Shown: piece after piece, positions 1 through 36,605 of the stretch
Numbering within the stretch: the first letter of the stretch is position 1
Layout: the number at the start of each line of letters is the position of its first letter
Source: Vulcanimicrobiaceae bacterium
Lineage (GTDB): Bacteria > Vulcanimicrobiota > Vulcanimicrobiia > Vulcanimicrobiales > Vulcanimicrobiaceae
Direction: 5' to 3'
Length of the DNA: 36,605 bases
Assembly (NCBI GenBank): GCA_046262595.1
Contig: JBHEMM010000027.1
Span: 1 to 36,605, forward strand
Position numbers and translations under genes: made by a program
The notes under the pieces: model-generated
What the model saw: only the letters and a program-made list of their open reading frames with translations
What the model was told of the DNA's origin: nothing
Databases searched by the model: none

Positions 1-779
1 GGTCTGCGTCACCGGAATGGAGACGTCTCCTCCGATTCGAGCGGTTGGGCCGCCATACGCCGGCGTCGTCAGCTCTTTGAGCGCATACAATTGCAAGCGC
101 GGTTTCGGGCGCGAAGCAGCACCCTGTGAGGAGGCCGCGATGCCGCTCAACGTGCCCGCATAAAACGGATCGCCGGCATTGCGCTGCCCTTGCGCATGTT
201 CCCACACTTCCGTGGAGTTCGTCGATACGGTGAATCGCTCGAATTGAACGCGCCAATCATGCGAACCGCCGCTGCGCAAAACATTGAACGGAATACGCAT
301 CGTAACGATGTAGCCCGTTGCATTGCGGCGTGCCGAGGCGGTCCATTCGGGAGAGTATTGCGAGTTTTCGCTCGAGGATTGGTAGCGCGCTCCAAGCGCG
401 TTCGCATAGAAACCGTAGGAAAAGCCTTGCGTTCCTTGCGGCCACAGTCGGACCGCAACGTAGTCGTCGTTGAGCACGCACCATTGGTCTGCTGCGATGC
501 GGTGAGCTGCGCCCCCTGCGTCACTTCAAAGGCGAAATCCAGCCCCCCGGCATCCTGCGCGACGTACACCGTGGTCGGCTCGCCGGAGCGCGCGTACGTA
601 AAGTCGAACAGCACGGGCGCTTTCGCAGCTAAAGCCCACGACTGATCGATGGCTCCGTTCATTGACGGCGGCGTTTTGAGCACGGGCACCGCGACCGCGT
701 ATGGTTCCGCGGATGCAGCCGCGGCGGTAAGGACAATGCTCAGGACAATGAAATGCGGCAGAAACTTCACGCCTAGCAT
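1..779 (-). pseudogene. Secreted CBM9-like/DUF5916-type protein, frameshifted near 478-479, continuing off the left edge
   Basis: Signal peptide (MLGVKFLPHFIVLSIVLTAAAASA), then PPSMNGAIDQSW...TTVYVAQD..LDFAFEV. After ...QTNG the protein-like reading continues in another frame that is open from 477 to 1 (VLNDDYVAVRLWPQG...YIVTMRIPF...WRVQFER). Only 2 nt separate the two frames. Confidence 0.65.
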
Positions 780-842
780 ACGGCTGGGGCAGCATTTGGT
801 TTCAACCTGCCTGGAACGGCGGTCCCGACGCCTGAGCCTGCT

Positions 843-1403
843 TTAGCGGCCTCCCTCGTCTTGCACACCGGCAGCATCGAAAAGGACGTCGTAGCGGAGC
901 GTTCCGTCGCCGCTCGCGCGAACGCCCGGCGTGGGAACGTGCGGCCGGAGTTTGCCGTCGTGCATCAAGTGCTCCACGGCAACGCCGCGGGTCAGCACGG
1001 CGGCGTCCGAAATGAGCCGGCGGTGGCACCGCCACCAAACCGTCTCGGAACACAGGATCGCCGTCTGCGCGGCTTCGGCGCGCACAATCAGTTCGTCGAG
1101 CGCGAGCGCAAAGGCAGGCGTCTCCATATAGTCTGCGTACGCACGAAACGAGGGGTGCCGCAGCGCGACGTTCGGGCTGTCGGCGCTGCTCTTGCGAAAC
1201 CCGCCGAGCGCCGGTTCCCATCGATACACGCTTCCCGCACGTTCGGGCACCCAATGCTCCATCGCTTCCTGCCAAAACTGCGGATGACGGCGGCTCTTCG
1301 GAACGGTGCGCACATCGACGAGCCATGCGATACCCGCGCGGCGGATCAGGCCCGCAAGTTCTTCCTCGCTTGCAGTTCCATGCCCAAGGGTGATCATGCG
1401 CAT
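843..1403 (-). CDS. DUF488 family protein
   Basis: Motifs TLGHG, LVDVRTVPKSRRHPQF, LGGFR, YADYM, ILCSETVWWRCHRRLISD. Confidence 0.9.
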   Translation of the reverse strand: MRMITLGHGTASEEELAGLIRRAGIAWLVDVRTVPKSRRHPQFWQEAMEHWVPERAGSVYRWEPALGGFRKSSADSPNVALRHPSFRAYADYMETPAFALALDELIVRAEAAQTAILCSETVWWRCHRRLISDAAVLTRGVAVEHLMHDGKLRPHVPTPGVRASGDGTLRYDVLFDAAGVQDEGGR

Positions 1404-1499
1404 GCTCAGCTTCTACCCAACGCTGCTCGACGCGCGTAGGAACCGCCGCGCGGACGCGTAACGCGGCACCTTGCACGGCAGCCACGGCGGAGGAACTTT

Positions 1500-2903
1500 T
1501 TGAGCGTTTCGGTCGAACTTCTGCGCGATAACGTCGAACCCGAAGACAGTGCGCTGTTCAGCTCGTTCGTGATCACCGCAACGTTTTGGCTGCTCTTTAC
1601 CACCGCGGTAGGGTTGCTGCTCAGTTTCAAGTTTCCGTATCCCGACTGGGCCACGAGCCCGTTTCTCTCGTTCGGCCGCCTGCGCGCCATTCACACCAAC
1701 GGAACGTTTTACGGCTGGGCGTCCATCGCGCTCTCCGGCGCGGCTATCTACATCGCCGCGCGCACGTCCGGCATTCCCGTGGCGCACAAACGCCTGGCAT
1801 GGCTTTCGCTCGCATGTTATAACCTTGCGGCGATCTGCGGAACGGTCACGCTCGATCTCGGCATGAACTACGGCGACCAAGAGTACCGCGAGTGGGTGTG
1901 GTGGGTGAAGATCGTTTTTCTGCTCGGCGTTTTTCTGAGCGGATTGACGATCGTACGAACGGTGGCCGAACGCGTCGAGCGCGAGATCTACATTTCCAAC
2001 TGGTACACGATCGGCGGTTTCGTGTTCACGCTGATCCTTAGCGTGGTCGCCATCATTCCGAGTTACCAGAGGGGCCTTGGACAAGTCGCAGTGCAAGGCT
2101 TTTTCATGCACAACGCGGTCGGAATGTGGTTCACGTTTCTCGCGCTCGGCGTGACGTACTATGCCCTTCCCAAGCTGTTGAACCGCCCGATTTATTCGTA
2201 CGCGCTTGGCGTGCTGGGATTCTGGACGAATCTGGTTTTTTATCCGGTGATTGGCGCACATCACTTCGAGTTTTCGCCGCTGCCGTGGTGGTTCCAGACG
2301 CTGGCGATCGTCTTTAGCGTCGGCATGCTGGTTCCGGTGTGGTCGGGAACGGCGAACTTCGCACTGACGATGCGCGGCAACAACGAAACGATCCGGCGCT
2401 CCTACGCGCTGCCGTTTCTGCTTGTCGGCGTCGCGTACTACTTTCTGGGATCGACGCAGGGAACCATCGAAGCGTTTCGCAGCCTGCAATCGATCTGGCA
2501 CTTCACGAACTACACGATCGGCCATTCGCACGCGACGATGTACGGTTTCATCACGTTCATCGCGTGGGGTGCAATCTATGCCCTGCTTCCGCGCGCGACG
2601 GGAAAACGTCCGAGCGCGATCGCGACCGGACTGCACTTCTGGTTCGCGACGATCGGCGTCACGCTCTACGTCGTGCTGCTTTCGGTCGCGGGAACGCTTC
2701 AAGGCTTGACGTGGGCGGCGGGCAATCCGTTCATCGCCTCGGTCGACGCGGCCGCCCCCTACTGGGTGGGCCGCGCGCTCGCCGGTTCGCTCATGTTCCT
2801 CGCGCACATCGCGTTTGCGTATAATGTTTATCTGATGACCCTCGGAACCGGGCGCGAGAGTTTGAAGTACGAACGGCCGCACGGCCAGGCGGCCGGCGCA
2901 TGA
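1500..2903 (+). CDS. ccoN: cbb3-type cytochrome c oxidase subunit I (C-family heme-copper oxidase)
   Basis: Polytopic membrane protein with FGRLRAIHTN, HNAVG, Y-x5-HH (FYPVIGAHH, the helix-VII Tyr of C-family enzymes) and TIGHSH. TTG start follows GGAGGA. Confidence 0.92.
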   Translation: MSVSVELLRDNVEPEDSALFSSFVITATFWLLFTTAVGLLLSFKFPYPDWATSPFLSFGRLRAIHTNGTFYGWASIALSGAAIYIAARTSGIPVAHKRLAWLSLACYNLAAICGTVTLDLGMNYGDQEYREWVWWVKIVFLLGVFLSGLTIVRTVAERVEREIYISNWYTIGGFVFTLILSVVAIIPSYQRGLGQVAVQGFFMHNAVGMWFTFLALGVTYYALPKLLNRPIYSYALGVLGFWTNLVFYPVIGAHHFEFSPLPWWFQTLAIVFSVGMLVPVWSGTANFALTMRGNNETIRRSYALPFLLVGVAYYFLGSTQGTIEAFRSLQSIWHFTNYTIGHSHATMYGFITFIAWGAIYALLPRATGKRPSAIATGLHFWFATIGVTLYVVLLSVAGTLQGLTWAAGNPFIASVDAAAPYWVGRALAGSLMFLAHIAFAYNVYLMTLGTGRESLKYERPHGQAAGA

Positions 2904-3475
2904 ACCGCAACGTGTGGACGATCGTTCTGGCGAGCGCCGTGGTCTACGGTCTGCTCGCCGTGTTGATGGGCGTCGTTCCGGGCATCGCGCTCTCGGGTGA
3001 GGCGCCGATGCCCGGCCTTCGTCCGTACAGTGCGCAAGAACAACGCGGGCGCGACGTGTATGTCAGCGAAGGCTGCGAATACTGCCACACGCAGAATGTG
3101 CGCCCGCTCAAGCAAGACCTCGTGTTCGGGCGCCCTTCGGCCGCCGGCGATTATGCATACGAGACGCCCGAACTGTTGGGCGATCACCGCAACGGTCCGG
3201 ATCTCACGAACATCGCGAAGCGCCAGCCAAGCATCGTGTGGCAATACATTCACCTGTGGAATCCGCGCGCCGTCGTGCAAGGTTCGATCATGCCGCGGTA
3301 CGCGTGGCTTTTCGAGGTCAAGCCCAAAGCGGATCCCGGCGACATCGTCGTCCCCGTTCCACCGGGCTTCGGACCCGCCGGCGGCACGGTGGTGGCGGCG
3401 CAAAGCGCGCAGGATCTCGTGGCGTATCTTGAAGCGCTCAAACAGGTGCCGCTGCTCAAAGGCGGCGCAAAATGA
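2900..3475 (+). CDS. ccoO: cbb3-type cytochrome c oxidase subunit II (monoheme)
   Basis: N-terminal TM helix, GRDVYVSEGCEYCHTQNVRP, RNGPDL, HLWNPR...SIMP. ATGA overlap with ccoN. Confidence 0.92.
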   Translation: MNRNVWTIVLASAVVYGLLAVLMGVVPGIALSGEAPMPGLRPYSAQEQRGRDVYVSEGCEYCHTQNVRPLKQDLVFGRPSAAGDYAYETPELLGDHRNGPDLTNIAKRQPSIVWQYIHLWNPRAVVQGSIMPRYAWLFEVKPKADPGDIVVPVPPGFGPAGGTVVAAQSAQDLVAYLEALKQVPLLKGGAK

Positions 3476-3645
3476 ATAGCATCCCGATGCACGCGCCGCC
3501 GCACGACGTTTTCGGTTGGGTTATCGTCGCATGCGGTGCGGCGGCAACGCTCGCCGTCATCGTTTTGGCGCTCTTCTGGACGATACGGCCCGGCGAGACG
3601 GATCCCGGCCACCCCAAGCGGCTTGTTCTGCGGAGCGACCGTTGA
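3472..3645 (+). CDS. 57-aa single-TM peptide in the cbb3 operon (CcoQ/CcoS-like position); not in the ORF track
   Basis: MNSIPMHAPPHDVFGWVIVACGAAATLAVIVLALFWTIRPGETDPGHPKRLVLRSDR. ATGA overlap with ccoO and TTGA overlap with the next gene. Confidence 0.75.
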   Translation: MNSIPMHAPPHDVFGWVIVACGAAATLAVIVLALFWTIRPGETDPGHPKRLVLRSDR

Positions 3646-4526
3646 ACGCGCACGGCGGGCTGACCCGGCAGGAGCCCGTGTCCGTCACGATCTTTTTGGA
3701 CGATGCCGCGGAGCCGCTTGCCGCATACAAGCCGCCCGCGACGTTCCGGCTGGATACGGCGAGCATCGCGGACGGCGAGCACGTGCTGCGCATCCAGGCA
3801 GTCGACGCTGTCGGAAACCTCGGCGTGCGCCGTATTCCGTTCACCGTGGCGAACGGTCCGGGTATAACGGTTACCGGATTGAGGCCGGGCGCGCGGATAC
3901 GGGGCGCGGTCACGCTCAACGTCAACGCTTTCGGCTCCGACGAACCGTTCGACCCGGCGCGCGCCGAATCGAGCGGTCCCGTTCCGGTGTGGACGTGGGT
4001 TTTCTGCGCCGTCGTAGCCGTCTGGGCCGCGTGGTACGGATTGGAGTACTTCGGCACACCCCCGGCATTCGCGCAAACGGCGACCTTCTCACAAAACCAG
4101 GGGCTTGCCGCAGCGAACGCGCCGGCCGCCCAAACGGCCGTGCAAGCGCCGGCCGCGGTCGGCAAAAACGCTTCCGAGGGAAGCAAAAACGTTGCCGGAT
4201 TCGACTTCGCAACGGCCGGCGCACAAGTGTACGCGCAAAGCTGCCAATCGTGCCACGGCGCCTCGGGCGCGGGCGCTGCGGGCGTCTTTCCCGCGCTCGC
4301 GGCGGATCCGGTCGTCAATGGAAGCGATGCCGACGCGCACGTCAAGATCGTGCTGCATGGACTGTCCGGAAAAACGATAAACGGGACGCATTACGCCGCG
4401 CAGATGCCGGCGTTTGCTGCGCAGCTCACTGATGCCGAGATCGCCGCCGTCGTCGACCACGAGCGTACCTCGTGGGGCAATCATGCTCCGGCGATCACGC
4501 CGGGGCAAGTCGCGCGCGACCGCTAA
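3642..4526 (+). CDS. Membrane-anchored cytochrome c with an N-terminal beta-rich (Ig-like) region
   Basis: LDTASIADGEHVLRIQAVDAVGN (Ig-like), TM WTWVFCAVVAVWAAWY, Ala-rich linker, CQSCH and distal MPAF. Start is TTG 3642 or GTG 3678 (AGGAG RBS), not 3516. Confidence 0.85.
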   Translation: MNAHGGLTRQEPVSVTIFLDDAAEPLAAYKPPATFRLDTASIADGEHVLRIQAVDAVGNLGVRRIPFTVANGPGITVTGLRPGARIRGAVTLNVNAFGSDEPFDPARAESSGPVPVWTWVFCAVVAVWAAWYGLEYFGTPPAFAQTATFSQNQGLAAANAPAAQTAVQAPAAVGKNASEGSKNVAGFDFATAGAQVYAQSCQSCHGASGAGAAGVFPALAADPVVNGSDADAHVKIVLHGLSGKTINGTHYAAQMPAFAAQLTDAEIAAVVDHERTSWGNHAPAITPGQVARDR

Positions 4527-4539
4527 CGAACAGCGGCGC

Positions 4540-4615
4540 TGGAGCCGACGGCCGGACTCGAACCGGCGACCTGCTGTTTACGAAACAGCTGCTCTACCAA
4601 CTGAGCTACGTCGGC
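4540..4615 (-). tRNA. tRNA-Thr(CGT)
   Basis: Reverse complement GCCGACGTAGCTCAGTTGGTAGAGCA-GCTGT-TTCGTAA-ACAGC-AGGTCGCCGGTTCGAGTCCGGCCGTCGGCTCCA: 76-nt cloverleaf with encoded CCA. Confidence 0.98.
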
Positions 4616-5302
4616 ATTCCTGATTTCGGGCTCTCGCGTCGCGCGGTACGTGTGGTACCGGTGTGGTGCCGACATTCTGCACACGCGTTGTAAGTTTGCG
4701 CGCCCTGGCCCACCTTCAACATGCCCCCACTACGTCCTGGGGCAGCGCGCCCGTTGAACGGGCGGCCGCGTCCTGAGCGCCTTGAGCGCATGCAAGCACA
4801 TGCGTTGTAAGCCATCCATTCCACGTTGCCGGCCGGCAATTTCCAGAAGTTTACTTCCCCCCGCCGGTAATACCGAAAAGGCCGCCGAGGGCAAGGTGCC
4901 GAGCTGCTGAAAAACTGCGCGATCGCGTTACGGCATACGTTAGCATGCGCGCCGATCCGTTGTTACGGAATTATAAAGGCTTACTGGCGCGGCGGCTGAG
5001 TTCGACGGTGACTGGCAGCTCATCGATTCGGAGGTCGCTCACCGGATAGGCGGTATCGAGAGTCAACATCAGTTTGATTGACGGACCCGTTCCCGGCATG
5101 CCGCCGCCCGCTACGATTCCGGTCACGCGTGCGCCGACTCGCGCTTTGGATGGAAAGATAACAGTAGCTTCTGTCCGAACGCGGTTAAATCCGAACTGAC
5201 AGGTCCTAAGGAGCTGGAGGGAGCCGAGGGATGCCCTCACACCCGGCAGAGCACCCCAACCGTAACGGCACGCGGTGTCCAAAGAGTGTCGCGGCGAAGG
5301 CC

Positions 5303-6701
5303 TTACACTGCCGGCCGAAGACCGGCGGTCAAAAGCGCCGGATAAAGGCCGTTGCTCAAGCCGGATACGCAATTGCGTCCACTCGCCTTTGCCTCATACA
5401 GTGCGCCGTCTGCTTTTTCAAAGATTTCAGCCGCTGAGAGAAGCACCGGTAAACCCGCGCAGGCGGCGCCTATACTGACCGTTAGGCCGGGTCCCGCTGC
5501 GGAAGCTCTATGTGGGATTTTCAGCGATTCTACGGATCTGCGCAGGCGCTCGGCGACGCGAGACGCTTCTTGAAACGCGATCGGGCTCAACAGAACCACG
5601 AATTCTTCGCCGCCATAGCGTGCGATAAAGTCAGAAGAGCAAAATAACGAGGATTGCAGGGCACCCGCGACCCTTTTCAAGGCAAGGTCGCCCGCAGCGT
5701 GGCCATACGCATCGTTATATGTCTTAAAATGGTCAATGTCTATGATGAACAGGGCGAAGGACGTTCCGCCGCGACGCCCCTCGTCGATGCGCTCTTGTAG
5801 TGCTTCTTGAAAGCCTCGACGGTTGCGTATTCCTGTAAGGGGATCGGTTAACGTCATCTTCGACAAGTGTCGGAATAAAACGTAAATTTCGCCTAGCAGC
5901 GCGATGACAACGGTGCTCGAGGTGAACAGTGTTTCCGTTTTCCCGACATACCAACTTAGCGTATACCGGGAAGGCGCAAAGCCGTTTAACCCGGCGTCGA
6001 GCCCCATTGCTAAGAGTGAGACGAGAAGCCAGTATTGTAATGAGGTCGGCGCCTTAACGCGGCACAACACAATTGCGATGACAAGAAAAGCGAACAGAGC
6101 TAGGCCGGGGGCGGCAAGGTGCGTAAATAAGGGCAGAAAACGCCCGTGTAACGCGAATCTCGGCAAGGATGCGCGACTAAAAAAGAGCGTGGTTGTCAGA
6201 ACGATCGCTATGAGGAAACTTGCAGCCAACGTTCGTCGTAGGGCCATTTTGCGAATCGCCTCCGGCAGCCGCATCTTCACACCCGGATCGAAAGATAAGC
6301 AAACGCCGATAATTGCCGGAAATAGGCAATGCCAAGCGGTCCAAAGCCAGATGGAAAACTGTTCCATTCCCGGTGTCAGTTTTAGCGGTAGAAACACTCC
6401 GGGGAAAGCTGCCAGGTAAGGGATCGTGAAAAGGCCTGTTGTTGCATATGCAGCACCGATGAAGAGAAACGCCGTTTTGCCGGCGGCCGCGAACTGGCTA
6501 AATAAGAGATAAGCCGTCAATCAGATCGGCGGCCGCCCACAACGTAGCGCAGATGGGCATGAATGCGGGCGAGGGCGCTTCGATAGCCGTCCCAAAACGA
6601 ATCGCAATAAGGGTCGCGCCAATGAGCCCTGCGGCGACAAGCAGTGCTGCGAAGCGTTCGGAGCGCCCGGCATTTTGTCGCAACCGGAGAGGTGCGAGCA
6701 C
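5303..6701 (-). pseudogene. MASE4-type membrane sensor fused to a GGDEF diguanylate cyclase, with a +1 frameshift near 6521
   Basis: TDPLTGIRNRR, IDIDHFKTYNDAYGHAAGD, RYGGEEF, ADGALYEAK. Upstream ORF 6498-6701 (…PAFMPICATLWAAADL) joins LTAYLLFSQF if one base is removed (CTG-A-TTG). GTG start overlaps the upstream TAG. Confidence 0.8.
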
Positions 6702-7756
6702 TACGCCGCGGCGTCTTCGTGGGCCGTCTTAAAGGCGAGAATCTTCGGAAGCGCCTGGTGAAAAGCGCGCACTATTTCCGGATCGAAATGGCTACCGGAT
6801 CCGGCGTCAATCTCGGCCACGGCACGATGTGTCGGCCAAGCCGTTTTGTACGGCCTATTGGATGTCAGCGCGTCAAAAACGTCACTGACGGCACAGATCC
6901 GGCCGCTTACGGCGATCTTCGTTGAAGCCAGGCCAAACGGGTAACCGGTTCCATCGAACTTCTCGTGATGCGAAAGCGCTATCTCCGCCGCCATTTGCAG
7001 AAGGTCCGACTCGCTGCCTTTCAGGATCTCGTGACCTATTATGGTATGTTGTTTCATGATTGCCCACTCCGCAGCGTCCAATTTTGCCGGCTTGAGCAGT
7101 ATCCGGTCGGGAATAGCGACTTTGCCGATATCGTGCATCGGCGTCGCCATGAGCAAAAAGTCACACTCGCTATTTGAGAGGCCGAGGGCGCGCCCGATCT
7201 CGGCGCTAAAGTGTGCCATACGCACGATATGCATACCGGTCTCATTGTCGCGGAACTCGGCGGCGCGCGTTAGCCGGTAAATGGTTTCCTTCTCGCGTGC
7301 AACGATCCGTGCAGTGGCGCTTTCAACCTCCGCCGTCAGAGAATATGCCCGGTCGGCCAGCTTTTTCTGCGCGCTCACTAAGGTCAGCATATTTTGTACG
7401 CGAGCGCGAAAGTCGATGATGTCCACGGGCTTTGTCAAAAAGTCTGCAGCGCCGAGCCCCAGTGCTTGGTACCGGATGTGGCGCGCCTCTATCGCGGTGA
7501 CCATGACGATCGGAACATCTTTATTGCGAGGCATTTGTCGAAACGCCTCTATGAACTCCAAGCCGTTCAATGCCGGCATATCATAATCGACGATGACCGC
7601 GTCGGCCTCGTTGACCTTGCTCCATTCAAGAGCATCTTGTGGCAGCGAGAACGGCACGCACGTCGCGGTTCTGAGGTCGGCAAGTGCGCGCTTATAGACC
7701 TTGAGGTTCAACTCGTTATCGTCAACCATAAGGACGGTCATCTTGCGCGCTTTCAT
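6701..7756 (-). CDS. Response regulator with HD-GYP c-di-GMP phosphodiesterase domain (RpfG-like)
   Basis: REC domain (MVDD, IVDYDMP, FLTKP), then RDNETGMH, MHDIGK, HHEKFDGTGYP, DVFDALTSNRPYK. Confidence 0.95.
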   Translation of the reverse strand: MKARKMTVLMVDDNELNLKVYKRALADLRTATCVPFSLPQDALEWSKVNEADAVIVDYDMPALNGLEFIEAFRQMPRNKDVPIVMVTAIEARHIRYQALGLGAADFLTKPVDIIDFRARVQNMLTLVSAQKKLADRAYSLTAEVESATARIVAREKETIYRLTRAAEFRDNETGMHIVRMAHFSAEIGRALGLSNSECDFLLMATPMHDIGKVAIPDRILLKPAKLDAAEWAIMKQHTIIGHEILKGSESDLLQMAAEIALSHHEKFDGTGYPFGLASTKIAVSGRICAVSDVFDALTSNRPYKTAWPTHRAVAEIDAGSGSHFDPEIVRAFHQALPKILAFKTAHEDAAA

Positions 7757-10056
7757 CGCGTGCCGACCATCTGTATCGCGTCGGCAAGCATCGTATAGGC
7801 TCGCCGAAGGCCGACGTAGTCCACCCGCTCCTCCGTTCCGCCGCTCAGCACGAGCGAAGTATCAGCGGTCTTTTGCGCCAGCGCAACGGCCCCAATGTTG
7901 CCGCACGCGCCCTTCAACTCATGTGCCGCCGCTAGCCGGCCTTCAAGGCTGTTAGCAAATTCCAGCCGGGCGAGCGATTGATCGAGAACGGGGAGCGCGC
8001 CGTCGAGAAAATCTCGCATTTCCTCGACGTTACCGTCAAACAACTCGTTAAGCCGGGTCAAGTCAAGGGCGCATTCAGGGGCCGCGCGCGCCAATGACAA
8101 GCGAAGCTCGTCAATCGTGACGGGCTTGGATAAATAATCGTCCATTCCCGCGGCGAGACAAGCCTGTCGATCCTGCGTAAGCGCGTTCGCAGTCACTGCG
8201 ATGATCCGCGCATGCTTTCCCGTGCGCGCCTCGGCTTTACGAATCGTGCGGGCCGCTTCGAACCCATCCATCTCGGGCATCTGGCAATCCATTAAAATGA
8301 TGTCGAACATGCCGTCCCGGGTAGCCTCGACGGCCTGTCTTCCGTCCGTCACGGCTTCGGCGGCATAGCCGAGCTTTCGTAGTTGGCGAAGCGTGACGTC
8401 AAGATTAATTGCGTTGTCCTCGACCACAAGTATCCGCCGGTTCACGAAGCTTTTTTCCCCAAGATTGGTCGCGGGACCGGCGACGCCGCTCATGCCGACA
8501 GCCGGGTGCGCTATGCAGTCATACAGCAGTGACTGCATTACCGGCTTTGTCAGGTATGCGGCACATCCGGCCGCGACTGCTTCACGGCCCTTGTCCGGCC
8601 GGTCATACGCGGTGATCATAATCAAGCGGGTTGCAGCGATATCTTTATTCGCCTTGACGAGCCGGGCGAACTCGATACCATCCATGTACGGCATCGCGAA
8701 ATCAATCAGGGCAATTTCGTACGGATCCCCGGCCGCGGCGGCAGCCTCGATCATCCTATACGCCGTCTCGGTTTCGCCGGCGATATCGCCGCGTACATTC
8801 CACGAACGAAAGTAGCCGGCGTAAATCTGTTGCGCGATCGGATCGTCGTCGACGGCAATTCCGCGCATTTGCTTCAAATCGGGCGGGCGGTGTTCGGCGT
8901 CGGTCGCATGTTTAAAGGCCAGCGAGAAGGAAAACGTTGAGCCGCTTCCCGTTTCGCTTTCTACAGCGATGCTGCCGCCGAACAAATCAACCAGACCCTT
9001 AGAAATGGAGAGCCCAAGGCCCGTTCCGCCGTACTTCCGGGTCGTCGAGCCGTCGGCTTGTCTAAATGGCTGAAACAGCGAGGCGTGCTTTTCGGGTGCG
9101 ATGCCGATTCCCGTGTCTTTGATGGAAAACTTTACGACGGCGGTTTCCGGAGTGCGGTCTTCCAGAATGGCATTGATGACGACCGAGCCGCTATGCGTAA
9201 ACTTTAAAGCATTGCCGGCAATGTTCACCAAGATCTGGCGTAAACGCCCGGCATCGCCCACTAATACGGCCGGTATCTTCGGGTCCACGTAGGTCATCAA
9301 CTCGATGCCCTTAGCGGTTGCCTGCGGAACAAAGAGACGAGCGGCGCTTTCTACGAGGGTCAGCAAACGGAAATTGCTTGTGTCCACATCGACGCCTTGG
9401 GCTTCGATCTTCGAAAAATCGAGAATATCGTTTATGAGATGCAGCAAGGCCGCGCCCGACTCGAGAACGGCCGTAGCACATTTGCGCTGGTCTTCATCAA
9501 GCGGCGAATCGAGTAACAATTCGGCCATGCCGATTACAGCGTTCATGGGCGTGCGGATTTCATGGCTCATGGTCGCTACGAATTCCGATTTTAAACGGGA
9601 TGTCTCGACGACTGCCTGAAGTTCGGCCTGTGCCAAGCTTCGCTCAGTGACGTCGCGAGCAATACTGACGATCGTCTCCTCGCCGTCAATGATCGCACTA
9701 TGAGCCGACATTTCAACGCGAAACGTACTTCCGTCGCGGCGCCGGTGAGTTGATTCGAAATAGGTGCCGAACTTTTCCGGATGGTCGAGATACGCTTCTA
9801 TACTTCGCGTTTCTGTTTCCGCGAGGATTGCCTTTGAGCTAAGGCTTATAAACTCGTCTTTTGTGTACCCGTATGCTTGTGAAGCCGCGGCATTCGCTTC
9901 TAATATTTTCCAGTCCCGGCGGCGGACGAAAAGGATAATATCGCGGCCTTGCTGCGCTAAGAGTTGATATTTCGCTAACTGAGCCGCTCGTTCACGCATC
10001 TCCGCCGAAAGCAGATCGATATGCTCACTCGACGTGGGGCTGGAATGGCTATCCAC
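7753..10056 (-). CDS. Cytoplasmic hybrid histidine kinase: PAS-HisKA-HATPase-REC-REC-Hpt
   Basis: PAS ([11 protein letters not shown]…HRRRDGSTF…ARDVTER), [30 protein letters not shown], two REC domains (DFAMP, DCQMP), Hpt AHELKG. ATGA overlap with the HD-GYP gene. Confidence 0.95.
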
Positions 10057-10224
10057 GGTGTACCTACTTCGTTGCGCGCCCGCGCGCAGAGTCTCCGGGG
10101 ATCAACGTACTGCAGCCCGGAAGGGAGAGATGCCCTCCACACCCGCGGAGGGCATTCTTATCATAGGGGAGCGCGGTGTCCGCAGGGTGTCGCCACGGTT
10201 GCGATGCGGTGTCGTAAACGGCGG

Positions 10225-12813
10225 CTAGCCGGCCAACAACTCAGCAAGACGTGCGGAAGGCGCGGCCCGGAGCTCCTCCTGCAGAACGCGCCGGTACCCC
10301 GCAAATGTGCGCCGTGCGGCGTCGGTATTTCCCTCGCTCATGTTCAAGCGGATAAGCAACTCCCATGCCGTCTCATCGCACGTGTCGAATTCGAGCATCA
10401 TTTGCGTCAAGGCGCGGCCCGCTTGGAAGTCCGCCCTGCGAATAATGTCGCGCGCCAAAGCGCTCGACAATTCGACTTGCAAATTCTGCAGCATCGCAGC
10501 GGTCGGGATGAACCATTCGTACTCGTTGAGGTGCGCCGGAGCACCTTTTGCGAGACGGCCGTACATCTGCACAAGCGCCTCCCGTTGTTCTTCAAGCACT
10601 GCCGGTTCCTTCAGCGCGAGTTCGCAGGCGCTTCGAATGTTTTGAAGCTCGCTTCCAACGTCGGCGCCCAGAACGTACGCGTTGTTTACAAAGCAGACCA
10701 CTCGTGCGTCCCCGCACTGGAGCCGTGCACGCCGCACAGTCATTTTAAGAGCGTTCACCGCCTGACCCGGCTCTTCGTCAGGCCACAGCATTTCGCAAAG
10801 TTCATCGCGTTCGACGGATCGGCTGCGTACCGAGAGCGCCGTCAGCAAATCGAGCACTTTGCGTGAGACGTTTACCGGACGACCGCCTCGTTCCACGGTT
10901 CCGCCCAGCACGTTAACCACGACGTCGCTTTCTTCGGGCGCTTGCTCATGCAGCGCGCGCATGTGCCGCACCAGCGCGCGGAACGGCTGGTTGCGCGCCG
11001 GCAGCTCTCCGGCGCGCATCTGAGAAATCGCGCCGCATACCGGCAGAAGCTCGGTGATTTGCGCCAGCGCCGAAGCCTCGTCCAGCAGCTCGGCCTGGCG
11101 TTGCGGAACCAGCGGCGCAAGCGCAATGCGCATTCCGATGCGCAAAGTCAGAGCACCCGAAACATCTGCTGCCTCGATGCCTGCCAAGAGGCGGACCCGC
11201 GCCTCAGCGGCGGAGCCGGCATAATACGCTTCAACAAGCAATTGCCGCGCACGCAGGTATGGCTGGCCGAAACCTGCGCATGCGGCAGGAGGGCAGCCGG
11301 CGATCGCTCCGTATTGAGCGAAGGGACCGACATCGTGATCGCGCGCCAAATCGCGAAGCATGCTGCGGGCGCGATCCGCGTTTGCCGAGTCGCAAGCGAA
11401 GACCGCTCCCCCGATAAACTCCGCCAGTGCCGCCGCCTGGGCCCAAACATCGCCGCTTTGGCCGGCAATCTCTATGGCGTGCGCGTGCAAAACGAGCTCG
11501 GTCTGCCAATTGCCGTTCCCGCGCGCCCTAGAGATGCCGATCATGTTGAAGACGGTCTGGAGAACGTAGGAATTATGAAGCCGGTCCGAAACTGGCCGCA
11601 ACGCAATTGCCGCCTCGATTAAGCGCCCTTGCAGCGCATATCCCGTCGCGCGGTAACCGCAGATCGCAACATCGGCGACATCCATCGTCGAGGGAGCGGG
11701 AAGCTCTCCGCCGGGATAGATCTGCTCCAAGAGTGCGTCGGAGCGCACGAAATCGCCCGCTTCGATGTAGAGAAACATCAGCAGGCCGCGCAGCGACTTT
11801 ATTACGACGGGTTCTTCGCTATCTTCCACCATGTCCAGGAGCGCCTCGGCTTCGGCAATCAGAACGTGGATATCGATGCGAAACCGGCGCACACGCCAAG
11901 AGCATATCCAGACGCGCGCGTTCGTTGCGATTAAGGATTCCGGGATCGTCTTAAGGACGGCATCGAGCTCGACGGAGGGCCGTAGAATGTGCTCAGCGGG
12001 CGCTCGCAGCAGGTGTTCGAACGCCGATTGGGCGTTTCCGATATTGCTCGCGACGAGCGCCGCGGAGATAAAGGCGCCGCCGCGATTAAGGCCGTCAATG
12101 GTCCCGAGCGCCACGTTCGAGAGGCTTGGGGAGCAATGTTCCCGCCCCGCTGCTGCGACGAGCGGCGTGGCTGAGAGCCGCCCGCCGGCGTACGCGAGCA
12201 AACCGCGTTTGGTCAGATTCCGAAGAGCAGCTTCAATGTCGCACCCAGGTAGCGCTAAGTGCAAGATGTCTCTTCGCGAGTCGCCGATGGAAATGATCGT
12301 GACGAGCACCGCGCGATCGTCGGGAGACAGCACGGAGATGATGCGCTCGTACACGTGCCGTTTGAGCGGAAGGTACGGGGGCGCTTCCAGGTTGCGCGCT
12401 ACCGATTCGCCTTCGTTGCGCAGCAAGCGCCGCGCCAGCGAGACTCCTGCCGCGAAGCCGCCGGATATTCGCTGCACCTCTGGCAGAAAGTCCGACGAGA
12501 ACGCTAAGCCGTCGAAAAATCGCGCGATCTCTTCGTGGTCGAATGCGAGGTCCATGTCATCGAGTTCACACACGTGCACCGGTGCGCTGCTGCCGAACGG
12601 CGTCGGCATGCGCGGGTCGGACGCGGTCGCGATAACGAGGCGGCCTTTGGGCGGCATTGAAAGCTGCGCGATAAATTCGCGGGCCTCTGCGCTCGATATC
12701 TCGTCGATTAGGGGCATGACGCTCGCGCTTGCGGGACTACGCAAGGCGCCGAGCTGCTGAAGAAAGCGGGAGCGTCCTGAACCGGGCTGCCCAACGACAT
12801 AAAGAAAGCGCAC
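10225..12813 (-). CDS. Large MalT/STAND-like transcriptional regulator with C-terminal wHTH plus BTAD (SARP-type) domain
   Basis: Degenerate Walker A GQPGSGRS, MalT-like DLAFDHEEI…SGGFAAG, helical repeats, VERDELCEMLWPD…LKMTVRRAR, DTCDETAWELLIR…LQEELRAAPS. Confidence 0.8.
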   Translation of the reverse strand: MRFLYVVGQPGSGRSRFLQQLGALRSPASASVMPLIDEISSAEAREFIAQLSMPPKGRLVIATASDPRMPTPFGSSAPVHVCELDDMDLAFDHEEIARFFDGLAFSSDFLPEVQRISGGFAAGVSLARRLLRNEGESVARNLEAPPYLPLKRHVYERIISVLSPDDRAVLVTIISIGDSRRDILHLALPGCDIEAALRNLTKRGLLAYAGGRLSATPLVAAAGREHCSPSLSNVALGTIDGLNRGGAFISAALVASNIGNAQSAFEHLLRAPAEHILRPSVELDAVLKTIPESLIATNARVWICSWRVRRFRIDIHVLIAEAEALLDMVEDSEEPVVIKSLRGLLMFLYIEAGDFVRSDALLEQIYPGGELPAPSTMDVADVAICGYRATGYALQGRLIEAAIALRPVSDRLHNSYVLQTVFNMIGISRARGNGNWQTELVLHAHAIEIAGQSGDVWAQAAALAEFIGGAVFACDSANADRARSMLRDLARDHDVGPFAQYGAIAGCPPAACAGFGQPYLRARQLLVEAYYAGSAAEARVRLLAGIEAADVSGALTLRIGMRIALAPLVPQRQAELLDEASALAQITELLPVCGAISQMRAGELPARNQPFRALVRHMRALHEQAPEESDVVVNVLGGTVERGGRPVNVSRKVLDLLTALSVRSRSVERDELCEMLWPDEEPGQAVNALKMTVRRARLQCGDARVVCFVNNAYVLGADVGSELQNIRSACELALKEPAVLEEQREALVQMYGRLAKGAPAHLNEYEWFIPTAAMLQNLQVELSSALARDIIRRADFQAGRALTQMMLEFDTCDETAWELLIRLNMSEGNTDAARRTFAGYRRVLQEELRAAPSARLAELLAG

Positions 12814-13059
12814 CTCCGGACCGGTCGCACGCTTCAGTAATTTATCTCGCGTTAAAATTCTTTCACCGGAAACCCACCTTCACCAATCATGCATCGCAGA
12901 TATACGACTTTACTTAAGAGTAACGTTAGCGAGCCCTAGGCATGAAGCGAGCAAAAGACACCGTTTTGACGGCAGCGGACACCGGCTATCGTTGGGCGTT
13001 CGGGCACGTACTCTCCTAAAACACCGCGCTCGGTTAAGTTATGGCGCGAGGAGAGTCTT

Positions 13060-13509
13060 ATGTTCAAGCGCTTGGCGCCTTTGATGTTTTTCGCGGTTGC
13101 CGCTTCATGCTCGGGCGGCCGCACGACACCTGTCCCGGGCGACACGTCGCTCGCTGCCCAAACAAGCACGTGGGCCGGTGTGTTTCGCTATCAGCCCGCA
13201 GCGCTTACGCTTGACCTTCTTACGCCTGGCATGCAGTTTTTCTACGTGGATACCGTGCCCGTCAACGGCGTACAGCCCGACGCGCAAATGTTTCTCAGTG
13301 AATTTGCGGCGGCAAACGCCTCCGTAGTCACCGGCGCATGCAGCGGCATTGCGACCCTTTCCTACGCTCTTATCTCTCCGAACACGTTCTCGGGGCAACA
13401 AAACGCGACAGTCGTTATCTCCGCCTATCCCCGCGCATCGGGCGATTGCACCCAGACAGTCAACCTGGGCCTTACGGGAGCGGCGCCATTTTCGCTTCAC
13501 ATTCAATAG
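13060..13509 (+). CDS. Hypothetical lipoprotein
   Basis: GAGGAG RBS, signal peptide with lipobox VAASC (Cys17), beta-rich mature part with two further Cys. Confidence 0.75.
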   Translation: MFKRLAPLMFFAVAASCSGGRTTPVPGDTSLAAQTSTWAGVFRYQPAALTLDLLTPGMQFFYVDTVPVNGVQPDAQMFLSEFAAANASVVTGACSGIATLSYALISPNTFSGQQNATVVISAYPRASGDCTQTVNLGLTGAAPFSLHIQ

Positions 13510-14033
13510 ATCACGGCACAAACGCGTTGCCATTGATCCCGGCTGCGCACGGGTCGATTGCGTCAACGCATTCCTTTCGCATCAGCGCATTCGTTAAACG
13601 ATACGGCGAGAAATCGGCCGGGTTAATCCGCGATGCGCTCGTAGCGCCCGCCGCGGATAGCGGCGACGCGCTTGCGGCAAAACAGCTCATCGACAGCATC
13701 GGCACCGAAACGGCGGCGATGCTGCCGAACGTCATCAACGCGTATTACTGTCGCTCGAACGTGGATGCGCGAGTGTAGCACCGATGCGCGCAGAGGCGCA
13801 AACCGTGCGCTTGCTTCTGTTGCGCCTAGTTTTCCCACACCCGGCATGCATGGCCCGTTTGGGCTATTACATTGCGGCTGCGCCCGGGCCCTGCCGCGCT
13901 CATGCGATTCGCATACAGCCCGTCTTTTCGTGCGTGCCGCGGGCACGCGCAACAGCGTCTTACGATGGTGTTTCCTCGCCATGTCCGGTTAGGACCGGCC
14001 GCACAGCCGGATCGCCGAAAAGGATCAAACACC

Positions 14034-14204
14034 ATGATTCGACGGATTTTTCTCGGTTTTACGTTCGCCGGTTTGTTGATCGCCGCGGCGGCTTGCACTT
14101 CGCCCGGCACACGCAGCCAAGGATTTTTACCGCATGGCGGGCGGATAGCGGGCGATGCAACGCCGCCGCCGCCCGACTCCGGCGGCGGAATGCCGGGTAA
14201 ATAG
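14034..14204 (+). CDS. 56-aa secreted lipopeptide, candidate signalling-peptide precursor
   Basis: AAAGGA RBS before ATG 14034. MIRRIFLGFTFAGLLIAAAA-C(21)TSPGTRSQGFLPHGGRIAGDATPPPPDSGGGMPGK. Confidence 0.8.
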   Translation: MIRRIFLGFTFAGLLIAAAACTSPGTRSQGFLPHGGRIAGDATPPPPDSGGGMPGK

Positions 14205-14216
14205 TCCCACTGAGCT

Positions 14217-15791
14217 ATGCGGCAGCGGGTTATCTTCGTTTCGCTGCCGCACCTAGGCGTTATGGGACGCGCAGCAGCTGGAAACAGCGAGGCAGCAGCA
14301 CCGCTGGCTCGTGAAATGAGTGCGGCGCTTGCGCAGGCGCGCGTTTCCGATGCGGCGGCTGCGTTCGACGCGAAGCCTAGCGACGAGCCCGATGCGGTGC
14401 TGCTGCGCGCGCGCATCGCTTTAAAGCGGCTTGCGCCGCGCGAGGCGATGCAGCTGCTGGTGCGGCTCAAGCACCTCGAACCGCATCGCGACGCGCAGCG
14501 TCTTATGTTGATGGGCGTTGCCCAGTCACGCGTCAATCAATTCGAAGCGGCCGACAACTACTTCGATCGCGCCGCTGCGGTAACGCGCGGCGACCTCGGC
14601 GTGGAGCTCGCGTATTGGCGCGGCCGGCGGTTTCTTCTGGAAAACCGCTTGGCCGACGCGCGGCTGCAACTGGATGCCATGGCCCCTGGGAATACCGCGG
14701 GCGCCCAAGCCATGGCGGCGACGCTCGAGAGCGGCATAGCGATTCAAGCCGGGCGCTTCTTTGAATCGGCCGGCATTTTAATGCGCCTGATGGAAACGCT
14801 CGAAACGGCGAACAGCGAGATCGAAACGTGGATCTGGTCGCTGCACACACTCTCCGTTTTAGCGCGCGAGCTGGATTATCCGGAAGTGCGAACGTTCGTG
14901 AAGCGGCGCGCGCTGGGCGACCGGTGGACGGCGGATTTCACGGTCAACAAGTTTCAAACGCAAAAGGCAGTCGCCTGGTGCTACGCATTAGAGGGGGATT
15001 ACTTCAACGCATTCCGCCTCTTGAAGCTTGCGCGTTCCGCCGCCCCATCTTCGGCGTGGCAGGCGATGATTTGTCTCGATCGGGCGTATCTCGCGCGTTG
15101 CTTAGGCGAACAGCGCTGGTCGCGGGACGAGTTGGCCGAGGCGGACGAGATCCTGATGCGCATCGACTGGCGCAAGACATCGAACGAAGAGCCCGTCGCG
15201 CTCCTCATCGCGGCCGAGCTGTTCGCCGCTGTCGACGCGGCCCGGGCCCTGAACTACCTCTCGCAATTCTCGGAACTTCCGCCGGCCTTGAACCCGCTGC
15301 TGCATTTCCGTACGGATCGGCGCTTGAGTGCGCAGGCCGACTATACGTCAGGCTTGGTGCAACTGGAGCTCGGCAACCGGCAAGCGGCCATTGCGAGCTT
15401 TAAAAAAGCGTGGAGCACGTACAGCGATATCCGCTACGATTGGCGTGCCGGACGCGCCGCCGTTCGGCTCTTCGAAACAACCGGCGATGAAACGTGGCTG
15501 GCACGCGCGCGCGAGAAGCTGAGCAATTACAGCGCGAGCTGGCTTTACGATGAACTGAACCGCTACGGTAAGAGCGAGACGCTGAGTTCACTCCTCACGC
15601 CGGCGCAGGAGCACGTTTTCCGCATGCTGTGCGAAGGACGCACGACCCTGGAGATGAGCGCGCTGACCGGGCGCAGCCGCTTCACCATCCGAAATCACAT
15701 CAAAGCGATTCTCAAAGCGTTCGGGATGCCGAGCCGCCCGGCATTGCTCGTGGAAGCGGCGCGGCGCAACTTGATCGGGCGCTCGCGCTAA
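14217..15791 (+). CDS. TPR-like helical-repeat protein with C-terminal LuxR-type HTH
   Basis: C-terminus LTPAQEHVFRMLCEGRTTLEMSALTGRSRFTIRNHIKAILKAFG. Upstream TPR-like helices (LMGVAQSRVNQFEAADNYFDRA; YTSGLVQLELGNRQAAIASFKKA). No REC domain or Walker motif. Start may lie slightly downstream. Confidence 0.85.
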   Translation: MRQRVIFVSLPHLGVMGRAAAGNSEAAAPLAREMSAALAQARVSDAAAAFDAKPSDEPDAVLLRARIALKRLAPREAMQLLVRLKHLEPHRDAQRLMLMGVAQSRVNQFEAADNYFDRAAAVTRGDLGVELAYWRGRRFLLENRLADARLQLDAMAPGNTAGAQAMAATLESGIAIQAGRFFESAGILMRLMETLETANSEIETWIWSLHTLSVLARELDYPEVRTFVKRRALGDRWTADFTVNKFQTQKAVAWCYALEGDYFNAFRLLKLARSAAPSSAWQAMICLDRAYLARCLGEQRWSRDELAEADEILMRIDWRKTSNEEPVALLIAAELFAAVDAARALNYLSQFSELPPALNPLLHFRTDRRLSAQADYTSGLVQLELGNRQAAIASFKKAWSTYSDIRYDWRAGRAAVRLFETTGDETWLARAREKLSNYSASWLYDELNRYGKSETLSSLLTPAQEHVFRMLCEGRTTLEMSALTGRSRFTIRNHIKAILKAFGMPSRPALLVEAARRNLIGRSR

Positions 15792-15828
15792 AAGGCGAAA
15801 GCGGCCAACCCAGAAAACATCTGCGGGC

Positions 15829-17289
15829 ATGCGCTTAGACGTCAAAGGCGCGGGCGCCTTGCCGCACAGTTTACTGCTCGGCACGGCAGGGGTTGCGGCA
15901 TTGTTGTGTGCGGCGGCGGTCGTACGCTGGGACGTTTGGAGTTACGGCAGCGATACGGGAACGTTCGCGCAAGCTATCGCGCACGCACCGCAAGGCTTCT
16001 CCGACGCGATGGAAGGCGGAACGCATCTGCGCTTCCACTTCTCGCCGATACTCGCCGTGCTTTGGCCGCTCGTCGCGCTGACGCGCACGCCGCTCGTCCT
16101 GCAGTTCGTGCAGATTGCGTTGATTCTGTCGTGCCCGCTGCTGCTTGCGCAGCTGCTGCGTCCGTACGTCCCCTCGCCGTGGCCCGCACGCTGCGGATTT
16201 CTCGCGCTGCTGTATCCGCCGCTGCTCGCCGGCGCCTTCTCGGAGTTTCACGAACTCGCGTTTTATCCGCCCCTGCTGCTTGCGCTGTTTTTATCTGCGG
16301 ATCGCGCGCGCTGGGGATGGTTCGCGGCATGTGCGCTGCTGCTGGTTTGCGTTCGTGAAGACGCAAACGTCGATCTCGTGCTTATCGGTGCCGCTCTTTG
16401 CGCGCTGGCGCTCCTGCGCCGTACAACGCTCGAGCGCGGCTTGCTTATCGGCGAGCCGCCCGAAGCCGAGCGCCTGAGTGTAGCCGGCGCCGCGCTGAGC
16501 GTGTGCGCGGCAGGCGCTCTTGCGATCTATGCGTTCGTTCTCTTGCCCCGCATCGGTTCGTGGCCGCCCTCGCACTTTTACGACTACGCGTTCGCCCACG
16601 GGCCGGTGCAGACGGCGCTCGCGCTGTTCACGCATCCACTCGCTCTGATCGCCGCAACCGCAACGCTCGGCCGCGTGACGTATCTCCTGGAAGCGCTCGC
16701 GCCGCTCGCGTTTTTGCCGATCTTCTCGCGCTGGTCGCTTCTTTCGCTGCCGGCGCTCGCGGGGATCTTGCTCGCAAGCGATGGGAGCGTTTGGCGCATG
16801 GGCATGCACTACGAGCTGTTGTGGGCGCCGCTATTGCTGCTCGGCGCGTGCGTGACACTGGTGCTCCTCGTGCGCGCGCGCTCGGAAAGCACCGCGACGT
16901 TGTGGTGGGCAATCGCATGCGGCGCCTGCGTCATCGTTCTTGCGGCGTTCAATCCGATGCACCCGGCGCACTATCTTCGCCTGCAGGCCTTTGCGCATCC
17001 GGCCGATGCGCGGCGCGCGTTCCTTTGCGTCCCGCGCGACGCGCCGGTCGCAACGCACGACGAGTGGTTCGCACATGAAGCGTTGGCGTTTCCGAACGCG
17101 ACGGTGTTAGGCGCCGATCCGGCTGTGTTTCGCGGCTACGTCGTGTACGATCGCGGTTGGCGTAATCCGCTGTTCGAACACGCGCTGCCGGCGCTTGAAG
17201 CGGGTGCGCAGAACGGCGCATTCACGATCGTGTGCGAATCGGGAAGCGTACGCGTGTTGCGCTCTACTTCGTACCGTACAGGTGGATGA
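15829..17289 (+). CDS. DUF2079 family integral membrane protein (putative GT-C glycosyltransferase-like)
   Basis: DTGTFAQ, HFSPIL, EFHELAFYPP, VREDA, GMHY, and many TM helices. Confidence 0.85.
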   Translation: MRLDVKGAGALPHSLLLGTAGVAALLCAAAVVRWDVWSYGSDTGTFAQAIAHAPQGFSDAMEGGTHLRFHFSPILAVLWPLVALTRTPLVLQFVQIALILSCPLLLAQLLRPYVPSPWPARCGFLALLYPPLLAGAFSEFHELAFYPPLLLALFLSADRARWGWFAACALLLVCVREDANVDLVLIGAALCALALLRRTTLERGLLIGEPPEAERLSVAGAALSVCAAGALAIYAFVLLPRIGSWPPSHFYDYAFAHGPVQTALALFTHPLALIAATATLGRVTYLLEALAPLAFLPIFSRWSLLSLPALAGILLASDGSVWRMGMHYELLWAPLLLLGACVTLVLLVRARSESTATLWWAIACGACVIVLAAFNPMHPAHYLRLQAFAHPADARRAFLCVPRDAPVATHDEWFAHEALAFPNATVLGADPAVFRGYVVYDRGWRNPLFEHALPALEAGAQNGAFTIVCESGSVRVLRSTSYRTGG

Positions 17290-17451
17290 CACGGCGCTCC
17301 TCGAGCTACCGATCCTGAAATCTGCATCACGATTCGCGCAGCGAGACAGCCGCCAGAATGGACCCGAAGCATGAAAAAGGGAGTTTACCGCTTGCCTAGT
17401 CCCGCTTGCCGATGCCTGCTTTCGGCTTAAGAAACCGTAAAGGGGTGTAAG

Positions 17452-17706
17452 CTACGCCTGGCCGGTGTCGTGAAACGTCCCGCGCTTCGCGTCTGCGTCC
17501 AACTCGAGATCGTCCAGGTAATAATAGACGATCTTGCGATCGTCGAAGCCCACTTTGGCAAGGTCGCGTCCGCGCACGTTCACGACCTCGTGAATGTGAC
17601 CCGTTTTGCCGGCGTATTCGAAGTTCACGCTCGTGTAATTCGGGTCGCCGGCCTCTGGGCGCGGCGTGGCTTTCACACCGCGCAGCGGGGTGTTATGACG
17701 GTGCAT
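17452..17706 (-). CDS. Small hypothetical protein (84 aa, possibly an SH3-like beta barrel)
   Basis: MHRHNTPLRGVKATPRP…YAGKTGHIHEVVNVRGRDLAKVGFDDRKIVYYYLDDLE. Protein-like composition; the upstream extension in the ORF track is only antisense to the gamma-CA gene. Confidence 0.65.
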   Translation of the reverse strand: MHRHNTPLRGVKATPRPEAGDPNYTSVNFEYAGKTGHIHEVVNVRGRDLAKVGFDDRKIVYYYLDDLELDADAKRGTFHDTGQA

Positions 17707-17733
17707 CCGAAACCGCTTCGCGAGAGGGCGAAA

Positions 17734-18258
17734 ATGATCATTGAATACCGGGGGCGTTTGCCGAAAGTCGATCCGAGCGCCTTTGTCGCGCCCACTGCCG
17801 TGCTCATCGGCGATGTGGAGGTGGGCGCCGAGGCGAGCATCTGGTTCGGCGCGGTGCTTCGCGGCGACAACGGCCCGATCCGGATTGGTGCGCGCAGCTC
17901 GATTCAGGACAACGCCGTCATCCACGTGAGCGAACACGGAAGCACCATCGTCGGCAATGACGTCACGGTCGGTCACTGCGCCGTCATGGAAGATTGCCGG
18001 ATCGAAGCCCACGCCCTCATCGGAAGCAACGCTGTCGTGCTCGGCGGAGCAACCGTCGGCGAAGGTTCGCTCATCGCTGCAGGCAGCGTCGTTGGAGAGG
18101 GCGCGCAGATTCCGCCCGGTGTCCTCGCGGCGGGCGCGCCCGCAAAAGTTAAAAAAGCCATTGAAGGTGAAGCGGCCAACTGGATTGCCATAAGCGCTGA
18201 CGAATACGTTAAACTCTCCCGCACCTATCTGGACGCGGGCTTGGGGGATAGCTCTTGA
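17734..18258 (+). CDS. Gamma carbonic anhydrase family protein (YrdA/PaaY-like hexapeptide repeat)
   Basis: MIIEYRGRLPKVDPSAFVAPTAVLIGDV, LRGDNGPIRIG, IQDNAVIH, VTVGH. GAGAGGG RBS before ATG 17734. Confidence 0.92.
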   Translation: MIIEYRGRLPKVDPSAFVAPTAVLIGDVEVGAEASIWFGAVLRGDNGPIRIGARSSIQDNAVIHVSEHGSTIVGNDVTVGHCAVMEDCRIEAHALIGSNAVVLGGATVGEGSLIAAGSVVGEGAQIPPGVLAAGAPAKVKKAIEGEAANWIAISADEYVKLSRTYLDAGLGDSS

Positions 18259-20057
18259 GTACGGTCAACGATCTCACCATACGCGCCGCCACCGTCAACG
18301 GGTCGGGCAGTCAGTCCGCAAACTTGGTTATCACGAACGCCATATTCCGTATGGGAATCCCCGTCGCGCCGAAAAATGTTTTTCCCTCGAACATCGAGGG
18401 TCTGCCCACGTGGTTCGACGTGCGCGTGTCACCGCAGGGCTACCAATGCCGCAGCAGCGAGGTCGACGTGCTGGTAGCGCTCAACGCCTCCACCTGGCAG
18501 AACGACGTATCGGAAGTACGCACGGGCGGCGTGGTCATTCACGAATCCGCGTATCCGCGCAACGGCACCGCTGAGCGCGAGGATGTAACGTATTACCCGG
18601 TGCCGTTTGCGAAGCTCGCGAAAGAACATATTGCGGACGGCGCTATGCGCAAGTACCTGACAAACATGATTTACGTCGGCGTAGTCGCGCATCTGTTGTT
18701 CATTCCGCTCGATGCGATCGAAGCCGCGCTCGCGGCCCAGTTTAAGACCAAACCTAAAGCCGTCGAGAGCAACATGCAAGCGGTCCGCATGGGCGCCGAA
18801 TATGCCGCAGCCAACCTGCCCAAAACCGATTCGTACCGGCTGGAGCCGATGAGCGGCAAAACCGATGCGTATGTCCTCATGGAAGGCAACAGCGCTGCGG
18901 CGCTGGGCTGCATCATGGGCGGCTGCACGGTCGTCGCCTGGTATCCGATCACGCCATCGTCGTCGCTATGCGAATCGTTCATCGCCTACGCCGAGCGGTA
19001 TCGCGTCGATAAAGGCAGCGGCGAACGTAAGGCCGCCATCGTGCAGGCCGAAGACGAGCTTGCCGCAATCGGCATGGTGTTCGGTGCAACGTGGGCCGGC
19101 GCGCGCGCCATGACGTCCACTTCCGGGCCCGGCCTCTCGCTAATGGCGGAGTTTGCCGGGCTGGGCTACTATGCCGAACTTCCCGGCGTCATCTTCGACG
19201 TGCAGCGCGCGGGGCCGTCGACGGGTTTGCCGACGCGAACGCTGCAGGGCGATCTGCAATTCGCGTACACGCTCTCGCACGGCGATACCAAACACATCGT
19301 GCTTCTGCCGGCAACCGTGGACGACGCGTACGAGTTTTCAATGCAGGCGTTCGATCTCGCCGACCGCTTTCAAACGCCAGTGTTCGTTCTAAGCGATTTG
19401 GACCTGGGAATGAACCGCTGGATGACTCACGCGCTGCGTTATCCCGATGCGCCGTTCGATCGCGGCAAAGTGCTCGACGCCGGCGCGCTCGCGACGGTGG
19501 AATCTTGGGGCCGTTACCGCGACGTTGACGGCGACGGCATTGCATACCGCACCCTCCCCGCGACCGGACATCCGCTCGCGGGATACTTCACGCGCGGCTC
19601 CGGACACGACGAAAACGCGGCGTATTCGGAAAACCCCGACGTCTACCGCTCGAATCTCGACCGGCTTGCACGCAAGCACGACACGGCGCGCGCTGCGGTA
19701 CCGCAGCCGGTCATTGAAGAAAGCGGCCACAGCACCGGGCTCATCGCTTACGGCACGACGCATCACGCTATCGTCGAAGCGCGCGATCGCCTGGCGCAGG
19801 CTGGTTTGCAGGCGGACTATCTGCGTCTGTGCGCGCTGCCGCTGGCACCGCAAGTCACGCAGTTCGTCGAACGGCACGAGCGCGTGTATGTCGTCGAACA
19901 AAACCGCGACGGCCAACTTTACGGAATCCTTCGCACGGAGCTTCCCGCGCATCTGCTCGAGCGCGTGCATTCGATCCGTCACTACAACGGCGTGCCCATC
20001 GACGCATCCGCGATCACCGGCCCGCTGCTCGCCTTGGAAGAACCGGTGCCGGCATGA
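18255..20057 (+). CDS. korA: 2-oxoacid:ferredoxin oxidoreductase subunit alpha (gamma-alpha fusion)
   Basis: NGSGSQSAN, WYPITPSS, QAEDELAA, TSTSGPG, VQRAGPSTGLPT, VVEQNRDGQL. TTGA overlap with the upstream gene. Substrate not determinable from sequence. Confidence 0.92.
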   Translation: MSTVNDLTIRAATVNGSGSQSANLVITNAIFRMGIPVAPKNVFPSNIEGLPTWFDVRVSPQGYQCRSSEVDVLVALNASTWQNDVSEVRTGGVVIHESAYPRNGTAEREDVTYYPVPFAKLAKEHIADGAMRKYLTNMIYVGVVAHLLFIPLDAIEAALAAQFKTKPKAVESNMQAVRMGAEYAAANLPKTDSYRLEPMSGKTDAYVLMEGNSAAALGCIMGGCTVVAWYPITPSSSLCESFIAYAERYRVDKGSGERKAAIVQAEDELAAIGMVFGATWAGARAMTSTSGPGLSLMAEFAGLGYYAELPGVIFDVQRAGPSTGLPTRTLQGDLQFAYTLSHGDTKHIVLLPATVDDAYEFSMQAFDLADRFQTPVFVLSDLDLGMNRWMTHALRYPDAPFDRGKVLDAGALATVESWGRYRDVDGDGIAYRTLPATGHPLAGYFTRGSGHDENAAYSENPDVYRSNLDRLARKHDTARAAVPQPVIEESGHSTGLIAYGTTHHAIVEARDRLAQAGLQADYLRLCALPLAPQVTQFVERHERVYVVEQNRDGQLYGILRTELPAHLLERVHSIRHYNGVPIDASAITGPLLALEEPVPA

Positions 20058-21082
20058 CCACGGAAAACGTCAACATCATTGGGCTCACGCGCGATGTTTA
20101 TAAGGGCGCGCCCAGCACGCTATGCGCGGGCTGCGGACATAACTCGATCACCAATCACCTCGTCAAGGCGCTTTACGATTACGGCGTCGATCCGTACAAA
20201 CTTGCGAAGATGAGCGGCATCGGCTGCTCCTCCAAGACGCCGGCGTATTTCGTTGACCGCGCGCACGGCCTCAACGGCGTGCACGGGCGCATGCCTTCCT
20301 TAGCGACCGGCGCCAAACTCGCGAACCGGGAACTCATGGTACTGGGCGTGAGCGGAGACGGCGATACCGCGAGCATCGGCCTGGGGCAATACTGCCACCT
20401 CATCCGGCGCAACGTGGACTGCACGTACATCATCGAAGACAACGGCTGCTACGGCTTGACGAAAGGCCAATTCTCCGCCACGGCCGATCGCGGTTCGGTG
20501 TTGAAGAAAGGGCAAGTCAACGAGTTTGAAACGATCGACGTCTGCGGCCTGGCCGTCGAGCTCGGCGCCACATTCGTCGCGCGGTCGTTTTCCGGCGACG
20601 GCAAACAACTCATTCCGCTGCTGCAAGCGGCGTTTTCACACCGCGGCACGGCGATTCTGGACGTGATCAGCCCGTGCGTCACGTTTAACGACCATGAGGG
20701 CTCGACGAAAAGTTACGCCTACATCAAAGACCATCATAACCCGCTGCATGCGCCGGACTTCATCGTGGGACGGCAAGAGATCGCGGTGGACTACGAACCG
20801 GGCACGGTTATCGACATCGCGTTCGACGACGGTTACCGCGTGCTGTTGCGCAAACTCGAACGCGACTACGATCCGACCGACCGCAGCGGCGCGATGCGCG
20901 CAATGCACGAAGCACGCGGTCGCGGCGAACTGGTCACGGGCCTGCTCTATATCGACACGTCCGCGCGCGATCTCGGCGCGCGCGAACGTCTGCCCGCGAA
21001 GCCGCTGGCACAGCACGGTGAGAGCGAGCTGCGTATCGGGCGCACGGACTGGGAATCACTGATGGAATCGATGCGCGGCTAA
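20054..21082 (+). CDS. korB: 2-oxoacid:ferredoxin oxidoreductase subunit beta (TPP-binding)
   Basis: LCAGCGH, SGIGCSSK, HGR, GDGD…DNGCYGLTKGQFS, SPCVTFN. ATGA overlap gives start 20054. Confidence 0.93.
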   Translation: MTTENVNIIGLTRDVYKGAPSTLCAGCGHNSITNHLVKALYDYGVDPYKLAKMSGIGCSSKTPAYFVDRAHGLNGVHGRMPSLATGAKLANRELMVLGVSGDGDTASIGLGQYCHLIRRNVDCTYIIEDNGCYGLTKGQFSATADRGSVLKKGQVNEFETIDVCGLAVELGATFVARSFSGDGKQLIPLLQAAFSHRGTAILDVISPCVTFNDHEGSTKSYAYIKDHHNPLHAPDFIVGRQEIAVDYEPGTVIDIAFDDGYRVLLRKLERDYDPTDRSGAMRAMHEARGRGELVTGLLYIDTSARDLGARERLPAKPLAQHGESELRIGRTDWESLMESMRG

Positions 21083-21096
21083 CGCCGGCGCCACGC

Positions 21097-22464
21097 CTAC
21101 AGCGGCGCGGGGTAGTGGCCTTCGTCGCCGTACGGCAAAAACAGCGTATATTCGCGTTGAAAACGCAACTTCACCATGCCGGTGGGGCCGTTGCGGTGCT
21201 TGGCGACGATGAACTCCGTCAAATCCGGATCCTGCGCGTCGTTGTTGTAGTAGCCTTCGCGGTAAAGGAACGCAACCATATCCGATTCTTGCTCCAGCGA
21301 ACCGCTGTCGCGTAGATCGCTGAGCATCGGCCGTTTGTCGCTGCGCGTTTCCACGCCCCGGTTCAGCTGCGCCAGCGCGATAATCGGCACTTTCAAATCT
21401 TTTGCGGTCATCTTGAGCGTGCGGCAGATGTCTGAGAGCTCTTCGTTGCGGTTCGCGCCTTTGCTCAGAACCCCGGGGCGCACGAGCTGTAAGTAGTCAA
21501 TGAAAACCGCCGAAAGGCCGTGCGCCGATTTTAAGCGGCGGCACCGGCTGCGTATCTCCGAGACGGAAAGGCCGCCTGCATCGTCGAGATAGATTGAAAG
21601 ATCGTTGAGCACGCCCATCGCATCGGAGATTTTTTCCCAATGATGTGTTTTAATGTTGCCGCGGCGCATGTCGTGCATGCTGATGTGCGCTTCGGCGCAA
21701 ATCAGGCGCTGCACCAGCTCGTCGTTCGACATCTCCAGCGAGAAAAACGCGACCGGTTCCGATTCTTCGCGCGCCGCCGCCACGGCCATGTTCAGTGCGA
21801 ACGACGTTTTGCCCATGGCCGGCCGCGCCGCGACGATGACGAAGTTTCCCGGTTGAAAGCCGGTCGTCATCTCGTCGATGTCGCGAAAGCCTGACGTGAG
21901 GCCCGTGCGGTCGCCGCGGCTGTGAAAAAGTTTGTCGATGTGTTCGAATGCGGGCTTGAGCAGGCGGCTGACGGGCGTGAATTCGCCCGTATTCTGCCGC
22001 ATGCCGATTTCGTACACCATCTGCTCGCTCTGATCGAGCGCGCCTTCCACATCTTCTTCATGCTCGAAGCCGAGCTGCGTGATGCGCGTTCCGGCGTGGA
22101 TCAAATTTCGCAGCACCGATTTTTCGCGCACGATTTTCGCGTAATACGCCGCGGATGCAGCGCTTTGCACCGTGTCCATGAGCGAGGACAGATACGGCAA
22201 GCCGCCCACGTTCTCGAGCTGCGAGCGGCGTTTGAGCTCTTCGGCGAGCGTAATTTTGTCCAGCGGTTCGCCGCGATCGAACAAATGCATCAGCGCACCG
22301 TAGATCGACTCGTGAACGTGCGCGTAGAAGTCTTCGGGGTGCACGATTTCGCTGACGATGCCCATGATCTCGCGATCGACGAGGACCGAGCCGATAAGTG
22401 CCATCTCCGCCTCAAGGTTTTGCGGCGGGATCCGGTCGATGACGGGCAGATTTGAAACGGTCAT
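21097..22464 (-). CDS. dnaB: Replicative DNA helicase
   Basis: PPQNLEAE, AARPAMGKT, FSLEM, IDYLQL, LAQLNR, SDLRDSGSLEQ, KHRNGPTG. Confidence 0.98.
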   Translation of the reverse strand: MTVSNLPVIDRIPPQNLEAEMALIGSVLVDREIMGIVSEIVHPEDFYAHVHESIYGALMHLFDRGEPLDKITLAEELKRRSQLENVGGLPYLSSLMDTVQSAASAAYYAKIVREKSVLRNLIHAGTRITQLGFEHEEDVEGALDQSEQMVYEIGMRQNTGEFTPVSRLLKPAFEHIDKLFHSRGDRTGLTSGFRDIDEMTTGFQPGNFVIVAARPAMGKTSFALNMAVAAAREESEPVAFFSLEMSNDELVQRLICAEAHISMHDMRRGNIKTHHWEKISDAMGVLNDLSIYLDDAGGLSVSEIRSRCRRLKSAHGLSAVFIDYLQLVRPGVLSKGANRNEELSDICRTLKMTAKDLKVPIIALAQLNRGVETRSDKRPMLSDLRDSGSLEQESDMVAFLYREGYYNNDAQDPDLTEFIVAKHRNGPTGMVKLRFQREYTLFLPYGDEGHYPAPL

Positions 22465-24422
22465 GTGCGCGTGGAAGTAGTCCGCCGTCCACGCACCGCG
22501 CGCCTTGTGGAATTCTTGTGGACAGATACCGCGCGCAATGCTTGGTCGACACTGGTGATCGAGACCACATCGATTCCTGCCAGCGTGCGATCGATTTCGT
22601 TCATGTTTTCCTTAGGCAGCAGAATCGCGCGCATCCCGGCTTGGCGGGCTGCATACAGTTTTTCCACGATTCCGCCGACCGGACGCACCTTGCCCTGAAT
22701 CGAGAGCTCGCCGGTGATAGCGACGTCTTGCGGCAGCGGCTTTTTCGTGAGCGCCGAGTAGAGCGCGAGAAAGATCGCCAGACCCGCGGAGGGACCGTCG
22801 ATGTTTCCCCCGCCGATCACGTTGATGTGCAGGTCGTAATTCGCCGTGTCCAAGCCCGTGGCCGAGCGCAGCACGGCGGCCGCGTTAAAAACGCTGTCCT
22901 TCGCCATCGAGCCCGCCGCGTCGTTAAAACGCACCGTGCCTTTGCCCGCGGCAGACGCGGGAAACGCGACCGCTTCGATCTCGATGATGCTGCCCAGATA
23001 GTGCAGCACACCCAAACCGAACGTTTTTCCGATCTCCCGCAGCGCACGCCCTTTGACCAGCGTATGCTGCACCAGGCGGCTGGATTGCACGACATCGCGT
23101 ACGTCCGACTCGCCGATGGTCACGCGGTCCGACTTTGTTCCCATGCGGTAAAGCGCGTGTCCGAAAGCGTCGGCCACAACCTGCACCGCCCGGCGCCCTT
23201 CGATCGTGTAGGAAGAAATCAGCGCGGCAACGCCGCGCGCCGCCTTCGCACCCAAGCGCTTCACGGCAGCATTCACGATGGAAACGATTTGGTGCTGCGT
23301 GAGCGGTTCGAAATAGACCGCCGCGCACCGGGACCGGATGGCCGGGTCGATGTCTTCCGGCTCGCGCGTCGTCGCGCCGATTAAAATGAAATCCGCGGGC
23401 GCGCCTTCTTTGAACAGCCGCTTGATGTACTCGGGAACGTTCGGCGCACTCTCATCGAAATACGACGACTCGAACGTCACCTTTTTATCTTCGAGGACCT
23501 TGAGCAGGCGCGTCTGCAGCAGCGCATCCATCTCGCCGATCTCGTCGATGAACAGCACGCCGCCGTGTGCCCGCGTCACCAAACCGAGTTTTGGTTCCGG
23601 AATGCCGCTTTCAGCGAATTCGCGCCGGCTGCCCTGATAGATCGGGTCGTGAACGCTGCCCAGCAGCGGATTCGTGGTTTCGCGGGGATCCCAGCGCAGC
23701 GTCGTGCCGCTGGCTTCAACGAAGGGTGCAGCCTTGCTGAACGGCGTGTACGCGCGGGCTTTCGCCACTTCCAACGCCAGGCGCGCGACGGTGGTCTTTC
23801 CAACGCCCGGCGGCCCGTAGAGGATAACGTGCTGCGGATATGGCGAAGAGATTTTCGCCAGCAGCGAGCGGATCGCGGCCTCTTGTCCGACGACTTCTTT
23901 CAACGACTGCGGCCGCAGCAATTGCAGCGCGGAGGCGGAAAGGCCGCTGCCGCTCAGCTTCTCGAGGTCTTCCAGCTTTTTCTGCGTCACGGGTGTTTCG
24001 GGGCCCGAGTCCTCGCGCAGCGCCTCGAGCTTGAGGTCCTTGAGATAATCTTGATGACGCTCGATCATCTTCGCGTTGATCTTGCGTTCGATCGTGTCTT
24101 CGACGCTGCGCTGCGCGATGAGGTCGGCCAAGCGCTCTTCGATGTCGGCAATCACACGGCGCGTATTGGCGCGCCCCGTCACGCGTTCGAGCGTCGGATC
24201 CTCAAACACCAGCCGCTGCAACGCGCACACCCGATCGGGCAACGCTTGCGAACGCATCATTTTGAGAGCGTGCATCTTGCCGGCGCGCAGAACCAACTTG
24301 TCGGGCCCGATCGTTCCCGCGAGCACGTCGTACAACGCGCCGACGTAACGGCTCAGTTCGTCTTCGCTGCTGAATTTGCGGCGAAAACGGGCTGTGTAGG
24401 GATTCTCACCGGCGGCGGCCAT
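22461..24422 (-). CDS. lonC: Lon family ATP-dependent protease (LonC type)
   Basis: LRPQSLKEVVGQ, GPPGVGKT, LFIDEIGE, Ser-Lys dyad (IDGPSAG…GGIVEK). ATG 24422 avoids overlap with rplI. Confidence 0.9.
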   Translation of the reverse strand: MAAAGENPYTARFRRKFSSEDELSRYVGALYDVLAGTIGPDKLVLRAGKMHALKMMRSQALPDRVCALQRLVFEDPTLERVTGRANTRRVIADIEERLADLIAQRSVEDTIERKINAKMIERHQDYLKDLKLEALREDSGPETPVTQKKLEDLEKLSGSGLSASALQLLRPQSLKEVVGQEAAIRSLLAKISSPYPQHVILYGPPGVGKTTVARLALEVAKARAYTPFSKAAPFVEASGTTLRWDPRETTNPLLGSVHDPIYQGSRREFAESGIPEPKLGLVTRAHGGVLFIDEIGEMDALLQTRLLKVLEDKKVTFESSYFDESAPNVPEYIKRLFKEGAPADFILIGATTREPEDIDPAIRSRCAAVYFEPLTQHQIVSIVNAAVKRLGAKAARGVAALISSYTIEGRRAVQVVADAFGHALYRMGTKSDRVTIGESDVRDVVQSSRLVQHTLVKGRALREIGKTFGLGVLHYLGSIIEIEAVAFPASAAGKGTVRFNDAAGSMAKDSVFNAAAVLRSATGLDTANYDLHINVIGGGNIDGPSAGLAIFLALYSALTKKPLPQDVAITGELSIQGKVRPVGGIVEKLYAARQAGMRAILLPKENMNEIDRTLAGIDVVSITSVDQALRAVSVHKNSTRRAVRGRRTTSTRT

Positions 24423-24426
24423 AGGC

Positions 24427-24873
24427 CTATCCGGCGACCACACTCACCATCGTCTTGGCGACGACATTCTTGCCAAGGCGAATTTCGACGGGATAGCTTC
24501 CCAGCGCTTTGATGCTGCTTTTCACTTCGATCTTATGCTTGTCCACGTCGATATCGAACGTTTCGGTGATCGCGGTGGCGATATCGGAATTCGTGACCGT
24601 TCCGAAGAGCCGGCCGTTTCCGCCCGCGCGCGCCCGCACCGCCAGCGGCTTGCTCTCAAGCAATTTCGCTAACTCGTGCGTATCGGCAAGCGCTTGGGCC
24701 TCACGCTTGGCCTGCGCTTTGTTTTGCTGTTCGAGCATCGCCATGGCGCCTTTGCTCGCCTCGGCCGCAAGGCTGCGCGGCAGCAAAAAGTTGCGGCCGT
24801 AGCCCTCCGCCACCTCGACGATGGCGCCTTTTTTCCCGAGCGGCTTTACATCGCTCAAGAGGATTACTTTCAA
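24427..24873 (-). CDS. rplI: 50S ribosomal protein L9
   Basis: MKVILLSDVKPLGKKG…VAEGYGRNFLLP, RLFGTVT, IKALG. Confidence 0.98.
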   Translation of the reverse strand: MKVILLSDVKPLGKKGAIVEVAEGYGRNFLLPRSLAAEASKGAMAMLEQQNKAQAKREAQALADTHELAKLLESKPLAVRARAGGNGRLFGTVTNSDIATAITETFDIDVDKHKIEVKSSIKALGSYPVEIRLGKNVVAKTMVSVVAG

Positions 24874-24875
24874 GA

Positions 24876-25121
24876 TTACTCCGTAACGAAAGGAAGAAAA
24901 GCGATCACACGCGCGCGTTTTACCGCGACGGTAAGCAGACGTTGGTGCTTGGCGCAGTTGCCCGAAATGCGGCGCGGAAGAATTTTCCCGCGCTCGGACA
25001 CGTACTTCTTAAGCCGGCCGACATCTTTATAATTAATGTCGAGCGCTTTGTCGGCGCAGAAGTTGCAGGGCTTGCGTTTGACGCGGCGTTCTTTGACCGC
25101 GCGTTTGGGTTTCGTAGCCAT
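24876..25121 (-). CDS. rpsR: 30S ribosomal protein S18 (zinc-binding C+ form)
   Basis: CNFC…INYKDV…[20 protein letters not shown]…KRAR. ATG 25121 follows GAAAGGGA. Confidence 0.98.
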
Positions 25122-25147
25122 GTTCGTCCCTTTCACTAGGTGGTTGC

Positions 25148-25211
25148 GGTCACGTCGCGTGGCGCACGCGTGACCCTAGCGAAGTGACGCGTCCAAAAAA
25201 GACGCGTCACT
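25148..25211 (-). promoter_or_regulatory. Two adjacent hairpins in the rpsR 5' leader
   Basis: AGTGACGCGTC-N7-GACGCGTCACT (25183-25211) and GGTCACG…CGTGACC (25148-25175). Confidence 0.6.
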
Positions 25212-25255
25212 ACCAGAACCGGATACCGGGGCTGGGTTTGCTAAAAGCAGGTTAG

Positions 25256-25284
25256 AGTATATCGCCTACCAGACGCTCTGACTA
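25256..25284 (-). promoter_or_regulatory. Putative sigma70-type promoter of the rpsR-rplI-lonC-dnaB operon
   Basis: Minus strand TAGTCA-N17-TATACT. Confidence 0.6.
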
Positions 25285-25314
25285 CCCCAAAAACTCCCGA
25301 ACACCTGTTCGCGT

Positions 25315-27273
25315 TCAGTTGCATCCGTTCGAGGTCATGAGCACGTAGCCGTCGTTCGAGCCGATCGTCAGCGGGTTGCTTACTGCCCGGCCGAACAAGT
25401 CCGTGTAGACGTGTCCCGTTGGAAGGTGCGCGACCTCGCTGTTCGATCCCGATCCGCCGTTCACGACAACGAGCGCATTTGCGAAGCGCCGGTAGTAGAT
25501 GCTGGGGTTGCTCGAATCGCGCGCGCTGTAATACTCGCCGCACGGTGCGCCGGTATTCGCCGTATATTGGCTGTGCCAATTCTCCACGCCGTACCCTTTC
25601 GAGTTCGCAGCAAAGAGTGACTCGGCTTGCTCGTTGCCCATCAGATACGTGGCGACCGACCATTCGATCTGCGGCGTGCCCACGTTCAGGCTTCCCCAAT
25701 TGTCGTTGGTGAGTACGGCGACGCCGTGCTGCTGCGCATACGTCGCCCAATTCACGGCGCGGGTGAAGTACGATGCCGACCCCTTGATGTAGTTGCCGTA
25801 GAAGCTGAAGCCGTCTTCGTTTAAAACCGCATCGACGTTCGAGAGAAAGGCCTGTTCTTGCGTCGTCAGCGTCGTCGCCGGATGGTTGACGATCAGCTTC
25901 AGGCGGTAAGGCGCAAGCACCGGATCGGTGGTCAGCAGCGCATGCGCCTGTTTTACCCAGGCGACGACATCCGCAGCCCAATTGGCATCCATCACGCCGG
26001 TGTAGCGGCGCACGAACGATCCGTTTTGATGGATGCCGCAGCCGTATGAGCCCGAACCGGCGCCCGCATCGGATTGCCAGAACGTCGCTTCGTCGATTGC
26101 GAGCGCATGATACCCTAACTGATGCGCGTAGTTCGCCATTAAACGCACTTGGTAATCCACGACCGCTGGGTTGTGAACGTCGAGCGGGACGTTGTTCAAA
26201 CCCGGAACCCACGCGGGATTTGCCGACACCGAGCCGCTCGCCGTGCATGCGTACAACACCCAGTCCGGATGAACGCTTTGCCACCACGTCAGTGTGTGTC
26301 CGATCGCGCCCCAGCCGGTGGGGCTTTCATCGGTTTCGAGGGCGTTATAGTACGCTGTTTGCAGCCCGGGATTGCTCGTAAGCCATGCCGTGCCGATGTT
26401 GTTGCGCGCTCCCCAGACCGCCGAGTAGCGATTGCCGTTCGCCGCGGCAGCAGCTTGGGTGATATAGCCGTCTGCCGTGTCGTCGAACACCTGCATCGCG
26501 CTGATCTTGCCCCAGCTGCTGGGCATGAACGCGCTCTGAACGGGCTGCGTCAACCCCGTTTGCGAAACTATCGCAGGCGTAGCCGTAGGCGTAGGCCTCG
26601 GCGCGGGACTGGGCGCCGTAGTCGACACCGGCTTCGCCGTAGCGCTTGCAGCGGGCGCCGGCGATCCGGACGGCAACCCCGACGGCGATGCGGACGGACT
26701 CGCGGTGCTGCCGCCGGATTGCGCCACCGTGAGCGCGGTCAGCGACGTGCTGTAAGAGCCCGTGCCTGCAACGGTGACGGTTTCGCCCACGAACGGCTGC
26801 GGCCCGGTCACGCGCGTGCCCGCATTCGTCCAAACGTTTAAGTAGCCGACTCCGGGCGGCCCGTGCACTTCAAACCCGCCGCTGATCAGCGCAACGATGG
26901 GGGCGGTAAAGCCGAGCACCGCTCCCTGCGCAACTTGCGTAGCGGTCATCGAGGTGGTGACGCTGCCGGTTCCCGTTGCGGCAATCTGTTCGCCCAGGAA
27001 CGGCTTTGCGCCGATGAAGACGGTCGATGAAGTCGTATAAACATTAAAATAGCCGAATCCGCTGCCGCCTTGCATTTCAAAGCCGCCGGACATAAAGCCG
27101 ACAACCTTACCCGTGACCGTTAGGGCGGTCCCTGAGGACGAGTATAGTCCCTCGCCGGTGGTGGGTTTGGAGGTCTGCGGCAACGCGGCTTGTCCGCCGC
27201 CGCCGGAGCACGCGGCAGAACCGGCGATGAACGCAAAAAGCAGTGCGAGTCGTAACGCATGAACGGTCTTCAT
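25315..27273 (-). CDS. Secreted lipoprotein with two OB-like (DUF5666-like) repeats, a Ser/Pro/Thr linker and a putative glycoside hydrolase domain (GHL15-like)
   Basis: Lipobox SAAC; two about 65-aa repeats; SPSASPSGLPSGSP…PTPTATP linker; HPDWVLY, LDVHNPAV, LAIDE, VLNEDGF, YYRRFANALVVVN. Confidence 0.7.
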   Translation of the reverse strand: MKTVHALRLALLFAFIAGSAACSGGGGQAALPQTSKPTTGEGLYSSSGTALTVTGKVVGFMSGGFEMQGGSGFGYFNVYTTSSTVFIGAKPFLGEQIAATGTGSVTTSMTATQVAQGAVLGFTAPIVALISGGFEVHGPPGVGYLNVWTNAGTRVTGPQPFVGETVTVAGTGSYSTSLTALTVAQSGGSTASPSASPSGLPSGSPAPAASATAKPVSTTAPSPAPRPTPTATPAIVSQTGLTQPVQSAFMPSSWGKISAMQVFDDTADGYITQAAAAANGNRYSAVWGARNNIGTAWLTSNPGLQTAYYNALETDESPTGWGAIGHTLTWWQSVHPDWVLYACTASGSVSANPAWVPGLNNVPLDVHNPAVVDYQVRLMANYAHQLGYHALAIDEATFWQSDAGAGSGSYGCGIHQNGSFVRRYTGVMDANWAADVVAWVKQAHALLTTDPVLAPYRLKLIVNHPATTLTTQEQAFLSNVDAVLNEDGFSFYGNYIKGSASYFTRAVNWATYAQQHGVAVLTNDNWGSLNVGTPQIEWSVATYLMGNEQAESLFAANSKGYGVENWHSQYTANTGAPCGEYYSARDSSNPSIYYRRFANALVVVNGGSGSNSEVAHLPTGHVYTDLFGRAVSNPLTIGSNDGYVLMTSNGCN

Positions 27274-27390
27274 GCATGTTTAGTCGGCGCCGGAAGCTTG
27301 CCGGATTAGAAAGGTGTTTGACTCTTAACGCATGTCGCGCGCACCCGCTAATTCCACCCATCAAGCAAGCATGCGCGCCAGCGTTTCTCG

Positions 27391-28821
27391 TTAAAACAAG
27401 TTCCAAAGATACTGGTTATAGACTTCGTGGTGGTACTGCACTTCTTGCGGTTTCACGAAGGTGCCGAGCAGGCGCGCGCACCGGTCGGCGCTAGCCTGTT
27501 TTAAATCGGCATAGCGAGCCTTGACCTCTTCGCCAAGCAGCTCGGACGTCCAAGCCGATGCCCGGAAGTTCGCGAGCGCGTCGTAGATGTTGTCGGGCAG
27601 ATAACGCTCGGCTTGGCGCAGATTGTTCTCGCCGCTGATATGGCCTTCCAATCCGGTTTTGAACACCGCCAGCATCACCATGTACGGGTTGGCATCGGGC
27701 GCGACGGAGCGCACTTCGACGCGCGAGCTGCGTTCGTTGCCGATGGGAATGCGCACCATCGATCCGCGATCGACTGCCGAAGCTTTGATTTGATTGGGCG
27801 CCTCGAAGTGCGGGTCCAGCCGGCGGTATGCGTTCACGCTGCTGTTCAGCATCAAGCAAACGTCTTGGCCCGCCGTGAGAACGCGATCGACGAACTGCCA
27901 GGCGAACGGACTAAGTTTTTCTTCGCCGTCCGGATCCCAAAAGAGGTTCTTGCCGTCTTTGCTCACCGAAACGTTCGTGTGCATGCCGTTGCCGTTGACG
28001 CCGACGACGGGCTTAGGCAAAAAGCTCGCCGTCATGCCCAGCTTCGTGGCCACCTGGCGGCAGATCAGTTTGTACAGTTGGATCTGATCGGCGGCCCCAA
28101 CGACCTCGCCGTATTCGTAGTTGATCTCAAACTGCGCCGGCGCCACTTCGGGGTGATCCTTTTCGTTCTGAAAGCCCATGGCGCGCTGCACTTCGGCCAC
28201 CGTGTCGATGAACGTGCGCAGCGGATCGCCGGGAAGCGAATGATAGTATCCGCCGGTATTGGCGTAATCGAACGTGCCGGTTTCGTGGAAGCGGCGCTCG
28301 GCGTCTAACCCGCTGAAAAGGAAGCCTTCGATTTCATTTGCGGCATTGAGCGTGTAGCCGTTGCGCGCGAACTGATCGTTGGAGAGCGCTTTGAGAAGCC
28401 CGCGCACGTCGGCGGCATACGGATTGCCTTCGCGATCCTCAACCTCGCCGAATACGAGCACTTTACCGGGCCCGAAAATGTCGGCCGGCGCCCAATAGAA
28501 CGAACCCCAATCCAAGAACAAGCGCAGATCGCTCTCGCGCTGCGCGGTGAAACCGCGGATGGACGAACCGTCGAAGGTCAGATTGTCGTGCGATTTGAGC
28601 AAAAACTTTTTGTCGTAGTCCAGCATCTGCAGCCGGCCTTCGAGATCGCTGAACAGGACGGTGACCGCTTTGATCCGTTTTTCATCGGTCAAGTATTTCA
28701 AGCGGTTTTCTTGAACTTTGCCGGTGTCGACGCGCTTTTTGCGGTGTTCTTTTGCCTCGAGATTCATCTCTTCGAGCTGGCCGTAAGGCAGCTCGAGAAA
28801 GTCGCGCAGTTCGGTTGCCAT
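27391..28821 (-). CDS. glnA: Glutamine synthetase (type I family)
   Basis: FDGSSIRGF, EIEGFLF, HPEVAPAQFE, FLPKP..GVNGNGMHTN, NAYRRL, RIP, EVRSVAPDANPY. Confidence 0.92.
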   Translation of the reverse strand: MATELRDFLELPYGQLEEMNLEAKEHRKKRVDTGKVQENRLKYLTDEKRIKAVTVLFSDLEGRLQMLDYDKKFLLKSHDNLTFDGSSIRGFTAQRESDLRLFLDWGSFYWAPADIFGPGKVLVFGEVEDREGNPYAADVRGLLKALSNDQFARNGYTLNAANEIEGFLFSGLDAERRFHETGTFDYANTGGYYHSLPGDPLRTFIDTVAEVQRAMGFQNEKDHPEVAPAQFEINYEYGEVVGAADQIQLYKLICRQVATKLGMTASFLPKPVVGVNGNGMHTNVSVSKDGKNLFWDPDGEEKLSPFAWQFVDRVLTAGQDVCLMLNSSVNAYRRLDPHFEAPNQIKASAVDRGSMVRIPIGNERSSRVEVRSVAPDANPYMVMLAVFKTGLEGHISGENNLRQAERYLPDNIYDALANFRASAWTSELLGEEVKARYADLKQASADRCARLLGTFVKPQEVQYHHEVYNQYLWNLF

Positions 28822-28958
28822 GCTCCATCGGTTAGACGGGCAGGCGCCCTAGCCTCTCGCGAATTCCGGCGCCCGCGCCGCTTGCTTTCACCGTAGGTCC
28901 TACCTGAAACGGACGTTCGCATAGAAGAGCCCGCGCGTTGAGCGGGTAATCTATCCAT

Positions 28959-29930
28959 ATGCCTCGTGCGCTCGCCGCTGCAACCGCCGCGCTCGCCGTC
29001 CTTGCTTGGGCGGGAATGCCCGCGGCTGCGCAAGCGCCGCCGCCCGACGCGTACGCCATCTTCGACCGCGCCCGCCATGTGTGGGGCGCGCAGCATTATC
29101 CGGCGTACCTGGGCTACACGATCGCGGTGAACGTGACGGAGTCGGGCGTCGCGAAAACCCGGCACTATCACGTAACGTACGACGCGCAGAACGATCTCAT
29201 CGACGTGAACCCCGTCAGCGACGAAGAACAGGCCGCGCCACCGACGCCGGTCGGTTTCGTGCTGCACCTTCAGCCCAAACGTCAGGGCCGCGTCATCATC
29301 GACAAAAAGGTGGGCAACCCGGGCGAGGCGGTGGACTATTTGGGCGTGCCCAAGCTTTCGCCGACCTACGCCTTCGGCCTGAATGCCGCCGCCGAGGACG
29401 AACAAACGCCTTCCTCCAGCGCCCTTGTCGCGCAGATCCGCAAAGAGTTCAACGATCCCGTTCCGGATGCAAAGGCGCGCGAGCTTTCCAGCGCCGGCGG
29501 CATGAAGACGATCGCCGTCGTTTCGACTCGCACGCGAGCGTACACGATCGCACTCTCCGGCGTGCAGACAATCGACGGGCACGACTGCTATCACTTGCTG
29601 CTCACGCCGGCGCACGACCCCGATCGGCTGCGCTTGCGCGAACTCTGGGTCGACCGCGAGACGTATCAAACGCGGCAGCTCTTGAGTGCCGGCAACTTCA
29701 CGGGTTCGAGCGTGCCGTGGCTGGTGACATTCGAAGAAGTCAACGGCGCAATGTATATCGCTTCGGAATCCGCGCAGAGTCCCATCGGCGTGGGCGAACA
29801 TCACTACGAAAAGGCGAGCATCGCATTCGAAACGATCGCTCCCACGCCGCGCCCCGTGCATCAATCCAGCTTCTTCGAGACGAACCAAACAATTATGACG
29901 GAGCCTGACCCGGGAAACTATCCGCACTAG
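28959..29930 (+). CDS. Secreted hypothetical protein with LolA/MucB-like C-terminal motif
   Basis: Ala-rich signal peptide; YTIALSGVQTIDGHDCYHLLLTP…RELWVDRETY. Confidence 0.7.
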   Translation: MPRALAAATAALAVLAWAGMPAAAQAPPPDAYAIFDRARHVWGAQHYPAYLGYTIAVNVTESGVAKTRHYHVTYDAQNDLIDVNPVSDEEQAAPPTPVGFVLHLQPKRQGRVIIDKKVGNPGEAVDYLGVPKLSPTYAFGLNAAAEDEQTPSSSALVAQIRKEFNDPVPDAKARELSSAGGMKTIAVVSTRTRAYTIALSGVQTIDGHDCYHLLLTPAHDPDRLRLRELWVDRETYQTRQLLSAGNFTGSSVPWLVTFEEVNGAMYIASESAQSPIGVGEHHYEKASIAFETIAPTPRPVHQSSFFETNQTIMTEPDPGNYPH

Positions 29931-29970
29931 CGGCAATTCGCGGCCGATCGCCGCCGCCGCGGCGTTCTTC

Positions 29971-30933
29971 GTGTGCATCTGGATCGTCGTGCCCGGCCCC
30001 GTAATACCGCTCTTCGCGCTCACCGTCGGCGCAACCGAACTCTGGCCGCTGCTCGCCGTGCTCGACGGCATCGTGCTTGCCTGGGCAGCGTACGCTCCGC
30101 GAACACCGCTTGGCGCTGTTACGATCGTTCTGGCCGGCTGCGCTTTGGCGTTCACGCTGGTACCGCCGGTTGCGTATGCGCTCCACGGGCCGCGCGTGCC
30201 GCTGCAGGCGCTTTTTGCCGTTGACGATCGTCCCGTGCCGCCGGGCGGCGCGCTAACGGTTCTGGCGATTTACGGCGGGGCTTGGCAGCGCGGCGCCCCC
30301 GGCAAAGACGCACAGATGAACGCTCGGATTGCGTCGTGGGGTTTCCGCGTGATCGCTTTGCAGTATCCGCATGCGCCCGCATTCCGCTGGCCGGCGCAGC
30401 GCGATGCGATCCTGCGGCAGATCGACGCCCTCAAAGACAAGCGCATCGTGTTATTGGGTCATTCTTCCGGCGCTCAGCTCGCTCTCATCGCCGCCGCGCT
30501 GCGTCCGGGCCGCGTTGCGGGCGTCATCACGTACCAAAGCCCGGTCGACCTTGCGCTCGGATACGATTATCCTTCGCATCCCGACATCATCAACGCGCGC
30601 GCAATCATGAGCGCACTCTGCGGCGGCACACCGGCCGCAGTGCCGGAATGTTACCGCTCCGCATCGCCGCGCTATGCGGTGCACGCGGGCATGCCGCCCG
30701 TGCTGATGATCGCAGCCGGGCGCGACCATGTCGTCGACTTGGGTTTCGAGCATCTCCTTCGCGAGACATTGCGCGCCGACGGTGTGGATGTCGAGTATAT
30801 CGAACTGCCGTGGGCCGACCACGCGTTTGAAACGGTAGCCGCCGGTTTTCACAACCGCATTGCGCTGTGGTTCGTGCACAAATTTTTGGAACGCATCGCG
30901 CAAGGCGCTGCAGGGCCGCCGCACGGGATGTGA
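29971..30933 (+). CDS. Membrane-anchored alpha/beta hydrolase (esterase/lipase-like); start uncertain
   Basis: N-terminal TM helices, YGGAW oxyanion motif, GHSSG nucleophile, GRDHVV, WADHAF. Confidence 0.85.
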   Translation: MCIWIVVPGPVIPLFALTVGATELWPLLAVLDGIVLAWAAYAPRTPLGAVTIVLAGCALAFTLVPPVAYALHGPRVPLQALFAVDDRPVPPGGALTVLAIYGGAWQRGAPGKDAQMNARIASWGFRVIALQYPHAPAFRWPAQRDAILRQIDALKDKRIVLLGHSSGAQLALIAAALRPGRVAGVITYQSPVDLALGYDYPSHPDIINARAIMSALCGGTPAAVPECYRSASPRYAVHAGMPPVLMIAAGRDHVVDLGFEHLLRETLRADGVDVEYIELPWADHAFETVAAGFHNRIALWFVHKFLERIAQGAAGPPHGM

Positions 30934-30945
30934 AACGAACCGGTC

Positions 30946-32061
30946 ATGAGCAGTGTGCGCGTTTTGGTGGGCACGCGTAAAGGTGCCTTCGTACTGACAT
31001 CCGACGGCAAGCGCCAAGACTGGAATGTAAGCGGCCCGCATTTCGCAGGCTGGCAAATCTATCACGTAAAAGGCTCACCGGCCGATCCGGACCGCGTCTA
31101 CGCCTCACAAAGCAGCGGATGGTTCGGCCAGCAGATTCAGCGGTCGGACGACGGCGGGGTCACCTGGGCTCCGGCGGGCAACGATTTCACGTACGACGGC
31201 GTTCCGGGGACGCATCAGTGGTATGACGGCACGCCGCATCCGTGGGAGTTCGCGCGCGTTTGGCATCTGGAACCGTCCCTTACCGATCCGCAAACAGTCT
31301 ACGCGGGCGTGGAAGACGCGGCGCTGTTCAAAAGCACGGATGGTGCGAAGAGCTGGCACGAACTTTCAGGGCTGCGCACACACAGCACGGGAAACTCATG
31401 GCAGCCGGGCGCCGGCGGCATGTGCCTGCACACCATCATTCTCGATCCGCGCGACGAGCGGCGGATCTTTACCGCAATCTCCGCCGCCGGCGCATTTCGC
31501 AGCGACGACGCCGGGGCATCATGGCTGCCGATCAACCAAGGTTTGCGTTCGGAGCAGATTCCGGATCCGCAAGCGCCGGTCGGACATTGCGTGCACCGCC
31601 TGGCGCAGCATCCCTCGCGGCCCGACACGCTGTTCATGCAGAAGCATTGGGACGTGATGCGCACCGACGATGCGGGCGCGCAATGGCGAGAGGTCAGCGG
31701 CAATCTTCCCACCGATTTCGGTTTCTGCATCGACGTGCACGCGCACGAACCGGACACCGTTTTCGTCGTTCCGATCAAGAGCGACTCCGAGCACTTTCCG
31801 TTGAACGGACAGCTGCGCGTGTACCGCAGCCGCACCGGCGGCGATGAATGGGAGCCGCTTACTGCCGGTTTGCCGCAAAGCGACTGCTACGTGAACGTGC
31901 TGCGCGACGCAATGGCGGTCGACTCGCTCGATGCGTGCGGCGTTTACTTCGGCACGACCGGCGGGCAAGTGTACGCATCGGCCGATTCGGGCGATTCGTG
32001 GAAACCAATCGTTCGCGATCTGCCGGCCGTGCTCTCGGTCGAGGTGCAAACGCTCGCGTGA
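30946..32061 (+). CDS. BNR/Asp-box beta-propeller protein (sialidase-like fold)
   Basis: Repeated S-x-D-x-G-x-x-W boxes ([40 protein letters not shown]); VGTRKG at the N-terminus; no signal peptide. Confidence 0.9.
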
Positions 32062-32354
32062 TCCGTGTCGTGTTGCCCGCACATCTCAAGACGCTCGCGC
32101 GCGTCGACGGAGAGGTGCAGCTCGACCTCGGCGGCCGCGCGACGCACGCCGCGGTGCTCGATGAACTCGAAGCGCATTATCCCGCGCTCGCCGGCACGAT
32201 TCGCGATCGTGCAACGGGCAAGCGGCGCGCGTTCGTGCGCTTTTTTGCCTGCGGAAAAGATCTTTCGCACGAACCCGCCGCGATGCCGTTGCCCGATGCG
32301 GTGATCAGCGGCGCAGAGCCGTACCTGATCGTCGGAGCGATGGCCGGTGGTTAA
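32058..32354 (+). CDS. MoaD/ThiS family ubiquitin-like protein
   Basis: GTGA overlap; [10 protein letters not shown]…[14 protein letters not shown]…RAFVRFFAC…GAMAGG with C-terminal GG. Confidence 0.9.
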
Positions 32355-33204
32355 GTCGGCCCTGCTTGCCGCGATGCTTGCGGCCGCCGCGCCTAGCCAC
32401 ACCGACGCAGGTTTGCAAACGCAGCTCGCTGCGATGATTGCACAGCACGCCGGTAAGGCCGCGATCTACGCGATCGATCTGAACAGCGGCAAGATGGCAG
32501 CCGTGAACGCCGATACGCCCGTGCCGACCGCTTCGGTCATAAAACTGGCGGTGCTGTTCGAGGCGCTCAAGCAAGTGCGGTCTGGGCGGGTGCACTTGGA
32601 GGACCGCTTGACGATGGCCAAAGGCGATCAGGTCGAAGGCTCCGGCGTGCTCACCCTCTTCGATACGCCGCTCACGTTAACGCTCAAAGATGCGCTCACG
32701 ATGATGATCGTGCAGAGCGATAACACCGCAACGAATCTCGTTATCGATCATTTGGGCTTAGCCAACATTGATGAGGGCATCACTTCGCTCGGACTGCGGC
32801 ACACGTGGCTGTATAAGAAAGTGTTTAAGCCTGCGGTCCAGCCGGCGCCGGCGGATCAGGCGCGTTTCGGTTTAGGCAAGACGACGGCGCGCGAAATGGG
32901 GTTACTGATGCAGCAGTTTGCCGTCTGTGCGTTTCCCAAACCGCTGTGCGATGCCGCGCTCGAGATGCTCAAGAATCAGTCGGACCGCAGCGCGATTCCG
33001 CGGTACTTGCAAGAAGCCACGGCCAATAAAACCGGCGCGCTCGATGAGGTGCGCAACGACGTGGCGATCGTTTACGCCAAAAACGGTCCCATCGTGATCT
33101 CGGCCTTCACCTACGCGAATAAAGACCGGCGCTGGAGCCCGGATAACGGAGCGCAATTACTGATGGCGCGCATGGCGCAGACGATCGTCCGGCGCTGGCA
33201 GTAA
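32347..33204 (+). CDS. Secreted serine hydrolase, class A beta-lactamase-like fold
   Basis: Signal peptide, SVIK (SxxK), SDN, KTG. Confidence 0.88.
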
Positions 33205-33215
33205 TCCCCGGGCGC

Positions 33216-33251
33216 TTGCATTCTGAGATAACTTTGTGGTACAAAGTTATC
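33216..33251 (+). promoter_or_regulatory. Putative promoter overlapped by a perfect 11-3-11 palindromic operator
   Basis: GATAACTTTGT-GGT-ACAAAGTTATC (33227-33251). TTGCAT at 33216 and TGn-TACAAA at 33237-33245; ATG follows immediately at 33252. Confidence 0.65.
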
Positions 33252-33815
33252 ATGCGTTGGAAACCTTTAACGGCGATCGCCGGCGCCGCATGCGCTCTTT
33301 ACGCGCTCTTTGTGGTGCTGGTGGTCTTCCTCGCGTTTTGGCGTCCGCCGCAACCGCTGCCGCTGGGCACCGTTCAGTGGGTTCAAGAGGCCGGCGCGAC
33401 CGTGGATTCCGTCGAGCGCGTGGCGCGCATCACCGACGGCAAACGAATTGCTGTCGCGCGCGGCCAATTTTACATCGTGCATGCGCGTGTGCTGGCGCCG
33501 CTCGGCCTTCGCCCGCATTGGAGTGACGACGACGTGGAAGTGCGCACGTTCTCCGGCTCGGGAGGCAGCATGCGCGGTCTGCGGTTCGGCGTTGACGAAG
33601 CGGCGCAGCGGATTCTGGATCGAAGGACCGGGCGACCGGGGCCGCATCACGTCATCATCGGCGCCTCGCAGCACGAAGACCTGGTATTCGATCTGCCGCG
33701 CAATGTGGAGCAGCCCGGGATTCTTTTCCTTGCCGCAAACGATCCGGCGCAACTGCTCGAGCTCATCTTCGGCCGGGTTTGGCAGCCGCACCGCTTTAAT
33801 CTGCGCTATGACTGA
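33252..33815 (+). CDS. Hypothetical membrane-anchored protein (DUF4352-like beta-sandwich)
   Basis: N-terminal TM; GQFYIVHARV…EDLVFDLP motif. Confidence 0.7.
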   Translation: MRWKPLTAIAGAACALYALFVVLVVFLAFWRPPQPLPLGTVQWVQEAGATVDSVERVARITDGKRIAVARGQFYIVHARVLAPLGLRPHWSDDDVEVRTFSGSGGSMRGLRFGVDEAAQRILDRRTGRPGPHHVIIGASQHEDLVFDLPRNVEQPGILFLAANDPAQLLELIFGRVWQPHRFNLRYD

Positions 33816-34441
33816 GTATGCGCCACCGCCACGCATTCCAAAAGGTTGAACCCGCGGGCGAAGGATCGATGCCCGTAATTCCGCGGCGATACGCGTTCGG
33901 CATGCGCACTTGCCAAAGCGTGAGTTCGGGAAGATCGCGCACCAGTTCACGCTGCACCAGCGCGTAGTCGGCTTTGCGCCGGGCGCGATCGAACGTGAGC
34001 AGCGCATCGTGCATTGCGGCATCGGCCTTGCGGTTACACCAAAAATAGTAATTTTGACCAGCCGGCGGTCGTTGATCGCAAGCGAAGTTCCACGTGTCGT
34101 CAGGGTCCGGGCCGAGCGTCCACCAGGCGTCGTATGCGAGCTGGTATCTTCCGTTTGCAAGGATGCCGCCGGCCGATTTCGGCCCCCAAAGCAGCGTCAG
34201 CGGATACGTTTTAATACTTACCGCGATGCCGGCGTCGGCAAGATAACGCTGGATCATCGCCGCCACCAGCGCCGAGCCGTTAATGCCCTGCGGCGAGATC
34301 GCGAACGTCAGCTCGAGCGGATGCCCGTTCTTCGCCCGCATCCCGCGCGGCGTCATCCGCCATCCGGCCGCGTCGAGCAAGCGGCGCGCCGCAGCCGGAT
34401 CGTACCGAATGCGCGCGACGGTGCCGTCGTGCGCCCAACTC
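33796..34441 (-). pseudogene. C-terminal fragment of a family-5 (peptide/nickel) ABC solute-binding protein
   Basis: SWAHDG…YDPAAARRLLDAAGW…KNGHPLEL…IQRYLADAGI…GPDPDD…NYYFWCN…QRELVRDLP…FWNAWRW. No genuine N-terminus in place. Confidence 0.9.
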
Positions 34442-34950
34442 GCGATCGTCGCAACGTTCTTTGGACCGCAGGGCGTGCCCGCGCTCATGCCCGCGCATCT
34501 GCTGCAACGCTATCCCGATCTGAATCGCATTGCGTATAACCAGCGCCCCGTCGGCGCCGGACCGTACCGTGTCGTGCAATGGAAACACGGCGATTCCATT
34601 ACGCTCGAGGCCAATCCGCTGTATTGGCGCGGCAAGCCGCAGATTGCGCACCTGGTGTTCCGCATCATTCCCGATGCGAATACGCGAAAGCAGCAGCTGC
34701 AAACGGGCGAGACGGATGCCTATTTCGACGTGGATCCGCAGTTGCTGCCGCAAGTGCGCTCCGTAAGCGGGGCAAACGTGCTGCTCACGCCGGTGAACGA
34801 CATGCACATCGTTCGCTTCAATTTGACCGATCCGGTTCTGGCCGACGTGCGCGTGCGTCGGGGCATTGCGCTGGCGCTCGATCGGCGCAAGATCGCGCTT
34901 GCGGCCACGCACGGCGCGAGTGTCTTGTTGGAAGGCGATCAGCCGCAAAC
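34442..34950 (+). pseudogene. Middle fragment of the same solute-binding protein, inverted
   Basis: AIVATFF…MPAHLL…PVGAGPYRVVQWKHGDSITLEANPLYWRGKP…LQTGETD…FNLTDPVLADVRVRRGIALALDR…GDQPQ. Confidence 0.9.
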
Positions 34951-35200
34951 GATGGCGCTCGATATGTTTTACGCGAACGCTATCGCTGCGTGGGAACGTC
35001 TTGTCCCAGTAAATGTGGCGCTTCGGCGTGACGGAGGCAATAGCGTGTGGGAAAACTTCGAATACTTTGTGGTGCTTTCGCAAGCGTGGTACGCAGCGCA
35101 TCCCGACGGCACGTATCCCTCGGGCGTAAGGCGCATCGATCTCAAAGATGATCTGCTTGAAGCGGATAACCAATACGTCGCCGTCCGTCAAGCCACGTAA
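34950..35200 (+). pseudogene. C-terminal fragment of the membrane-anchored protein that starts at 36033, inverted
   Basis: MALDMFYANAIAAWERLVPV..LRR….VWENFEYFVVLSQAWYAAHPDGTYP… is unrelated to solute-binding proteins and continues …KRRIIDR naturally. Confidence 0.8.
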
Positions 35201-35207
35201 TACGCCG

Positions 35208-35687
35208 GTGCGTTTGGACGTTTGTAAGACACTCTTGTTGCTCACGCTTGCGCTGAGCGCATGTTCCGGCGGCAGCACAGCCGGCGGTCAAACATTGGTC
35301 TTTACCGGGCTCGCCGGCGAGCCGGACTCGTTGAACCCGCTCGTTTCCACGTCCACCGATCTCTACAACCTCAGCCACTTATACATGTCGCTGCTTGTCG
35401 AAAGCGACGCGCGCGGCCGGCTCGTTCCTGAAATCGCAAGCGCCGTTCCGACGATGCAGAACGGCGGCATCTCGCCCGACGGCCGGACGATCGTCTATCA
35501 TTTGCGCCGCAACGTGCGCTGGCAGGACGGCGTAGCGCTCACGGCGCGCGATGTGCTGTTCAGCTACCGGGCGGCCATCGATCCGCGCAACAACGTCCCG
35601 ACGCGCGTCGGCTACACCGATGTGTTCTCGGTTTCTGCGCCGGATGCGTATACCGTTGTGGTGCGCATGCGACGCCCGTTTTCGCCG
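35208..35687 (+). pseudogene. N-terminal fragment of the same solute-binding lipoprotein, inverted
   Basis: Lipobox LSAC, EPDSLNP, LVPEIA..VPT.QNGGISPDGRTIVYHLRRNVRWQDG..LTARDVLFS, APDAYTVVV…PFSP, then an abrupt stop. Confidence 0.9.
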
Positions 35688-36033
35688 AGCGATCGATGAT
35701 ACGCCGCTTCGCAAATACGCCCAGGTTCTCGAATCTGTTACCCACAAGCATGATCTTCGTGACGAGACCTTGGCTTTCAGGCGTGCGCGCATGCCGGTGA
35801 GCAACTTGATAACGGAATTCGGGGCCTTGCCAGTTCTTTAGCAGTTCTGTGAGAACGAAATTCTGAGCATCGGCGAAAACCGGCGTATTAAAGGCGCGCT
35901 GAACCTCGCTGAGGCCCTCGATAAGATTTGCGCTGCGAGCGTGCCGAAGTTGAAAGAGAGCCGCCATTGCGGTCGCCGCGATAACGAGAAACGTGCCGAA
36001 GGTCGCTAGGGAATTAAAAAGTTCCAAAGACAT
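35688..36033 (-). pseudogene. N-terminal fragment of a membrane-anchored hypothetical protein (DUF4760-like)
   Basis: ATG 36033 after GAGAGG; MSLELFNSLATFGTFLVIAATAMAALFQLRH…GNRFENLGVFAKRRIIDR, after which the frame reads antisense into the inverted segment. Confidence 0.78.
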
Positions 36034-36107
36034 AACGCCTGCCTCTCTCAAAGTGTATTCGCAGCCCTGGAACCTTCGGCCGGCGCGTGGCACAAACTTC
36101 TCGGGTA

Positions 36108-36581
36108 TCACGCGTTTGGGCCGTTCCGGCACGACTTACAGCGCCAAGCCGGCATCTCCGGCCAGTTCACGCAACCTCCAAGTGCGATCTCTCCCCGGTC
36201 TGCCGCTTAACCCATCTCAATTCCAGGCAAAACGTACGCGATCGGCATAACGCTCGCAGTATGGCAATTGGGGCAACACGGCCGAACGCTGCTTGTCGGC
36301 GACTTGCGCTTCCTGCAGCTTGGCGACCAGAACGTGCGCAGAAAATCCTGACATCGCGCTTCGGTGCCGTCCCAGACGGAATAGAACCCGTTTGCTTCGA
36401 GATCTTATTCCGGAATGTCCGAGAGCGGGCGCCATATTAGCGTGATGCCCGCATCTCGTAGTGCCTTGCAGAGCGCGGCGTCAGGCTGCCATTTCGAGAA
36501 CAGTGTAATTGAATCCAAGCCGATGCCGTCGGCAAACAGTATCAGCGTCAAGAGTAGATCGCGTTGGAAGCGCTGGGACAA
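36108..36581 (-). pseudogene. Degraded gene with C-terminal zinc ribbon and two in-frame TAA stops
   Basis: One frame reads LSQRFQRDLLLTLILF…WRPLSDIPE*DLEANGFYSVWDG…CPNCHTASVMPIAYVLPGIEMG*AADRGEIALGGCVNWPEMPAWRCKSC. Stops at 36407-36405 and 36209-36207. Confidence 0.65.
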
Positions 36582-36605
36582 ACCTTACAGTCCTTTCCTT
36601 ACAGG

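Follow-up and report, generated by a model that had tools for sequence, protein, structure and literature searches.

A Vulcanimicrobiaceae gene pair that is probably a peptide-signalling circuit with an origin separate from RRNPP

A 56-codon gene and the TPR-LuxR regulator gene behind it in a Vulcanimicrobiaceae bacterium form, with a probability that we put at about 0.65, a two-gene feedback circuit for cell-to-cell peptide signalling, in which the peptide would be exported, cleaved, taken up and bound by a MalT-type sensor joined to a LuxR helix-turn-helix (HTH). The window, i.e., the whole stretch of DNA analysed, comprises 36,605 nt (GCA_046262595.1, JBHEMM010000027.1:1-36605). The features of the cassette are as follows.

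13851-13866, no strand: candidate operator, a 16-bp dyad with 4-bp half-sites and an 8-nt spacer, 167 nt 5' of the peptide ATG
13976-13991, no strand: degenerate remnant of a proximal operator, matched in the alignment by strong dyads from 6 of 8 relatives, scoring 2.7 bits here
14020-14024, plus strand: Shine-Dalgarno-like site of the peptide gene, 9 nt 5' of the ATG, its position kept in relatives
14034-14204, plus strand: precursor peptide gene (P0001, 56 aa), from the ORF translation and homologous ORFs beside related regulators
14034-14096, plus strand: putative lipoprotein-type signal peptide (residues 1-20) and Cys21, from the sequence pattern and conservation of Cys21
14154-14201, plus strand: conserved C-terminal part, Asp41-Lys56, with the family core from Asp48 (14175)
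14202-14217, no strand: second candidate operator, over the peptide stop and before the regulator, the third-best site of the genome (12.7 bits)
14218-14251, plus strand: predicted G+C-rich RNA hairpin between the two genes, without a U-tract, from shuffling and compensatory changes
14262-15791, plus strand: regulator gene (P0002) in the frame that opens at 14217 (524 aa), with Met16 as the probable start (509 aa)
14301-15560, plus strand: TPR-like superhelical sensor domain, residues 29-448, from the AlphaFold model
15576-15764, plus strand: C-terminal LuxR/GerE HTH, residues 454-516, from the GerE match and the AlphaFold model

An earlier note, made from the sequence alone, had read the first gene as a 56-aa ORF with a good ribosome-binding site and a lipoprotein signal at Cys21. 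The ORF and its Shine-Dalgarno-like site were confirmed, and the predicted signal has the expected pattern, a basic N-region and then a hydrophobic stretch before Cys21, with Cys21 and Thr22 invariant among the eight closest precursors. Long ORFs that overlap it on other frames (13784-14200, 13826-14536 minus) were taken as shadow frames, and neither Pfam nor NCBIfam gave a match to P0001. The residues Asp41, Pro44, Pro46, Asp48, Gly51 and Pro54 are also invariant in the eight closest precursors, and Asp48 and Gly51 in 20. The proposal that DSGGGMPG(K) is the mature signal agrees with the conserved C-terminal tail, but the exact peptide is ambiguous at its N-terminal end because Asp41 and Asp48 are both invariant in the closest clade.

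The regulator frame, 14217-15791, is open over 524 aa, and the same note had described a 524-aa protein 12 nt behind the peptide gene; both figures are probably wrong. A 12-bp hairpin at 14218-14251 abuts the ATG at 14217 (z = -4.5, 0/200 shuffles) and is homologous to a hairpin that falls within non-coding DNA in eight relatives, 3 of 11 pairs having changed in a compensatory way. Moreover, the N-termini of close homologues, L002 included, lie about level with Met16, and residues 1-24 of the model have a pLDDT below 50. Since the hairpin covers ATG 14217, the regulator probably starts at ATG 14262, which gives a protein of 509 aa beginning 57 nt past the peptide stop. Of 55 same-strand cassettes, 34 have a stem with z <= -2 behind the peptide stop, vs 3 of 55 coding control windows; the stems mostly lack a U-tract. 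As stems after stop codons are common, the hairpin mainly supports the gene boundary; its role may be attenuation or mRNA stabilisation. Scans for sigma-70 promoters and terminators at the cassette found nothing.

The domain order proposed earlier, TPR-like helices and a C-terminal LuxR HTH without REC or ATPase, is well supported. Profile searches matched TPR_8, TPR_7 and GerE, each under the curated cut-off, and no REC or ATPase family; GerE is matched in 47 of 51 aligned homologues. The AlphaFold model (51-sequence alignment, mean pLDDT 91.1) contains only helices over residues 29-448, followed by the HTH at 454-516, and no beta-strand. Among the conserved residues of the sensor are Trp237, Asp261, Arg267, Arg289, Trp318, Arg369 and Arg410. 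The genome holds a single full-length copy of the regulator.

Short precursor-like ORFs are a recurrent companion of related regulators. We compiled 123 regulator loci, leaving out HTH-only or duplicate loci (L016-L020, L041-L045, L107), partial matches, identical copies and loci with less than 450 nt upstream. A motif-blind filter for ORFs of 28-125 aa with a hydrophobic start and a small-residue tail gave an upstream candidate at 75/123 regulators vs 28/899 long control ORFs from the same genome, and a downstream one at 6/108. Curation, which removed four wrong picks and added ten by coordinates, placed a precursor at 89/123 regulators, 63 of them upstream on the same strand, 21 divergent and 5 downstream. 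In a held-out set of 40 further loci from the phylum sample (20 top-scoring and 20 lower), 23 were positive for a precursor and 17 negative, or 18/34 positive once six loci at least 90% identical to training loci were removed. These counts bear out the expectation that homologous regulators are flanked by short signal-peptide ORFs. The lipid anchor claimed for the precursor agrees with the pattern at the locus itself but is not general: a lipobox pattern is present in 44/89 precursors and absent from 45/89, and a basic N-region is missing in many.

The 34/123 regulators at which a precursor went undetected count against the signalling reading. They keep nearly the same conserved sensor residues; among 17 peptide-less proteins there was no loss beyond small drops at Glu218, Trp281 and Arg413. 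In one receptor clade (L009, L027, L028, L030, L031, L032) a 346-aa lipoprotein with DUF4382/carboxypeptidase-regulatory domains precedes the receptor in place of the small peptide; these receptors have an altered recognition helix and no dyad, and are often followed by a GGDEF gene. The peptide-less regulators and the DUF4382-lipoprotein clades therefore indicate that the receptor family does not always depend on such a peptide.

Several further members have unusual architectures. A clade of receptors of about 450 aa with closed frames lacks the HTH (L013, L037, L102, L103, L104, L106, L011, L034). Four HTH-less receptors have short, mostly hydrophobic upstream peptide ORFs with a low family-motif score, and in genome G007 a precursor with about seven repeats is followed by three HTH-less receptors in tandem; the clade may be a Rap-like branch acting by protein interaction. 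P0057 (837 aa) and P0139 (954 aa) have apparent extra helical-repeat regions before a single HTH. The precursor ORFs of L047, L008 and L123 appear frameshifted or truncated, through assembly error or decay, and L047 also lacks an in-frame HTH.

We then consider what the precursors share. An unsupervised search returned an eight-position motif in which Asp and a small polar residue lead into a glycine run, followed by a hydrophobic residue and usually Pro, with an EM log-likelihood of 448 vs 108-121 in eight shuffles, so that the tail singled out by the earlier note is indeed the conserved part. The motif score is at least 5 in 78/89 precursors vs 12/1260 short hydrophobic-leader ORFs of the same genome; P0001, which belongs to the training set, ranks first among these 1260, and scoring them revealed no convincing orphan precursor. 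Among 60 non-divergent precursors the first residue of the core is Asp in 52 and the residue three places on is Gly in 58. The core lies at the C-end, in mid-chain or immediately after the lipobox Cys, at offsets of 14-68 and with a tail of 0-62 residues, and its leaders occur both with and without a lipobox. It is repeated in tandem in 6/89 precursors at a strict threshold, and up to five copies occur in the held-out locus L211. It is thus the core that these precursors conserve, not the scaffold.

The core also follows the receptor. With rising receptor identity, core identity increases from 0.35 through 0.66 to 0.94 and flank identity from 0.09 through 0.27 to 0.65; at 60-80% receptor identity the values are 0.66 for the core vs 0.27 for the flank, the core baseline being inflated because the matrix that picked the core had been fitted to the same peptides. 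Core and receptor identity are correlated (Spearman 0.25, 0/300 permutations), core variants and gene arrangements form blocks on the FastTree tree of the receptors, and paralogues bear different cores. The suggested covariation of tail and receptor is thus present in that core variants follow receptor clades, but shared descent explains this too: the two genes are linked, and clade tracking therefore fits co-evolution without proving it.

A candidate operator emerged when the 150 nt upstream of 78 peptide genes were screened without bias for inverted 4-mers separated by a spacer. The top dyad, TAGC-N8-GCTA, is exact in 33/78 (shuffle mean 0.38; best shuffled dyad 6) and present with at most one mismatch in 56/78 vs 6.2 in shuffles. 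At the locus itself the 150 nt upstream of the peptide gene contain no match. A matrix built from 57 sites of other loci, with this locus and L002 excluded, ranked 13851-13866 first among 2,413,863 positions of the genome, at 17.6 bits. Sites at the offset of 14202-14217 also occur in L047, L050, L109, L072 and others, and where the peptide gene lies downstream of the regulator the dyad moves along with it (L056, L061, L071, L114). A dyad is found upstream of 77/90 close and 5/33 distant regulators vs 2/123 coding controls, in a partly circular comparison, and upstream of 14/21 close held-out regulators. Two things count against the operator: the proximal dyad of the locus itself is degenerate (2.7 bits), and L002 has no site above 11 bits (best 9.3). 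Among 76 HTH-bearing regulators with an upstream dyad, Thr490 and His494 are present in 76 and Asn493 in 74, and Lys496 is likewise common; several clades in which the dyad is mostly absent differ at recognition-helix residues. This co-occurrence suggests that the regulator binds the 16-bp dyad. The left half-site also resembles a -10 hexamer, so the operator may overlap the promoter and regulation could have either sign.

The dyad also precedes neighbouring small lipoprotein genes (about 150 aa) and genes for other exported proteins. The strict pattern yields 2-6 sites per genome in five receptor-bearing genomes vs 0-3 in five without a strong receptor match, and 4 of 16 dyad-site loci lie before precursor genes and 5 before proteins with export-type N-termini, which is only suggestive of a wide regulon. 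The second-best site of the genome (14.0 bits) pointed to C18:41206, a 478-aa exported protein with a copper-amine-oxidase N-terminal domain; as 0/13 orthologous loci have a site above 6.0 bits, this target is unsupported.

Comparison of the receptor model with known structures places MalT domain III first. In the wider search 1hz4 gave Z 23.0 (rmsd 4.7, 330 aligned, residues 117-466), followed by RapI (4i1a; Z 20.9, rmsd 4.6, 329 aligned) and then LGN (Z 20.6). Among the top 1000 Foldseek chains, Rap-pheromone complexes came first (Z 21.4, rmsd 6.4, 333 aligned), with Rap and LGN within 1 Z unit of each other, and fold alone is therefore no proof of function. The predicted fold is of a peptide-binding type. 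Ranking by Foldseek E-value, which gave generic eukaryotic TPR proteins, was set aside. The structural neighbours in the Atlas (TM 0.64-0.79) are members of the same family and TPR sensor parts of STAND, sigma-54, cyclase, kinase and BTAD proteins, and an Atlas feature search gave unspecific TPR clusters only. No RRNPP chain is among the 60 PDB sequence matches listed, in a class of helical repeats that resolves ancestry poorly. In E. coli, MalT domain III senses the sugar maltotriose, which counts against a peptide receptor.

That MalT is the best match and that the Atlas neighbours are sensor parts of STAND-like proteins would also suit a sensor of MalT/LAL type that lacks the ATPase and responds to a protein or small molecule, with the peptide a mere output, i.e., a lipoprotein target with a job in the envelope. 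The occurrence of the dyad before ordinary 150-aa lipoproteins and other exported proteins and the regulators without a detected precursor point the same way. We nevertheless regard such an arrangement as unlikely, since it leaves unexplained that conservation is confined to a 7-9-residue core, with variable leader, position and length, and that cores are repeated in tandem and change clade-wise with the receptor.

Returning to the signalling circuit, its regulator shows the order of MalT and the LAL STAND activators, in which a TPR sensor is followed by a C-terminal DNA-binding domain (PMC6468293, excerpt). The likeness of the sensor is one of fold only, and TPR_MalT is absent among the 25 Pfam families listed for 51 members. 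Unlike these activators, the receptor has no N-terminal STAND ATPase or arm (no ATPase match, a model without beta-strand) and is paired with a peptide gene, its DNA site is an inverted repeat, and its helical part is longer than that of MalT by about 90 residues at the N-terminus; it does not count as a STAND protein. Given the shared order of sensor and LuxR HTH, the simplest origin would be a MalT/LAL-type C-terminal half without its ATPase.

The earlier note had proposed an analogue of RRNPP systems with a distinct architecture. The adjacent precursor, the TPR receptor and the C-terminal HTH agree with this, but MalT surpasses the RRNPP proteins in fold. The RRNPP(A) systems of Bacillota (Rap/Phr, NprR/NprX, PlcR/PapR, Rgg/SHP, ComR, PrgX, AimR/AimP) have a small exported propeptide adjoining a cytoplasmic TPR receptor. 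Common to them and the cassette are a short conserved core that is sometimes repeated, as known for the pheromone copies of Phr propeptides (PMC11343458, excerpt), directly neighbouring genes, a receptor with TPRs (here weak below-cut-off Pfam matches, member-wide TPR matches and a superhelical model) and fold similarity at Z 18-21. At 56 aa the propeptide falls within the 10-100 aa criterion of the excerpted PMC10075063, where Sec/SPI is the strict and Sec/SPII the 'relaxed' secretion class; the predicted lipoprotein-type signal would belong to the latter, and predicted SPII substrates are a minority of RRNPPA propeptides (211/2,734; PMC9765709, excerpt). The cassette differs in its C-terminal LuxR/GerE HTH, RRNPPA regulators having an N-terminal HTH or a three-helix bundle (PMC9765709, same excerpt), and in its diderm host outside Bacillota, cytoplasmic TPR peptide receptors being described, in the excerpts cited, from Bacillota and their mobile elements (PMC10075063, PMC9765709, PMC12700828). 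The receptor, at 509 or 524 aa, also exceeds the 250-500 aa range, a marginal difference from what is a detection limit rather than a biological line. No RRNPP-specific Pfam family is among the 25 listed for 51 cassette-receptor members. As we read it, the cassette would work like RRNPP, which does not imply membership.

A parallel in a diderm is the PatX-HetR system of filamentous cyanobacteria, in which a 56-aa Sec-exported precursor is cleaved in the periplasm and a short peptide binds cytoplasmic HetR (PMC12756182, excerpt). By analogy, the cassette would share with PatX/PatS-HetR the short peptide from a 56-aa precursor, the cytoplasmic transcription factor and the diderm host; HetR is, however, no TPR-LuxR protein, and one fixed motif without a two-gene cassette family contrasts with the many clade-specific cores seen here. 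Because export, cleavage and return take place in this diderm, to call peptide signalling exclusive to Gram-positives would overstate. We found no published description of the cassette in literature drawn mostly from outside subscription journals; new for the cassette are the operator dyad, the covarying hairpin with the start revision, and MalT as best fold match.

In the proposed circuit the precursor would be exported, here as a lipoprotein, and cut by a periplasmic or membrane protease before the conserved Asp41 or Asp48. The resulting glycine-rich piece of 9-16 residues would enter the cytoplasm via an oligopeptide ABC transporter and bind in the groove of the MalT-type helical sensor, thereby switching the C-terminal LuxR HTH, the dimer of which would read the 16-bp dyad. 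As the dyad lies before both the peptide gene and the regulator's own gene, a feedback loop would result, in which the peptide might act by activation or by derepression; the hairpin would keep the peptide message in excess over the receptor message, and the different cores of paralogues would provide several channels per genome. It is tempting to go one step further, at odds somewhat short of even, and to envisage an independent invention in which a MalT-type STAND sensor with its HTH lost the ATPase, came to sense exported, partly lipid-anchored peptides and expanded into orthogonal channels on one operator within a single family of a diderm soil phylum. If so, the shared operator could sum several peptide inputs on the same promoters.

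Homologue names suggest that the host belongs to Vulcanimicrobiota/Eremiobacterota. Its genome encodes Omp85 and LpxC, and the cultured relative Vulcanimicrobium alpinum has a Gram-negative envelope (PMC9758169, excerpt); the host has an outer membrane. In the phylum sample, with 12 candidates scored per genome, the regulator family occurs in 47/55 genomes of its own family, with 1-12 matches each, and in 0/65 genomes of other families; a separate search gave long matches in 3/5 sister-family genomes, a tally that includes the unpublished genome G011, on which no further conclusion depends. At E <= 1e-30, 570 clusters (50% identity) match the regulator, a count without taxonomy or context. Seven of 62 genome loci stand under record titles of other phyla, as naming artefacts or transfers. 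The genome also encodes LspA, M50 proteases, 11 near-full-length SBP_bac_5 matches and five sedolisin-type prodomains. LspA, family-5 binding proteins and proteases are permissive rather than specific, such transporters and proteases being common in bacteria.

The outer membrane hinders exchange between cells, and about half of the precursors are, by their lipobox pattern, lipid-anchored; in 18 divergent cassettes the core comes right after the lipidated Cys and is followed by a long Pro/Ser/Thr tail, from which release would be awkward. The core might then be a ligand that stays in the producer cell, where unexported precursor or pieces from envelope proteolysis are read as a monitor of export or of the envelope. 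We rank this second among the alternatives and consider it improbable, as rapid core diversification and up to 12 receptor matches per genome better suit kin-specific communication and peptides of 9-16 residues could pass porins.

A large receptor-peptide family in an outer-membrane phylum that abounds in poor, acidic and cold soils would add peptide communication to a lineage for which hardly any regulatory biology has been described. The cassette also hints at a second origin, from STAND sensors, for TPR peptide receptors. Its many natural cores are candidate orthogonal sensor parts, and with operator, hairpin and start codon predicted it lends itself to a direct test.

The flanks of the cassette are variable. 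Among 1526 neighbouring ORFs of 122 loci (about 3 kb each side) no cluster recurs in more than 14 loci, the commonest being a 150-170-aa lipoprotein (14/122), a SpoIIE-type phosphatase (13/122) and a GGDEF protein (10/122), and the recurrent neighbours include no transporter, protease, exporter or modifying enzyme linked to the cassette. That the ORF is a multi-core RiPP precursor and the regulator its pathway activator is very improbable: such precursors do resemble a leader with repeated cores and LuxR-family regulators often flank biosynthetic clusters, but neighbours here reach 14 loci at most, and 0/22 recurrent neighbours scanned is a RiPP-modifying enzyme or dedicated exporter.

A lipoprotein family of 145-175 aa without a Pfam match recurs beside cassettes, often with an upstream dyad (L021, L022, L023, L062, L064, L082, L088, L090, L143, L147, L149, L160, L168, L177, L181); in L088 a core-like stretch directly follows the Cys, as though the lipoprotein were fused to a precursor. 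Within the window, the match to a family-5 solute-binding protein at 34087-35702 is broken into three segments that lie on both strands, and one segment contains an internal stop, which suggests that this gene, close to the end of the contig, was rearranged or misassembled. A DUF2079 membrane protein gene (15829-17289) follows the regulator on the same strand after 37 nt, a synteny seen only in L002/L046 and L047.

On the other side, a tRNA-Thr(CGT) gene at 4540-4615 is separated from the peptide gene by 9.4 kb, vs about 300 nt upstream in L046 and L047. The intervening block, 4616-13800, has a G+C content of 0.587 vs 0.627 for the genome, finds no nucleotide match in these closest relatives and encodes a lipoprotein and a BTAD regulator of 862 aa alongside a MASE4-GGDEF protein, a REC-HD-GYP protein and a hybrid histidine kinase; positions 4891 and 12741 carry a 24-nt direct repeat (92%). 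The block is likely an acquired signalling island. A link of the cassette itself to mobile elements was rejected, a tRNA gene being nearby in just 4/60 loci. The 862-aa regulator (10225-12813, minus strand), with a C-terminal winged HTH and BTAD, and a 149-aa lipoprotein that belongs to no known family (13060-13509, plus strand) have divergent genes and form a second pair of a large regulator and a small lipoprotein.

Follow-up and report, generated by a model that had tools for sequence, protein, structure and literature searches.

Two adjacent genes in four pieces, with two neighbouring blocks inverted in place: a breakage-and-rejoining scar or a laboratory artefact rather than a genetic switch

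Two adjacent genes, one for a lipoprotein of the SBP_bac_5 family and one of the DUF4760 family, are present as four pieces in the stretch of DNA analysed here (the window, which is a whole contig of 36,605 nt), with three cut points and with the two middle blocks each inverted in place. The arrangement, in which the two genes are destroyed, is either the scar of a one-off breakage and rejoining or a laboratory artefact, and it is not a genetic switch. When aligned to intact homologues, the four pieces tile these without gap or overlap.

The pieces of the two genes

The Pfam profile of SBP_bac_5 (PF00496, cut-off 32.4 bits) recognises the solute-binding protein gene in three places. The C-terminal third is piece D (33796..34440, minus strand), which begins with the Ser of T-SWAHD, ends with the stop codon at 33796-33798, and is matched by profile positions 254-359 (minus-strand ORF 33796-34488, 50.9 bits) and by residues 397-603 of L009, an intact relative with an open frame of 604 aa (34437..33817, minus strand), as well as by NCBIfam models of peptide and nickel binding proteins in its C-terminal region. 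The middle third (IVATFF...GDQPQ) is the interior of block C (34445..34949, plus strand), which is inverted in place; profile positions 76-245 match here in the plus-strand ORF 34283-35200 with 122.3 bits, and residues 227-395 of L009 map to 34445..34951 on the same strand. The N-terminal third is the second part of block B (35208..35685, plus strand), with profile positions 3-85 in the plus-strand ORF 35148-35699 (68.3 bits) and residues 81-226 of L009 at 35259..35687 (plus strand). NCBIfam models of peptide, nickel and dipeptide binding proteins match all three pieces, but below the equivalog cut-offs, so that they assign no substrate, and the mapping pattern of L009 is repeated in four more relatives. 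In the loci of six out of six relatives the three pieces are collinear and on a single strand, and the middle piece directly abuts the N-terminal piece there (gap 0 nt). The gene in the present record has no continuous collinear frame, is distributed over three pieces on two strands, and is a broken member of its family. Pfam and the alignments of relatives thus agree with an earlier note on this DNA as to the pieces, their strands and their order.

The second gene is split in two. Its N-terminal 115 codons form piece A (35688..36033, minus strand, ATG at 36033-36031), which has kept the original orientation, and its C-terminal 82 codons with the stop codon (MALDMF...) are the first part of block B (34952..35200, plus strand). 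The DUF4760 profile (PF15956, cut-off 25 bits) matches piece A at positions 2-95 and the part in block B at positions 99-138, with 16.3 and 17.5 bits; the pieces are under the cut-off, but scores of 60.3 and 48.1 bits are reached by intact relatives with 53-57% identity over piece A, and it is through these relatives that the gene can probably be assigned to the family. Residues 11-129 of the relative L022 map to 36045..35689 (minus strand) and residues 131-207 to 34952..35182 (plus strand), and the joint is free of gaps in 10/10 homologues, so that profile and mapping both agree with the split of this gene that had been seen before. In the rebuilt sequence also the previously described 198-aa gene and 7-nt spacer are found, together with a GTG start: the SBP gene begins with GTG 7 nt past the DUF4760 stop, and its translation has a lipoprotein signal with an LSAC lipobox. 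Of 41 related genomes, with G000 counted among them, 33 have members of the DUF4760 family, and there are 5 copies in this genome. In the closest relatives, the SBP gene has no adjoining DUF4760 gene, 199-aa ORF or beta-lactamase-like gene, and thus the neighbourhood gives no help; it is block B itself that ties the two genes together.

None of the four pieces has lost its open frame, and their alignments to homologues, at 53-74% identity, contain no frameshifts, which supports the earlier suggestion of a recent or artefactual origin. The view of the earlier note that the record has a rearrangement within genes by which both are disabled is supported as well. With no decay in the pieces to go by, the event can be neither dated nor shown to be inherited. 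The claims made here hold without the loci L011 (from G036, an unpublished genome), L027 (G023) and L028 (G022). The DNA comes from the draft genome of an uncultured soil bacterium, in which the scramble lies near the end of one contig, at 572-2810 nt from it; no further scrambling was seen in the last 572 nt of this contig.

The joints and the bookkeeping of bases

CG is present at every joint, as had been stated before, both in the sequence and in a model check. At J2 (34950..34951), where block C ends and block B starts, the two have one CG in common, and at J3 (35686..35687) one CG separates block B from piece A. J1 (34441..34444) reads CGCG, two CG where a conservative flip leaves one and thus 2 extra nt; in a script comparison the present sequence equals the flipped model once 2 nt are removed at J1. 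The reconstruction by separate flipping of blocks B and C, as proposed in the earlier note, is borne out in its order and in its other joins, but the join PFSP-A-IVATFF was wrong: its Ala is absent from 13/13 aligned homologues, and the 543-aa version without it has no indel within 6 residues of either SBP joint in any of 121 homologues, namely those of 480 aa or more that were compared at the joints. With the Ala removed, the alignment of the rebuilt proteins to homologues is collinear and has no gaps at the joins. It was because of this misplaced join that one base appeared to be missing. According to the Ala-less model, the rearrangement is not 1 nt short but has gained 2 nt, as one extra CG at 34441-34444. 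From the reconstructed original to the present state, two blocks are flipped about three CG dinucleotides and 2 nt are added; a strictly conservative solution that restores all frames does not exist. All three breakpoints are shared, each by two joints whose positions agree to within 0-2 nt, and each base is retained once.

A 17-nt inverted repeat (16/17 complementary) has its left arm at 35672..35688, ending at J3, and its right arm at 35870-35886, and a repeat search found it to be the sole such pair in 33700-36200. In a shuffle control, an equal or better pair occurred in 23 of 200 cases, and an arm ended at a junction in 2 of 200. Both copies of GCGATCG that had been reported beside the two outer joints are found as well (34442-34448 and 35689-35695). 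As a recognition site this heptamer was rejected: it is common, with 39 matches vs 28.05 ± 5.72 expected and 6/100 shuffles reaching 39, and the copy at J1 exists only through the extra CG, which is why it is not read as such a site.

The switch hypothesis

A reversible switch, which had been considered in the earlier note, is not supported by the findings, as inverted repeats beyond chance are lacking at the block ends, the 89.7%-complete genome yielded no gene of the Resolvase family, and both products are simply destroyed. Intragenic invertons are known from other bacteria (Chanin et al., bioRxiv 10.1101/2023.03.11.532203), and like the present case the invertons described in that preprint lie wholly within coding sequence and give rise to truncated or recoded ORFs; moreover, a serine recombinase could have its crossover at a palindromic dinucleotide like the one found at every joint here. 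However, invertons as defined there have inverted repeats on both sides and are turned by invertases, and here there is neither, with two adjacent blocks flipped and two genes destroyed. Between the neighbourhoods of the junctions, exact inverted matches reach at most 5-7 nt and are thus not beyond chance (random window pairs, n=1000: mean 5.7, 95th percentile 8), and among the 25 longest inverted repeats there is not one whose two arms both lie at block ends, which agrees with the statement that the window has no long inverted repeat. That it also has no visible recombinase holds in a Pfam scan of 30 of 72 ORFs (150 aa or more) and 3 short end ORFs. The serine recombinase family (Resolvase, PF00239) has 0 matches in the 89.7%-complete genome, and the tyrosine recombinase family (PF00589) has one full gene on another contig (C13), fragments on C65, and none on the present contig. 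The six half-sites have no common motif, the gain of 2 nt makes the event non-conservative, no alternative protein is made, and the genes of relatives are plain and collinear. A programmed reversible inversion of the inverton or shufflon type that turns both genes off and on is thereby close to refuted, and nothing suggests that the event is regulated or reversible. In shufflons, the recombinase Rci carries out multiple inversions among repeated 19-bp sites and thereby swaps alternative C-termini of one gene. The likeness to these systems is that several adjacent segments can invert independently and share breakpoints, but the present locus has neither repeated sites nor alternative ends.

End joining, artefact or a specific cutter

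Whether the rearrangement is a real end-joining event, a three-break cut-and-rejoin in the cell that most likely would have used the cell's own Ku/LigD, is an evenly balanced question. Such an event would have started from the DUF4760 gene, the 7 nt and the SBP_bac_5 lipoprotein gene, both on the minus strand; clustered and presumably simultaneous double-strand breaks would have occurred at three CG dinucleotides within 1.25 kb, and the two internal fragments, 505 and 734 nt long without the flanking CGs, would have been re-ligated in their old places by non-homologous end joining, each of them flipped, with one joint gaining a CG to become CGCG at 34441-34444 and with both genes inactivated. 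The genes for this are encoded: Ku (179 bits), a 555-aa ORF with the LigD phosphoesterase and ligase domains (LigD_N, DNA_ligase_A_M and DNA_ligase_A_C) and an adjoining 321-aa ORF with the primase-polymerase (LigD_Prim-Pol) are clustered on contig C1 at about 108.9-112.2 kb. Also the joints are of the type expected, as two share CG, one has gained CG and the ends have no repeats, and small gains at a joint are usual in end joining. Inverted joins via terminal base-pairing need a palindromic dinucleotide, and of these CG is the most frequent here, making up 13.9% of the dinucleotides in the window and 14.3% in the region, which fits end joining. The exact tiling of homologues, with indels at the joints in 0/121 SBP and 0/10 DUF4760 homologues, speaks for it as well, and the reuse of breakpoints is inherent to the breaking and rejoining of four pieces; as all three breakpoints are reused exactly, cutting and rejoining fits better than template switching. 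With rearrangements by Ku/LigD and with chromothripsis or chromoanagenesis the locus has in common the close breaks, the random orientation of fragments, the microhomology of 0-2 nt, the small insertion at a joint, and that neither repeats nor a recombinase are needed, but it differs in its tiny scale, with 1.25 kb and two fragments, and in that nothing was lost. On the other hand, an event with three breaks in 1.25 kb that leaves both fragments in their order would be very rare; to our knowledge there is no natural bacterial precedent for this, and we know of no citable case of natural multi-break inversions by end joining in bacteria. Random breakage would leave the 17-nt repeat at J3 and the GCGATCG beside two joints unexplained, the joints J1-J3 have no support at the level of reads or from a second assembly, and the contig end, where assembly errors gather, is near, although about 15% of positions are that close by chance.

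An artefact that arose after DNA extraction, by whole-genome amplification from few templates, by library ligation or by an error in assembly or finishing, while the living population is intact, is a serious possibility that we hold tentatively. The draft has 122 contigs and 89.7% completeness, and the window is one of these contigs in full, with the scramble at 0.6-2.8 kb from its end. The joints are in no independent assembly or read set, and the pieces are without any damage, which is what one would expect had there been no event in vivo. Protein searches covering 92-2000 aa found neither an intact allele from the same species nor a second scrambled copy; the fragment protein P0121 (241 aa, from the window itself) is on 1 contig only, with the best other homologue 78% identical. 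An exact 25-mer scan of metagenome contigs gave 0 matches, and in the bacterium's own genome the region is on no other contig, the matches there being paralogues at 70-80% identity. Among the chimeras from multiple displacement amplification (MDA, phi29) reported by Lasken and Stockwell 2007 (PMC1855051), 406 of 475 were inverted, mostly within 10 kb, and 76.8% had at least 2 bp of complementarity, which resembles the present inversions with two of three joints sharing CG. But the template-switch chimeras described in that paper are single random inverted joins with intervening deletions, formed at independent junctions, whereas J1-J3 tile exactly, reuse three breakpoints exactly, and keep all bases with only 2 nt changed, so that chimeras of the described kind give no reason for the tiling. 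The argument of the earlier note that a missing base favours template switching is thereby lost, as the base loss was a matter of the misplaced join. Ligation in vitro would join random metagenome fragments and not put neighbours back in their own places. An assembly error is also difficult to reconcile with the joints, as they share only CG with their partners and neighbours: a de Bruijn or overlap assembler lacks the path, and by this reasoning a k-mer graph cannot create J1-J3 unless reads carry them. The search for other inversions in the genome that had been suggested earlier revealed no second case, as a scan for genes split over opposite strands gave 18 candidate pairs, 18/18 of them at the present locus (queries were 2214 ORFs of a closed relative, of which 1516 had matches, covering 67.2% of the assembly), and this argues against a systematic assembly fault.

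The breaks may also not have been random. It is unlikely, but would fit the CG at all joints, that one activity cut at CG with a 2-nt stagger, which would make the locus the footprint of an undescribed nuclease or recombinase of low specificity, repaired by Ku/LigD in an Eremiobacterota cell, and a natural local shattering of the chromosome. In the reconstructed original, all three sites are T-CG on the plus strand, and all six ends can carry CG; two joints could then have re-annealed via self-complementary CG overhangs, and the third could have been filled in and blunt-joined to CGCG. Around the three sites, no 5-7-mer is shared at equal offset in any orientation, nor is any 6-mer to within 3 nt, and we know of no single palindromic recognition site that fits all three. 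Topoisomerase VI makes 2-nt staggered breaks and was considered as cutter, but its family (PF04406) had 0 matches; cutting of the restriction type was rejected since the three sites differ at the base after CG. Two inversions in succession, of one block and then of its neighbour, at a common fragile or nuclease-prone site are very unlikely. The original middle breakpoint lies inside a CGATCG palindrome and is spanned by the 17-nt repeat, another CGATCG is a few nt from another breakpoint, and all breakpoints have CG, but the same nucleotide position would have to break twice independently, and within 40 nt of the three sites there is no common 5-7-mer at equal offset in any orientation. As the first inversion alone would kill the SBP gene, the second would not be favoured by selection.

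Implications

If the rearrangement is real, it is a clean natural case of multi-break end joining in a bacterium, from a poorly known soil phylum with a full Ku/LigD set, and it would indicate that mis-repair of clustered breaks can flip fragments in place, as chromothripsis on a small scale. An artefact, on the other hand, would be a useful warning that a draft contig can carry a perfectly tiled double inversion from which gene callers make four plausible ORFs; one of the four, the chimeric 'protein' P0121 of 241 aa, is already in protein databases. Either way the biological consequence is small, namely the loss of one of at least 13 SBP_bac_5 paralogues in this genome and of one of its 5 DUF4760 copies.

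Anatomy of the broken genes

The SBP_bac_5 (PF00496) lipoprotein gene and the preceding DUF4760 (PF15956) gene lie in four pieces, A (DUF4760 N-terminal piece), block B (DUF4760 end and SBP start), block C (SBP middle) and D (SBP C-terminal piece), which meet at the present-day joints J1 (34441-34444, CGCG), J2 (34950-34951, CG) and J3 (35686-35687, CG). The Pfam profile of SBP_bac_5 is matched with positions 3-85 in the ORF 35148-35699 (+), 76-245 in the ORF 34283-35200 (+), and 254-359 in the ORF 33796-34488 (-). Intact relatives were found by genome search and then compared with the window by tblastn, and the relative L009 maps with residues 81-226 to 35259..35687 (+), 227-395 to 34445..34951 (+), and 397-603 to 34437..33817 (-), a three-piece pattern that is the same with four other intact relatives. 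In the reverse mapping, the three SBP pieces of the window are collinear and on one strand in all six relatives' loci, with a gap of 0 nt between the N-terminal and the middle piece in each of them. One SBP relative used for mapping, alignment and reverse mapping, L011, is from an unpublished genome (G036).

The second gene is placed in DUF4760 through its intact relatives, which reach 60.3 and 48.1 bits against the family profile; its own two pieces match profile positions 2-95 and 99-138. The relative L022 maps with residues 11-129 to 36045..35689 (-) and with residues 131-207 to 34952..35182 (+), and the rebuilt DUF4760 joint is passed without a gap in 10/10 homologues, two of which, L027 (G023) and L028 (G022), come from unpublished genomes; all conclusions hold without L011, L027 and L028. 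Block B contains the DUF4760 end, 7 nt, and then the GTG start, the lipoprotein signal and the first third of the SBP gene. As it thus spans the end of one gene and the start of the other, it proves that the two genes were formerly neighbours. The order A, rc(B), rc(C), D on the minus strand, which the earlier note had read from the sequence, is borne out by Pfam and by the mapping of the SBP and DUF4760 relatives.

The functional loss is small, the SBP middle block being matched at least 13 times in the genome and DUF4760 five times. DUF4760 is highly multicopy in the lineage (up to 26 matches in the relative G038) and often occurs in tandem arrays, such as six matches on G038:C66 and five on G004:C269; there is no match in any of the five genomes of the sister family f2. 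For this family, represented by the two pieces of the window and the relatives' loci L021-L031, NCBIfam has no name.

Reconstruction of the original sequence

The SBP join had been proposed as PFSP-A-IVATFF, the alanine of which is missing from 13/13 aligned homologues. With the start of block C set at 34445, the SBP protein has 543 aa, and in the comparison with homologues that had been suggested as a check, none of 121 (length at least 480 aa) has an indel within 6 residues of either joint. In the inferred original DNA, a single CG marks each of the three breakpoints, and the present DNA corresponds to this original with the interiors 34445-34949 and 34952-35685 flipped about the CGs, plus an extra CG at 34441-34444; once 2 nt are removed, the present sequence and the flipped model are identical. 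With the alanine-free join, the rearrangement thus has 2 nt too many rather than, as had been thought, 1 nt too few. All frames are not restored by any strictly conservative double flip, and several assignments of the doubled CG among the three original CGs yield the same sequence.

The observation that all three breakpoints fall on CG holds also for the inferred original. CG makes up 14.3% of the dinucleotides in the region, and the chance of finding all three breakpoints at CG is about 0.003 to 0.05, a post hoc estimate of our own that varies with how narrowly "at" is taken. The CGs have a plain reason: if an inverted join makes use of terminal base-pairing, the dinucleotide must be self-complementary, and of such dinucleotides CG is the most frequent in the region. 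GCGATCG is indeed present beside J1 and J3, but the heptamer is frequent (39 matches versus 28.05 ± 5.72 expected, 39 being reached in 6/100 shuffles) and the copy at J1 is made by the extra CG. Oddly, a 17-nt inverted repeat (16/17 complementary, arms 35672-35688 and 35870-35886) ends with one arm at J3, and no other of equal quality is found in 33700-36200. Any such pair was present in 23 of 200 dinucleotide shuffles, and one with an arm ending at a junction in two; in the inferred original, the two arms would form a direct repeat across the middle breakpoint.

Origin of the rearrangement

The key feature of the locus is its tiling: each base is kept once, and three breakpoints each serve two joints to 0-2 nt. 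The best reading, to which we give an even chance, is a one-off cut-and-rejoin event with three breaks, most likely carried out by Ku/LigD in the cell. Three breaks in the duplex would have given four pieces, of which the inner two were turned round on rejoining, in which case the exact tiling is automatic. The inner fragments would have been held together in the nucleoid and thereby rejoined in their own places, and a fill-in before ligation may have caused the 2-nt gain at one joint. The genome encodes a full end-joining set as consecutive minus-strand genes of contig C1 (108937-112167; L032, L170), in which profile matches identify a 555-aa LigD with phosphoesterase and ligase domains, the LigD primase-polymerase as a separate ORF (321 aa), and Ku (179 bits). 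Two more ATP-dependent ligase genes are found on C7 and C65, and a topoisomerase VI A subunit was not found in the 89.7%-complete assembly. Two inversions, one after the other, at a fragile site would be another, improbable way to the present arrangement.

Quite possible is also an artefact that arose during amplification, in the library or in finishing, since the pieces are perfectly preserved and the scramble is 572-2810 nt away from the right end of its contig, C27; about 15% of positions are as near to an end by chance. An assembler, be it k-mer- or overlap-based, could not have invented the joints, as neighbouring pieces share only CG, and molecules or reads bearing J1-J3 must therefore have existed, while fragments ligated in the test tube would have met random partners rather than their own places. 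The template switch favoured earlier is weakened, as a polymerase would need to come off and resume at the same three nucleotides, and the tiling is not predicted by it. The MDA chimeras described in PMC1855051 each consist of one inverted join with a deletion in between (406/475 inverted, 76.8% with at least 2 bp complementarity), whereas the present locus has three joints with each base kept once.

A programmed switch is very improbable, and the earlier suggestion of a reversible one is close to excluded, as inverted repeats are missing from the block ends and no Resolvase-family recombinase was found in the 89.7%-complete assembly, whose one full tyrosine recombinase is on contig C13. Inverted exact matches between the surroundings of the junctions are 5-7 nt long at most, which is within chance (1000 random window pairs: mean 5.7, 95th percentile 8), among the 25 longest inverted repeats of the region there is none whose two arms both lie at block ends, and the six half-sites with 40-nt contexts have no 5-7-mer in common at equal offset.

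Occurrence of the scramble

The search for other inversions, also suggested before, used 2214 non-overlapping ORFs of at least 120 aa from G009, a closed genome of the same family (2,648,196 nt), in tblastn against the whole assembly, and abutting pieces of one protein on opposite strands within 1.5 kb were kept. It reaches genes with a G009 homologue and pieces long enough for E ≤ 1e-4; 1516 of the ORFs had matches, covering 67.2% of the assembly. All 18 candidate pairs are at C27:33817-36036 and none elsewhere, and the scramble is thus unique among the genes testable by the scan.

As a result of the flips, the middle third of SBP runs on in frame into the C-terminus of DUF4760 in the ORF 34283-35200 (+), and this ORF has been called as a 241-aa protein, P0121, in a public protein collection, which is probably a database entry for a non-existent protein. 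In protein searches, this chimeric product spanning J2 is known from one contig only, C27; after it, the closest homologue found for the middle block shares 78% identity, and an exact 25-mer scan of metagenome contigs gave no matches. The 527-aa homologue P0050 covers 76% of a 305-aa chimeric query with 54% identity, its alignment extending past the SBP block, and all others cover about 55%.

Genomic setting

The draft genome has 2.42 Mb in 122 contigs, and the 36,605-nt window is all of C27. This contig is chromosomal, as it carries cbb3 oxidase subunits, DnaB, a Lon-like protease, glutamine synthetase and pyruvate:ferredoxin oxidoreductase; the top homologues of its genes are from metagenome bins of Eremiobacterota (Baltobacteraceae, Cybelea). 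A 199-aa ORF (33216-33815, +) with no or a weak Pfam match converges with the SBP stop in a 20-nt overlap. Of two longer ORFs, one of 862 aa (10225-12813, -) has Trans_reg_C as its sole Pfam match, below threshold, and one of 652 aa (25315-27273, -) is without any Pfam family. A 58-aa ORF at the contig end (36405-36581, -) is preceded closely by an in-frame stop that is no more than about 24 nt away from the end. The ORF is a partial and divergent copy, with 44% identity, of a family of about 146 aa, of which it represents the C-terminal half; the family adjoins a response-regulator gene in two relatives and has a better copy, 58% identical, on contig C17 of the same genome.
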